Shown here one piece after another: positions 1-64,000 of a DNA stretch of 64,000 bases. Every line of letters starts with the position of its first letter. Position 1 is the stretch's first letter. The stretch lies in contig PDIP01000007.1 in the NCBI GenBank assembly GCA_002811645.1, forward strand, positions 62,001-126,000, written 5' to 3'. Made by a program: the position numbers and the translations under genes. Origin of the DNA: Corallochytrium limacisporum Hawaii (taxonomy: Eukaryota; Protista; Pluriformea). The notes beneath the pieces were generated by a model. That model was given only the letters and a program-made list of their open reading frames with translations, had not been told where the DNA came from and made no database searches.

Positions 1-957
1 ATGGACGACATTATTGATGTGATGGACCTGACGAAGAATCGACCAGAACATCAATTTGATCCGTTGCACACGTTTAATCCCCTAATCCAGTACGCCTTCC
101 AGTGCATGCATCACCGTGTAATGCATCCAAACGAACCCCTTCCGGATCTCGATTCAGACATTTCACGGAGCATTGAGCCGGACAAAGCAATGTTCGAACG
201 CGCAGGGCCTTTCCTTTCTAAGATGGTTCAGACATTCCAAGTCCGTCCACGGCCCACCAAGGACGAAGAGGACGACGCTGCTGCCAATGGTGGGGTGAAT
301 GGTGTAGCTGGTACCGCCCGACCCTGGTACCTCGTAGATGCCGATGAAGATGGCAATAGCAGATCCGTCAAGCCACGTCTTGATGCCACTGCTCTTGGCC
401 TCCAAGAGGGTGAGGAGTCGAACAGGAGAACTGGGAATGCGGATGGCTACGCACTGAGTTTTGCACCCAAAGTGTCGGCGCTTGATCCCATTCGCACGTT
501 CCACGAAATGATTGATGGTTCATCGTCATCAAGTAGGGCATCCTTGTGGCAGTCGGCAAAGCAACAGATGCGTGCCATAATTGAAAAGTACTTGGACCCA
601 GCCGAAGGCAATTTCAAGTTCAAAGTCGCCCGCGATGCACTCAAGGCACTACGGGATGCTGCTGTGACTCAAGACGATGCGTCGGCCTACAATGACCTTT
701 TGCAGACCCTCAAGAAAAAGATTGGCACAGAGGTGGTCTCGGAACTGAATCCCGGTGAAGGCACTAATTTTTGGAACGATTATGTCGTCAAGCAGGCTCA
801 GCTAGCTCCCATTTCCGACGCGGAGGCCTCTACGGGCATGACCACTGCCACCGCCTCCACACTTGGTTCCAAGACAATCCTTGCTTCCGACACTTTACCA
901 CAAGCCAGCACCACCGGCGCTGATGACATTGAGGACCTCCTAGATGAGCTGGAGTAG
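1..957 (+). CDS. XRCC5: Ku80 C-terminal part (5'-truncated by window edge)
   Basis: FDPLHTFNPLIQYAFQCMHHRVMHPNEPLP matches the Ku80 core C-arm; helical Ku_PK_bind-like region; acidic tail DDIEDLLDELE resembles the DNA-PKcs-binding motif. The ATG at 1 is probably internal. Confidence 0.85.
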   Translation: MDDIIDVMDLTKNRPEHQFDPLHTFNPLIQYAFQCMHHRVMHPNEPLPDLDSDISRSIEPDKAMFERAGPFLSKMVQTFQVRPRPTKDEEDDAAANGGVNGVAGTARPWYLVDADEDGNSRSVKPRLDATALGLQEGEESNRRTGNADGYALSFAPKVSALDPIRTFHEMIDGSSSSSRASLWQSAKQQMRAIIEKYLDPAEGNFKFKVARDALKALRDAAVTQDDASAYNDLLQTLKKKIGTEVVSELNPGEGTNFWNDYVVKQAQLAPISDAEASTGMTTATASTLGSKTILASDTLPQASTTGADDIEDLLDELE

Positions 958-1400
958 ACAACTCGAAACTCTATTTGAAATGCTACCTCCTCTTTCGAGT
1001 TGGCCTGAGATGTCCGGCGCGGAGGCCCCTCCGCAGGGTGGCGGTTTGTTTCTGCTGCCCTACTGAGAGGGGATGAGCGCCGCCACGTATTGCTCCCCGC
1101 AAACATCCCCATTTCCCTCCCGCGGGGGCCTTTGGTTTCACCGCTGTACCAAGGGCTTAGTTGCCCCCCGGTTAGACGTGAATCCAAAGGAAACCCACAA
1201 CACGGACGGGCTGGTATTTGTGTTGGAGAGTTTAAAATATAATAGAAAAGGACGTATATGTCGCGAATGACTGTGATTAAAGAATGTTAGAGAGACTGTG
1301 TGATGTTGTAAAGAAGTCGGCTCTTGGTAAATACCAGAATGTAATGGAGATTGTAAGACGAAAAGACACGTAATTCGGAATACGTTGCCAAACTAGAACC

Positions 1401-1853
1401 ATGCCAAAGTTTAGACAGACTGCATGGGATCCAGCGCTGATCGTCAGTCAAATTGCAGCCACACAGTCATGTTATTACTTCACGTTTGGGCTATTGGTCC
1501 TCATTTGTGCAGCAATCACAAGGGCTGAAGTTTCAGTAGCAACTATCTTCGTGACAGACTTGAATAAGAGCCCGCTGGGCGTGTACACACAGGGCGCCCT
1601 TATTATCACCAATGGATTACTGAATGCAGTTGCACTGTTGTTCTTGATACGACGTGCAAAGCAGTGCCTGGATTTTTCAGCAACAGTACACTTGGTTCAT
1701 TTCATCCTCTCCTTGCTGTTGTCCGGTTTCCCAACCCTGTTTTGGTTCATTTCCTTTGCAGTGTCGGTGATATGCATGGCTGTGGTGGGCGAATTGCTGT
1801 GTATGCGGTATGAAATGAACAGCATTCCACTCATGGGCGCTCGTATGATCTGA
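1401..1853 (+). CDS. SYS1: SYS1 Golgi integral membrane protein
   Basis: N-terminal FRQTAWDPALIVSQI, internal RAKQCLDFSATVHLVH, C-terminal GELLCMRYEMNSIP; four hydrophobic segments; 150 aa. Confidence 0.92.
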   Translation: MPKFRQTAWDPALIVSQIAATQSCYYFTFGLLVLICAAITRAEVSVATIFVTDLNKSPLGVYTQGALIITNGLLNAVALLFLIRRAKQCLDFSATVHLVHFILSLLLSGFPTLFWFISFAVSVICMAVVGELLCMRYEMNSIPLMGARMI

Positions 1854-2122
1854 TTGACCCTGCGCATAGAAAGGAAACACACTTGGTCAACACAACGCAC
1901 AGTATTGCCACGGTCTCGCTCTTTCCGCGCCCAAGCGAATTACTGGGCGAGGCGGGCGGGGAAATGAGGAGGGTCTCCTCGGCTGGCTATTTCAGAATAG
2001 CACCCCGTTTTTGCAACATAAGATACATGACACATATACATCGCTTCATTATATTTAAGCTCTTTCTGAGAATGAAATTTATGTAAACATGTGAAGCTTG
2101 GTAGACGGGGACTAGTCCAACC

Positions 2123-3538
2123 ATGCGGTGTCTGGTGTGTGGATCAGAGCAATTTATTAACCAGGAGGAGATAGGCTACCTGATCTGTGCCGACTGCGGT
2201 ACACAAAGCCAAGATTTCCGACGCGAAGAAGCCGAAGAAGATGACTTGGGTGGATCTCAGGGGTTTACACGTTATCGGCGGCGGGAAGTGAAGCAAAAGT
2301 CGCTCGAAAAGAAGCAGAAGAAGACTGCGAGCGGCCTGGTATTTGCCACATCGAAGACTCGTCGTCAATGGGTCGCTGGTCTCAAATGCACCAGCAAACC
2401 CCTTCAGAAGCTGTGTAAAGAGAGCACCAGCGATCCGGAGAAGCTCTTGCGGGCAGGACTTCTGAGTGTACTGTGTACACAGCTGGCGGCGGTGCAACAG
2501 CACATTATCCGATCGCAAAGTTCTTTGGCGGCTAACGGGGGCTCCGCTGCGGACGTCAGTTCCCGCGCGCGGTCGTTGTGGTGTCGGGTAGTCTCTCGGA
2601 AGTCAAATGGACTGAATACGGCAAGTACGTTGGCCATTGTGTACGTCGCCTACGTACAGTGTGGTTACGCAGTGCCGCTCTGGGAACTGGTGCAGGCATG
2701 TCGGCGAAGCAGTGTGCCATATTTCTCTGGTTTTGAGTATGCACCATCTTGGGACAGATTACCGTTCGGTACGAAGTTTGCGCTTAAACCTAGGACACCT
2801 TTGGATGCCGGGCTAGTGAACGGAGAGATTGTACGATTGGAACTGGAGACGACAGCAGCCACAAGGCCACTAAATTCATCAGTGCGTGGTATGATATCTG
2901 CCTGTGGAGAGCGCCTAGTGAACGCGCTACGCATGCACCCTGTGATCGTGGAGCAAATTTCTGATCTGTTGAGCTCTATCGAAAGAGGTTTGAACAGTGG
3001 TCAATCAATACCAACGGAAGGGCGACTGTCAACCACATGGCTGACGACCGATGTCTTGCCTGCGGCGGCAATCTCTTTGGTCCAGAGCCTGGCATACCGA
3101 GGCGTGGACATCTACACTGAACCCCCGTCGGAGGATGATCTCCGTGGGTTGCCACCATTGCATCGCTGGTATCTTGAGAACCGTCAAGTATTGGATACAC
3201 AGTGTAAGATGGAACCCAAACTCCTGGGACTAATCGCTGACACCGCAGCTGGAGCTGAAGTGGACTTTCTCGGCGAGGTCTTCGATCAATTTAGCCACAA
3301 TATGACGACAAAGAATCGAACAATGGACCGTTCCGCAGCCTATCACCAATTCCTAGATTCACTTAGGGAGGGTGACCAAGTACACAGTACGCCGGTGGTC
3401 GATCCAGCTCTGCAGGAGCGACTGATTGTAGATATCCTTGCTCTTCGTCTGCACTGTGAGCCAGCTGCGATCGTGAACACTGCACATATGTTAAAATTCG
3501 TGGGAAGCAAACAAGTCAATGAAAGTCTCAATGTATAG
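2123..3538 (+). CDS. TAF1B: RNA Pol I core factor subunit TAF1B/Rrn7 (TFIIB-like)
   Basis: N-terminal zinc ribbon CLVC..GYLICADCGTQ; cyclin-fold segment STLAIVYVAY...LWELVQAC...VPYF. Confidence 0.75.
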   Translation: MRCLVCGSEQFINQEEIGYLICADCGTQSQDFRREEAEEDDLGGSQGFTRYRRREVKQKSLEKKQKKTASGLVFATSKTRRQWVAGLKCTSKPLQKLCKESTSDPEKLLRAGLLSVLCTQLAAVQQHIIRSQSSLAANGGSAADVSSRARSLWCRVVSRKSNGLNTASTLAIVYVAYVQCGYAVPLWELVQACRRSSVPYFSGFEYAPSWDRLPFGTKFALKPRTPLDAGLVNGEIVRLELETTAATRPLNSSVRGMISACGERLVNALRMHPVIVEQISDLLSSIERGLNSGQSIPTEGRLSTTWLTTDVLPAAAISLVQSLAYRGVDIYTEPPSEDDLRGLPPLHRWYLENRQVLDTQCKMEPKLLGLIADTAAGAEVDFLGEVFDQFSHNMTTKNRTMDRSAAYHQFLDSLREGDQVHSTPVVDPALQERLIVDILALRLHCEPAAIVNTAHMLKFVGSKQVNESLNV

Positions 3539-3698
3539 CATGTCAATGATGTATGGATTATATTCGAAATTGTAACGATGATGAATAGTATGATGTTCAT
3601 GAGGTTGTTTTGGATTATGATGGAATAAGTTGTAAGATGTCTTGATGTTAAGTTGAAACAAATGGAACGATTACTAATTAGAGGACTAGACTGGGAGC

Positions 3699-4835
3699 TC
3701 AGGCCTGGAGTTCGTTGAAGAGGTCATCATTGTCGGCCTCCGTGGGACCTCCAGTTCCATCAGCAGTGCCATCGAAGTCATTCACAAAATTGTCCCAGTC
3801 GACGGGCATCTCCTGAATGTGCGCTCCAGTGGGTTCTGAGCTATCCATGGGCTGAGCAGCGGGGAAGGTGTTAGCATCAAAGTTGTCCAGCAAGGCGGGA
3901 TCATGAAGCATCTTCATGAGCGCATCATAAGAACCATCACCCGGATTTGCTTGGGGCTGTTGCCACAAGGCAGTAGCCGGCTTGTGCATGCTGCTGGATG
4001 CTCCGTTGGATACTCCATTGAAGCTCTGGTCTGGCGTAAGGTCAACAAAATCGTTCAGACCACTGTTCAATTCGCCGTTCATGGTAATAAGCTTCTGGTT
4101 CGGGTTCGCTCCAACGCCCTTGTGGGGCTGGTTAGACATTGCCGCCAGATACAGAAGAATGTTGTGAATTGTCTGGTTCTGACGCTTCTGCACCCGCCGA
4201 TTTTGCTGCCAGAGATTCTGGTTTTCAGTCTGCAATTGTACAACCTTGGCCTCCAGCTCTGCCTGACGAATGCGAAGATTGCTCAGTTCCCGAGTCAATG
4301 CATTCAGGTCATTCTGTGTATGTTCCTTGCTCAGAGTATGATTGGCAACAAGTGCCTTTGACGAAGAGGAGCCCTTAGCCTTAGCAGCTTCTTCGGCTGC
4401 ATGTTGTGCTTGTTGCTGTTGCTTTTTCTGTGCGGAGGGATTTTTACGATGGATTTGAGAAATCAGATCGTCCCTGCCCTTGCGGAACATGGGATGGCTG
4501 AACTCCCAAACGTGAGCCTGTCCCTGGGTGACCATTCCTGGACCACCATCACTGATCTTTCTAAAATTGTACATATTGAGCTGGCGCACAAATGACGCGA
4601 AGTTGTTGTGCTTGAAATACAAGGGCAGAACATCCTTGGAGAAGTCTTCAGAACTCTTCACGACAAAAGCAGTACCGTTTCGGCTCCATGCGATGCTCTT
4701 GATATCCTTGTCATGCAAAATCTTGTGCAGCTTGCGCAAAAAGGCGGGCACTGGCTTTTGTCCCGGCTCCTTCTTGTCTCCGCGCTTGCGCTTTGTAGTT
4801 GCTGCGCTTGTGTCGGGTTCGACCTTGGCCGTCAT
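3699..4835 (-). CDS. HSF1: Heat shock transcription factor
   Basis: HSF DNA-binding domain (VPAFLRKL...IAWSRNGTAFVV...FKHNNFASFVRQLNMYNFRK...WEFSHPMF), HR-A/B coiled coil, acidic C-terminus. Start set at the first ATG (4835) instead of the track's non-ATG start at 4955. Confidence 0.93.
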   Translation of the reverse strand: MTAKVEPDTSAATTKRKRGDKKEPGQKPVPAFLRKLHKILHDKDIKSIAWSRNGTAFVVKSSEDFSKDVLPLYFKHNNFASFVRQLNMYNFRKISDGGPGMVTQGQAHVWEFSHPMFRKGRDDLISQIHRKNPSAQKKQQQQAQHAAEEAAKAKGSSSSKALVANHTLSKEHTQNDLNALTRELSNLRIRQAELEAKVVQLQTENQNLWQQNRRVQKRQNQTIHNILLYLAAMSNQPHKGVGANPNQKLITMNGELNSGLNDFVDLTPDQSFNGVSNGASSSMHKPATALWQQPQANPGDGSYDALMKMLHDPALLDNFDANTFPAAQPMDSSEPTGAHIQEMPVDWDNFVNDFDGTADGTGGPTEADNDDLFNELQA

Positions 4836-5165
4836 GATGGGATTTCTACGTCTTGTTCCTGCCACTTTGAATGGTTGGTAGTCAAACACTCGATTCCGAA
4901 TAGAAGTCAACGTGTTTTCTTTCTTCTTTTTTTGTTTACTTTCTAACACATACACTGGACCTTTTCTACCTTGTCCAGATTACACAAGTTATTGAACACG
5001 GGATTGATTTATCACAATCTTGTATAAAATACCTGAAGAATATGATTATATATATTAGAGACTAGGTCCCAATAAGTACCTGGCCCCTCACCGACTTTTC
5101 ACGCCGAAGCCAGACAGCTGACCTTCTCTCGTGTCAAGTTCCAATTCGTGGTGCGGCAATAAACC

Positions 5166-5201
5166 CACACACACACATACACACACACACACACACACAC
5201 A
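5166..5201. repeat. (CA)n microsatellite
   Basis: About 18 CA units with one TA interruption, upstream of HSF. Confidence 0.9.
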
Positions 5202-6058
5202 GAGTCAGACCCTACCTAGCTGGCTGCCGCAATCTTTCCTATTACCGTTTGGGCCCCTTGTGGTTCCCCCCCCCCCCTCCCCCACTGGTGGTATATCGGA
5301 GAAGAGATGCTCTGCCACGAAAACCCCCAAGACAAAGGGACGGCGGGCAAGCAGGAGCGGTAAGGGCAGTGAATCGTCACTCTTCGACACCCTCGCTCTC
5401 TCCCGGGTTCCGTACGCGCAGGGTCTTTAAAGTCGTTTTGTTCGGTCGCCGGCGCCCAGGGAGGCGGCGGAGTCCTCCCGGTCGAGGAAGTCCCCGGCTC
5501 GCCCAGTTGATCTGTTTACGTACTGAATATACTGAGGTTTGACGGGTGCGGAACGTATTGTGGAGGAAGGCCGAGACCTTACTGGCCATGTGCTTCAGTT
5601 TGCACAGATCAACAACCACCCGCAGAAGGAATTGCGCTGCCCTCCCGCCGGGGATGTGGGCTATTGCGGTGGGGCGGAGAGAAGGCGGCCAAGTCTCTCG
5701 CAACTTCCTTCCAATCAGCAAAATTAGTAGGCTATTTAGTATTTTAATGTTGGGGATCTGATGAATTGGAGGTATCCATTTCGAACCACGACAAGGCGAG
5801 ACCCTTTGTGATTTGGGGGCGCACGGACTGAGACCCACGGAGAGTTGGGTTGGATCAGAGGGCCCAGATACCGCACAAGCACACACCCCACCAGCACACT
5901 CAACCCTCACACCCCCGGGCCGGGCCATAGTAACTCTTCTGTGGAAAATAATCAATTGTAAGATCTCGTCGGAAACGTTGAGGGCGAGAAGGTGGGGGGG
6001 GTGTTTGAAGAACCGAGGCCTCAGTTGCGATTGCAATGCACTGAGTCACACTGCGGAA

Positions 6059-6079
6059 CTCAGTACATTATGTACTGAG
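6059..6079. promoter_or_regulatory. Perfect 10-bp inverted repeat of the GTACTGA motif
   Basis: CTCAGTACAT-t-ATGTACTGAG; same core as the recurrent intergenic GTACTGAAT motif. Confidence 0.5.
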
Positions 6080-6324
6080 CACAGCCTGCCAAGACAGAAA
6101 TGAACAGATGAAGAAAATTCTCACTAAGCTGCGCTTGGATTGGGCGGGGTTTCGATACTAAACATACTGAAATTGTTCCTACGTAGTCCACAGAATTGTG
6201 ATCAATATCGCGGGCACGTAAACAAATCATTTCTCGTAATATGCACAAATCTCCAGAAAAAACTGGTCATATTAAGTACTGAGCAACGACGAACTAAAAT
6301 TCTTTGACCTACCCCGTTCCCTGC

Positions 6325-6349
6325 CTTCTGGAACATTCCGGAACCTTCG
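6325..6349. promoter_or_regulatory. Heat shock element (5 contiguous inverted nGAAn units)
   Basis: cTTCtgGAAcaTTCcgGAAccTTCg, with perfect 5-bp phasing, in the HSF/PPR divergent spacer. Confidence 0.8.
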
Positions 6350-7711
6350 GACAGGTCAGACCCTCTCATAATCAGGCCATTTTCTATCATCAGCAGATAC
6401 TAGATGCACACGCTTGCTATGGGTCCAACAGCACTTTACTGCCGCAGGGGTTTCCCCGCAAAGAGAAAAGGGCGACGGAAAGGGGGGAGAGGGGATAGAC
6501 AAGGGTGGGTTGTGCGCGGGCCTTGGTACATTTTTAAGGGGTGCGTGTACCGTAAAGGAAAACGGCAAGGAGTGCCAAAAAAAAAGGGGGGAAGGAGGGG
6601 AAGGGGTTTAAGACAGGCAAGTGTCAACCAAAGAAAAACTTTTCCGGTCATGCGAACATTTGCAAGGCAAAGGAAGGGGAATTTTTCGGCGTGTGTGCCG
6701 TTTTCTCGTCCTCGGGGTCTCTGGGCCTTGGCCTAATATGGGAGGAAAATTGGGAGAAAGGCGAGAAGAAAGGGGGGAGAAAGGGAGTGAGGAGGGGGGG
6801 CGGGGGGAGGGGAAGAAACACCGCTGGGCTAGGCGAGCGAGAGGGGCCCCAAGAGGATGAGAGCGGCCGGGAGAGCTTGTGTGGAGCGGTGGCATGTTCG
6901 TAACCATTGTCCGGTGCGTACGATTCAGCATGCTCCAAGACATTCATTCGACAATCAGCTGCATAGCTAGTGTATTCATCATGCGTACATGAATCATGAT
7001 GAGATAACCAAAGCAGCTTTAGAGATTCCAAAGAACTACATCGTCGTCCAGCGACCAAGAGGATGAGAGATTGGCCATCCAAGGGTGCGTTGCCGCGTTG
7101 CCGGTTACGTGTCGGCTCAGGCAATGCGCACAAGATGATCGGTGATGTTACGAAACACCCAAGATGATCGACAATGATGCAATGGTTCATGCGGCAGCCT
7201 GCACCAGGTCCCAACGACGCAAGATCTTGGCTATTATTTTAATTCAAAAACCACTATGTTAGGTTTCCATCTTTATTTAGTCTCTGCTCAGGGGCTGCCT
7301 CGGGGGGGGGGGGTCTCTTCTCCTCACAGAGTGTGAGGTCGCCCGCCCCGTGGGGGAGGGGGACAGTACACAATGCCAGGCGGCCCCTACCTCCAGTCCC
7401 ATGTGTTTCCTCTGACCGCTCGACACCCCCGGCGGGTGGATATTCAGCGCAAAATCTAGGTTCTTTGTTTGCTTTGTTTGAGCCTTCCTGCCTTGTCATA
7501 GGCTGGTGTTGATGCTATTCCACATGAGTCGCTGATAATTTCCTGTGCTTTCCTTGCACTGCGGCTATTTGATGCCGCGGTATCTGTAACTTTGTGTAGC
7601 ATCATTTGCAAGTAAGGTTTGCATAAGGCTACAGAAGCGATGCATTGACCAGAATGGCCGGTTGAAGATATCGTTCGTTATCAGGCACTCGATTTTAATA
7701 TAGTAGAAACG

Positions 7712-9952
7712 ATGGCCACCAGAAGGCTCCTCTTTGGGTCATTAAGGGGCCTTTCACGGTCCGTGGGGACAAATCACGGTTCTCTCGCCATTCACCGGCC
7801 GACATGGCAGCGTCAGGGTCACGCACTGCCGTGCGTAGCCTTGCGTTGGTACACAGACAAAACTGCGGACACTGGGGGAGATGGGGCTCTAGCACAAGCC
7901 GGAGGCACTGATGATGTTGACGTTAGTAACCCTGCCAGTTGGTCGGATGACAACAAGCAACAGGTCAAGGAATTCTTGGGTGTCGATGTTGATGAATTCC
8001 AGGCGTGGATGAAAGAGAAATGGACAGATCCGGTGACTGGCGAGAAGAGGGAATTCATCCGCGTAGTGCAGCCGGGCGATTACCCTGACATTGCGGAAGA
8101 AGTCTTTCCGCACGAGCTGGAAGATTTTCCACAGCTCAAAAATGACGGCGTCATTGCAAACATCGACGAACTACACAAAAGCCTGCTGGCAATGAATAGG
8201 GGCCAGTTGGTGTTTGCTACGAAGTGGATCTTGGCAGGCGATGTAGAAGAAGGTCGCACTAACCTTCTGAAATGTATAAAGGATCCGAATTATGCGGTGC
8301 CAGAAATGTACCGCGGAATTTACCAGATGCTAGCAGCCAGTCTACTCATGAGTGGTGATATCTTGGAGTCTCTGGAAGTGGCCAAGATGGAACTAGCTCT
8401 TGAGGACGGTGGCGAGGTCAATGCCCACTTGTCATCGGAATTGGTGAGGCAGCTGTCTCTGGACGGATATCCAAAGGAAACCCAAGAGTGGGTGACTCAG
8501 CTGCGTGCTCGAGGGTTCAAGCTTGACGTGGAAATGTACAACAGTTTGATGCTGGGCTATGTCGAGCAATCGTTCAAGAGTTACGCAATGGCCCAAGAAG
8601 CATACAAGTCAGCCACTGATATGATGACGTCCATGGCGAAGGATGGTCTTAAGCCTAACGAGATCACCTTTGGTCGGCTGCTTGAGATCGCAATGAGCAT
8701 GAAGGAACGGCGGCAGACTGTCTTGACCATCGCGAGGGAGATGTTGAGCACCGGACTATATACAAATTTCCGTGCTTTGGACACCATTATCAAGACCTTC
8801 CGCAAAATGGATGAATCACGCTTTGCGATTGGTCTTTGGTACTGGCTGCGAGAAAGGGCTGAAGCCAAGGATTTCCCGGGTTACCAGTTGAGCGAGGAAG
8901 AAACCAGACTAGAAGCCATTCTGTATTCCACGGGCCTGCGAACGAAGGATGATGGAGAAGAACAGGACCCCTTGCGCCAAGCGGCTCTGCTTGATATTGT
9001 TGCCGATATCGCGGACATCGCTGGTGAACAAGGCAACGCTGCGTTGGCGTACGATGTGGTGACCGCAATTCAGAAGCTTGACATTGACACCAGACGGCCC
9101 GGCACGTGGAATTCGCTTCTCAGGGGTATCGTGAAGCGTCTCGATGAACGGAACGAACGTAGTGGCCCTACTCTGTACGCAAAGCTTATGCGGCACAAAG
9201 ACATGGTTTTCTCTGAACTCTACGCGACTCAGATTAACAATCGAGTATTGATCAGTCCCACGTTCCATCTGGAGTTGATGCAGTTTACGGGACTCCAGAA
9301 CCGTCACTTGACAGCCCGTTTATTCCAGGATGCGAAGCGCATTGCCAACCTCCGTGCCAATAGGAATGCTGCATCGCAGTTAGAGATGGGGGAGAGTGAC
9401 GGCCCTACAGGGGTGCTGTGGCTTGACACCTTTCCGAAGCGTCGTGTGTACAATCGGTATGTTGAGGTCCTGAGTGGTGATGTTGCGATGACATCGCTTG
9501 CGAAGGTAAACGAAAAGATTTGCCGCCACGCGCTGTTCTTGGAACATGCGGTTGACGCCTTTAACCAGAATCCTTTTGCCCCGAGTGATCTAGACTTGCG
9601 CCAGCTGTCTTCGTTCGCCATTCGGGCACGGCAATTCAGTCGCGCAGTAGAAATGTTGGAAACTTTTATCAACGACTATGATGTGGAGCCAAGTGAACGG
9701 ACCATGCAATCAATGGTGGAGGGTATGCGATCGTTTCCTCCACGGAGTTTTCCACCATCCGCCGTGTTGCGCTTTGTGGAAATCGCAGAGTCTGTCAACA
9801 TTCTAGCACGGCTCCCCGGATCTTCTATCAATGCTCTGCAACAAGAGCTTGGGCAGGATCATGAAGTGTGGTCGCGGGTCACTGTCCACGCCATGGGCCG
9901 CCCGATCCGGAACCCAACTATTCCTGAGCTACCAAAGGACAAGGACTACTAG
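7712..9952 (+). CDS. Mitochondrial pentatricopeptide-repeat-like protein
   Basis: Arg-rich, acid-free N-terminus ending ALRWY/TD; PPR-like motifs LDVEMYNSLMLGY, GLKPNEITFGRLL, PGTWNSLL, VEPSERTMQSMV. Confidence 0.75.
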   Translation: MATRRLLFGSLRGLSRSVGTNHGSLAIHRPTWQRQGHALPCVALRWYTDKTADTGGDGALAQAGGTDDVDVSNPASWSDDNKQQVKEFLGVDVDEFQAWMKEKWTDPVTGEKREFIRVVQPGDYPDIAEEVFPHELEDFPQLKNDGVIANIDELHKSLLAMNRGQLVFATKWILAGDVEEGRTNLLKCIKDPNYAVPEMYRGIYQMLAASLLMSGDILESLEVAKMELALEDGGEVNAHLSSELVRQLSLDGYPKETQEWVTQLRARGFKLDVEMYNSLMLGYVEQSFKSYAMAQEAYKSATDMMTSMAKDGLKPNEITFGRLLEIAMSMKERRQTVLTIAREMLSTGLYTNFRALDTIIKTFRKMDESRFAIGLWYWLRERAEAKDFPGYQLSEEETRLEAILYSTGLRTKDDGEEQDPLRQAALLDIVADIADIAGEQGNAALAYDVVTAIQKLDIDTRRPGTWNSLLRGIVKRLDERNERSGPTLYAKLMRHKDMVFSELYATQINNRVLISPTFHLELMQFTGLQNRHLTARLFQDAKRIANLRANRNAASQLEMGESDGPTGVLWLDTFPKRRVYNRYVEVLSGDVAMTSLAKVNEKICRHALFLEHAVDAFNQNPFAPSDLDLRQLSSFAIRARQFSRAVEMLETFINDYDVEPSERTMQSMVEGMRSFPPRSFPPSAVLRFVEIAESVNILARLPGSSINALQQELGQDHEVWSRVTVHAMGRPIRNPTIPELPKDKDY

Positions 9953-10401
9953 TACATCGGAATCCTGTACATATTATTCATACATACATAGAATACAAGG
10001 ATATGAATCTTTCTTCAGACCGAAGACATCCCTTCCCTTGCTCAACTGCAATGACTGACCCCCACGTCCAAACTTTCACAAAACCCGCCTTCCCTCCCGC
10101 CCTCTCTTCCTTGCAGAAAGGCGCGAAAATCAGCGGCCCGCCCTCGGCTCCCCTTTCTGAGTTGAAAGGCTAATGGGCCGGTGGCATCTCGTTTCTGCGC
10201 ACTGGCTGTGTTGAATTTCAGTGTTCTTCCAATGGTTGAGGAAACTTTTGATCCCCGCTGGTATTAGGGACAACTTTGTTTCCCAGTTGTGGTGAATGGA
10301 AGGTTATTCAATCCTATGAAGGCCGCGATGTACTGGGAACGTAAGCCCGGTCACAATGTAAAGAGTCAGCTACACCGACATCTTAGTTTCAAATAGAAAT
10401 C

Positions 10402-12069
10402 ATGGCTTTTGCACGACCCAGGAAGGCCGAGTTACAGAGGCCTCAACGGCGACTGAAGAAGGATCAGCCCTACGCACCCAAGATCATGTATGACCTGAAC
10501 GGAAGACGAATTCGCAATACCACAAAACTGACTGTCAATTCGGGATCCGGACATTCTGAGAACATGCAGGGCACAAGAGGTCAACAGAAGACACGAAGTA
10601 ATGCGATTCTGCATAAGAGCAGGTCTCAGACAACTAAGAAACAGATTACAGAAACGAAAGAGGCACAGAAAGAAGCTGTGCGAAGTCGAGAAGGGCACCG
10701 CAGGGACATGATGGCTGCAGAGCTAAACTCCCTCCTGCAGGACCCTGACCTTGTCGCAAAGTTGATGGAACAATTGGATATCAAGGCTGGTCGCGTCCCA
10801 ACCCCTAAGGTGCCACCGAAGCAGGTACATCACCAAGACGAGACAGGTAACAGAGTATATGAACAGTCTCGTTCCACAGCTGAGGACCGTCGTCCTGCTG
10901 AACTGGCAGCAAAGAGTGAGGAGGAGACTATGCGGGAGGCTATACGGGAGGCAATGCGTGATTTTGAAATGAAGGCAGCGACCATCAAATATGAAAATGA
11001 TGTCCGTGCAGCTGCGTCATCTTCCATGGGTGGCTACATTGCTTCCGATACACTGAAATCACATCAGGCCCCAGACTTGCAAGAACAGGGTTGGAGATAC
11101 GTTGATGACTGGCCCCATGAGCTGGCCAAGTATATGGACAAGCGGGAGCTTGAGAAGGCAAAGTTGGAAGAGAAGCTTGCCGGGGGCTTCAATGTCTTCT
11201 TTCACGGTCAGCAGTTCCGGCCACAGGGGCGGTCATTGGAAACTGGTGACCAACAAGCTCACAAATCGTTAGCTTCAACGACATCACCGCATCAAGAGTT
11301 TGGTACCACTATCACGGGCGACAAGGGATATCCTGCGGCACCCACACGAGGATACAGGAGATATCGGGATCCGGCTGAAGTGGAAGCGGAGGTGGTGAGG
11401 CGTCACAAGGCTGAGGACCTAAGACTGGCTCTACAAGGACAGATCCAGGAGCGGGAACGCCAGAAGGCTGCACAGAAAAAGAAAAGGGAAATGGAAGAAC
11501 GGCGCGACAACGAGCGCATCGCCGCCGAGCTTCGTGCGATTGAAGAAGAAAATCGGATGGAGCGGAAGCGTCAGGAAGCAGAGAAGGAGCGTAAGCGTGT
11601 CATGATGGAAGCCGCACGGAGTCGCAAAGAGGCGGCGGCCGCCTTAGCGGCCCGTCGAGAGGCCGAGGAGGAAGAACGATGGCGCCGGCAGGAGCTCATT
11701 GAAAGAGAACGGGATCGTCAACGTAGAGACCCCAGTGACAACAGAGTTCCCGCATCTTTACAGCACAATTTGGTATTAGAAGATACTACACAACCTCGTA
11801 GCTCTCGTGAGGGTACAAACGAGATGCAAGATTCGTCCATATCAGGGGCTTTATCCAGGAACCATGTGCCTGGTACTGGACACGGCACTGGAGATCTGAA
11901 TGAAGCCACGCGTGGCCATCTGTCGCAGCATTCTATGGAGCAACAGCATATGCAACTAGCCGCACACCAAGCTCAGGGGCAAGACCAGAGTTTGGAAGCC
12001 CTGGCCCAGATTGCAGCCATCAAGAAATCTCTGCAGATTCAGCGCGTGGCTATCGTGAACCATCGGTAG
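10402..12069 (+). CDS. Uncharacterised coiled-coil protein, possibly CCDC66/CSPP1-like
   Basis: 555-aa ORF; charged helix LRLALQGQIQERERQK...EERRDNERI resembles the CCDC66/CSPP1-type motif. Family assignment is weak. Confidence 0.65.
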   Translation: MAFARPRKAELQRPQRRLKKDQPYAPKIMYDLNGRRIRNTTKLTVNSGSGHSENMQGTRGQQKTRSNAILHKSRSQTTKKQITETKEAQKEAVRSREGHRRDMMAAELNSLLQDPDLVAKLMEQLDIKAGRVPTPKVPPKQVHHQDETGNRVYEQSRSTAEDRRPAELAAKSEEETMREAIREAMRDFEMKAATIKYENDVRAAASSSMGGYIASDTLKSHQAPDLQEQGWRYVDDWPHELAKYMDKRELEKAKLEEKLAGGFNVFFHGQQFRPQGRSLETGDQQAHKSLASTTSPHQEFGTTITGDKGYPAAPTRGYRRYRDPAEVEAEVVRRHKAEDLRLALQGQIQERERQKAAQKKKREMEERRDNERIAAELRAIEEENRMERKRQEAEKERKRVMMEAARSRKEAAAALAARREAEEEERWRRQELIERERDRQRRDPSDNRVPASLQHNLVLEDTTQPRSSREGTNEMQDSSISGALSRNHVPGTGHGTGDLNEATRGHLSQHSMEQQHMQLAAHQAQGQDQSLEALAQIAAIKKSLQIQRVAIVNHR

Positions 12070-12704
12070 CGCCAACTGAGGCATCATAAATTTACCTTCT
12101 ACTTCTGTTTTGGCTGTAGATTTTCGTTCACTCGTGCTCGCAGTACACAGTGGTCGTCCCCCTCCAGTAGAAATGTAGCTTCTCATGTTGCTGGGGCGGT
12201 ATGCTCATACGCATAGCCCATGGTGACGTATTGAACAATCCCCATTCAAAACCAATCCGATAAAGCTGCAATCTCTGCCCACCTGTTCCCAACAGTCCCA
12301 AGAACCGCCGTGGGTTTGAAAAGCCTGCTTACACCGGAACCCACAGAAAACGGGCATCTCTACAAATAGAATGAATGAGAATGCTCGGTTTGAATCAGTA
12401 CTGAGCGTACCCTTTCACATTTCTGAGCACGGTGGTGTTCTGGGTCCAAGCACATCAACCAGAAAAACCTCACTGAATATCGATCTCTCTCTTCCTGTGT
12501 ACACGGGGACCCATGGAACCCCAGGAAACAAGCAGCGGTCAGTAGCGTTTCGATTACGTCGTTGATGGCTTCTGTGTGGAGGCTCTCTCTCCGTAAAGAA
12601 CCAATTCCGCCTTGCTGGTTTTCCTGCACAGAGATCTGTGTTTACTTGTCCCGCCAACGTACCATTCTCCATCGGTAGTAGTGTCAAACCTTAGCCACCG
12701 ACAA

Positions 12705-12736
12705 CCCCGCCCTCTGATTGGCCAGAAGCGCGGGAG
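12705..12736. promoter_or_regulatory. GC-box / CCAAT-box / E2F-like cluster
   Basis: CCCCGCCC (12705-12712), CTGATTGGCC (inverted CCAAT, 12714-12723) and GCGCGGGA within 32 bp. Confidence 0.35.
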
Positions 12737-15500
12737 TTCCGGTCGCTACGGAGAGTGCCCCTAATGACAGACCAACTGGCCCCGCCGCGCCCCGTGAGGG
12801 ACAGAGGGCGAAGGGAAAAGGTTTCGGGGACGGACCGGTTCGTGAGCAGGAGGTGCGTTTTGCAACAAACACATTGCTACCGTTTCTTGTTCTGAACAAG
12901 AGTGCATGCTACAGTACATTCACAACATCCATGGCTGGCTATAGATGTCACAGCAGGAGAGAACAAGCTAGTGAAATTGGATGGAATGGCCCAGAGCGAC
13001 CATTTGCTTATAGTTATACCGGCCATTGATCATCACTAAAACGCCTACGAAGATGTTTGTAAACATTCTATGGAGTCCACAAATACTCAAGAAGCAAGGG
13101 CCACGCATGCTGCCATGTAAGGGTAAGCCAGCCAACTAGGAAAAGAAAGACTTCCTTGACATGCTAGTACATCCCGCAGTACACGGAACTAAGGCATGCC
13201 TAATGGATCATTGCAGCAAAGTGAGTTAGGCATACCCCTGTACCATCGACATCAAGCTGTGTACCGCCAAAGACTGCAGAGATCGCAAGGAAACACCAAT
13301 AGGTTTGACGAACCGCCACCATGGTGGTGCACACAGGAGTGAAGAAAATTTTTATCGATACTCTCCTGTGGCTCGTTCACCCTCAATCGCCCGTCGTCGT
13401 CTCCACCAGATCGCGCACACTCACTATAGCAGAATGATCGCCTCCAAAACCAAACGGACAAGGATTGGACAGAGTTGTGAGCGATTCTTGGCTTTACCAA
13501 GCAGTAAACTTCTGAATTGGACAGGGCCGAAAGGAGAGAGTTCAGTGCAAAACGACATCGCGGGACCATAGGCCTACCCTCTGATCTCCCATAGCTAAAG
13601 TAAATTTTTGCAGGAACCCATGCCACACAAATTGAGCCTCAGCGATGGGTGTAATTTTCGATATCTTCTGAGCCTTAGAAACTCACAGCGACCTATCTTC
13701 TCTACGAAAACAGTGCATTTAGTTTGCGCACAGCTTCCCTAGAAACAGAAAATCGTAGAAAGACATATCTCGCCGGCTGGAACAAACCAAACCTGCTCAT
13801 CTGGACTTTGTCCGTGGGTGAAGGTCATTTCTACCGGTTTGAACTTGACGGGCACCCGAATGGTCGACTCACAATTGATGCCGAAGCTGTTAGGTTGATA
13901 ATGCATGCTGTTCAGTGGGGTAAAGTCCAGGCACTGTCACCACTGGGGAACGCGTGCCTGTGCTTGTCTGATCATCGGTGCACATGCACAACCTCCCACT
14001 TGTGCCCTAGAGTGGGGATACATGCGAGAAATCGCAACTCCTGGAGGACTGAACATCCCAGGCCATGCTACGCCCCCAGCTGTTCAATGGCTGAATAAGT
14101 CACCGGCCATCTGTTAAAGTCTGATGGTGTCGCAAGAATAGTATATGGAAGTGTGTTGTGGCCTGCACCTTCCCCCTACTCCTTTTCTCCCTTCAGCCCG
14201 TTGATTTTCTCCATGGATACCCTAGAGACTGCTACTGAAGGTATGGGACAAAATCCTTGTGGTGTTATCCACCCACCCCCACCACTTATTTCTACCAGCA
14301 ATCCCCTACCCCGCTACTACCGGTGGTCCATCGAACGCTGTTCTTTTTTTGACCGCCATTGGATCGAATCAATGGGCACGGGACCGGACCGGTGCCGGTT
14401 TTGGTTTTCGTTACAGTGGAAAATGTACGAGACGCCGCCCGTTCGGACTTCCTTATATTCTGTTGCGAAAGGAGACCACCCCCCCCGGGGGGGGGGGGTT
14501 GAAGGGGCGCCGTCCCTCCCCGGTGGGAGGGCAAGGGAAATTAAGGGCCGGAAAACGAAAGGGGAGAGGCGTGGTTTTCAAGTCGTGAACAGGCAAGCAA
14601 TCGATTGCTGCTGCACCTGCGGCTCAGACGGATGTTTCCTTTTGTTTTCCTTCCCCTTGGTCTCCTCCGCGCACGAATTACTTCCCCCGGGGTGGTTTGA
14701 GGATGTGTGCCGCTGTGGGGGTGGGGGGGGGTGGGAGCGCGGTTAGAACGTTTTGTACCGAAAGTGAATATTCTCCGTTCCGTTCAGTTGAAAACTTCCT
14801 CCGATGTGCACGGACCGCTCGAGAAATGGAGGAGGGACCCCCCCGGGGGGGGGGAAGGGGAAACTTGGGTGAGACCCATCGTAGAGACAGGCGCCACGAT
14901 ACGGTCCCTGGAGGGTTCTCAGGGGGCTGTCATGCAAATCTCGAGAAAATTTACTTTATTTTAGTATAGAAATCGGCACGGCCTCGCCCGATTGACGTAT
15001 CGAATCCAGGGACGGCATATCGCACCGCAGCCGCGAATTTGTGTGGACGGTTTTAAAGGGTGAAGAGGCGGCAAGGGTTGAAGGGAAGGCTTTGTTCTGT
15101 ATTTGTGCTACGGGTGTGAAGCCAGCTCAAGTTGGCAATCGTGTCGCCCAGGGACAGAAATTTCCTGCTTTTCTTTTGTTGGAAACTAGAAACTTGCTAT
15201 ATCTATAACCGAAATGGCAAATAGTCATTCCTTATTATATGGAGAAAGCATCCTTCAAAGTACAATGAGATCGTATGAGAAGTTAGAAGGTATCTGGAGG
15301 ATGATAAGCTGACAGCTAAGTAAGGCCATCTACTCACATATTTACATGCACATAAAGAAGACCTGGGAGTGATTACGACCGGGCCAACAAGTAGGGTATT
15401 GAAGAACAGGAGACAAGAGTACTACATAATGTGTTAAAGTGAATCGCGTGTTTGTATGGGATAGGTTTTATTTTGACATGCATATTGTAAAGTCGGGATA

Positions 15501-17264
15501 ATGACAAACGATACCTCTTCCGTATTGGTACGGAAAATCACAGACGGGAAGTGTGAGGTAACGAACAGCCTGGAATCCGCTTCTGTCGCTCGTAATGCGA
15601 GCTATGCGAAGGCCATTGGGTCCTCAGAGGCGTTGTCAAACGCAGTAAAGACCGGTCTAAACGGGTCCGTGGCATCCCTGAACTCTATTCCTATTCTGAA
15701 ATGCTATGAAAAGGAGGATACGCCGGACTTGCAGGGAAAGATCTGGTCGATGGAAGTACCTGAGGAGGTCCTCATCATGCTCGATAAGCGTGACATTAAG
15801 AGGCAAGAAATCATTTTCGAGACCGTTCAAACTGAGCAGAACTATGTGCGGGACCTGAAGACTCTGAAGGCAGTATTCATTGACCGCTTGCAGGCCTCAG
15901 ATGTCGTCAGTCGCTTTGAACTTGACGGAATCTTTGCAAACGTTCTCGATCTGCTGCCGGTTCACGAAAAGATGTTGTACCATATGACAAATCGGCAGCG
16001 GGAGTCTGCAGTCGTTCACCGCATTGCTGACATCTTTGCTGATGTGCTTCCCATTTTTGAAAAGAGATATGCGACGTACGTACAAAATCGCAAGAACGCA
16101 ACATCCTTGATTGCCAAACTCATGAAAAACAAAAAGAAGTTTAAGGAGCTTATCAAGGATTGTTCGGAAGACCCACGCTGCAAGAAACTAGACATGGAGA
16201 GCTTCTTGGCAGCACCCTTCCATCGCATCACAAAATATCCTCTTCTTCTTCGGAATCTCCAGAAGGTTACCCCCGAGGATAACCCTGACTTTGAAACACT
16301 GACAACTATCCTGGAACACCTGGATACTATTGTCTCAATATCAAACGAAATGACTTCATTCACCAGCTCAATTCAGAAGCTCGTGGAATTACAGAGCCGA
16401 TTGGTCTTGACCGAAACGGATTCAAATGTCCCCCGTGATTGGACGTTGGTTACTTCATCACGGCGGCTCATCTTTGATGCTACTGCCAACGTATGGAAGG
16501 TCAATTTACTGGAGCCGAAGAAGTTTTCTGAGGTTCAAATTTTCCTCCTGAATGACATGCTGTGCATGTTCAGGGAGCTCAAGAAGGGGGATAAAGTGAC
16601 ACTGTTTGCCGATCCGCTGGATCTAAACAAAGTCATTGCCCGGGACCCTGCTACTGGTGTAGAACACATGGTGAACCGCAGTCTAGCCACAGCAAAGTCA
16701 TCGGTCCCCAATGATTCCAGGAAAGCAAATCGGGCCACTCTCCCCAGTAACAAATTGGCCAAGGTTCTAGGTCTTGCCGACGAAGAAGGCGAGGGCAATG
16801 AGCACACTGATGGTGGCCGAAGCAAGCGGGACCGTGTTCGCAGTGTATCAGAAAATGACATGGCCATTAACAATCAAACGCGGGAGCGGTTCGCCTCCTC
16901 TACACGCATGAGCAACTTGAGTCCTAAGATCCTCCGAAACTTTGGGCGTTCTGACAAGGCCCCTATCACCGGAAAGAAGCAGCATGTGTTCGTCATTGAA
17001 CATGTCATCAGTGCACTTGAGCGAACTACATTCGAAATTGTCGTAGACACCGAATTCGACAAGAGCCTGTGGATGAAGAATCTGAGGGACTCTATGCAAC
17101 GTCTGCGCCGCTCCCAACATGCATCACAGAAGTCCCTTCAGGAGACCGAGGCTGAGCACAGTAATGAGGACAGCGATGCGCAGCAGCTGAGCGATCCTGC
17201 CACCGATGTCGGAAACTCTCTGGAAAGCCTGGATGATCAAAGCATCGATGCCACCCCGGTGTAA
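15501..17264 (+). CDS. Dbl-family RhoGEF (DH + interrupted PH)
   Basis: KRQEIIFETVQTEQNYVRDL and FLAAPFHRITKYPLLL mark the DH domain; PH strands (IFLLNDML; FEIVVDTEFDKSLW) are separated by an insert. Confidence 0.92.
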   Translation: MTNDTSSVLVRKITDGKCEVTNSLESASVARNASYAKAIGSSEALSNAVKTGLNGSVASLNSIPILKCYEKEDTPDLQGKIWSMEVPEEVLIMLDKRDIKRQEIIFETVQTEQNYVRDLKTLKAVFIDRLQASDVVSRFELDGIFANVLDLLPVHEKMLYHMTNRQRESAVVHRIADIFADVLPIFEKRYATYVQNRKNATSLIAKLMKNKKKFKELIKDCSEDPRCKKLDMESFLAAPFHRITKYPLLLRNLQKVTPEDNPDFETLTTILEHLDTIVSISNEMTSFTSSIQKLVELQSRLVLTETDSNVPRDWTLVTSSRRLIFDATANVWKVNLLEPKKFSEVQIFLLNDMLCMFRELKKGDKVTLFADPLDLNKVIARDPATGVEHMVNRSLATAKSSVPNDSRKANRATLPSNKLAKVLGLADEEGEGNEHTDGGRSKRDRVRSVSENDMAINNQTRERFASSTRMSNLSPKILRNFGRSDKAPITGKKQHVFVIEHVISALERTTFEIVVDTEFDKSLWMKNLRDSMQRLRRSQHASQKSLQETEAEHSNEDSDAQQLSDPATDVGNSLESLDDQSIDATPV

Positions 17265-17823
17265 CTGACTGTTCAACTCATCCCAATCATTGATCCATAA
17301 CGTCTTCAAACCATCAAACTATGTGTCTTTATATCCGTAACCGAGAGTCTGTTCATATAAGATAAATGTTAAAGGAATCGATATACTTTTCAATCGCCTT
17401 GTAATTCCGTGCCTTCCATGCTTTTTTGGCTCATTTCCGCAGACGTGCTGCCCCGCCCGCTCAGGCGCTCAGTTCACTTGTCCTTTTCTCACTCGCTCCA
17501 ACAAAAGCGGAAAAAGGGGAAGCGGAGAGGAGGGCGAAGCCTCGTGATGTCAGGCCCTCCTCCACATTGACCCTCCCTGTTCGCTGCCCCCCAGCTGACA
17601 GTGGAGAAGAATGGGAAGGAGGGGGGTCTCCCACCCTCATTGTACGAAGTATCACAAACGAGGATGAGGCCAGGTACTTGGTGTTTGGCGATGGTGTTCC
17701 CAGTTTGAGCTGTACTAAAGCATCCGATAAATATACAGATAACCTCGAGGGTCTACGAGAGCGTCACGGCCAGGGTAGTATGGTTGGAGAGACGGACTAG
17801 GATACCAGATCGTTCACATAGGT

Positions 17824-20800
17824 ATGTCGAATTCTTTGGCAGATAGGTGTGATACCTATCTTAAAGCACAGAACGATGAGCTTCGAAAGATTGCACTCAC
17901 GGACATCATGCAAATGATTGCACCTCTGCCTTCTCCCATGCTGGAGTTAGTGAAGGCATTAGAAGGACCATTGATTAGCGAAGACAGTGAGCGCCGGAAG
18001 AAGGGAATCTCACTATTGTCCGAGGTGACAGTGGAGTACGCAAGCGCGGGAATGAAGTTGCAGGATGCCAATCAGTTATTCAAATTCTTCACAGACCGAC
18101 TTCAAGACTCTGGAAACCAGACCGAGTGTTTATTGGCTTTGGGTGCACTTGCGAGGTGTAGAGTCCCACTCTCCTACGATGTTCTCGAAGAAGCGTGTTC
18201 CATGATTTTCAAAGAAGTTCAAGTGCAGTCATTCCCGCAAAATGTGCGCTCCGGCACGTTTGCTGTAATCAATGAGGTGGTTCGGAAGTACAGTCGCCAG
18301 CTTGCTGAAGATAAGGGCGAGTCGTTTGTTGTAGGAACAGTGTTGGCATTTGATGGTGAAAAGGATCCTCGTAATCTGATCCTCCTCTTTAATTTGGTTC
18401 AGTCAATCTGCCAGAGCTTTAACATTGCCGGTGTCTACGAGGAGCTTTTTGAGGTCATTGCATGCTATTTCCCCATCACATTCAACCCGCCTCCGAATGA
18501 TCCTCGTGGAATTACGAAGCAGGAGCTCATCGAGGGCCTTAGAAACGCAATGAGTGCGAGCATGCATTTCGTCCCCTTGATCACTGACCTTCTTCAGGAA
18601 AAGATTGAGTCAAATATTGTCGGAACAAAGAAGGACGCCATTGATACCTTTAATCATTGTGTCAGTCTTGTGGGTGTTGGTTCGGATGGCTTTGACCATC
18701 AACCATTCTGGAAGCGGATCCGTGAAGAAATGTACTACGAGCGAATTGAGCCAGAACTACTAGACAGCTGCATCCAGAGTGCTGAAAGTATTGCTCGGGG
18801 CATCAGTGTCACGTCAGAAGAACGGCTGTCCGGGAGCCGGGAGTCTTGGATGCATAATTTCTTACACCCTATCTTGCTAGAGGCTACCACGCAAATTATT
18901 GAGATGGTCGAGGGACGCAAGGATATTGGGGCTCGAATTCTTCCAGCTCTCACTGGATCATGTCCTGAGGCTGCGTCCTACACATTCCGGGAGGCCTTGC
19001 CAATTTTCATCGCACACTATCAGGACAATGTGACGGCTAGACTTTTGATCATTGAGACCATGATCCACATGATCAATAACACAGACTTAAGCAAGGCAGC
19101 CACCAAGGCCTCAGTACAGGGTTTCGCACCGAAACTGTTTGAACTCTTTACAACAGCTCTCCTGGAAACGGAAACGCAGTACAAGATCTTTGGATTGACT
19201 GGCTTGGGCCTTATGGTGCAGGCGGGAGACCTCATCAATACGTATGAATCGGAGATGGCAATGGATACAATCATTAGGTCGTCTCTCCATGAAGACTCTG
19301 TGAATGTCCGCAAGGCTGGTCTTCGAGAACTGAAGGGTCTTTTGCCCGCCTTCAGTAAGCAAATTATCCCTCTATGCTTGGACGATCTGCGAGAGATGAC
19401 ACACGGTGATACTACCATGGGAAAGTACCATGTTGCGTTCCTTAACCTATGCTTGCTGGTCAGTGTAGGTGAGGAAGAGTTTAGCATGGTCATGTCCCTT
19501 GCAACCGGGGCGCTCGAGAATCTGAAGGTGATGCTTGGCCAAGAAAAGTCATCCTATGAAGATGCTAGTAACGTGCTCAATGTTTTCGTTACCGCTCTGG
19601 AAAAGCTGTTAGAAAACACCGCCTCAGAGCGAAAGGCTATCATTGTAGACACGGTTATCTCCCCGACAATGCCTATTCTTGCCAGTATCGGCGCATACAT
19701 TGCTGGTATGGACGCTGCTGCCCGCCAGAATGCAGTTGGTCTGAGCAAGTACTTAAAGGAATCTTCTGCTCTGGTGCGCCTCCTGGTCAGCAATGCCAGT
19801 GTCACAGTGCAGGCAAACATTGCGGATCAGGTATTTAGAGCGCTCTTGGGAGATGAAACTATCTATTTTGAATCTGTTAGGAAGACGTACGCTGTGCTCA
19901 CGAATGGCGAGCATGACTGCCTCAACGAGACTCCGGTGTGGGAATTCCATCTCGCTGCAATTGGATCAATCAAACCGGAGATTAAGCTGGACTTTTCGGC
20001 TGAACTGTGCAATTTATGCCTCAAGAGTTTGAATCGCCTCCATGCTGCTGATCGGGTGGTGGTATGCAAAATAGTGGCTTCTCTGGTAAACAAGCATTGC
20101 GGTGATACTAACGAGACACAGCTCACATCCGACTGGCTAAAGACCACGTTTAACAAGCTCGAGTCACAGATCACCGGAAACGATCAGGGCTCCCGTCTGG
20201 CGCATCTCCAGGCCTGGACTTGGATTACCAAGGCACTTGCAATGCGCTACCACTCTGAACGTCAAACCTGTACCGATAAGCTCATCACCTGGATCGACGA
20301 CCCTGCCATTGGCAATGCCGCAGCCGAAGGCTTCCACATTCTCATGTCGGACTATGAAGACTGCCTGACGAAACAGATGCACGCCATCGTCAAAAAATTC
20401 TACAAGCAGCGCGTCTTCAACAGCTGTGCCCCAGTACTGATGCAGAACTACGAAAAAGCGGATGAGGATCATCAAATGCGGTACGTCGCTGCCCTTAGTG
20501 TGATGTTGCAGCACATCCCGCGCAGTGTGCTCATGGAGCAGCTCGACAAGGTCTTTCCCCTTGTCTTGCGCTCCCTAAGCTATCCAGAATCGACCTTGAA
20601 GATTAACACCCTAAAGCTTTTGCAGAATTTGACCGGAGAGGCTGTGAGCTTCATCGAAGATAACTTCTCTGACATCATGGAAGCTATTCTCGACCTTACA
20701 TCGTATACTGGCATGGACAAAGCCATGCTTGTGCGGATCTCTGCCCTGGAGGTGATCGGTAGCTTTGTTACACTTCCCTCTCATTTGACCACGCCGTGGA

Positions 20801-20901
20801 AGCGCCGAATTCTGCAGGCCGCCGGAAAAGCACTGGATGATCCCAAGCGCCTGGTCCGTAAGGCTGCCCAGGAGTGCCGTTCACAGTGGTACCTCCTCTA
20901 A
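17824..20901 (+). CDS. MMS19: MMS19 cytosolic Fe-S assembly component
   Basis: DGEKDPRNL, ELFEVIACYFPITFNPPPND, C-terminal LDDPKRLVRKAAQECRSQW. Confidence 0.95.
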   Translation: MSNSLADRCDTYLKAQNDELRKIALTDIMQMIAPLPSPMLELVKALEGPLISEDSERRKKGISLLSEVTVEYASAGMKLQDANQLFKFFTDRLQDSGNQTECLLALGALARCRVPLSYDVLEEACSMIFKEVQVQSFPQNVRSGTFAVINEVVRKYSRQLAEDKGESFVVGTVLAFDGEKDPRNLILLFNLVQSICQSFNIAGVYEELFEVIACYFPITFNPPPNDPRGITKQELIEGLRNAMSASMHFVPLITDLLQEKIESNIVGTKKDAIDTFNHCVSLVGVGSDGFDHQPFWKRIREEMYYERIEPELLDSCIQSAESIARGISVTSEERLSGSRESWMHNFLHPILLEATTQIIEMVEGRKDIGARILPALTGSCPEAASYTFREALPIFIAHYQDNVTARLLIIETMIHMINNTDLSKAATKASVQGFAPKLFELFTTALLETETQYKIFGLTGLGLMVQAGDLINTYESEMAMDTIIRSSLHEDSVNVRKAGLRELKGLLPAFSKQIIPLCLDDLREMTHGDTTMGKYHVAFLNLCLLVSVGEEEFSMVMSLATGALENLKVMLGQEKSSYEDASNVLNVFVTALEKLLENTASERKAIIVDTVISPTMPILASIGAYIAGMDAAARQNAVGLSKYLKESSALVRLLVSNASVTVQANIADQVFRALLGDETIYFESVRKTYAVLTNGEHDCLNETPVWEFHLAAIGSIKPEIKLDFSAELCNLCLKSLNRLHAADRVVVCKIVASLVNKHCGDTNETQLTSDWLKTTFNKLESQITGNDQGSRLAHLQAWTWITKALAMRYHSERQTCTDKLITWIDDPAIGNAAAEGFHILMSDYEDCLTKQMHAIVKKFYKQRVFNSCAPVLMQNYEKADEDHQMRYVAALSVMLQHIPRSVLMEQLDKVFPLVLRSLSYPESTLKINTLKLLQNLTGEAVSFIEDNFSDIMEAILDLTSYTGMDKAMLVRISALEVIGSFVTLPSHLTTPWKRRILQAAGKALDDPKRLVRKAAQECRSQWYLL

Positions 20902-20986
20902 AGTATGATCACAGGCATTCCTTGTCCATGAAATAGAAAGAATGGGACCGGATCCATTTGATAGTGATAAAGTACATATTTATTCT

Positions 20987-23900
20987 TTAGTATCGCTTCA
21001 CGCTCCGCAGATTGTCACGGCAGGGCTGGCACATCTTCACAGGTGCCGTGCCCTCCTTTTTGACAACACTAGAGATGCAATCTGCACAGAAAATTCGACC
21101 ACACTGTCGACAATGATGTTTGCGTCGTGTGAGGCCGAATTCCTTGTTGCAGTCACCGCATCTGCCTACTTCAGCGTCATCTTCCCACCGCACCACTGCC
21201 TTTTCCTCTCGCGCAGCCTCCAAGGCCATCTGCAAGTCCTGTGATTGCTTTGCAAATTCAGCTTGCACTGTAAGGGCCTCTTCGTACTTGGCTTGCACGC
21301 GTGTAACTTCTTGTTTTAGGGTCTCAACCTGATCTTCTTGTTCCTGCAGCCGTTGCGACGTGAGATATTCGAAGCGCTCGGCATCATTGCGATGCTTTAT
21401 CAGGCTGTGTTCCTGTTCAGCAATGGTAATTTGGCACTTGGAGAGCTGCTCCTTGGCCTGAAGCAGGTCGTCATGCATGCCATTGGCTTCGGCAATTTGT
21501 TTTTCGTAGGCTTCCATCCGTGAAGAACAATCTTGATCTCGCTCTTCTTTCAAGCGCTCCAGATTTACTAGACTCTGCTTGAGGAGTCGAATCTCGTTGG
21601 TCAGGCTCTCAATCTGAACCTTGGACTGCTTCTTGAGACGTACGTAGTCCTGCTCGAGTACCTTAATCTTCTCCTCATACTCCTCGACAAGCTCGCCACT
21701 AATGCCAGCACCGGAAGACCGGCTAGATTTCAAGATAGCATCGGGACCGTTCGGAGACGATTGAGCTGCCTGAGGACTCTCGGGCTCAAGCGATGCTAAA
21801 TTGTTCTCTCCATTTGGCTGTGGATGTTCATCCTGTTTCGATCGTACTTCCTCGAGATCTCGGATCAGCTGATCTCGTTCTGTGACCAGCTTCTCAGTGT
21901 GTCGCTTGTACACCACAAGTGCCTTCCGAGTCTGTGCGAGGGTGTTGCTAAGATCTGAGCGCACATCCATGAGCTCTGCGTTCACAGCATCTTGCGCTTG
22001 TAGACCTTGGGCCAGTTCAGCACGCAGGTTCTGGATTTCAAATTCCATTTCGGTGTTACGCTGGGCCTGGCCTTGTAGATTCGACCTTGCCTTTTCCGCC
22101 GCCTCAATGCGCCCATTAGCCACTGAGAGCTGGTTTAGTAAGTCCTGAACAAGCCCATCCCTAGTCGTCGCGCTCTCATCTGTAGCGGCCTTCATGCTTT
22201 GGCCCCAGAGAAACAGTCTCTCTACAGCCACTCTCATGACATCCTTCGGATTGCTGCTAGCTATATCTATACCTTGCAGCTCTTCATCATCCATGACAGT
22301 AGCGATGTTACCCACTGTCTCACCAATATCGGAGACCATGCGGTCATGAGCCAACTTGGCGGCGTCATTAGCTTGCTGCAATGCCATGCGTTGCTGCCGT
22401 TCCTGGTAAATGCCGGTGTTGAGTGCGGAAATCCTCTCTTCCAATTCTGCTACTTTAAGCTGACTCTCTGCTACTTTAGCTTCTGAGTCCTCAATCTGAG
22501 ACAAAACTTCTGCAGTTGCGGCACGTTTGTCAGAGGCTAAGGTTTTGTTGTCTCTTCGCAACTTTTCAAGCTCAGGCTGCAACAATCCCAGCTCATTTTG
22601 CAATTGCTCGATACGTTCATTGCTCTCCTGCAGTTTTCTTCGTAGAAGCAAAACCTGCTGGCTCTCGGGATCTTCTTTAGCAGTCTCTGATATCTCGCTA
22701 GGTAGCTGTTGGAGTTGATCATGTTCCACGTTGACGGCTTTCACTTCTGATGTCGGCGCCAGCATGGTGGACTGTTCGGTGTCAATCAACGATGCCTGAG
22801 CCATGGCTTTACTAAGAGACTGACGCAAGCTCACGATCGTCGCCTCCTTTTCACTGTCTGAGGCTTCGAATGCTTTGAGTCGAGCGGTTAACTCTGCAAA
22901 TTCTGTTGTGGCACCTTGTTTGTCACTTTCTAGCTTTGCGCGCATCTCGTCGATCATTTTCTGCATGACTTCAAAGGAATCTTGGAAGGTTGAAGTCTGT
23001 CCTTGCATCTCATGTTCCAGGGCTTCCTTCGACGTCCGTAGCTCTCCTATTCGAGACTTGAGAGTGTGGAGCTCCTCAGAAGACACTGCAATTTGACCCA
23101 AATGTTCTGACGCCCGCCTCTTGCTTTCAGCTATGATCTGGCCTTTTCGCCTGTGGAGGTCCTTCAATTGGTCCAAGATGTCAACCATATCTCCAAGGTT
23201 CGCCTTGCTCTTCTCCTGCTTTGATGTCAAAAGCGAATCGACAATGCTGGCATTTCCAACAGCTAATTCCAGAGCTTGCCGGGACATTGCTGACACATGT
23301 TGCATCCGCTGCAGAACGTTTGCATCTTCCGTGTCCCTGGGCGGAACACCTGCTCGACCGAGCACAAGCACAGCCTCATCTCCAATTGCACTTGCTATCT
23401 TGGCAACTTGTTGCCTCTCGCTGATGAGTTTAGCATGCATTGCAAACAAGATATTGACAATCTCCACATATTCATGGTGAGCAACTTGTGTGCTTGACAT
23501 TCCTTGAGATGCAGATTCACTGGTCGCATGGCTTGATCGTAACGCATTGACGCCACTGATGGTCTCGTCAATGGTCTCCATGCATTGCATGATCATTGCA
23601 TCAACGAGAGACCTGCTTCGCTTGATTCCTGAAATGATTTCCGCATAATCAGACACCCGACCAGCGAAGGATGCGACTTTGCTCCTCATTTCTTCCAGAG
23701 CCTGTTCTTTAGTGGCCACCGTCATATTCAGTTCTTCTATGGAGGCATGTGCAGCTGTGAGTTTCACCATCAGGTCACTGACTTCGCCGGCAACCGAATC
23801 CTGTTGCTCTTCACGTTGGCGACTGAATTGAACAAGCTCTGCTCGAGCAGTCTCCAGTTCGTCCTCTAAAGATGACGCCTTTACCCGGGATTCTTCCGCA

Positions 23901-26149
23901 TCTTTCAACTTCTGTTCGTGTGCACGACGTAGTTCAGATTGGTTTCTCTGCAATTCCTCAAATGCAGACCTGAGCTCTGACGACTTCGCATGCATAGTAC
24001 TTAACTCCTCTTCCCGTCCCTGAATCTTTTCATTGGCTTCTGCTAATTCCTCTTCAATACTGTCTTTGACATCTCCAATACGAATCAAGCCTTTCTGGAG
24101 GGTTTCATTTTGCTCTTCTTGTTGTGCCAATTGTTTCTTTAGACTCTCGAGCTCTTCCGCCATCCCTGTCTGATGTACAGTTTCGGCCTCCATCTCAGCA
24201 AGCTTCTGCTCCAAACCCCGAATTGCATCCTCACGATCTTCGAGGTACTCAGACACGGCTGAATTCTCTTCTTCCAGTGATTTCTTCGCTGCCTCTAATC
24301 TTGCTACGTCCGATGTGAGACCAGCTGTAGACTCTTCCTGACTCCTGATCTGTGTTTGTGCATCATCCAGTGCCTTGCGGAGTTCTCCAATTTGTTGCAC
24401 ATGCTGTTTAGTCTGCTCTTCCATGGAAGTCTTCCCGCCGTTGACCACTGTTTGCAATTCAGTAAAACTGCTCTGTAGCTTCGCGATCTCTTCGTTCTTC
24501 TCTGAAACATCCCCAAGTGCTTTCTCCAGCTTATTCATGTACTCTTGTCCCTTGTCATTGGATGTCTTCAAAGCCCCACGAAGGCGATTGATCTTGGTTC
24601 GCAATTCATTCCATCTAGTCTCTGCATCACCCTCATCGCTTTGGCTCCTAAGCACTTCCGTGAGCTGTCTGTTGTGTAACGACAGCTCGCGTTGTAGCAG
24701 TTGGATTTTGGATGCGGCGTCACTGGAGCTGTTCTGAATTTCTTGTGCAATCTTGTCTTTCTCCTCCGTTTCCCTCAGGTTGGACTCGCGTTCGGTATCG
24801 AGCTGTGTCTTCAAATCTTTGATTTCCTGGCGCAATGTTTCCAGTTCATTCTTGCTGGCATGAGCATCGGCTTGGAGCCGTTCATCGAATTCGCTGCGCA
24901 CAAGCTCTAAATCAGTTGCTAGGTCCTCCTTGGCTTTCTCCAGAGAAGAAATTGTAGCATTGGCTTCCTGTTGTTTCCGTGCGTACTCAGTTTCAAGCTG
25001 CTCTACCCTCTCTTCCATATCCTTCATGGCTGCGGCGTGCTCCGCATTCGTGCTTTCCGTTTCTCTCTGTGATTGGCCCAGTAGTGAGCGCAGCTCCTGC
25101 TCACGCTGTACAATGCTTTGCTGGGCAAGAGCTGAATCCTTCTCAGCTTGCTTAGACAAAGCATCATTGGCAAGCCGAAGCTCGTCAAGTTGCTTCTGCA
25201 TGACCCTTTCTGAGTCCTCCGACGCAGCAGCGGCAAGTTCGGCTTCACGTTTCGCCGCTGTCAGTTGCGTTTTAGTGTCTTCTAGCTCCTGTTGCAGCTG
25301 AGTCAATTCATCACTGTTTGTATCCGGTTCAGCTCTAGAAGAGTGCGCCAAAGTGACAGTCTGATGGAGACGGTCTAATTGGTCTTGTAGTTCATCAATG
25401 TCCGTGGTCAAATTCAAACGTACTGTGGGCACAGGATCCGTACTTGGCAAGGAGTCCCGTTGCAACATGGATTTCGCAAGACGATGGATCGCACGTACAG
25501 ACTTTGCTTGCTTTTGGCGTGCCTTCCTCAAGTCATCAAGTTGCCGCAGTGCATGGTCATGTTTCTCTTGCAGGTTACGAACCTTTGCAACCGTCCCTGC
25601 CGATAAGTGGGCACCGTCGGCTGGTCCCACTTGCGTAGGCGGTGCAGGGGAAGCCCCCGTTTTCTTGGACTCTTCAAGCTGTGTAGTAAGATGTTCGATC
25701 TGCTGCGACAGCGACGCAACAAGCATTTCTTTCTCATCTTGCATGGACTTGAGTTTCAAAGTCAACTCATGAACTGTGGCCGTGTCACCATGGGGTGCTG
25801 AGTGTTCAAAGTGTTCCCTTTGTACTTCTTCTAGACGACCCTTCAGCTTGCGACCATACTCCTTTAGCTTGTTAACTTGATCACGTAGCTCTGCATTCTG
25901 CTGTGCAATCTGCTGTCCATTTCCAATGGCATCTTGAAGAGACTGCTGAGCTTGTAGCTCCTGGTTTTTTAGCGTGTCCCGGAGGCTGGCGAGTTCTGCA
26001 TTGAGCTCTCCATTTTTCTGTTGCTCGTTCTTTAAGTTCTCTTCAGTGTTCGCATAGATCTCCTTGAATCTTGTGACCTGGGACCTAAACTTTTCCTCCT
26101 GGAGCCGTTTGATTTCCCGCAATTTTGCGAGCTCCTCTTCAGCCGACAT
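20987..26149 (-). CDS. Long coiled-coil protein with C-terminal FYVE finger (EEA1/FYCO1-like tether)
   Basis: 1720 aa, mostly heptad repeats; C-terminal WEDD..CGDC..RRKHHCRQCGRIFCADC..CQPC. Confidence 0.9.
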   Translation of the reverse strand: MSAEEELAKLREIKRLQEEKFRSQVTRFKEIYANTEENLKNEQQKNGELNAELASLRDTLKNQELQAQQSLQDAIGNGQQIAQQNAELRDQVNKLKEYGRKLKGRLEEVQREHFEHSAPHGDTATVHELTLKLKSMQDEKEMLVASLSQQIEHLTTQLEESKKTGASPAPPTQVGPADGAHLSAGTVAKVRNLQEKHDHALRQLDDLRKARQKQAKSVRAIHRLAKSMLQRDSLPSTDPVPTVRLNLTTDIDELQDQLDRLHQTVTLAHSSRAEPDTNSDELTQLQQELEDTKTQLTAAKREAELAAAASEDSERVMQKQLDELRLANDALSKQAEKDSALAQQSIVQREQELRSLLGQSQRETESTNAEHAAAMKDMEERVEQLETEYARKQQEANATISSLEKAKEDLATDLELVRSEFDERLQADAHASKNELETLRQEIKDLKTQLDTERESNLRETEEKDKIAQEIQNSSSDAASKIQLLQRELSLHNRQLTEVLRSQSDEGDAETRWNELRTKINRLRGALKTSNDKGQEYMNKLEKALGDVSEKNEEIAKLQSSFTELQTVVNGGKTSMEEQTKQHVQQIGELRKALDDAQTQIRSQEESTAGLTSDVARLEAAKKSLEEENSAVSEYLEDREDAIRGLEQKLAEMEAETVHQTGMAEELESLKKQLAQQEEQNETLQKGLIRIGDVKDSIEEELAEANEKIQGREEELSTMHAKSSELRSAFEELQRNQSELRRAHEQKLKDAEESRVKASSLEDELETARAELVQFSRQREEQQDSVAGEVSDLMVKLTAAHASIEELNMTVATKEQALEEMRSKVASFAGRVSDYAEIISGIKRSRSLVDAMIMQCMETIDETISGVNALRSSHATSESASQGMSSTQVAHHEYVEIVNILFAMHAKLISERQQVAKIASAIGDEAVLVLGRAGVPPRDTEDANVLQRMQHVSAMSRQALELAVGNASIVDSLLTSKQEKSKANLGDMVDILDQLKDLHRRKGQIIAESKRRASEHLGQIAVSSEELHTLKSRIGELRTSKEALEHEMQGQTSTFQDSFEVMQKMIDEMRAKLESDKQGATTEFAELTARLKAFEASDSEKEATIVSLRQSLSKAMAQASLIDTEQSTMLAPTSEVKAVNVEHDQLQQLPSEISETAKEDPESQQVLLLRRKLQESNERIEQLQNELGLLQPELEKLRRDNKTLASDKRAATAEVLSQIEDSEAKVAESQLKVAELEERISALNTGIYQERQQRMALQQANDAAKLAHDRMVSDIGETVGNIATVMDDEELQGIDIASSNPKDVMRVAVERLFLWGQSMKAATDESATTRDGLVQDLLNQLSVANGRIEAAEKARSNLQGQAQRNTEMEFEIQNLRAELAQGLQAQDAVNAELMDVRSDLSNTLAQTRKALVVYKRHTEKLVTERDQLIRDLEEVRSKQDEHPQPNGENNLASLEPESPQAAQSSPNGPDAILKSSRSSGAGISGELVEEYEEKIKVLEQDYVRLKKQSKVQIESLTNEIRLLKQSLVNLERLKEERDQDCSSRMEAYEKQIAEANGMHDDLLQAKEQLSKCQITIAEQEHSLIKHRNDAERFEYLTSQRLQEQEDQVETLKQEVTRVQAKYEEALTVQAEFAKQSQDLQMALEAAREEKAVVRWEDDAEVGRCGDCNKEFGLTRRKHHCRQCGRIFCADCISSVVKKEGTAPVKMCQPCRDNLRSVKRY

Positions 26150-27178
26150 TTTGGTACGAGTTCGAGGGTGCTACGTCATCTTGAAATCTTGTCTTAGCTG
26201 TTCCCTCCAAACGGTTGTGAACGATCAGAATATGGAAATGACTTTCGGCAAATACTACTGCCTGTGAATAGCTTGCTCATTCAGACCACAACGCTCTGCC
26301 TGATAAATGCTTTCATAGGAATCAAAGCACCCCAGACCAGCCTGATTGCGCAGAAATCACCTCGCACCCCTTCGTTATTCCTATACACCATTTTCCTCCA
26401 GTGCCCGCGACTCGCCCGCGACTCACCCTTTACCAAAACACATCCAAAACAGTGAAATTATTGATCGCCGGGACTGACCCTTCACAGGGCGTGTGGCGGG
26501 AGGGATTCCTCGTGGGGGACTTGCAGTGTGCCTGGGCACCACCTTACAGCGGATGGAGATCAGGTCTGAATAGTAATTTCAGGCTTTCTCCAAATGCAAT
26601 CTTCTCGATTTTTAATAAACAAATTCACTGTAATTGTAGCTATTTATACCGTTGTTCGTCGTATTAACCATGTGTGTGACATTGCAAAGCGGCACATTGG
26701 GTGCCGTGGTATTGGGTGGAAATCTCATGCCGGGAAATGGTAAGTGTACGACAGGGCAAGACAAGTGAGCAGCTTGTTTGATGACTAAAAAGTTTGACAA
26801 GCATATATCCTACGTGCTGAATGGGTCTTTCGACCTTGGATGCCTTGAGGAATGAACATTTTTCTGACCTTTAGCTTCGCTCACATATTGGGTTGTTACG
26901 TTTGTTCTGGAAACTAACTGTTGAGTAGTGTTCTCTTGTATGCTAGTGACATCAAAGGGAAATAGCAGATTGGATCTGTGCGAGATCACACGAGTGTAAG
27001 TATCATTCATTGTAGAGTATCAACATCGATATAGGGCAAGGACGATAACTACTTCACCAACTCTGAAGGTCACAAGTGACGAATCAAACATGCACTACCA
27101 ACTGAGCCTCTTTCGATTGTGTCTTTCTTTCACATTATACTGTGGAATATTGTACTAACATTTCTTTATTTCCTTTAT

Positions 27179-27553
27179 TCATTGATTTGCAATATATAGG
27201 CACAATGATGATGTAACAAACATGTAAACGACGCAAATAGACATGTAAACTAAGCCCTCCAATTTCTGCTGTTCTGGGGAGCTCATAAGCATCCTCTGCT
27301 CTGCCATGCTACTGCTTTCTGCTCCGTTATCATAGTCCGCGCGAGTAATCTGTCGGCGCTGCGGCGGGGCGGCCAATCCTAAAAAGGAGAGGACACGCAC
27401 GAACCCTGCGATCAGATTTGTGACAACCCCGTCTGGGCCGAACAAGTACCATTGTAATTTACCTTCTGGGATTCCAAGGAATTTTTCAATGGCTGTGAAA
27501 ACAATTCCACTCAGATAGCTTACGACCCGTGTGGTGAGACCGAACCAGCTCAT
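27179..27553 (-). CDS. Orphan small membrane protein
   Basis: 124-aa ATG ORF with a hydrophobic C-terminal segment; two AATAAA signals directly after the stop on the minus strand; no recognised family. Confidence 0.55.
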   Translation of the reverse strand: MSWFGLTTRVVSYLSGIVFTAIEKFLGIPEGKLQWYLFGPDGVVTNLIAGFVRVLSFLGLAAPPQRRQITRADYDNGAESSSMAEQRMLMSSPEQQKLEGLVYMSICVVYMFVTSSLCLYIANQ

Positions 27554-27678
27554 AGTGATGCGTTTGTGTCTGGAAGAAACCCGGTGAGATCAATTTGCGG
27601 CTTTCCGTCCCGGTCTCTGTCGCACTGCATATAAGGTAGGAATGATCTTATATCTTTAAAGGTATAGGAGGAAAAATC

Positions 27679-27729
27679 TGGCACAGAAACAAGATGTGAG
27701 CTGTTGGCACAGAAACAAGATGTGAGCTG
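27679..27729. repeat. 26-bp tandem duplication
   Basis: TGGCACAGAAACAAGATGTGAGCTG occurs twice with period 26. Confidence 0.9.
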
Positions 27730-28388
27730 GTACCTGTTGCGATGGATTGCGCAAACTAGACGGTATCAAACTCCAACGCAATTCATCATTCTCTATGCAG
27801 GGCTCTAGTCGAAAGGGGCTTCGGAAAGTGCAGGCCCCAATCACACCAGACCGACTCGCCAGCCATCCACTGAGGAGGGAGTAAAATTGTGACGGGTCTG
27901 TAGGGCTCCTAAATTTAGGGTTCCGTAGGCAGAAAAAAAAACGACCCATTGAAATCTTGGCCCTCTTATAACTCCAATTTGTGCAGTACTGAATGTGAAG
28001 AGAAGCACGCAATTTGTTCCATAAATCCGCCATGGGTCCCGTTCCGTTTCTGCCAAGTCATTGGTTGCCGCCATATCACTATTGTGAATACATAGGCAAT
28101 GCCTCCAAAGCGTTACCAATAGGTTGGTCATGCAGTAAAAAATTGCCCAGTACATTCAGTATGAATCATATAGTGAACGTACTAAATTTTAGCCTCGGGG
28201 GTGGGGACGTACCGGTAGGGACTCTGTAATAAGCCACGCAGCAGAGCAGAGTACGTGGCGAGATCGCGTAGGCTTGATAGAGTCCGAGGGATGACTTGGG
28301 TGTAAATTTCAAATGAATAGCCAGTGATGAAGATCTCCGTATCAGTGGCGACTTATTCTTTAACATGGACGTGGTATAGCGTGACAAC

Positions 28389-28922
28389 TTATTCGGTTTT
28401 CAAGTGGGGTTGGATATGTGATGAATTCCGCGATCGTGGTGGTGGAGAGTTTTGAAAGATATCATCGAGCAAGAGAATCTTCCTGGTGATATCCACGGTC
28501 TCAAATAACCCCGCTTTCAAACATGAAAGGACAAAAATCCACACCATGATAATGTAGATTTGCAATAGGTCGCCAGAGGTCTTGGTCTGCGGATCGGCGG
28601 GCACTACTCCCTTCATGGGGTCTCTCACAGCAATCCCCCCTGGCTGAATGATTGGTTCTGTCTTGTTTATCTCATCATCACGCAGACAGATCACTTTCAT
28701 TCTGTGCCAGGTGCGATGAATGAGATCATTCGGATAAAAGGCATACATCTGTGTCTCAGTGGCAAACAACCCGATGATACTCTCATACGCATCGAACGCA
28801 TTTCGTGTGCAGAACACAGTCAACTTGACCAGTAGGGTCAAGAACCATAGTAGAAGGTCACCCATGATTGTACTATGTGTAATGTCTAGTTTAATGCTAC
28901 CAACCCGACAGTCATCATACAT
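28389..28922 (-). CDS. Orphan putative two-TM protein
   Basis: 177-aa ORF with hydrophobic stretches LLLWFLTLLVKLTVF and LLQIYIIMVWIFVLSCL; alternative start at 28865. Confidence 0.4.
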   Translation of the reverse strand: MYDDCRVGSIKLDITHSTIMGDLLLWFLTLLVKLTVFCTRNAFDAYESIIGLFATETQMYAFYPNDLIHRTWHRMKVICLRDDEINKTEPIIQPGGIAVRDPMKGVVPADPQTKTSGDLLQIYIIMVWIFVLSCLKAGLFETVDITRKILLLDDIFQNSPPPRSRNSSHIQPHLKTE

Positions 28923-29373
28923 GCAAGATCAAAGTCTACGATTGAGAAACGATTTGGAACTTGGATAGCTATCCAGCCACGGACATCAAGAGTCGCATGG
29001 TACTGTTTTACACCGAAGGCCCAACTGACCAGAGCCTCACCATCTTACAATCACGAAAGCCATAAACGCATCCAAGAACACAAACTTCGAAGTATTTTGC
29101 TCGGTACGTGACACGAGACATCCTCACGCATTACTTCATCGGGCCTCTTTCGTTCTCCGAGATGCGGATAGGGATTTCGCAAAAGGAGCGGAATGTTGGA
29201 AGGTGGGTCGAATTGACGACACACATTCAGTCGGCAGAAACGGGGACTAATATTGATCAGATCACAGTCAGGGGAATTGATGTCAAATGCTAGTTTATCT
29301 ATGGTACACGGTTTGCCATGATATGGCGGCAGAAACTATTGGCCCTTCTTCTCCCCGAACTCATGATAATGGA

Positions 29374-30777
29374 CTAGTAATGAGTGCTGAAGACAACCGT
29401 CTTGATGAAAGTTCCGATCATTATGAAGCAACCAAAGCCCAGGAGCGCGATCGGGGCCAATTTAGAAACGTTCCACGAAGTACCCGAGACTAGCTTCAGT
29501 GTAGCCGCAGCAGGCAGTACGTACGCCAATAAACCTCCTGCAATGGATCCAGTCAGCTCAAGAACGATTCCCAGATTGTCAGTGAACAGTGCTATCAACG
29601 TTGTACTTAAAAGGAGGAAGGCAGTCCACAGTCGGCTGCGGGTTGGTGTCATCTCTGATGCTCCCCGGTAAAACATCTGATCGAGAGCGTCAACTGATAC
29701 AAAACACTCTAAGGGATACGTCAAAGCCAGGGTTAAAGAGAAAAGAATCCGAGCACCTTCAATTGCAGGATAATCCCCTACCGCGAAGTTGAGTAGAATG
29801 TTCGGCTGTGCCTCCCCAAAGAACGCAAGATAACCGACGAGGGCGTACAGGACGGAAATGACAGTGGATGCAAGAATGCCTATCCCTATGACATACCTGA
29901 AAGCCGGTACCTCAGGATTCGGTAGTGCATTAAAAAGCAGGAATGTGTTATGGTGACATACAAAGGAGAAAGCACTGATGCCAAATGCACGGATTACACC
30001 ATGCCAGTCAGCCAAGATTATGTGGTCATCGATACCGTAGTCATGGTTGGCATCTTGTCCAACAACACCAATGATGATGGCCACAGTGATGACGCAAGCC
30101 ATGGACAAGACCGAAGTCAATTCCAAAGCCTTCACGCTACCCTTAAAACACAGGGGAACCTGAACAACCAGCACAAAGAAAGCAATCCAGATGCGTCTGT
30201 CGGTCCAGAAATCGTTGTCCGTTGTCGTGCTCATCGCGTCCGCGCAGAGCTGCCCGACGATAATGAGGTAGGCCACCATGGCCCCGAATGCGTACAGTAG
30301 CTGAGCAAGTCCGCCTAATGTCTCTCCATGCATGCCAAAAGCAAATTTCATCAGATCCATGTATGTTGTCTGCTTGTGCTCGTGTCCAGTACGGACCAAA
30401 AGATGCAACGAATAGTCTGTAATCAGAGCGACGAGTACGATAATAACTAATCCAAGCACCAGACCAGATCCCGCTAGCAAGTACGGCATCGATAGTACTC
30501 CTGCTCCTACAATACTATTAGCCATGTTGTATGCACCACCGAAGAGGCGGTTCCAGGTATTTTCTGACAGAAGTAAACTGTTGCCAATCAAAAAGTCCCC
30601 CTTAATCCGTGGGCTCAACATATCGGACGGGCTTTGGTGCTCCGCTGTCTTCGCTGCATAGTCGCCATTCTGAGGGTCCAGATCCATCGTGGAGGCATCA
30701 GAGCCTCTCTCGTATGCTGACATTGTGAGAATTGTCAACTGATTCCTCGGAGTGCGTAACAGATGGAATATGTTCAT
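29374..30777 (-). CDS. AAAP-family amino acid transporter (SLC38A11/Avt2-like)
   Basis: NMANSIVGAGVLSMPY, FSFVCHHN, LTYPLECF, YVLPA; about 11 TM segments. Start may be the ATG at 30723. Confidence 0.92.
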   Translation of the reverse strand: MNIFHLLRTPRNQLTILTMSAYERGSDASTMDLDPQNGDYAAKTAEHQSPSDMLSPRIKGDFLIGNSLLLSENTWNRLFGGAYNMANSIVGAGVLSMPYLLAGSGLVLGLVIIVLVALITDYSLHLLVRTGHEHKQTTYMDLMKFAFGMHGETLGGLAQLLYAFGAMVAYLIIVGQLCADAMSTTTDNDFWTDRRIWIAFFVLVVQVPLCFKGSVKALELTSVLSMACVITVAIIIGVVGQDANHDYGIDDHIILADWHGVIRAFGISAFSFVCHHNTFLLFNALPNPEVPAFRYVIGIGILASTVISVLYALVGYLAFFGEAQPNILLNFAVGDYPAIEGARILFSLTLALTYPLECFVSVDALDQMFYRGASEMTPTRSRLWTAFLLLSTTLIALFTDNLGIVLELTGSIAGGLLAYVLPAAATLKLVSGTSWNVSKLAPIALLGFGCFIMIGTFIKTVVFSTHY

Positions 30778-32342
30778 CAGCCGTTAGGACGCGGAAGTCC
30801 TTGGCGACCGCCGCCGGATTCAAGTAGGGGAATATGACATCTTGAACACAGACCAACGGAAGGGCAGGAAAACACGGCATAAACTCCCAAACCTGACTGT
30901 ACACATACATTCCCCATCTGATGCTTCAGCAACAGCTTTTGGCGGTGTCATCAGACACCAACAAATGTGTCAATATGTCGTGTGGGCACGGGAGCTCCGG
31001 GACACGCCGTTCATTCCCGTGGGGTTCCAGTTCCCGGGGGGGGGGAGAGAGAGAGGAGGGGGGCGGATTTTCCCTGCGCAGGCTCGCTACTGACCGCCAT
31101 TTGCCTCGGTACTAAATCTACCATGTATGTTGCTATGGTGTGAGTGTACGAACCACCCCTCCTCGTCGACCCCAGGTCCTTGGTGTGTTTCAGATTTCGA
31201 TATAGATGCAGAGTGAAACATTGAAAGTCGGAGAGGGAAGTAAAAAAAAAAGGGGACTGACTGCGGAATTCCGACCCGACTCGCTTTCTACACATTCCCA
31301 CTCCCCCCCCTCCCCCGGGCCCCCGTCTGCAATGAAAGATGTATCCGGGAACGCAGTGCTGCCCCGAGCGCCCAATCCCAAGCCTCCAACAACCCCCCTA
31401 CTTTTCCTGTGGCACATTTTTCTTGGGTCCGGACCCACCTTTAGTATTTTCGTTATCCGTCGACTGCCCGAGCTTTCCTCTTTCTTTTCTTTCCTTTTTT
31501 TCTCTTTTACTTTATGCTCCGTAATAAATCAATACGTCCGTGCCGAGGCGTGCAGCCGGTTCGTTTGATATGAAAACTCTCATTGATTTGCAGACCAAGA
31601 TCGAGACCTATCCCGAAGGTACCCCTACCAGCCGTCGGGCACGATCCGTGCCGGTAATCTCGAGCTCCCGTTTTTCTTTCTTCCCGTCTGTTCATAACTG
31701 GAAACTATTTTTTCTTTCTTCTTTTTATATTTTGTGAATTTCCTGGTGTCGGCAGCAGGGAAGTATTTTGGACTAAAGCAACGACACGGCCCCCTCCACC
31801 TGGGGTGGGGGGGGGGCCTGCAGCAAGCTCTCTTATTCCCTACTTTTCTCTCTGCTGTCTTCCAACTTAGCAGGGGACGTGGGTGGAGACGGTACCTTCC
31901 GACCTCTGTGCAAGACAATTATTCTCCGACTGACGGCCCCTTCCAGTATGTAATCGCACCCATTACCATCCTTACCCTACGCTGGGGCTGGCTCGGTCAA
32001 AAGGGGGGGGGAGCACTGCAGGAGAGATCAGTGATTAATGGGGGCGGGCAGCGAAGGTCCCATCGAATGGTTGCGCAGAGTATTGCTGACGGGCGGCGAG
32101 TCATGTGGCTATGCATGAGATATTCTGCTTGGTATTTCGAAATTTTGGGCAAGGAAAGTGTGAATGCCTCCAGAGTTCACCCCACAGGTCGATTATAGCT
32201 ACCATTCGTTCTTGAATCTATTTGCAAACAATGACCAGTGTTCGAGGGAGACCATAGGTTGTTCAATCGAAAGGGTCCCTTAGGGCCGCGTAGGAACAAT
32301 GATTTGACACTTGACACTTCACGGAAAGTTTTCTTTCAAACC

Positions 32343-34373
32343 ATGAACAAAGACCTTCAAAAGAAGCTCATGCACCTCAAGGTGCAACAAAGTGACGGAG
32401 AAGGAGAACTGTCTGCAGACGGTGCGTCCGGCGAGCGGCTCTCAATTCCGTCATACCTTCAGAAGTTCGAGAACTCACAGGGGCATGGTGTGTGGACCTC
32501 ACAAGGAGCAACGGACGCATCGGAGAATGACGTGGCAACAGATCCTGACCTTACCCCGGCCCCTACTCCACGTCTGAAGTCGACTGCACGGAATCGGGCG
32601 ATCAAGTGGCTCCAGGGACTGGCTGTCGTTGACTTTGACAAAGACTTTGGGCAGAAAGTTGAGTACATATTTCCAGACGACTGTCTCACAATAGTTCAGA
32701 AACAACGGATAGCGTTTTTGTCGTTCCCGGAGTCGAATACCAGTTTAATGGGAGACACAACATATTTCTTCAGGTTGTCAATGGACGGAGCAATTGCCGA
32801 TATTAGTGACCGGTCGACATCCCTGCGGCAATCCGCCACCGAAACAGGAAGCGCGCCGGAGCTAAACCCCGTTCTCGATGGCGAGTCACCAAAGCCAAGG
32901 ACGTCCAGAAGAGAATTTATTCACGGGTGTTGTTTGTTTCGACAAGAAAAGGACGACAATACGGTTCGGGGCTATATGCAGAAATCGGTGGTGGCTTTGT
33001 CCATGAAACCTATATACGGTCTGCTGCGGAAAGCAGTCGAGATTTTGGCACCTGCATACTTTGTGACCGGTGAGACCGCACTTGAAACGGCCTACCATGA
33101 GATTTCCAGTTGGCCAACGCCCGTAGATGATTCTTACTTGACATTGCATCTTTTAGGAGAGGTTATGGAAGTGCATATGCCGGACTCATTGGAGCTACCA
33201 CACTGCCCTGAAACTGCACGGATAGATCGGCACACGAACGCGACCCGGCGCGCTGATTTAATTGACATTGGGGAGGACGACATCAACATATTTACTGCTC
33301 TGAAACCCGTTTTGCCGCACCTATGGCAACTGTTCGAGCTCATGATGCTCGGTGAACCGATATTGGTCTTCGCACGGAGCCCTGCTACATGCAGTCGGGC
33401 AGTCATTGCATTGACGGAAATCATTCGGCCCATGAGATTTCGCGGAGATTATCGACCGTACTTTACTGTGCATGATCCGGACTTTCATGCGTTTGCTAAT
33501 GCAAAAATGACTGTGCCAAAGGAGACTGTACTTGGTGTGAACAATCCCGGCTTTGTACAGTCATTCGCCCACTGGCCACATATTGTCTTCTTGGATGACA
33601 TGACCCACAAGTCGAAAGCACAGTCCCCAGGCCGAATCCAAATGCCAGGTTTCCTTGGACAGCAGAACAGGAAGGTATTTTTGTCCGATCACAAGAGCTA
33701 CCTTACCCCAGACAAGCAGCTGCTTGCCAAGCTGTCGGGAGCACCTGAAGGTCTGCAAGGGCAGATTGCCAATGACAACATTATTCGAAACCACTTCATC
33801 AATTTGACCTCTAAGTTTCTTATTCCGGTGGAAAGTCATTTAGTCGGCTTGATGCCCCTTAAGAAGCACATTGTCCCTTGGAAGTCATGCCCAGAATTGA
33901 AGAAACTAGACCGATCCGCAATGCTGCGCAACATGGATGGAACCACCATCGATATCAAGGGAGATTGGAAAACATTCTATGCGAGATTTCTGGCAGGACA
34001 GCCTTTCGTGCGCTGGTACAAGAGACGCCGCAGGCAGTACAAGGAATTTCTCCGTGAGGCACACCAGCGCAGTATCTTGGAACCGGAAATCATTGAGTGG
34101 GCCAAGGAGAAACACGAGCTGGAGATTGTGGACCTGTTACTGAAGGTGCGGCAGATGCGTCCCTATTTCTATGAGGTGGAAGACCGGGAAAAACTTGAGG
34201 AACAAAGCAATGCACTCATTGCTATGCTACCTGAAGATTTAAAGGCCAGCCTTGACGAACACGTTGAGGATGCTGCAAACAATTTCCCACCATACATAAG
34301 AAGGAAGATCTCTGATCTGCAGAGCGCTAGCGGATCAGCGGAAAACGTGAACAGTACTGAAGGTGTACAATAG
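32343..34373 (+). CDS. DENND6: DENND6/FAM116 Rab GEF
   Basis: VVDFDKDFGQ, FLSFPESN, FRQEKD...RGYMQKSVV, LWQLFELMMLGEP, DYRPYFTVHD, ELEIVDL. Start moved to the first ATG. Confidence 0.9.
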   Translation: MNKDLQKKLMHLKVQQSDGEGELSADGASGERLSIPSYLQKFENSQGHGVWTSQGATDASENDVATDPDLTPAPTPRLKSTARNRAIKWLQGLAVVDFDKDFGQKVEYIFPDDCLTIVQKQRIAFLSFPESNTSLMGDTTYFFRLSMDGAIADISDRSTSLRQSATETGSAPELNPVLDGESPKPRTSRREFIHGCCLFRQEKDDNTVRGYMQKSVVALSMKPIYGLLRKAVEILAPAYFVTGETALETAYHEISSWPTPVDDSYLTLHLLGEVMEVHMPDSLELPHCPETARIDRHTNATRRADLIDIGEDDINIFTALKPVLPHLWQLFELMMLGEPILVFARSPATCSRAVIALTEIIRPMRFRGDYRPYFTVHDPDFHAFANAKMTVPKETVLGVNNPGFVQSFAHWPHIVFLDDMTHKSKAQSPGRIQMPGFLGQQNRKVFLSDHKSYLTPDKQLLAKLSGAPEGLQGQIANDNIIRNHFINLTSKFLIPVESHLVGLMPLKKHIVPWKSCPELKKLDRSAMLRNMDGTTIDIKGDWKTFYARFLAGQPFVRWYKRRRRQYKEFLREAHQRSILEPEIIEWAKEKHELEIVDLLLKVRQMRPYFYEVEDREKLEEQSNALIAMLPEDLKASLDEHVEDAANNFPPYIRRKISDLQSASGSAENVNSTEGVQ

Positions 34374-34425
34374 ATTACAATTGGTAGATGTTTTTAATTG
34401 AACTAGTGACCGTACTGCTGTACCC

Positions 34426-35049
34426 TTAGAGAACACCAGCCAGTTGCAAGTATCCAGACAGGGGGAGCAGGTCCTTTTCATCCAAGAGATTGAACTCCTT
34501 ACATAGCACGACGGTGTGCAGCAGCACTGTGTTTGCGTGGGGTTGAATCCGAAGTTCAACCAAGTCCTCAAGATGGTGACAGAAAATGTGGCTAAGTATT
34601 TGGAACAACAGACGAAACACCCTGCGCACAATCTGTTGGTAATTTGATGGGAAATCAATCCCCAGTCTTGAGGGAAATGCGTTCTCGTTCGTAACAATTG
34701 AATTGATCCACGTCAAAGCAAAATCCGAATACTCCGGTGCACTCAAACCCTTTACCTTCTTTCCTTTCTCATCAGTCCATATGTACTCTGTTTTTGGTCC
34801 CGCACACATAATGGGGCATGAGTCTTTAGTGCAAGCCTCTTCAATTGTGGAATAAATGAGGCTCACATTGTTGAAGAACATCAAAGTGTACGTGGCCAGC
34901 CACTCCTCTTCAGACTCACCCGGAGGCAAAGAGCTCAAAGGTCTTAGATCACCCGAGACAATCAACGCCCTTGCATGGCTTTCTGATCCTAAGAGCTTGC
35001 TCACGCTTTCACCACCTTTTCCTTTCTTCTTTCCGGTCAGCCAATCCAT
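34426..35049 (-). CDS. MOB2: MOB kinase activator, MOB2 type
   Basis: MDWLTGK N-terminus; LPPGESEEEWLA; CTKDSCPIMCAG; SAPEY; LSHIFCHH zinc site. Confidence 0.88.
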   Translation of the reverse strand: MDWLTGKKKGKGGESVSKLLGSESHARALIVSGDLRPLSSLPPGESEEEWLATYTLMFFNNVSLIYSTIEEACTKDSCPIMCAGPKTEYIWTDEKGKKVKGLSAPEYSDFALTWINSIVTNENAFPSRLGIDFPSNYQQIVRRVFRLLFQILSHIFCHHLEDLVELRIQPHANTVLLHTVVLCKEFNLLDEKDLLPLSGYLQLAGVL

Positions 35050-38000
35050 GGTGTGTTTCAGTCGCTTCTATTTGTTCCTATCAGCAACAAGTCCTATACC
35101 ATACCGCTTCATGCGACTCGCACCATTCACTTCACTGGAAATACGATTTAGAATGTGTTCTGAAAATTACCTGTTTGTAAGGTTTGTACCCCTCAGCACC
35201 TAACTATTGTTTCCCAAATAACTGGACCAATAAGCACCGTTGCCTTCAAAAAGCCAAGCCCCAACACAGAGGGCCCCCCTCTCGGGGGAACCCACGTCTT
35301 CCCGTTAGCCCCTCTTTGCTCCGGTTATAAGTGGAAACCCAACCAACCAGGTTTGTGTGCACCAAATGGTTTGAGAACCCTTGGTGTTTCCGTCGCCCAG
35401 AGGCAACCACAGGTCCCCCCCCCCCCCCGGGGGGAAGGGCGCCGACTTCGCTCCAGCCGGGCCTTCCCAACCAAAACAAAGCGAGGAGAACAGCAGCGAG
35501 CTTCTCCTCTCCCGTCCCAACTGCCGTCGTATCCATAGTAAATGTACGGAACTGTACAGAGGTCAGTATTAGTACATTAGTTTGTATTGTCCGCGGTTTG
35601 GGTCTATATAAATATACGGATGCCGATAAAACAAACTCTTGTGATCTGCCCAAGGTCATTGACAACAGAAAAATGAACCCACAATTGCGGCCAGCTGGGA
35701 TTGCAGCGAGACTCTCTAGTTTCCTCGGGGGAGCATCCAGCGAGATACTTCGACGATCCCAATGGATTCCAGATCAGCAGGATTTCCGTAACGACTTACC
35801 ATGCTTCATCCAGTCTATCAGTTGCTTTGGCTAGCTCTCTGGGGACCTAAAAATCCTGTCCGCAGAGTGGTGCCACATGAGCATTTCTGTGAGCTGTAGT
35901 GTCCAGACACGCCCCCAACCCAGAAACAATGGCGGGGCCTATTCTACATGCACCCGAAGCGACCGTCCTCCCTCTTGCCTATCGTCGAGAACATCTAGCA
36001 TAACAACAATATGGTTGTATACGCTTAAGCGTCTGGAAATGACATTAGTATGACACGGAGTGTTGTGTAAAGACATTCAGTGAATCACTACATTGGCTAG
36101 ACGTTGGGGTAGCATATGTATGTCCAGCAGTATGGGACCGCGATGATGCAAAGATACGGCATCAGTAGCACCAGCACAACCTTACAATATCTCTACAGCC
36201 CACCAGAGAGGTGCCGCCAGGAACAAGCAGACACACCAAGGAAACAATACGATTACCGCTGAAATCGATAGATTGCATCGACGTGGCCTGAGTGGGGACG
36301 GACGGCTGTGTCTGCACGGGACAAGGCGGACCCACCGACCACTTTGATTGATCCCCCGTCCGCGCTCTCTGGGCCTCGGACGAACTGTCTTAGTCTCCCG
36401 CGGTGTCTTGGACTTAAGGCCGTGTTTCTTTTCGCCATTCCACGGGTCCCATCCCCGTTCTTCCACCATCCAACTAAACTCTCTCTCGTTCTGCACACGG
36501 AACCACAATCTCCCGCACGGTAAAGCCATGGCCAATGGCAGGACAAGATCCAAACCTTCACTACCCCAGGTCAAAAACTATTACCCTTAACGCACAGGGC
36601 ATTATCTCTCTTTAGAATGTCCCTTGGGACACCTTGGACAGAAAGGAGAATCAAAAGCAACCCACAAAAAAAACAGAAAACAAATTCTCTTGGCAGTGGG
36701 ACCTCCCGGGTGCCCGTCCGCTCACCGAGGGCCGGACAAGAGCGTCACGCGCTGTTGGATTCTCTCTTGGGTTCTGCCGCTCCGGTTTTCCGTTCTTCCG
36801 TGCCTCACGTCGTGTTCCCTCAATCGATGCGGACGGTCCACGAGTCTATAATAAATGGACCGACAATATATCCCCAGAAATCCCCAACATTCCGCAGGGA
36901 TCCAAAGGGCCGTCTGACGATTCGCCCCTGTCAATCTTCGTACTCCCCGGCCTCGGATCTCAGTCTGAGAACTAAGTCATATTACATGTATAGGAACAAT
37001 TGCGACAATTTCATAGCTGTGTCCCTTTTTGGGCACCAGTACACGACGCCAGCAAGGGAATAAAATAGTCGTGCTTTGAGTGCTTTGTGTGTGTGCGTGC
37101 GTGGAGAAGAGAGAGACAGAGTGAAGGGAGGTGTGTGGTTGGTTAGTTGGTGGGGAGGGAGGGGGGTTCCATCTTGTCAGCAGGAGCTACCGTGGTTGAG
37201 AGAGTTCAGAACAGCCCCTCCCTCCCCTCTGACGGATTCTTTTTTATTGTCGTCGTCAGAGCGGGCCAATTGGTACTCGGCTTGTGGATCAATTTCCCAT
37301 TTCCACAGGTAAACGCGGCGATCTTGCGTTCTTTAGGTTCGCGGGTTGGTAGCTTGCGGGTCCTTGGGGCATCTACAACCCCATGTCTCCTCTCAAAGGT
37401 TGTGCTACGGACTCTGCCCACGCAAGGGGGAAACAGGGTACACCAGGGCCGGCAAATATTAAGTGGCCATACAGACGGCGCGGAAGGCCAAAAATATTAA
37501 GGATGAACATCAGAAAACTAGGAAAAGAGACTGGCCAACATGATATTTAGGCGGGCTGTCTGTCTCTCAGTATGCAACGGTTCACACACACCCTTTCCTC
37601 GTCCCCTCCCGTCTCTTTCTCCCTCTCCTTCTCCGTACCTGTCCCCTGCCCTGTCCCCAAATTTTCCTTTGGGCTACTGTTCCCGCGTTGGTACTGGATG
37701 GCACCGAGGGACGGAGGTGTAAGGCAAGCTTGGTGCCTTTGATTGGTGGAACGACATGGGTGCGGTCGGGCTCAATTTTTTTTTGCCTGCTTTGCGGCGA
37801 TGACGAGGCCAATATTCTCCCCTCTCCCCCCCCCCCTCTCACAGCGGGGTGGGTGGTTCCTTTCTCTCTTGCTCTCTCACTGTGTCTCTCCGTCTCCTGT
37901 GTCTGTGGTACACTTTTAAAACACCGCTCCCTGCTCCGTGTGTGCGTGTGCATATGCGCGAGGCTGTTCAGTGCGTCGTTCGCAGATGCCCACCACCCGT

Positions 38001-39200
38001 CCGATAAACACACACACCCCCCTCGTCCTCGTCTCCCCTTGCGTACGGCCCGATCATCTTCGATAACGAACAGAAGCGAATTAGTCGACAGCACAAAACC
38101 CATGACCGAGAGTTGGCGTTGCTTGATCGACCAGCTCGGTCCGAAACTTCTTTTTGGTTGTTGGGAAGGGAGGTCGTAGGAGAAGGCAGACGGCACGGGG
38201 GAACTGTGTGTTGCGGGCGTCTTTTCGGCTTTGGTGGCTGCCTCCCCCCCCCTCTCCAGTCTTCTCCCCACAAGGTTTGCAGGGCAGTTGTTGTTGACTT
38301 GCGTGGGTTGGCTGGCCTCTGGTGTGGGTGGTGGGTTCATCTTCCGTGATTCGGACTATTACGGCATCAGGGTAAGGGAAGGAAGCAGGGGTTCTACCTC
38401 TCCCTTTCTTTTGTATTTTCCCGCCGGCGGAGAAGGGCACGGCGCATCCAAGCCTTCTCTTGGCTCGCTGTCTCTGCTCTCTCCTTGTTCTCCCATTTTT
38501 TTTCGTAATTTTATTTTCGCCGTGTTTGCAGGTTTTGTCTCTGGGCAGTCCAGAATTCTTTGCGCAGTCTCACCGGAAGGTCCAATTTTCGAAGGAATGG
38601 GGGTTTAATTGGCGGGACGAAGGAGCGGGGAGGAGAAGGGGGTGGGTTGGTTTCGTCGCGCAAAAAAGACAATGGCGAAAAAACAAATGAACGAAGAGAT
38701 GAGAGAATGCGAAACAAAGAAACGGAAGAAAAGATAAGGAGAAAAGACAAGGAACGGGGACACCGCCGCCGTCCGCCAAAGGGCGGGGACTTCGTACAAC
38801 TCCCTTACAGCCACTTCTTTTAGAGAAAGCGACGCGTATTGCAATGCACAGAGATCAGGGATCTGTCTGTTCGGACCGTTCTGTTTCAGGTGTCGCAAGT
38901 TTGGGAATGTAGTCAGAATGGTTTCATTCGTCGGTAGCAGTTTTGCACCATCCACTGACGAGTAGCGTTCGGTGTAGCCAGTAGGGACTTCTGACAACAG
39001 CCCGTGCACATTCATCGTCTGCTTTCCGAGCGGTGGCATACGAAAAGGTACTCGGACGTGGACTAGAGGCACTCCAATAACCCATTGAACAATCGACTAC
39101 TAGAGAAAACAAACACACCAACTGCACACCGCGAAGTGTATCAGATAAGGCATTAGTTCGTAAGTGCAAGCGTCTGGATAGGGAAACAACAGAAACCACC

Positions 39201-41525
39201 ATGTCCTCCAACGGACCAGCTGTGGTAACCACCTCCTCCAATGGATCCGTGACTGCACGGTCCACAGGATCAGGCGAATTACGAGGCAGTGCAGAACGGC
39301 TGGAGAAAAAGAGTGTCAGTGCGATAAATTTGGCATCAGAAGCCGAAAAGGCGCGCAAGCAAATGAATAAACAGCTTCAACGGGGTCAGAGTGCAGTAGC
39401 ATTGACTGCTGGAGAGGAAATGCGCGCAGCAGCGGCCGCGGATCCTGATTACTCTCCGCGCCCGACGTATAACTACACAAAGGACAGCGCCGGTGTTCAC
39501 GTAAGCGATATAGAGAAGGCCAAGAGAAAGTACAAAGAAGAGAAGGAAGCTAGAGAACGGCGAACAAAATTGAACTTGTCGACGTCTCTCATGTCCGGAC
39601 GGCTCAAAATGCGTAGGAGCATGATCAAGGTCTGGGAAGTCTTCCACTTCGAATTAAAGCCGGGTATTTTGTATTGGAAGACAGATGCAAACGCTCAAGA
39701 CTACAAAGGCTCGGTGCTGCTGGCAGGCACTGTGACTGTGGAACGGCCGTCGAAGAAAGGGGGGTTCTGCTTCAAGATATACCATCCACTGAAGCATGGT
39801 ATTTACGGACCCGAGGCTTTCTTCCAGACGGACAACTGTATTCTACGCGCCGCCGACAAGGAAACCGGTATTAGATGGATGGCAAACCTGGTCAAGTGTG
39901 CTCGTATGCCAATCGAACCCACTCAAGGTCTTCCAACATCATGGTCTTTGAATGAGGAAGACAGTACACAGTATATGGACACTGAGATTGCGGATGATGC
40001 CGAGTCATGGGACGATGATTCAACATCTCCCGGTAAGATGTCCAAGTACGTCGAAAATCGGGCGGACCTGGTTGACGTAGTGCAGGCGCAGGAGGAGGAA
40101 TTACAGGAGGAATCAAAGAGCCTCATTTGGATCTTGGCGAAGCAGGTACGCATTGGCCAGGATCTATCGAAGGTAGTGCTGCCCACGTTCATCTTGGAGC
40201 CCCGGTCTTTCTTGGAAAAGGTGAGTGACTTTTTCACGCACTGCGACTTCCTCAGCCGTGCGGCTGCGTCCAAAGGCGAAGATCGTCTGCTGAATGTAGT
40301 CCGCTGGTTCCTCTCTGGATTCTATCTAAAACCGAGGGGTGTAAAGAAGCCGTATAACCCGATTTTGGGTGAGACATTTCGCTGCTGCTGGGACGACCCT
40401 GTCTCAAATGCAAAGACCTTCTACGTCTCGGAGCAAGTTAGTCACCATCCTCCGGTTTCCGCCTTCTACGTCCAGAATAGGCGCGCTGGCTTTGTCATTT
40501 CTGGGTCGGTGAACCCGCGGTCCAAGTTCTATGGCAACTCTGCCGCCTCTATTCTGGATGGTACAGGCTATATTCAGTTCCTGGACAATGGCGAGGTTTA
40601 CGAATTTACGTTCCCTAATGGCAATGTCAAGGGCGTCTTGGTTGGTACCCTGAGCTATGAATATGGTGGCGAAGTATCCATCGTGTGTCAGCAGAGCGAT
40701 CTTCGCGCTGAAATCAAATTTGAAATGAAACCAATGTTTGGTGGCAAACTTAACGTTATTTCTGGAAAGGTCAAGGAGGGTAAGGACACCTTGTACACAC
40801 TCAAGGGATTCTGGGACAATGCGATTGAGCTTATTCCCGAGTCGGGATCGAAGCCTAAGGAGACGTTGTGGAACCCGGCCGCCAAGGATCGCCCGCCTCG
40901 TTGCACGCGCTATGTCGTCGACCCAGAGTATTGCTGGGAGACTGACTCTCAGGTCCTGTGGGACAAGGTGACGAAAGCAATCAAGGCAGATGACCAACAA
41001 CTTGCGACACAGGAGAAGAACGTCCTTGAACAGGAGCAACGCGATGCCGCAAAGAGGCGCAAGGAACTCAAGGAAGAATATGTTCCAAACTTCTTTGTCC
41101 GGGACATGAATACCGCAACATCACATAGTTATCGGTTCGTGCATGCTGAGAGCTGGAAAGACTCTGAAGAGTACGAATACGAATGGCAGGGTCTGCTCTA
41201 CTCGAAACGTAAGGGTGAGCAAGAACCGGAGCCATCGAAACCCGAGCACTCCCGACCGCCTGCAGTTCATGTTCGGAAGAAGAAGAACTCGAAGGTGAGA
41301 CGTAGCGGAGTGGAAGGACTCGGTGATGATGACGATGAGATGGCTAATGGAGGCCAAATGGTTGGCATCGGAAACCAGGGCAACCTGGCTGATCGTCGTC
41401 ATCGCCAAGTGGTTCAAGAACTACAAAGCGTGCGCAAGGATATCAAGGCCCTTGTCCGCATTGTCATTGTACTGGCAGCGCTTCAAACCATTATTATTGC
41501 TGGCATGGCCATGGGATACCTGTAA
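39201..41525 (+). CDS. OSBPL8: Oxysterol-binding protein-related protein, ORP5/ORP8 type (PH + ORD + C-terminal TM)
   Basis: PH domain (ERPSKKGGFCFKIYHP), DLSKVVLPTFILEPRSFL, KKPYNPILGETF, EQVSHHPP, C-terminal TM anchor. Confidence 0.9.
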   Translation: MSSNGPAVVTTSSNGSVTARSTGSGELRGSAERLEKKSVSAINLASEAEKARKQMNKQLQRGQSAVALTAGEEMRAAAAADPDYSPRPTYNYTKDSAGVHVSDIEKAKRKYKEEKEARERRTKLNLSTSLMSGRLKMRRSMIKVWEVFHFELKPGILYWKTDANAQDYKGSVLLAGTVTVERPSKKGGFCFKIYHPLKHGIYGPEAFFQTDNCILRAADKETGIRWMANLVKCARMPIEPTQGLPTSWSLNEEDSTQYMDTEIADDAESWDDDSTSPGKMSKYVENRADLVDVVQAQEEELQEESKSLIWILAKQVRIGQDLSKVVLPTFILEPRSFLEKVSDFFTHCDFLSRAAASKGEDRLLNVVRWFLSGFYLKPRGVKKPYNPILGETFRCCWDDPVSNAKTFYVSEQVSHHPPVSAFYVQNRRAGFVISGSVNPRSKFYGNSAASILDGTGYIQFLDNGEVYEFTFPNGNVKGVLVGTLSYEYGGEVSIVCQQSDLRAEIKFEMKPMFGGKLNVISGKVKEGKDTLYTLKGFWDNAIELIPESGSKPKETLWNPAAKDRPPRCTRYVVDPEYCWETDSQVLWDKVTKAIKADDQQLATQEKNVLEQEQRDAAKRRKELKEEYVPNFFVRDMNTATSHSYRFVHAESWKDSEEYEYEWQGLLYSKRKGEQEPEPSKPEHSRPPAVHVRKKKNSKVRRSGVEGLGDDDDEMANGGQMVGIGNQGNLADRRHRQVVQELQSVRKDIKALVRIVIVLAALQTIIIAGMAMGYL

Positions 41526-41988
41526 GTGAGGAGCTGCTTCCCAACTACACCATATGTCGCTTGTCATGGGCATCACTCAGATATTTGACTGACAATAGAA
41601 ACTTTCAACTATCCTACATATCCCTGCCGGAGAACCTGTCCTGTAATTGATCAATATTTTTCCACCGACTCCAAGTTCTTACCCACTCGATGAGGACCAA
41701 AAAACAGCCCGGTCCTCGCTACTCCGGGCAATTCACTTCCCGCCCCTTAGAAAACATAAGGTAGGGTACTGTGGCCTCCCGTGGTTCTGGCTTTTGAGAA
41801 CCCATGTGGGCCGGGGAGGGCTGGGGTTTTGGTTGTAAGCAGGAAAACGATTGGGTGCGCCCCACACACAAGAACAATAGATACACCCGCCAAGCAGGCC
41901 AGTTTCTAGTAGAGTTTTTCATCGCAAAAGTTAGGTTCAACTGATTTGTTTTCTTCCCACAGCGAGAGAATAACTTGAAATACCATTG

Positions 41989-42252
41989 GAACGCGTGTTC
42001 GTGGAGAACCGGACCTTGTCAGTTGTAGTACTGTGGTCACTACACCTTGAGGCTAAGCGGAACGGCTGCCAGCTAATGGGGACTGACGAAAACAGAAGCA
42101 CACATTCCCGACTAATATCGAAACCGCCCCCCGTGGCATGGCGTGGCTAGTGTTGGGGTTCCGGTTTGCACATCGCGTTTAACGCCATGAGTGCGGTTAC
42201 ACTTCCTCGACTCCACACAAGAGTAACCGACAGTCCGGAAGCGTTGTTTTTT
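41989..42252 (+). ncRNA. Candidate structured RNA element (unidentified)
   Basis: Several nested complementary segments found by eye, G-U pairs favouring the + strand, terminal T6 run; no known family motif recognised. Confidence 0.25.
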
Positions 42253-42422
42253 CTGTGACATTATGTCCATCTTGATAAATCGCTACTATCGAGTAAAGTT
42301 CTCTGTAGTGATAAAGCAGCTACAAAGGAATCTGCGAAAGTACTACAAGGGCAACTCATGTGCGAAATTGCATTGTTCGCTCTCAATAGGGAACAAGGCA
42401 AAGTCTAAATATATCTTCAAAC

Positions 42423-43376
42423 ATGTCTACCGCTGGACAAACGGCAGGTAGCCTGTCTAAGTACATCATTCCGGCTGTTGCCGTTGGTGTTGCTGCTTTC
42501 GTCGGCTATGCCATCTACTTTGACAGCAAGCGTCGGTCCGATCCAGAGTACAAGCAGAAGGTCGCTGAGAAGCGCCGTCAGCGCAAGCTCGCCGATGAGG
42601 CCCGGGCTAAGCGGGAAGCCGAGGAAGCCGAGGCGCAGAAGGCTGCCCAGGCTGCTCAGGGAGGTCCTGGTGGCATGCAACCCCCGAGCAACGAGGAGGC
42701 TGAGCGCATCCAACAGTTCCTGATGGAGGGTTTCAAGAAGGGTGATGAGCTCCTCGCGGCCAACAAGGTCGAGGACGCTGTCACTCACTACATCGATTTT
42801 ATCGTAGAGGCCGACGAGAAGGCACTAACCAGCTCTACCTATCTGCTCCTGATGCTGGAGACCCGTCTGATTCAAAACGAGATGAGCAGCACCTTCATGC
42901 TTTTGATGACGAAGTTCGAGGACCACATGCAGAAGCTGAGCAAGGAACAGCGGGAGGTTATCGAGCTCAAGCAGGCTGGTGACAAGGCTGTCGCAGCTAA
43001 GGACGACGACTTGGCTGTCAAGAAGTACGTGGACGCGGTTGCCAAGGCAGACACCATTGCCCGCCTCACCATGATTGAGATGATCCAGCAGAAGGTTAGC
43101 CCCGAGACAATGGATACTTTCGTCAGCAAGCTGCCGAAAGAGCTGAGTGAATTTGTGAACGAGAAGATGAAGGCCGAGAAGATTCTCCTCGAACTGATCT
43201 CTAAGAAGGACCAGACTCCTACGGACCCCAAGGACGTCGAACGTATGATCAAGCACTTTGCCAACGCTATCAGGGTTTCTGACCAGCAGACTCAGATGGT
43301 CATGCTGCAGTCTCTGCAACAGCTTCTGGACCCGTCTCTTCTGCAGTTGCTTGTCCGGGAACTCACAGAGGGTTAA
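42423..43376 (+). CDS. TOM20: Mitochondrial import receptor Tom20, extended (three receptor domains)
   Basis: Signature TM-GYAIYFDSKRRSDPEYK, followed by three Tom20-like helical repeats; 317 aa. Confidence 0.9.
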   Translation: MSTAGQTAGSLSKYIIPAVAVGVAAFVGYAIYFDSKRRSDPEYKQKVAEKRRQRKLADEARAKREAEEAEAQKAAQAAQGGPGGMQPPSNEEAERIQQFLMEGFKKGDELLAANKVEDAVTHYIDFIVEADEKALTSSTYLLLMLETRLIQNEMSSTFMLLMTKFEDHMQKLSKEQREVIELKQAGDKAVAAKDDDLAVKKYVDAVAKADTIARLTMIEMIQQKVSPETMDTFVSKLPKELSEFVNEKMKAEKILLELISKKDQTPTDPKDVERMIKHFANAIRVSDQQTQMVMLQSLQQLLDPSLLQLLVRELTEG

Positions 43377-43710
43377 AGGATTGCAGCATTATCATTCCAT
43401 CATCGGATAAACATTGGGCATTGTTTTCCTACTCGGGCCGCAAGCCGTCTGTGTAACGTTAAATTAAAGCATTTATCAATATAGGGCACTGACTAGCATT
43501 GGATGAGTTCAGAGCGAATGTTTTTGACGAAGTTTTCACTTTATTTCAGACTTGGAGTAGAAAAACTTATGTGACGATGATTCGCCTCTGTAAGAAGTGT
43601 CCGCTTTCAAGGGGAATCCCAAGAGATAGCATGCCATGTGCAGACCCTAAAGTACGACGCAAGGGCCCAGAACGAATACATACCATCAAGATTTCCCGGA
43701 TCACGCTAAA

Positions 43711-43780
43711 TGCATGTCCTTCAACTCTCCGAGAGCGCGTTGGCTTTATTCCCGGGAATGTCATAGTGAAAGAGGTTGCA
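43711..43780 (-). promoter_or_regulatory. SECIS element (eukaryotic, type II-like) of MsrA
   Basis: Minus strand reads AUGA-C-AUUCCCGGGA-AU-AAA-GCCAACGCGC-UCUCGGAGAGU-UGAA, i.e. AUGA-N13-AA-N23-GA; 10-bp helix II with one bulge; UGCA/UGCA outer helix. Confidence 0.85.
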
Positions 43781-43846
43781 AACTCCCGTCGAGTGTATCA
43801 AGTCCTTGCCATGGAGTTCTCAAACATGACAGCAATTGGAGCATAT

Positions 43847-44335
43847 TTAGCGATAAGATTTCGCAATATACTTTTGATGGTACTCCTCAGCATCATACCA
43901 ACTGCCGGCCTTCTCCAGAGCCGTGTTACTCTTGGTCTTGTGGAGCCCTTCGTAAGCCTTCTTGGCATTCAGAGCCGCCTTCTTTTGCTCATCGTCTAGA
44001 TAGAAGATGGCACTACGGTATTGTACGCTGCGGTTCATACCACGAGAGTTATGGGAGTTAAAGAATTTGTTCAACAACTCATCGGTTGATATCTGGGAGG
44101 GATCGTATTCAATGCGCACCGTCTCTGTGTGGTCTCCCATCCAATGGTACGTAGGGTTCTTCTTCTTGCCACCAGTATAACCGACAGTGGTTTTCAGCAC
44201 CCCAGGTGTGGCGTCGTACATCACCTGAGGATGCCAGAATCATCCGCTTGCGAGGTAAATGACCTGCGCTCCGGACTTTTCCGGAACAGCGGGGACGGCC
44301 CTGTCCTCCGATTTCAATTTGTCGAGGAAACCCAT
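43847..44335 (-). CDS. MSRA: Selenocysteine-containing peptide methionine sulfoxide reductase A (162 aa, Sec32)
   Basis: ATG at 44335 reads MGFLDKLKSEDRAVPAVPEKSGAQVIYLASG-TGA(44242-44240)-FWHPQV in frame into the track's ORF (VGYTGG, PTY, DHTE, QYRSAIF, AEEYHQKY). The TGA occupies the catalytic Cys position of GCFW. Confidence 0.93.
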
Positions 44336-45290
44336 GTTTGCTCCTTTTTGTTCCTGCGACCCAAATGCTCAGGGTATCGGTCCAGTACGAGATTAAAATA
44401 CCACTACACTAGTCTGTTCCGTACACTCCAGGAAGATCTTCATGGTTGCACTGGTACCAAAAACACATCCAGTAGAGCCAACTACAAAAGGGTCCAAAGG
44501 AAACTCCGGCTAATCGAACCCCGGCGACCCGCCAGTTGTGCACACTCTCAGCCCCGAGCCGCCGCGCAAAACGAATGGGTCAATATGCAATAGACGGAGT
44601 AGCGACGGCAAACCCACGGGCCGCGCTAATTTGAACGCTTATGTCTGGTACTGAATGTATGGCACCCACGGGCCCGGGGAAAGAATGATCGTGCGAGAAT
44701 GAAGACTCTCTTGGTCCCGTCGCGAGGGGGTGAGATTGGTACTGAATGTACTGAATGTTGGGTCGCCCTTTCTATGGGTCCACCAAAGCGATAAAAAAAG
44801 TTTCTGTGTGTCTCTCTTCCCGTCCCTCCTCTTGCCCCGGCATGGGCCCATAGAACTACTCAAATCGCGTAGAAAATGTACCACCGGACGTGGGCGGTAG
44901 TGTCTCGTTCTCTGTTGAAACTGGCCTGCCTTTGGTTATCCGTGCCTGTCTCTTTCCCTTTCCCCCCCTCTGTCCTTTTTCTCCCTTCCCTTTCTAGACC
45001 TCATCCCCCGCCTAGTCTGGTGGAGGGCGAGGGCGAGGAAGAGGGCGACAGGGTCAGGGTAAGGATCGCAGAGACAGCATTCGGATCGAACCCCAGGCCA
45101 GAAAGCAGCAATGGTTTCAGGCGCGTTGAAGGAAAGCCAGGCCACTGACACGTCTACCCAGTGTACAAATGTGTATCAAGGACGACGGTCCATTGATGAG
45201 GAAATGAAAATGTAATATATATTGATCTGCAGAGGCCTTTCCGAGTTAATCATGGTTGGGTATCGAAATGAGATGTTTTGTTGATACACT

Positions 45291-46442
45291 TTACAGCTGC
45301 ATAGTTTCATCCTCTTCATCTTCACCTCCTCCGTAAAGATCTGATTGCATCACTCGCAGCATAGCAGGAGCATCCCTAGCTTCAAATTCAAGCTCATCGT
45401 GGAAGAACTCTGGAAGTTCAAAGCGGAGTCCATTCAGGTCCGAGAGCGGCATGAATGTGCACTGCCGGCGGTTCTTGAAGTCCAGGTGGAATTGGAACAT
45501 CTGGTCTCCACCATTGTTGTAGAGCCTACAGTTGAAGCGAGTGCCTTCCATATCAGACCGAGACTCCTCGCTGACAACGTCTGTCTGAATGGCTGACAGG
45601 GTGCGATAAAATTGGAGTTTCTTTGAGGACCTCTGTGCCTCCAATTCAAGCTTAGCCATCCTCTGTTCCAGCTTACGGTTTTCTTGCTCCAAAATCTTCA
45701 TTTGACCTGTCTTGTGATCGTTGTCTGTCTGAAGCTCCACCTTTTCCTCCTTGACCTGCTGCAATTGCTCCCTCAATTCGTCAACAACTGCTTGGTCGCT
45801 TCCAGTCTGTCGATTTTGGCGCCTGAGGGCTGAGCATTGATCTTCAAGGGCTCTTACCATTTTCTCCGCATGCTGAGCATCCACCGTCTTATCGTTGAGC
45901 TGTTTCTTCAAAGATTCGATTCTCTGAGACTGGCTCATGAGAATCCGATTTGCCTCTTCTTCCATAAGGTCAGCTGCGGCCTGCATTCCCTGCAGCTGCC
46001 TTCTGGCTTCCATCATTTGCATCCGCATGTGTGACTCCGGGTCACTGCCGAGATAATCGTCAGACAGGTCCGCAATGGGCGTCTCATACAGGTTGGTTCC
46101 ACTGAACCCTGGGCGCATTGACTGATAGCTAGAAACAGGAGGCTGCGCCTGGGGCCTGTTCATGGAAACACGTGGCACCTTCGATGCGGCCTCTGCTGCA
46201 TCTCCATACTTAAGTGCTTTTGCAGTGCCCTCCATGTCTGTATTGCGCGGCTTGAAAGCCTGCTTGTTTGTAATGTCCCGCATCCCACGACGGCGCCGGG
46301 TGGGTAGATCCTCATCCCCGAATGGATTACTAACCTTGGCAGCAGCACGGCCCTTGGCCCGGTTGGAGAAACCTCCGTCTGCAATCATATCTTCCGCCAG
46401 AGTGCCAACCTCCGGACGGGCTCGCCTAACTCGGCCGCTCAT
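45291..46442 (-). CDS. CSM1: Monopolin subunit Csm1/Pcs1-like (coiled coil + RWD domain)
   Basis: Coiled coil, then FYRTLSAI..FNCRL..FQFHL..TFMP..LPEFFHDELEFEARDAPAMLRVM, resembling the Csm1/Pcs1/TITAN9 C-terminus. Confidence 0.7.
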   Translation of the reverse strand: MSGRVRRARPEVGTLAEDMIADGGFSNRAKGRAAAKVSNPFGDEDLPTRRRRGMRDITNKQAFKPRNTDMEGTAKALKYGDAAEAASKVPRVSMNRPQAQPPVSSYQSMRPGFSGTNLYETPIADLSDDYLGSDPESHMRMQMMEARRQLQGMQAAADLMEEEANRILMSQSQRIESLKKQLNDKTVDAQHAEKMVRALEDQCSALRRQNRQTGSDQAVVDELREQLQQVKEEKVELQTDNDHKTGQMKILEQENRKLEQRMAKLELEAQRSSKKLQFYRTLSAIQTDVVSEESRSDMEGTRFNCRLYNNGGDQMFQFHLDFKNRRQCTFMPLSDLNGLRFELPEFFHDELEFEARDAPAMLRVMQSDLYGGGEDEEDETMQL

Positions 46443-47297
46443 CTCGAAGAATTATATTTTCTGTAGTCTTCGCCTTTTCACGATTGATGATCGCAATGGA
46501 AATAGCAAAATGGCCTCTGGATTGTCGTGTAACATCTTAATCTACCTTAGAGGTCGTGGAATAGCTGCACATTGCACAGCAAACCATCCTTGTACGCCAG
46601 CGCATCATTTTCCGGGTTCCTATAAACTGAGTCGATGTTAACACTCCGGGGGTGATATCGAAGACACTGCTTCCAGTTTCGCGCTTGACTTCGTATTCCC
46701 TTAAGAGAAGGCGACCCACAGACGGCTGCTATGTGCTCGACAATCAATCGCGGTTGGGCTTGTTACCGCTGGGGTCCTGACCCGTCCTTCTCTGGACCCA
46801 CCTGTGAAAGAGCGCTCCAGTACGGGAAGTACTGCAACATACCAAGTCCAAAATTTGCGCGCGCTTTTTCCTCCGGGGTACCCTCGCCCTCGGTACTGTG
46901 GTCTACGAGTCAGTTCGGTACTGAATGTACTCTCGGTATTTTGGGCGGGAACGGACCCTGGGTAGGGGCTGCCCTTTGGAGGGGAAGGGGCGGGACGGAC
47001 TGGGGGCCGCTGACAAAGTCAAGTCGTTGGAAACCGCCACCCAAGTTCGCGCGCTGGGATTGCGCTTCTGAGTGCCTTCTCCTTCTCCACTCTTGGTTCT
47101 GTTGGACGGCCCTCTGGTTACCCGCAACTTACCGATGATGTCGGCACTGTGGTAAGAGGCCAACAGTGTTTATGTGGCATAGGAAGCAGGCCCTATCTGG
47201 TATTCAAACGTATTTGAGACGACCGATGGTAATCAGTTCGGGCTAGCAGGATACGAGAAATTGGGAAACACACAAACATTTCTTGATCCGACTCAGC

Positions 47298-48038
47298 ATG
47301 CACGAACAGTTCAAGAGTGAGTTGGACGATTTCCAACACCGAAAGTTTGGTCCCTGGAGGGACCAGCAGATTCTCACTATCGATGAGAAGTATCGTCGGG
47401 ATATGCGACAGCAATTAGATGTCCATCGGGAGCAGGTCGATAGGCGACAAGGAATTCTGCAGCATGCTGAGGAGCGCCTGGCTGAAAACAAGGCCATTCT
47501 TGGTCAGCGTGACGAGGAAGTGTCGTCCATACACAGGGAGGTTACTGAGCTCAAGTCTTTGGTAAACAACAACGAACTCCGCAAGACTAGTCTTCTACGG
47601 GACATTCAGAATATCGAAAACAACGCCTCGACGACAAAGGACCGCATTGACAAGCAATATCGGATGGGTCAGCAGCGTGCCAGTGCCATCATAAAGGACA
47701 TCGCTCTGTGCAAGACACGTATGGGACTCCGTATTGAGACAATTGCAACAAAGGGAAACGAGACAAGAACGTTAGTTCGGTTTGCCTTCACTTGCATCGA
47801 TTTCAATGACTGGGATCGGGAATTCATTTTGGATGTGTCCGCCGAGGACGACTATGTTGTCGAGAACTGTCAGCCACCTCTCGACTTTGCATTGGAAATC
47901 TTTAAGCTAAATGCCAGGGAAATGAGTTTCAATGATTTCATTCGCGCAGTACGAAAGAAGTTCCAGGAGACCGTACAGCCGAGAAATCAAAACGCACTAT
48001 CAGAGGCTGCGGCCGCAGAATTTATGAACAAAGCATAA
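47298..48038 (+). CDS. SPC25: Kinetochore Ndc80-complex subunit Spc25
   Basis: Coiled coil, then MGLRIE..RFAFTCID..REF..YVVENCQPPL..LN..FNDFIRAVRKKF. Start set at the first ATG. Confidence 0.88.
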   Translation: MHEQFKSELDDFQHRKFGPWRDQQILTIDEKYRRDMRQQLDVHREQVDRRQGILQHAEERLAENKAILGQRDEEVSSIHREVTELKSLVNNNELRKTSLLRDIQNIENNASTTKDRIDKQYRMGQQRASAIIKDIALCKTRMGLRIETIATKGNETRTLVRFAFTCIDFNDWDREFILDVSAEDDYVVENCQPPLDFALEIFKLNAREMSFNDFIRAVRKKFQETVQPRNQNALSEAAAAEFMNKA

Positions 48039-48092
48039 AATCGATATGCAACTACGTATTTAGGACCTACTATTGTTTTTTCTACTGTACAG

Positions 48093-49106
48093 TCATGATT
48101 GGTTGGGAGAGACGCCAGTGCGGGATTCAAACTCTCCACGAAGGTATGTGTTCAGATACTCCGGATCTAGTACCATCTGTTTCGTATCCATGGAGCTAAG
48201 AATTTGCTTCCATGTGGGCATTTTTTGCAGAACCCTCGGTAAGTATTTCTTCTCAATCATCTTCATCCAGTCCGCCACTACGTCCGCATCATCACTACTC
48301 TGTACGAAATCCTCAAGGTCCTGCACAATACGCAATGTTGCCGGTTCGTCGATGTCAGCCAGTTTGCTAAGGTTCCTGGCCATCATCAGCCGCTCGTCGT
48401 ATAGTTCCTTGTCTGCAGAAACTCCCTCAGGATCCTCCAGAGGAATCCGGAGCAACGCACGAACTAAAGATCTTGCGATGAACCATGAATCACTGTCAAC
48501 AGGAGTGAGTACGTCGCTGATGTAGAATTCCCGAGGTTGATGACGACGATTCAGTTCGAAGAGTTTCCGATCTGATGTAAGGGGCAGATCGGGCATGCGG
48601 ACCTCCTTGATGCTTTCAATAGTAATGCCTGCTGCCATCCCATTTTCATCTACTTCGTTCGCAGTTCCGGCGGAAATGATACCGGCGCTGCCATAGTTAT
48701 CCCATATTTCTCTTGGTGACGAAAGCTGACCGGTGCCTCGCACATATTCTTGATCGGCAATAAAATTGGCATTATCAGGGATTCTGAGCTGTAGAATGAC
48801 CGGTAAATCCGGTTTTTTACCTGTCTTTAAGTGATTGTAGGCGGCGACAGTGGCCAAACCTGGGTCTGAGCTGACCCAAAGTGGCTGAAATTCATCACTT
48901 GGCTCTGAGCCATTTCTCAGCGAGACTGCGCGGGATGAGATAATCTTGTACAAATTTCCAGCTGATGTTCCATGCCAGACGATATGGTAAGCTTTTAACG
49001 TTCCAGTTGGTTCCGTTCCTGTTGTGAAATTTCGCGCGCAGGGTAATCCGAGTGCTTTGGTCACTGATTTCCGCACCAGCACACCAGCTGATCGCACAGA
49101 GAGCAT
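48093..49106 (-). CDS. Mitochondrion-targeted protein with ADP-ribosyltransferase-like (HGT) motif
   Basis: Basic, acid-free presequence ending ARNF/T; WHGTS..I..; LWVSSDPGLA..AY; VILQLRIP, in the strand order of the ART/Tpt1 fold. The CDS is secure, the function is inferred. Confidence 0.6.
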   Translation of the reverse strand: MLSVRSAGVLVRKSVTKALGLPCARNFTTGTEPTGTLKAYHIVWHGTSAGNLYKIISSRAVSLRNGSEPSDEFQPLWVSSDPGLATVAAYNHLKTGKKPDLPVILQLRIPDNANFIADQEYVRGTGQLSSPREIWDNYGSAGIISAGTANEVDENGMAAGITIESIKEVRMPDLPLTSDRKLFELNRRHQPREFYISDVLTPVDSDSWFIARSLVRALLRIPLEDPEGVSADKELYDERLMMARNLSKLADIDEPATLRIVQDLEDFVQSSDDADVVADWMKMIEKKYLPRVLQKMPTWKQILSSMDTKQMVLDPEYLNTYLRGEFESRTGVSPNQS

Positions 49107-49756
49107 CTTGGTCTATGCACCTAAGCCAAACCAAATTACTGCCAAAGAATTTCCTGTGTGCTGTACAAACACCTCATGCCAGGGTTAGCATGACGCCAAA
49201 GTACACAGCTAGACCGGTCACCATCCATCAAATACCACAACGGAAACAACACACTTTTGTCAGGCCTTCCTCTGTGCAACCCTCACCCTTGGTTTCACAA
49301 TCAATAGCTTTGAATTTCAGAGATACCCCGTATAAACATACCCCCCATTCACAGTTTCCTCTGACACCGCGGGCAGCTCCCCACTTCGCCCCCCCCCCCC
49401 CGGGGAATCCACGCGGAGACTCGCACCACATTGAAGGGACCCGCCTTGGGAGGGCGCGCGTGGGGCGAAAGCTAAGGTCTTGCAAGGGAATTCGTTTCTT
49501 GACAGTTCTTGGTGAATTTATGCGACACAGAGAGCCATGTTTTTGAAATCGTGATCAAAATTGACTAATCATGACAATAATAGTTGAGGGTATTTGAGAA
49601 CCCTTCTAATTTCGGTCTAGAAGACCTATGATCAGAATATTGAACGGACCAAAGTTCGAAGAAAAATTGTCCTCATACAGTGATTTGTTCTGAATAATGT
49701 AATTGGGATATTGAGGACACTTGAGCAGTGGAACAGGAGATATTGTGTAGAAAGCT

Positions 49757-50833
49757 ATGGCTCCTGCGAAACAGAATGGAGTCGTCAGCAGCGACGACTC
49801 GCTTATGCAACTAATTGGCGAGACAAGCGCTTTCTTTAACAGACTGACCTCTCTAGTACCACAGAAATATTATAACACAGATCAGTATGCTGCCGAAGCT
49901 GCAAGCGGGAAATACATGAAGCATAAGAATTTTGCAAAGACAAAAGAAGGTAAGGTAGCAATTTTAAAGAATCGCAAGCGGAAACTCGACCCCGAGGAGC
50001 CGAACGACGCGGCTGCTGCCGACAATACTGCTTTAGAAGAACCCATCGTCAATCCCGTGGCACCTGTCAAAAAGGCAAAACTTAATGCCTCTATCACAGA
50101 GTTGCGAGCACGTCTTAAAGCCCGTCTTGATGAGTTGCGTGGTAACCGGCCTGAGGTCAAAGCTGAGGACGGCAAGCCAAAACGTCTGGACAAGACAGAG
50201 CAAAAGAAGCTGAAGAAAAAGCTGGCCAGGCAGCGTGCTAAGGAGCGGAAGCAATTGGCTCGTGAAAAGGCCAATGGACCGACAGAGCTTAGTACATCCA
50301 ACCTTGGAACACCAAATGCAAAGACCGGAGGAGTAACCGTCGACACTCCCGAGGGACCTGAGATAGTTTACTCCAAATTTGACCTTGCGGCATCGGGCTC
50401 CGTTGGACGCAAACGCACATGGAAGAAGCCTCTCAAGGAACAACTCAAGAAAGTGGTGAAGAAGGAACAGAAGCTGACTGAGCTGAAGGACACAAATCCC
50501 GAGGCGTTTGTGGAGAAGAAGCAGGATGCTGCATGGGATCGTAGTCTAAAGCATGCAGAAGGAGAGAAAGTTCTTGACAACCCTACTCTTTTGAAGAAGA
50601 CCTTGAAGCGGGAAGAGAAGCTGAAGCAACGATCGTCGAAGAAGTGGCAAGAACGTAAGGATGCGCAGGACAAGGGTGTCAAGTTCCGCCAGGACAAGCG
50701 TGAAGCAAACATCCAGGCTCGGGTTCAAGCCAGGAAGGACCCCAAGGGTGCAAAGAAGAATGCTAAGAAAGCACGCGCAGGATTCGAGGGCAAAAAGAAG
50801 CTTGGTGGCGGCAAGAAGAAGAGTAAGAAGTAA
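49757..50833 (+). CDS. SURF6: SURF6/Rrp14 ribosome biogenesis protein
   Basis: RRP14-like N-terminus (FNRLTSLVPQKYY); SURF6 C-terminus AEGEKVLDNPTLLKKTLKR..SSKKWQER..RAGFEG. Confidence 0.93.
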   Translation: MAPAKQNGVVSSDDSLMQLIGETSAFFNRLTSLVPQKYYNTDQYAAEAASGKYMKHKNFAKTKEGKVAILKNRKRKLDPEEPNDAAAADNTALEEPIVNPVAPVKKAKLNASITELRARLKARLDELRGNRPEVKAEDGKPKRLDKTEQKKLKKKLARQRAKERKQLAREKANGPTELSTSNLGTPNAKTGGVTVDTPEGPEIVYSKFDLAASGSVGRKRTWKKPLKEQLKKVVKKEQKLTELKDTNPEAFVEKKQDAAWDRSLKHAEGEKVLDNPTLLKKTLKREEKLKQRSSKKWQERKDAQDKGVKFRQDKREANIQARVQARKDPKGAKKNAKKARAGFEGKKKLGGGKKKSKK

Positions 50834-51275
50834 AGAACAGGCCCAACACTATATCACCATTATACAACCATAGATCACATTATTGTTAAGTTGCTATCGC
50901 GGCCGAGTGTGTGCACGTATTCTGACCCTTGCCTGCGGCGTTACTCTGCAAGAACCCGTCCCCCCAACCCCATTCCCTCAGCTTCTCGGGAGGGAGCAAA
51001 ATCTTTGCTCCCAGTCGCCTCTCTGGCGAGCAGTAGTGCAACTATCCGAATGGCTGCAAACTCTACAGTACAATGGGTATAGCTGGAGTATTCCTGTTTA
51101 TTGCAACTGATTTTCAAGCGACGGGGATGCCTCCGCGTCTCCCGGAGTCTGAGCTGTGAGGTCATCACCTCACGGAGAGTTCGGTTTTGCTGCGCGCATC
51201 AGCAAAACCAGGCAACAGGAAATTGGATACGCAGGTACTCGGGAGCTTCATAAGATCCTTCGGATAAATTTATTG

Positions 51276-52163
51276 ATGGCGGACCTCATAGCACGCGGAT
51301 TTCTTAGCATTAAAGACCGTAGTATGTCAGCATCAAGACCTGTTTTGGTTGCTGTGGCGCAAACATGTTGCACTCGGGATATCGCGCGGAATTTAGAAGA
51401 ATGCATGAAACTGATCAAACGCGCAAGTTCCAGTGGTGCGAAAATGTTATTCTTGCCCGAAGCTGTAGATTTCATTGGTGAGTCCAGAGACGACACCTAC
51501 GACCTGGCAATGACAGACGGATCTGCGTGGTTGGATGAGTATTGCAAAGCAGCAAAGGAGCACGCAATATGGTTGTCACTGGGAGGCATCCATCAGAGAT
51601 GTGCGAGTGTGGACGGAAGACGCATCTACAATCGTCACCTCCTCTTGAACTCCTCGGGTACTGTCTGTGGACAGTATGATAAACTGCATATGTTCGATAT
51701 TGACATCAAAGACGGCCCTCGCCTGATGGAGAGCTCATGGACAAAGCCAGGAGACGGTATCACAGACCCAATTGAAACGCCAGCAGGTAGCGTGGGTCTT
51801 GGTATTTGCTATGACATGCGGTTTCCTGAGTTTGCGACACATCTACGTCGCCGTGGGGCGACCATCTTAACATATCCTTCCGCATTCACAGAGAAAACAG
51901 GAGCTGCGCATTGGGAGGTCCTCCTGCGCTCAAGAGCCATCGAGACGCAATGCTATGTCATTGCTGCTGCACAAGCAGGAAAGCACAACAAGAAGCGTTC
52001 AAGTTATGGACACGCGCTGATTGTAGATCCATGGGGTGTCGTAGTTGCCCAAACTGGGGGTTCAGGATTCGGCCTTGCTTTTGCTGAAATCGATTTGTCA
52101 CAGCAGGAAGAAATTCGAAAATCGATGCCTACCTTTGAACATCGACGGGATGATGTGTACTGA
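51276..52163 (+). CDS. NIT1: Nit1 deaminated-glutathione amidase (nitrilase superfamily)
   Basis: Glu-Lys-Cys triad motifs LPEA, YDKLHMFD, ICYDMRFPE; TGAAHWEVLLRSRAIETQCYV. In-frame ATGs at 51276 and 51324. Confidence 0.93.
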   Translation: MADLIARGFLSIKDRSMSASRPVLVAVAQTCCTRDIARNLEECMKLIKRASSSGAKMLFLPEAVDFIGESRDDTYDLAMTDGSAWLDEYCKAAKEHAIWLSLGGIHQRCASVDGRRIYNRHLLLNSSGTVCGQYDKLHMFDIDIKDGPRLMESSWTKPGDGITDPIETPAGSVGLGICYDMRFPEFATHLRRRGATILTYPSAFTEKTGAAHWEVLLRSRAIETQCYVIAAAQAGKHNKKRSSYGHALIVDPWGVVVAQTGGSGFGLAFAEIDLSQQEEIRKSMPTFEHRRDDVY

Positions 52164-54616
52164 TGGTGGCGAAGAAGACGATGGAAAGATTATAGCGCTG
52201 CCTTACAAAGATGGATTGAAAGGGGAAGGTGCTTATGCTCCTTGGATCTGGACAATTGTCCGTGTCCTTCTCATCGGTGAGCACTTGACATTGGACTGAC
52301 TAACCCACGCCTGCATCATGGCTTGATTATCCTGCATGTTGGTTTAGATGGTACTCTGGCGGAGAACCGGAGTGCAATGACCCGAACCGTATGAACAAGA
52401 ATAAAGAAAGACTTCGACGTGCGTAGTCCGCACCGGCGAATGCCAGTTTCAGTTAGTCTATGTTTCTGAACATGAAGAGCTAAGATCGGGGTCCAGAAGG
52501 CATAGTTGCCGATCATATTAGCCACTGCGCCTGCGATAACATGATAGTCACCACACCGACCAAAGATCCAGCACTCTCAGTCAACGTCTCCCCCGACAGT
52601 CTCATAACGACCGACCTTGTACATGAGCGCGAGATCTGACGAATAGATTGTCCGACACGGACACTTGCGACACGCATGATCTTCCCCCTTCTTCGATTCT
52701 CCGAATCATTTTTCTCCTGCCCTAGCCATCACATCCAGTGTGCCTCGTCTCCGAGGCAATGTCTTGGCTGGCTTTATGCCGTAGTTCTGATGACTACGTC
52801 GACTAAGATGAAGGCCATCAGGACTGTCCTGTCACTGTGAGCGCGGACAAGGTAAGGTCCTTGGATGCTCCGAGGGAGGGAGGGGTTCTTTAAATTGAGA
52901 ACACAGATGCAAATTTGTCAGGAAATTTGTTAGGAGTGCCCTGGATTTTCTGTGTATCAACTGAGCAACGCAAGAGCACTTCATCGGCCACAGCGCCTCT
53001 GCAGACACTCTGCATCCCCATCGAGTGGGCATCTCAGCGTCATTCACGGTCGAGCTTCGTATATGCGACAACATGCTGTTTGTTGAAGATCTTATCTGCT
53101 ATACTGTGACCTGAACGTTGTGCATTCCAACTGCCTTTCTACCAGTGCTGTGCTCAGTCCGTGCCTCCGGTCACTGCAACGTGTTTGCTCGCAAGCGCCT
53201 TGACGATGAAACAAACAAGTACAGCGCATTTGGTAGTATCTTACTTGGAAAACAGACCGTTATCAGTTCCTGGTACAGACTAGCGCTGTACAGGAGTGGA
53301 TTCCTGTATGTCCCCAAAGAAACACGAACCACCCTAGAAACATTCCCACTGACAAATTGCTGTTGTCACTTGGTTGTTACAGGCTCACTGATGTATGCTG
53401 AGTATCTGGCAGACTTCCCACGAGGCCAGCAAGCACGTATCCGAGACACTCTCCCCCTCTGTTTATCCGAACATTCACTATGGAGGTATGGCGTCCTAAG
53501 GACAGGGGGCCATATTGAGATATCTGATTTTTATCGCTTGTTGAAAGGAGTCCACACGACAAGACTGTAAGAGGCGCGGTGCCACTATTGAATCAGCAAA
53601 TTGTGGTAGTCTGCCGTAGGATATCCTATACGAACGCGCAATCGTGCTGTATCCACATCATTCTGTAAGTGCCCGGTTCTATCGAGCGGAGGAAAGAGAT
53701 GGCCATCTGTTGGTTTGGCACTGTCTCCCGCTGAAGTAGTGGTTAAAACCCCCCCCCCAGGGTCCGCCACCTGCGCGGTCCAACTTTTGAAAAAAAAAAA
53801 TTGCAGTAGGTGTGTGCCAGTGACAGGGTCCCAGCCCCTTGACCCCCCACACCAATGGGTGTGTACACCTGGCAGTGGAATCATTCTTGGCTCGGACTGT
53901 ATTACAAAGTAGCGGTCCTTTGAACATACCATGTATCAAATGAAGTCGTAAACCTGGTGTTCCAGCCAAATTTGTTGGCCATGATGACGAATACAAAGCT
54001 CTTTCCTTTTGGGAGACAAGAACGAGGATTCTGATGGCGGGGCCAGTCCACGCGCCATACTTATACACGCATACAAAGATCGGCTAAACGGATAAACACG
54101 AACTGTGCTTTGGTTCGATGCGAGGGACGGATTTGTGATTTGCAGTCAGCAATGCAAAATTAATACCACGGTACTCGACGAGACAAGGACGGGACCCAGA
54201 AAACCCCAACCGTAGTATCGAATGGCGGATACATGGTATTACACCCGGTGTCTACCGCCCTTGCCGATACTTCCGTTCTCCGAAGCCAACACACCCCTTG
54301 ATCTGATTAAGGAAGAGAAAGCAAGTCTTAGGGATTGCATAGAAATATGGCGCGGTGCAATGGCAAAGTAGTGCAAGAGTGACTTTGGGTTGGGCTGTGG
54401 GTGTAGGGGGGGGGGGAGAGCGAGTGAGTGGCAAACCGTACGGGAGCGCATGTGTGCGTAGATCATCCACTATGCAAAAATTGTGTGCATGGATAGCAAT
54501 TGATCTGTTTATTCAAGTTATCGAATTTGTGTTTGAACCTTAATCTGCGTGGGGTTTGTTTAGGTCAGGAAGACCTGACCATTGTGATTTCAATGAGCCA
54601 TTGGAAGAGAGTTGCT

Positions 54617-55330
54617 CTAGCAGCAGGTTTCAACGGTGAAGCCCTCGAATGTACCGAGCTCGCCAAAGTCTTCGTCATCCAAGTCATCGTCGTCTCCTTC
54701 GCCATCCTCGGCGTCACTGGGTTCAGGAGCACCTTCTTCGACATCACTGGGCGCGGGAGTGTCCTCGTCGTCAACATCACTGGGCTCGGGGGCGTCCACG
54801 TCGTCAACATCACTGGGCTCGGGGGCGTCCTCGTCGTCAACATCACTGGGCTCGGGGGCCTCTTCATCTTCAATGTCGCTGGGTTCAGGAGCATCAAGCT
54901 CGTCGACATCACTGGGTTCAGGGGCATCAAGCTCCCGGCGGTTCTCATCAACGATCACTGGTACACCAGTGGGCTCCTCAACAAGGGCCCTGCGGTTGCG
55001 ACCTTCGCTGGGTTCCGGGGGGGGGCTACCGCTTGGGTTAGGGTTACTGCTTGGGTTAGGGTTACCGCTTGGGTCAGGGGTACCGCTGGAGCTGGGGTCG
55101 CCGAGGCCGATAGCAGGGGGCAAAGGGGGCGAAGGGGGCGAGGGGGCAGGGTTGCGACGGCGGATCTGAGCAAGCTCTTCCTCAGTGGCACCATCTCCGA
55201 TTGGGACAGGGGGAGAAGGAGAAGGAAGTTGTCCGATGAGCACAGGTGCTCCATTTCCATTGGGCTCAGGTGCGGGGACGGCCGCGACCGAAAGAGCCAT
55301 GAACAAGATTGTGGCGGTCTTGGTGTACAT
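54617..55330 (-). CDS. Secreted Pro/Asp-rich prepropeptide-like precursor (237 aa)
   Basis: Signal peptide MYTKTATILFMALSVAA; RRR, RNRR and RR sites; seven acidic APEPSD-type repeats; C-terminal CC. Start at 55330 chosen because it exposes the signal peptide. Confidence 0.8.
   Translation of the reverse strand: MYTKTATILFMALSVAAVPAPEPNGNGAPVLIGQLPSPSPPVPIGDGATEEELAQIRRRNPAPSPPSPPLPPAIGLGDPSSSGTPDPSGNPNPSSNPNPSGSPPPEPSEGRNRRALVEEPTGVPVIVDENRRELDAPEPSDVDELDAPEPSDIEDEEAPEPSDVDDEDAPEPSDVDDVDAPEPSDVDDEDTPAPSDVEEGAPEPSDAEDGEGDDDDLDDEDFGELGTFEGFTVETCC
54704..54934 (-). repeat. Coding minisatellite, 33-bp unit x7
   Basis: Encodes (D/E)APEPSDVD(D/E)x repeats; variation between units keeps the reading frame. 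Confidence 0.9.
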
Positions 55331-57810
55331 TGTTACTTCTTTTGGGAACACGCAGAAAATGACAATGAAGTCAAGTATGTTACGTTTTGACTCAATAGTC
55401 AGGATCTTCTTCATTTGAATTTTTATTTATACCTGATCCGCACCTCGATCTCCAGAACACGGGTGCAGGTCTTTGAAAGGAAATTTTGACGCCGCAATCT
55501 CTTCTTGTGCGCCAGAGGCTCTTCCCTTTCCCCCCTCAAACCCCCCCCCCTCTTCCCCCACCCTAAACACATCTCCACCGTCCCTGCCTGATGCAACAAC
55601 TGCGAGCTCCTATACATGACGGCTCTTTAACAGGCATATCACAGGACAAAGGGCCGGGGGCCCGAAGTCATGAACCTATATTCGCAATAGTGCTGGAGAC
55701 AACATGTTGATCGGAAAAGGGACACGCTGGTGCACCGATGTGGGTGGGTGATGGGATGATAAGAGCGAAGTAAACGGGGTGTATGGGTGTATTAGATTTT
55801 GACTACTCGAGTGCACCGCCCACCGGTACTATTCTAATACACAAATGCATGTCACTTTTTGTAGAGTGCAGTATGGTGTGGCGAAGTGGTCAGCCATCGG
55901 CCCCGCAACCATCAGCATCCTCCCAAGCCAAATTCTGATCCACATTAGATGTTGAATTTCTTCTGTTCCAGACACATATCGTGTATTGAGTAGTTACAAC
56001 TCGGGAGATGATAGTGAGGGATAGCTGATTTACGGAGTGTATCAAGGATATTCGTGCTCAGCTGAGCACCCTCATTTGTGCGCTAGGTTGCTGCTCCCTT
56101 CCCCCCCCCCTTTTGCTTGGCTCCCCTTCCCCCCTCTCTGATATTCATTCGGTGGCTAATTTTCCATAGAAAACCTACCGGCACCAAGCGCGTACCCGCG
56201 GCAAAGCGCAGGAGAACGAAGTAAATGCCAGCGAAACTTCCTTTTGCGAAATTTCACCGTGGCGTCTAGGATTGGACTATTTCAAGAGGGGGAAGGGTGT
56301 GGGTGTCACCCCCCCCCCTTCCGTCCTTGTATGACGATCAGAGCAAGGCCTGTGAAGGCCCAAGGGTCTTGAGTCAAGTAAAGCAGCGCTTGACTGGATG
56401 AGGTGCAACCGCGCTGCCAATGTCTATTTATTGACAAAAAACTGTTCTAAATCCCGGGTCCGTGAAGTACCAGGATGATGTACATCAACAACGAGCCGGT
56501 CCGTTGACTCTGTAAAGACGGTCCTGCCGATCGTAAAGAGGTCAGCACCGTTCGCATCTAATCGAAGAGACGCATCTCTTCTCGACCCTAAGACACTTTC
56601 GCGGGCCGGCGAATGCACGAGAAATTGCGATGGAAAGCTGGTCTATGGTGTTTAGTATGCAATTGCTCCGATGCAAAGCCAAACACATGCAGCCAGAAAC
56701 CATGTTTATTCTTACCGATACATTAACGTAGATGCACTATCGTAGGAGTGGTTGTTTGTTACTTTGAAACAAATGTACATTGCCTTGACTGGTATCAAAT
56801 GATGCCCCTGTTTATTTTTGCGAGTCTAGGTGCGTCCTGCTGTTAGAGCAACACGGAACGCATAGGAGGGGAGATCGAGACTTCCGGGGAAGAGGCAGGA
56901 ACATAAGGTTAAAAGGCGAGCGGTCAATATATCGCACCCATGTGTGTTCATTGAACTCAATTGAGAGCCAGCCAGTTTGCTGTCGATTTGGTAGTGCAGG
57001 CCTGAACAACCGACTGTGTTCAGCATCTTGCCAATACAGCGAGATGATGAATGCTCCTATGATTGGCCTCTTGAAGGGAACGGCCTCTTAGTTGTAGTAT
57101 AGAAGCAAGATTGATGACCGAAGATGGTATACTCTTCTTGCTGAATCCTCACTCGCTCAACAGCATGTCATTGGGCATTAACCCGAAGGCTTGTCATGCA
57201 GTACTAGTGGTGCTATCGTGTTCAGCAGTGCAATTTGCAAAGCACATGCGACTCGTTTTCCAACATGATGGCAAAGGGTTGGGTGCTCAAGTTTGTGGAA
57301 ACGAAGATACCTTCGCCGGCTCGTGTTTTCGGAGGTTGGTACTCAATAGAACACGCTGTTGCGAATCCTAAGCTGATAGGGCCTAATAATTGCGAATATG
57401 CCGGCCGGCTCGATCTGGTCCTGACCGAATTCTATTTGCCACGCCTGTCAAATGTGATTGACATGAGTCTTTTATTCACGGCGGTACATCGATGCCCTGT
57501 CAAACGAAAGACTTGTACACGAAGCGACTATACTGTATCTATACGCTCCCGGGCCTGCACAACCGGGACAGGTGTCCATTTTTTGGAGGGGTCACCATTT
57601 GCGTTTCTTTTCATCGAGGGGTGCACAACACATCGCACCCTGTCGACCTAAGTTCTATAGAAATGTCTCAGCCTTCTGAGGAGGGGAGCGGGAACCATTG
57701 CCAATAAGGTGATCGTCGAAGCCTTGATTGCTGGTTTGGGGCTCGGGAAGGGGTGTTGGGGGGGGGGGAAGAAGGGGGGGAACTTTGCCCTGCCTCTACC
57801 TAACCCGCCC

Positions 57811-57994
57811 NNNNNNNNNNNNNNNNNNNNNNNNNNNNNNNNNNNNNNNNNNNNNNNNNNNNNNNNNNNNNNNNNNNNNNNNNNNNNNNNNNNNNNNNNN
57901 NNNNNNNNNNNNNNNNNNNNNNNNNNNNNNNNNNNNNNNNNNNNNNNNNNNNNNNNNNNNNNNNNNNNNNNNNNNNNNNNNNNNNNNNNNNNNN
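57811..57994. other. Assembly gap (184 N) flanked by a near-identical ~47-bp sequence
   Basis: GGGGGGAAGAAGGGGG(G/T)GAACTTTGCCCTGCCTCTACCTAACCCGCCC lies on both sides of the gap. Confidence 0.95.
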
Positions 57995-59986
57995 GGGGGG
58001 AAGAAGGGGGTGAACTTTGCCCTGCCTCTACCTAACCCGCCCTGTCTGTGGACGGTGGTGGAAGCAACGCGGTGAAGGCTTTAGATTGACTGTATCACTG
58101 TTGGTTTGAGTCCACGTAGCAATAGGAATTGGTTTGAATCATAGGTGCGGAACAACATCACCATCAGCACATGTGCGTTCCCGAATGGCTCGGTCAGATA
58201 AAAATCTAACGCACTAAACAACAGCATCGCAAGAACACATGCACAAACCCCATGCTGAATCGCATGCAACGTCATCGCCAGTAACAGACGCACCCGTAAC
58301 ACATCCAGAAGCAGAGTTGAGAGAATGTCTTCACGCATACACAAGTGTGTAAGTTATGTAGTAAACAAGAGTGGGGTTGCATGGCCTTGGTAGCCCTCAG
58401 TGAAGATGATTTGATCCAAATCTTGCGGCAGTTGGTCTCCACCCGCATGAATCGCGCTCGTGCATCGGTTGGGCAGTCAACCCCCACTTCCGTAACCCAT
58501 AGAGTATTAATTCAAGACCACGAGTGCGGTATTTCGCAAGGCTCCGCATTGCGGCCAGACGGCCAAACTGGAAGTTTTTTTTTTGTTGGCAACCTTAAAA
58601 AATCGGCCTCAAGAAAGACAGACCGATGGTGCATTGGAATTTGTACATGTATTCACAGTCAAGTGAAACACACGACAAACGGATGGAATATGCACGCCTG
58701 CTGGATCCCCTGCAGCGCCTACAGTTGCTGTTGCGATTGCAAGTGTTTACATGCGGCAGCACCGGTCCAGTAACGAAAGTATTAAGTTTCCTTACCGATT
58801 TTGCATCGGCAAGAGAAAGCTCCTGGGGAAGGTGCGCCTGCTGCTGCAGCACTACTCCTTGTCGGCGCCCCTGCTCCGCGCGACAGTATACAGGGCTGTG
58901 CGCATGGGGACGAAAGAAGGCTGACGGGAGGGGGGGGGGCAGCTGGTGTGGGTCTGAGAACTGTTTCAATACCCGCGCAGTCACTTGACGCCTTCAATGG
59001 CTGCGCATCCGGATTCAGGAGAGGCAACCATGAGTGTATTCAGTCAGCTGCGCACTTACAGGCCGGGCCTATGTGACAGCTGGGCCGCTTTACTACTAAC
59101 CCGCATGTTCCCAAACCCTGCATGCTGCACTTGGCCAGACTGCCCGCCGTTCGGACGACCCATGGGGTCTTCGACCGCAACCGCTCCCAAGTCCACGGAG
59201 CTGATCTGTGCGGCTCCTCTCGGTTGTTGGGAAGAAAGTAAGAAAAAGGTTAGAGAGGTGGATTCCAAGGGTGACAAGGGGGGGTTCTTTGAAATATTTC
59301 GATTTTCCCAATCTGCGCTCTCAGCCCGGAAAACAAGTGAAAACCATGGGTCCGGCGGGAGGCTGCCCCGGGCTCAAGACAACTGAGAGATGCAGCAGGC
59401 CGCTGCCACCTGGGCGGGTGCGTTTGGGGTCCGCGGTACCGGTACTCGAAATATAGAACCCCGCTTGCTGTGTCGTTCATCGGGTCCGTCCGGTCGGAGT
59501 CGGGTGCGGGGTTTGGAAAGGCAGTAGAGAACGCATCCACATGCCCCTGCTACGCAGCGGCGGAAAGGGGCCACCAGTGGTGGTCTCTATGCGCCAGAGG
59601 TGCGAACTTGCTGGGTTCTCAGGTTTGGGTTGACTGAAGGGCCTCCCAGGCGCGAATTTTTTGAAAATGTAAGCCATCCCTATTATCTTGAATATACTGC
59701 TGAAGTGACACCGAAAATAGATCCGGAAATCTGTAGTTTCCAGGTATCAAAAGATTTCCGTAGACTTTGACATGTGTGAGTATTAAATAACACACCATTG
59801 ATGCAGAATATCGTCCGGGCACACTGCAATAAGCACCCAACTTTCCATCTCGACTGAGTATTGTACGAATGGTTCAAATCTTTCTGGCTATGATTTGATA
59901 AGCGCAACTATTAAAATGGCAGTTCAGACTTGAGCAGCCTTGTTTCCTTCGTTCCCAGATTAAGAGTTGGTTGAGGTTGTGGAGCT

Positions 59987-61900
59987 ATGCAGACCGCTAG
60001 CACTCCAGGAAGTGCTACCGTCACCCTACCAAGGGAACCTTCTGGAGTTTCACTGAGTAGTATTCCAAACCAATCTGAACAAGATGCTGTTACCTTGACT
60101 GACGTTCGGGAGCTTCTAGAAATGTTTTCAAGGGCGGAACTGCCTGAGATCTTTGAAACCGGAGCACACGACAAGCACCAAAGAAAAGTCGAAGAGCTTA
60201 TCGCGCGAGACTACGAATATGAGATAATTGATAACGGAGCCAACGACTTATGTACATCATATCCCCGCCGAATTCTATTCATGACTGGAACAAAGGGAGA
60301 GCAGACAAGAAAACAGGCTGAGGAAGTCACTCAATTGGCAAAGGAGGCGAAGTACGCAAGATGTCGCTGTCGGGGGGTTATGCCCGTTTTGAGAGTCAAC
60401 GACCGCAATGTATGTCGATCGGCGACCTTGAGCAATGAAAAAGAAATGAACCTGAATAGTGCGCAGGCAGCATTCAAACGATTCTGGATTGGGCTCAACA
60501 ACAAACTGGGCGATGGCCCCAACAGTCCGCCAATATCAACGTCCGATGCAAAGGAATCATCGGATGTAGGTTTCGAACAACCTCTGTCAGGGAGTGTGTC
60601 GTGGCCAGCAGGAGTTAATGTGCAGGCACAGAGAGCTGCTGACATAAACTTGCTTAAACACTTGCGAATCGGAACCATTGTGGATCTGATGGTCGAGCAC
60701 TGCAAGGTTAAGTATGGCATGACTGTTTGTAGCAGTGAGAAGGCAGACTCATTGAAACGATACCATGAAGCTGGTTTTGATATTCTAGCCATGCCATATC
60801 CAGGTGTGGAAGCATTTGCACAATTTTCCAGTATGACTTCAGCCCTCATGTTCCAAGGTGAGTTTGATTGGAGCAACCCGGAAATAGATGTAGAGTTGAA
60901 CCTCACAGACGAGCAGGCCTTGGCGGACGAGGTTAGCATGGATTGGGAACAGTACAGGAAGTGGAGCATTGTTCGTCTTACGGTAAATTATACCCTGTTG
61001 CTTCACAAGCTGCTCATGAGACCTCCCAAACAAGGCGAGGAAGATAATATTGAACACGGACACGGTATCCTGATTCATTGCATCTCTGGCTGGGACCGTA
61101 CCCCCCTATTTGTGTCGCTTCTGCGCATGCTTCTCTGGGCGGAAGGCAAGGTACATAAGTCTCTAACTGCAATCGAGTTGCTGTATCTGACCCTTGCCTA
61201 CGATTGGTTCCTGTTCGGACACTTGTTCAAGGACCGGCGTTCTCGTGGAGAGGATATTTTAAAATTCTGTTTCCATGTCATGCCTGCTTTGGCAACAATT
61301 ATGCGATCAAGGAACGCTAGTGTCTCGGAGGAGCCCAAGGAAGATCTGGCAGTTTCATTCAAGACAATTATCGGCGAGGCGGTGGAGGGTCCGGAACACT
61401 TCAGTCTCAACGAAGAAAATGACGACCCATTGGAAGATATCGACCCTGCTGGTCCGGGCACGGATATTATTTCCCTCGACATGGGCATGTCAAGTCTTAG
61501 TTTGGCGGTGGAAGTTGAGGAAGAGGTAAACGATGCTGGTAACGATCAGACATTCACTCGCAGTGAAGCCATTCCCATCTCTAGCCAGCCACTACCAAGA
61601 CATCTGGCTACTAGTGTTTCCACCGCTCGCAGTACTAGCGCATCAGTTCATTCCTACCAACGGAGCGAGACTTCCAGTGGTGCCCATGGATCCTTGCAGC
61701 ATGGAAGCTGGCAGATGGTTGGCGAGGACAACATGTTGAACCGTATGCAACAGTCACGCCGGGATGCGGAGTCCCAGAGCATTCAAAAGCTTCAGCAACT
61801 GCAGACACTGTTTGTGAATTCTTGGGCTCGCAGTGTGGGCAGTGGAGCCGGATACTCGGAAGGCTTTTGGGGATGGATGTCACAATACAATCCACAATAG
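59987..61900 (+). CDS. MTMR14: Myotubularin-related protein 14 (PI3P phosphatase)
   Basis: Catalytic HCISGWDRTPLF; CRSATL, DLMVE..KVKYGM, PYPG.E.F, LAYDWFLFGH. Confidence 0.93.
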   Translation: MQTASTPGSATVTLPREPSGVSLSSIPNQSEQDAVTLTDVRELLEMFSRAELPEIFETGAHDKHQRKVEELIARDYEYEIIDNGANDLCTSYPRRILFMTGTKGEQTRKQAEEVTQLAKEAKYARCRCRGVMPVLRVNDRNVCRSATLSNEKEMNLNSAQAAFKRFWIGLNNKLGDGPNSPPISTSDAKESSDVGFEQPLSGSVSWPAGVNVQAQRAADINLLKHLRIGTIVDLMVEHCKVKYGMTVCSSEKADSLKRYHEAGFDILAMPYPGVEAFAQFSSMTSALMFQGEFDWSNPEIDVELNLTDEQALADEVSMDWEQYRKWSIVRLTVNYTLLLHKLLMRPPKQGEEDNIEHGHGILIHCISGWDRTPLFVSLLRMLLWAEGKVHKSLTAIELLYLTLAYDWFLFGHLFKDRRSRGEDILKFCFHVMPALATIMRSRNASVSEEPKEDLAVSFKTIIGEAVEGPEHFSLNEENDDPLEDIDPAGPGTDIISLDMGMSSLSLAVEVEEEVNDAGNDQTFTRSEAIPISSQPLPRHLATSVSTARSTSASVHSYQRSETSSGAHGSLQHGSWQMVGEDNMLNRMQQSRRDAESQSIQKLQQLQTLFVNSWARSVGSGAGYSEGFWGWMSQYNPQ

Positions 61901-61968
61901 ACAAGCATATAGAGTAACAGAGTTCAGGATAGCTGACAGTGAGTGTCAGTGTATTATATCAAGTGCGG

Positions 61969-62448
61969 CTAAGCGTCGCGGGTCACAGATGCCATCTGCC
62001 CGCTTTCGTCGCTCATCAGGTACGCTCGTTGTTCTGCAAGGAAATCTTCAAACTGGCCAGCTTCCTTTAGGCCATCAAAGTTCCAGTCACCCTCCAGACT
62101 CGAGCGAAGGTCCTCTTTGATCACGTAGAAACTAGCACGGAAGTAGCCGCCGGTCTCCAGTTCGATTGTGTCAGTCGTACGATAATATTCATCTCCTTCG
62201 TATCGGTCGAGGACGCCCATTTCATGTGGCGCCACCATAGCCATCACACCATCGACTTGAGAGCCTCGTTTCGGTTGAATACCAGGATAGAGACAGTCCT
62301 TAACGCGCTTCCGCTCGTAGTCTTGCAAGACTGCTGGCTTCACATCCAATTCCCTTCCCAGTACCATTTTCGATACTTTCGGGCTCATCAGGGTGCCATA
62401 CCAGAAGCAAGGCACCTCTTTAGGAATCTCATCACCTCTAGGTGCCAT
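61969..62448 (-). CDS. Gamma-glutamylcyclotransferase / AIG2-like protein
   Basis: FWYGTLM, YPGI, VDGV, LDRYEGDEYYR motifs. Confidence 0.88.
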   Translation of the reverse strand: MAPRGDEIPKEVPCFWYGTLMSPKVSKMVLGRELDVKPAVLQDYERKRVKDCLYPGIQPKRGSQVDGVMAMVAPHEMGVLDRYEGDEYYRTTDTIELETGGYFRASFYVIKEDLRSSLEGDWNFDGLKEAGQFEDFLAEQRAYLMSDESGQMASVTRDA

Positions 62449-62495
62449 ACTTTTCGTTTTTTTAATATAAATCGAGCGAGCTCCGCAGATTAGGT

Positions 62496-62666
62496 TTATC
62501 TCGCTTCAAACTGACCCACACCACGAGTACGTTTCTTGTACAGAATCCGATTTCCGCAACGCTGGCAACGAATAGTGTTCTCGCTAGGCTTTACTTCAGT
62601 GTCTTGTCCACAGTTTCCACAGACATAAGTCATTCCAGTTGTAATAATGGGCTGGGCTCCATCCAT
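62496..62666 (-). CDS. POLR2K: RNA polymerase I/II/III shared subunit RPABC4/Rpb12 (56 aa; below the ORF-track cut-off)
   Basis: Manual translation gives MDGAQPIITTGMTYVCGNCGQDTEVKPSENTIRCQRCGNRILYKKRTRGVGQFEAR*, with a C4 zinc ribbon and the RILYKKRT..QFEAR signature. Confidence 0.96.
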   Translation of the reverse strand: MDGAQPIITTGMTYVCGNCGQDTEVKPSENTIRCQRCGNRILYKKRTRGVGQFEAR

Positions 62667-63438
62667 TTTGATCGAATACCCGAAATGGGGGAGGGTAGGG
62701 ACTCCGATAATTAATACGTGAGTCTACGGAACTCCTTGTCTCAGCCTGAGGACATGAGCGCCAGATTTACATCAGGCCAAAGCTTATATACCATTGTAGA
62801 ACCTGTGCAGACACAAAATTATCGTGCAGTAGTATGATTTTATCGACTACGTTGCTATCTGCGTTAATAGAATTGCTGGAAACCCGTGCCACGATGAAAC
62901 GCACCCGATGTTGCCTGTTCCTTCCACCCACGGAATATATTATCATACCACGCGCCCTCCTTCTGTCCTGTCTGCAATTTCCTGCCTTGAAATTGATGGC
63001 TAATCCGTATATCAAAATTATTGAATCGCGCGATAGAAAGAGATATTAGTACACTCTTGTGCGCGCTACTGCAAAGCCAGTGTTGGAAAGGAAAAGCCCC
63101 GTGGGGCTATCGCTGCAGTATTGCCCCCCGGGGGGGGGGGGCCTAAACAAACACTCTGGTTCGGAAGTTTCAACTGCAGGTGGGGATTGTGGGCGGTCTT
63201 TGGCTGGCGAGTGTTACTCAGCTCCACCACCAACCCTCCGCCGCTTTGGAACGGCACTGTTCTGTAGGTCGCGGATTGGTGAATGGCTTGGATACGATGC
63301 TTGGTGTTAGAATTAGATATGATGTTGTTTACAAAGACTCGAAGACTACTTCAAAGCATATGCATGATTTGTATACAAAATCCAATAGTTAACAGTCAAC
63401 TTAGTAGGTGATGTTCCGGGCAGCGTATACCGTTAATC

Positions 63439-63843
63439 ATGTCGGGTTCAATCAATGTCGGCGCTCCTAAACAGGATATGCCTCCTCAGGGAGGATACCC
63501 TGCTATCAGCTACCGCCGTCAGCACACTCCCCCTCGGTTTAGTGGTTTTATGAAGTTTGCTATTGCTGGAGCTGTGATGGCTGGTGGTCTTCTCGTGACG
63601 GCGTACAGCCAAAATGAACGTCGCAATCTCGATCGAGAAAAGGTTCTTACACGCATTGCCCTAGTCCCTCTGCTGCAGGCCGAAGAAGATCGTCGTTTCC
63701 TGCGGGAATACAAGAAGTATCTTGAGGATGAAGAGAAGATTATGGCGGGTGTTCCAGGTTGGAAGGTCGGTGAACGACCATACAATACTGATCGCTGGGT
63801 GCCTCCGGCGGAGCCACCAATTGCTGGTACTCGTCTCCGGTGA
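63439..63843 (+). CDS. NDUFA13: Complex I subunit NDUFA13/GRIM-19
   Basis: KQDMPPQGGY, RIALVPLLQAEEDR, IMAGVPGWKVGE..YNTDRWVPP. Confidence 0.95.
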   Translation: MSGSINVGAPKQDMPPQGGYPAISYRRQHTPPRFSGFMKFAIAGAVMAGGLLVTAYSQNERRNLDREKVLTRIALVPLLQAEEDRRFLREYKKYLEDEEKIMAGVPGWKVGERPYNTDRWVPPAEPPIAGTRLR

Positions 63844-64000
63844 ATGAGACGTTTTGAAAAGCATACAAACATAAAATACAATATAGTGACATTGGTATTC
63901 TTTAATCTTAGGGCTTGGTGTGCTCACTTTCTTAGTATAACGACGGAGGGATCTTTGACCAATATCTCGCGCAACTGGAGGGGACTGATGCCCACTTGAC

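What the first reader, a model, noticed from the sequence alone, without database searches (positions are those of the whole stretch)
42705..43364. Tom20 with a triplicated presequence-receptor domain
Seen: after the canonical TM-YFD..RRSDP anchor come three related units. R1 (aa ~95-165) KKGDELLAANKVEDAVTHYIDFIVEAD...FMLLMTKF; R2 (~175-237) QAGDKAVAAKDDDLAVKKYVDAVAKAD...MIQQKVSPETMDTFVSKL; R3 (~243-314) ...MIKHFANAIRVSD...MLQSLQQLLDPSLLQLLVREL. Known: animal and fungal Tom20 have one such domain and are about half this length. Inference: a multivalent or sub-functionalised import receptor, possibly compensating for a changed Tom22/Tom70 set. I know of no described precedent.
Basis: partly seen in the sequence, partly recalled or inferred. 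Interest (0 to 1): 0.8.

Follow-up and report, generated by a model that had tools for sequence, protein, structure and literature searches.

The report
Tom20 receptor with three binding domains
A single-celled relative of animals makes its only Tom20, the receptor that recognises proteins bound for mitochondria, with three tandem copies of the signal-binding domain instead of one. None of about 140 other Tom20 proteins I scanned has more than one copy.

Summary
The intronless ORF 42423-43376 (+) encodes a 317-aa opisthokont-type Tom20 (Pfam MAS20, 89.8 bits). It has an N-terminal membrane anchor, the conserved juxtamembrane motif and a charged linker. Three in-register copies of the four-helix receptor domain follow: R1 aa 88-171, R2 172-238, R3 239-316.

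- **Sequence.** A profile of 103 canonical receptor domains scores R1 at 35.8 bits, R2 at 17.5 and R3 at 31.3. None of 500 shuffles per unit reaches its score.
- **Structure.** In an alignment-free AlphaFold model, R2 superposes on rat Tom20 (Z 11.6, rmsd 1.4 Å, 64/64 residues). An alignment-based R3 model also hits Tom20 first (Z 7.0, middling).
- **Not an artefact.** The ORF has no DNA-level repeats. Gene-sized contigs from two public runs span the whole ORF without joints.
- **Uniqueness.** Of 151 proteins scanned, 135 have one receptor domain and only this one has three. The 149-aa Tom20 of the ichthyosporean Chromosphaera is among the 135.

Compensation for missing receptors is not supported: Tom22, a Tom70-like protein, Tom7 and porin-family barrels are all present. 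R1 keeps the presequence-groove residues; R2 and R3 keep them only partly. Multivalent binding is therefore possible but untested. Verdict: a real new variant of a known receptor, of moderate interest.

The parts
42380..43440 (+). Probable mRNA: extent of gene-sized contigs from two public runs (1039 and 1054 nt)
   Evidence: Contigs lie at 42380-43418 (X2) and 42389-43440 (X1), with no joints. Depth is zero in 41964-42327 for both runs. Between this contig and the next one downstream it is 1.49 (X1) and 0 (X2) in the 43511-43601 bin. The only difference inside the ORF is A>G at 43151, third base of Glu-243, which I read as synonymous. The runs are labelled 'RNA?' as a guess.
42423..43376 (+). 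Tom20 ORF, 317 aa, intronless, stop codon included
   Evidence: Pfam MAS20 2e-25, 89.8 bits against a cut-off of 27. No ATG in 42380-42422. It is the only MAS20 locus in the 24.1-Mb genome.
42462..42521 (+). N-terminal transmembrane signal-anchor, aa 14-33
   Evidence: A hydrophobic stretch read directly from the sequence. It aligns with the membrane anchor of human TOM20 (query aa 18-60 to chain residues 7-51).
42522..42554 (+). Conserved juxtamembrane motif (DSKRRSDPEYK), aa 34-44
   Evidence: Near-identical to the animal motif DRKRRSDPNFK.
42555..42683 (+). Charged Lys/Glu/Ala/Gln-rich linker, aa 45-87
   Evidence: Sequence. AlphaFold predicts a helix at 41-69 followed by a low-confidence coil.
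42684..42935 (+). R1: first Tom20 receptor domain, aa 88-171, with 5- and 4-residue loop insertions
   Evidence: 35.8 bits over profile positions 2-69 of 71. Groove equivalents are Q97, L100, M101, F104, D108, E109, L111, L141, M144, L145, R148 and L149; all but R148 (for rat Thr113) are identical or conservative. Predicted helices at 90-112, 116-132, 138-151 and 155-171.
42936..43136 (+). R2: second Tom20 receptor domain, aa 172-238
   Evidence: 17.5 bits over profile positions 15-71. In the alignment-free model, aa 172-237 superpose on rat Tom20 2v1s_F residues 63-126 with Z 11.6, rmsd 1.4 Å, 64 of 64 residues. The groove is altered at K183 (rat Ile74) and K188 (rat Glu79).
43137..43370 (+). 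R3: third Tom20 receptor domain, aa 239-316, with about 8 extra residues in the loop between helices 1 and 2
   Evidence: 31.3 bits over profile positions 29-70. Pfam MAS20 profile positions 66-131 match at 8.2e-6 on this piece alone. The alignment-based model has pLDDT 81.5. Its best solved-structure matches are Tom20: Z 7.0, rmsd 3.4 Å, 64 of 64 residues.

Best explanation
This is the organism's only Tom20, the presequence receptor of the mitochondrial outer-membrane translocase.

Shown: an N-terminal signal-anchor, the conserved basic juxtamembrane motif and a roughly 45-residue charged linker. Three tandem copies of the four-helix, TPR-like Tom20 receptor domain follow, joined by turns of 2-3 residues.

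Inferred: the array arose by two internal duplications within this lineage. They are old enough that no DNA similarity remains and the units share only about 20-30% protein identity.

Inferred mechanism: R1 keeps nearly all residues of the hydrophobic presequence groove and its acidic rim, so it is the canonical presequence-binding site. R2 and R3 keep the hydrophobic face of helix 3 but differ at key helix-1 positions. I think they most likely act as extra, lower-affinity or differently tuned binding surfaces for amphipathic targeting helices. That would raise avidity or let one receptor hold several targeting-like segments of a precursor at once.
For: - **Family.** MAS20 at 89.8 bits. Human TOM20 aligns to the anchor, to helix 1 of R1 and to helices 2-4 of R3.
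- **Three domains.** Three in-register profile hits. Per-unit scores are 35.8, 17.5 and 31.3 bits, with 0 of 500 shuffles reaching them.
- **Fold.** R2 matches rat Tom20 at Z 11.6 and rmsd 1.4 Å in a model made without any alignment. R3 has Tom20 as its eight best structural matches.
- **Helix pattern.** Four helices per unit, with 2-3-residue breaks between units.
- **Groove map.**, using residues named in PMC9041937 and PMC11160474.
- **Real gene.** No DNA repeats. Gene-sized contigs from two runs span the whole ORF.
- **Copy number.** A single Tom20 locus in the genome.
- **Lineage origin.** All three units end helix 2 with Asp (EAD, KAD, VSD), as does the single domain of Chromosphaera Tom20 (VSD). 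The units fall in one small group in a quick tree.
Against: - No binding data exist.
- R2 has Lys at the position of rat Ile74, in the middle of the groove. R3 has Asn at Leu71 and Ser at Val109 (my reading of alignment A1). These changes could abolish presequence binding.
- The very short inter-unit turns suggest a rigid helical solenoid, in which some grooves could be buried.
- R1's fold rests on the profile match and predicted helices only.
- The R3 model was driven by an alignment of canonical Tom20s, and its Z of 7.0 is middling.
- The tree grouping is weakly supported and prone to long-branch attraction.
- No orthologue with the same architecture was found, so conservation of the extra units cannot be judged.
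Confidence: 0.72

Rival explanations
1. There is one working site plus a spacer. Only R1 binds presequences. R2 and R3 are degenerate copies kept as a rigid helical extension, for example as a platform for other partners, or they are drifting neutrally.
For: R2 and R3 have non-conservative changes at groove positions: Lys for Ile74 and Lys for Glu79 in R2, Asn for Leu71 and Ser for Val109 in R3. R2 scores only 17.5 bits against the canonical profile. The inter-unit turns are 2-3 residues.
Against: All three units keep an intact four-helix pattern and the hydrophobic helix-3 face. R3's helices 2-4 are the best match in the protein to animal Tom20, up to 39% identity. That is unexpected for a decaying copy. 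The ORF is open and appears well represented in transcript-like contigs.
Confidence: 0.23
2. It is a single Tom20 domain split by an unrelated helical insertion. Helix 1 at aa 90-122 and helices 2-4 at aa 272-314 would form the one receptor domain, and aa 123-271 would be foreign.
For: The first Pfam and solved-structure matches look like this. Human TOM20 aligns to aa 86-122 and then to aa 272-314.
Against: R1 alone aligns over the whole receptor-domain profile, positions 2-69 of 71. R2 alone matches the profile and superposes on rat Tom20 over all 64 residues at rmsd 1.4 Å.
Confidence: 0.03
3. It is an artefact: an assembly collapse or expansion, or a fused gene model.
For: Several long Tom20 entries in databases are fusions with other domains.
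Against: It is one uninterrupted ORF with no direct DNA repeats at seed 8. The units are only 20-30% identical. Contigs of 1039 and 1054 nt from two runs in two studies each cover the whole ORF without joints.
Confidence: 0.02

Closest known systems
Animal/fungal (opisthokont) Tom20, Pfam MAS20 PF02064; rat and human TOM20 structures 1om2, 2v1s, 7vc9
   Same: N-terminal signal-anchor, the RRSDP juxtamembrane motif, a charged linker and the four-helix TPR-like receptor domain with a hydrophobic groove. R1 keeps equivalents of Gln67, Phe70, Leu71, Ile74, Glu78, Glu79, Leu81, Leu106, Val109, Leu110 and Leu114.
   Different: There are three receptor domains instead of one, and 317 aa against a median of about 164. 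It has no helix 5 or acidic C-terminal tail, since the protein ends just after helix 4 of R3. R1 has two loop insertions and R3 has one.
Chromosphaera perkinsii Tom20 (P0024, EukProt EP01135, 149 aa), an ichthyosporean and the only non-animal holozoan among the ten hits whose names I looked up
   Same: 34% identity over the anchor, linker and start of R1. It shares the helix-2 ending VSD with R3.
   Different: A single receptor domain of ordinary length.
Plant Tom20 (convergent receptor)
   Same: A presequence receptor built from more than one TPR-like motif. From the literature it is independent of the opisthokont type (PMC5455965).
   Different: From my own knowledge, plant Tom20 is C-terminally anchored and unrelated in sequence. 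This protein is N-terminally anchored, and each of its units is homologous to opisthokont Tom20.
Tom70 and other multi-TPR import receptors
   Same: An N-terminally anchored array of helical repeats. Whole-model fold searches list Tom70, Sti1 and other TPR solenoids at low significance.
   Different: No significant TPR family match: TPR_BSK1_C scores 15-17 bits against a cut-off of 42.2. The genome has its own Tom70-like protein.

Membership tests
Tom20 (opisthokont type, Pfam MAS20 PF02064) | Match to the family profile above the curated cut-off | tested here: met
   89.8 bits against a cut-off of 27, E 2e-25, in two stretches. It is the only such locus in the genome.
Tom20 (opisthokont type, Pfam MAS20 PF02064) | N-terminal single transmembrane anchor followed by a basic juxtamembrane motif | tested here: met
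   aa 14-33 are hydrophobic and are followed by DSKRRSDPEYK. This region aligns with residues 7-51 of human TOM20.
Tom20 (opisthokont type, Pfam MAS20 PF02064) | Cytosolic four-helix TPR-like receptor domain | tested here: met
   Present three times. R2 scores Z 11.6 and rmsd 1.4 Å against 2v1s. R3 scores Z 7.0. R1 is supported by profile and predicted helices only.
Tom20 (opisthokont type, Pfam MAS20 PF02064) | Conserved hydrophobic presequence groove and acidic rim | tested here: inconclusive
   In R1, 11 of 12 mapped positions are identical or conservative. R2 and R3 are conserved on helix 3 but changed at helix-1 positions (residues from PMC9041937 and PMC11160474).
Tom20 (opisthokont type, Pfam MAS20 PF02064) | Binds presequences and associates with the Tom40/Tom22 core | not testable with these tools
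   Needs biochemistry. The partners Tom22, Tom7 and porin-family barrels are encoded in the genome.
Tom20 (opisthokont type, Pfam MAS20 PF02064) | Single receptor domain (the usual architecture, not a definition) | tested here: not met
   Three domains here. 135 of the relatives scanned have exactly one.
Canonical TPR repeat proteins (Pfam TPR clan) | Match to a TPR family above its cut-off | tested here: not met
   Only TPR_BSK1_C, at 15.4-17.5 bits against a cut-off of 42.2, within R2.
Plant-type Tom20 | C-terminal anchor and a plant-type TPR domain | tested here: not met
   The anchor is N-terminal and the sequence is opisthokont-type. That the plant feature is a C-terminal anchor comes from my own knowledge.

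The most novel reading that the evidence does not exclude
All three domains are working binding sites. That would make this a naturally multivalent Tom20 that grips long or multiple targeting-like helices of one precursor at once, or binds several precursors. It would be a route to higher receptor avidity different from the Tom20-Tom22 cooperation known in yeast and animals, and it could be tested in a transfectable protist.
Probability: 0.3. Interest if true: 0.65.

Novelty: new variant of a known kind. Interest (0 to 1): 0.5.

Why it matters
Tom20 is the textbook presequence receptor. It binds its ligands weakly and dynamically through one small groove.

A natural receptor with three tandem grooves offers a way to ask how valency and spacing affect targeting-signal recognition. 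It also allows the question of whether duplicated grooves have diverged toward other ligands, such as internal targeting-like segments or chaperones.

It also shows that the opisthokont receptor can be remodelled within a lineage, here in a close relative of animals, even when Tom22 and Tom70 are present.

A paper title listed reports stable transfection of that organism, so domain deletions could be tested in vivo.

Tried and rejected
- **Word-index protein search.** It was swamped by low-complexity words and returned only the protein itself and one nematode Tom20.
- **BLASTP of R2 against R3.** It found nothing, so profiles were needed.
- **Foldseek on the whole low-confidence model.** No match at E <= 0.001, although a Tom20 chain ranked first at E 0.022.
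- **Metagenome scan with the cytosolic part.** No relatives.
- **ESM Atlas feature search of R2+R3.** All scores were 0.87 or lower, so it was uninformative.
- **Literature searches.** No description of a multi-domain Tom20. The library is incomplete.
- **Long database Tom20s.** Ten proteins of 276-665 aa are not multi-domain. Each has one MAS20 stretch plus other domains or an extension.
- **Careful tree of the units.** It did not finish in the time allowed. Only the quick tree is reported, and it puts the three units in one weakly supported small group.
- **Complex prediction with a presequence.** Not run. It would not say which unit binds, and a negative result is uninformative for weak, dynamic interactions.
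- **Organism name.** Not given by any tool. Corallochytrium is inferred from the 24.11-Mb genome size and the absence of introns.

Full report
**The gene**

The stretch 42705-43364 lies inside a single uninterrupted ORF, 42423-43376 on the + strand, of 317 aa. Its neighbours are also long intronless ORFs. One is a 774-aa ORF that ends at 41525.

The genome holds 24,109,830 bases in 286 contigs. That size and the lack of introns fit Corallochytrium limacisporum, described as 24.1 Mb with 0.0 introns per kb of coding sequence (PMC5560861). No tool named the organism, so this is an inference. Earlier notes of this scan on the same genome also call it a single-celled relative of animals.

**Family**

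Pfam MAS20, the Tom20 family, matches at 2e-25 with 89.8 bits against a cut-off of 27. Human TOM20 chains align to three places:
- aa 18-60, the membrane anchor and the RRSDP motif;
- aa 86-122, helix 1 of the receptor domain;
- aa 272-314, helices 2-4.

Taken alone, that pattern could mean either a domain split by an insertion or a repeated domain.

**The repeat is real**

I built a profile from 109 canonical Tom20s, 125-225 aa long, fetched by an exhaustive HMMER search. It gives three in-register domain hits on the protein, at aa 12-177, 180-249 and 270-315.

A profile cut down to the receptor domain alone (103 sequences, 71 positions) gave these scores, each compared with 500 shuffles of the same unit:

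| Unit | Score (bits) | Profile positions matched | Highest shuffle (bits) | Shuffles reaching the score |
|---|---|---|---|---|
| R1 | 35.8 | 2-69 | 12.7 | 0 of 500 |
| R2 | 17.5 | 15-71 | 8.2 | 0 of 500 |
| R3 | 31.3 | 29-70 | 10.6 | 0 of 500 |

The N-terminal 85 residues score -1.4 bits. R1 and R2 align directly at 30% identity, E 2e-5. A shifted self-alignment of R1R2 on R2R3 spans 138 columns at E 9e-4. R2 against R3 alone is undetectable by BLASTP.

**Fold**

An AlphaFold model made from the single sequence, with no alignment, has mean pLDDT 60. It predicts four helices per unit with only 2-3 residues between units:
- R1: 90-112, 116-132, 138-151, 155-171;
- R2: 174-191, 195-208, 211-224, 227-235;
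- R3: 239-260, 269-284, 288-301, 304-316.

R2 is the weakest unit by sequence but the best predicted, with pLDDT 80-91. In that model, aa 172-237 superpose on rat Tom20 (2v1s_F residues 63-126) with Z 11.6 and rmsd 1.4 Å over all 64 residues. The eleven top rows are all Tom20 chains.

I modelled R3 (aa 236-317) with an alignment of canonical domains plus R1 and R2 (A1). It reaches pLDDT 81.5. Its eight best solved-structure matches are Tom20, the best at Z 7.0 and rmsd 3.4 Å over 64 of 64 residues. That Z is middling, and the model is not independent of the alignment.

R1's fold rests on its full-length profile match and the predicted helices.

**Not an artefact**

The ORF holds no direct DNA repeats at a seed of 8 bases. 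The duplications are therefore old and are not an assembly error.

Contigs from two public runs in two studies cover the whole ORF without joints: 1054 nt at 42389-43440 and 1039 nt at 42380-43418. Depth is zero upstream (41964-42327) in both runs. Between this contig and the next one downstream it is 1.49 in one run and zero in the other. The neighbouring genes lie on separate contigs. That is the pattern of a transcriptome, although the runs are labelled RNA only as a guess.

The single difference inside the ORF, A>G at 43151, is the third base of Glu-243. I read it as synonymous. There is no ATG between the contig start and the ATG at 42423.

**Uniqueness**

The exhaustive search of 1.84 billion cluster representatives found 247 hits at E <= 0.001. 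Only the protein itself scored above 61 bits.

I ran the receptor-domain profile over the 151 fetched proteins. Of these, 135 have exactly one domain hit and only this protein has three. Ten long hits of 276-665 aa each have one MAS20 stretch plus zinc fingers, MYND and SET domains, or an extension.

Chromosphaera perkinsii, an ichthyosporean, has an ordinary 149-aa Tom20. Its helix 2 ends in VSD, like R3. R1 and R2 end it with EAD and KAD, whereas animals have VCG. This fits an origin of all three units from one lineage-type domain.

A quick tree places the three units in one small group, but with weak support and long branches. No relative turned up in metagenome contigs. No paper in the searchable library describes a multi-domain Tom20.

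**Binding residues**

Two papers name the groove residues of rat and human Tom20 (PMC9041937; PMC11160474). I mapped them through the profile alignment. For helix 1 of R3 I read the equivalents by eye from alignment A1.

| Rat/human Tom20 | R1 | R2 | R3 |
|---|---|---|---|
| Gln67 | Q97 | not aligned | S242 |
| Phe70 | L100 | V179 | V245 |
| Leu71 | M101 | I180 | N246 |
| Ile74 | F104 | K183 | M249 |
| Glu78 | D108 | D187 | E252 |
| Glu79 | E109 | K188 | K253 |
| Leu81 | L111 | V190 | L255 |
| Leu106 | L141 | M217 | M294 |
| Val109 | M144 | M220 | S297 |
| Leu110 | L145 | I221 | L298 |
| Thr113 | R148 | K224 | L301 |
| Leu114 | L149 | V225 | L302 |

R1 is conservative at all positions but one. 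In R2, extrapolating the gap-free structural superposition gives the same helix-1 register and puts Q176 at the position of Gln67.

R1 therefore looks like a canonical site. R2 and R3 keep the helix-3 hydrophobic face but carry a charged or polar residue at one or two central helix-1 positions.

**The compensation idea**

- **Tom22.** The genome encodes a Tom22 (86.1 bits). Its N-terminal region is short and holds one acidic cluster.
- **Tom70.** It encodes a Tom70-like protein in a 635-codon ORF. This protein has a hydrophobic N-terminal anchor and an acidic linker. It aligns at aa 151-600 with residues 111-583 of human TOM70.
- **Tom7 and barrels.** It encodes Tom7 and three porin-family barrels.

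Nothing suggests that a receptor has been lost.

**Reading**

It is shown that this is a Tom20 with three tandem receptor domains and that it is the only Tom20 in the genome.

It is inferred that it arose by internal duplication in this lineage. It is also inferred that R1 is the canonical presequence site, and that R2 and R3 are extra binding surfaces of changed specificity. The alternative is that R2 and R3 form a structural extension. The short inter-unit turns favour a fairly rigid helical array, but no tool here could test the packing between units.

Noticed in passing
P0129, P0132, P0136, P0150 (database proteins, 483-665 aa): Four separate 50%-identity cluster representatives carry an N-terminal Tom20 (MAS20) domain followed by SET, and three of them also carry a MYND finger. 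One is annotated as Tom20 of the fungus Basidiobolus ranarum. This could be a recurrent gene-model fusion or a real Tom20-anchored SMYD-like methyltransferase.
   Followed up: partly
window 41964-42327: The stretch upstream of Tom20, where another first-stage note proposes a ~260-nt structured RNA at 41989-42252, has zero contig depth in both runs that cover the flanking genes. Contigs can drop rare or non-polyadenylated RNAs, so this is weak evidence of absence.
   Followed up: partly
window 43601-44300: A separate contig in both runs covers the stretch that holds the minus-strand methionine sulfoxide reductase-like ORF 43847-44224. It extends downstream of that ORF to 43601 (X1) and 43662 (X2), about 160 nt from the end of the Tom20 contig. 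Other first-stage notes place a SECIS element at 43711-43780. One run has a 1-base insertion behind 43622 and four substitutions here.
   Followed up: no
G000:C25:107126-107779 (L014): A third, weak porin-family match (43 bits, 302-aa open frame) sits beside two strong ones at 212 and 202 bits. It may be the divergent Tom40-like barrel flagged by another first-stage note.
   Followed up: no
G000:C250:230916-231218 (L003 1462-2031, minus strand): The Tom22 here probably starts at MAKGKKGS. It has a basic N-terminus and one short acidic cluster (EEIDDSVFDGDE), not the long acidic extension described for fungal and animal Tom22.
   Followed up: partly
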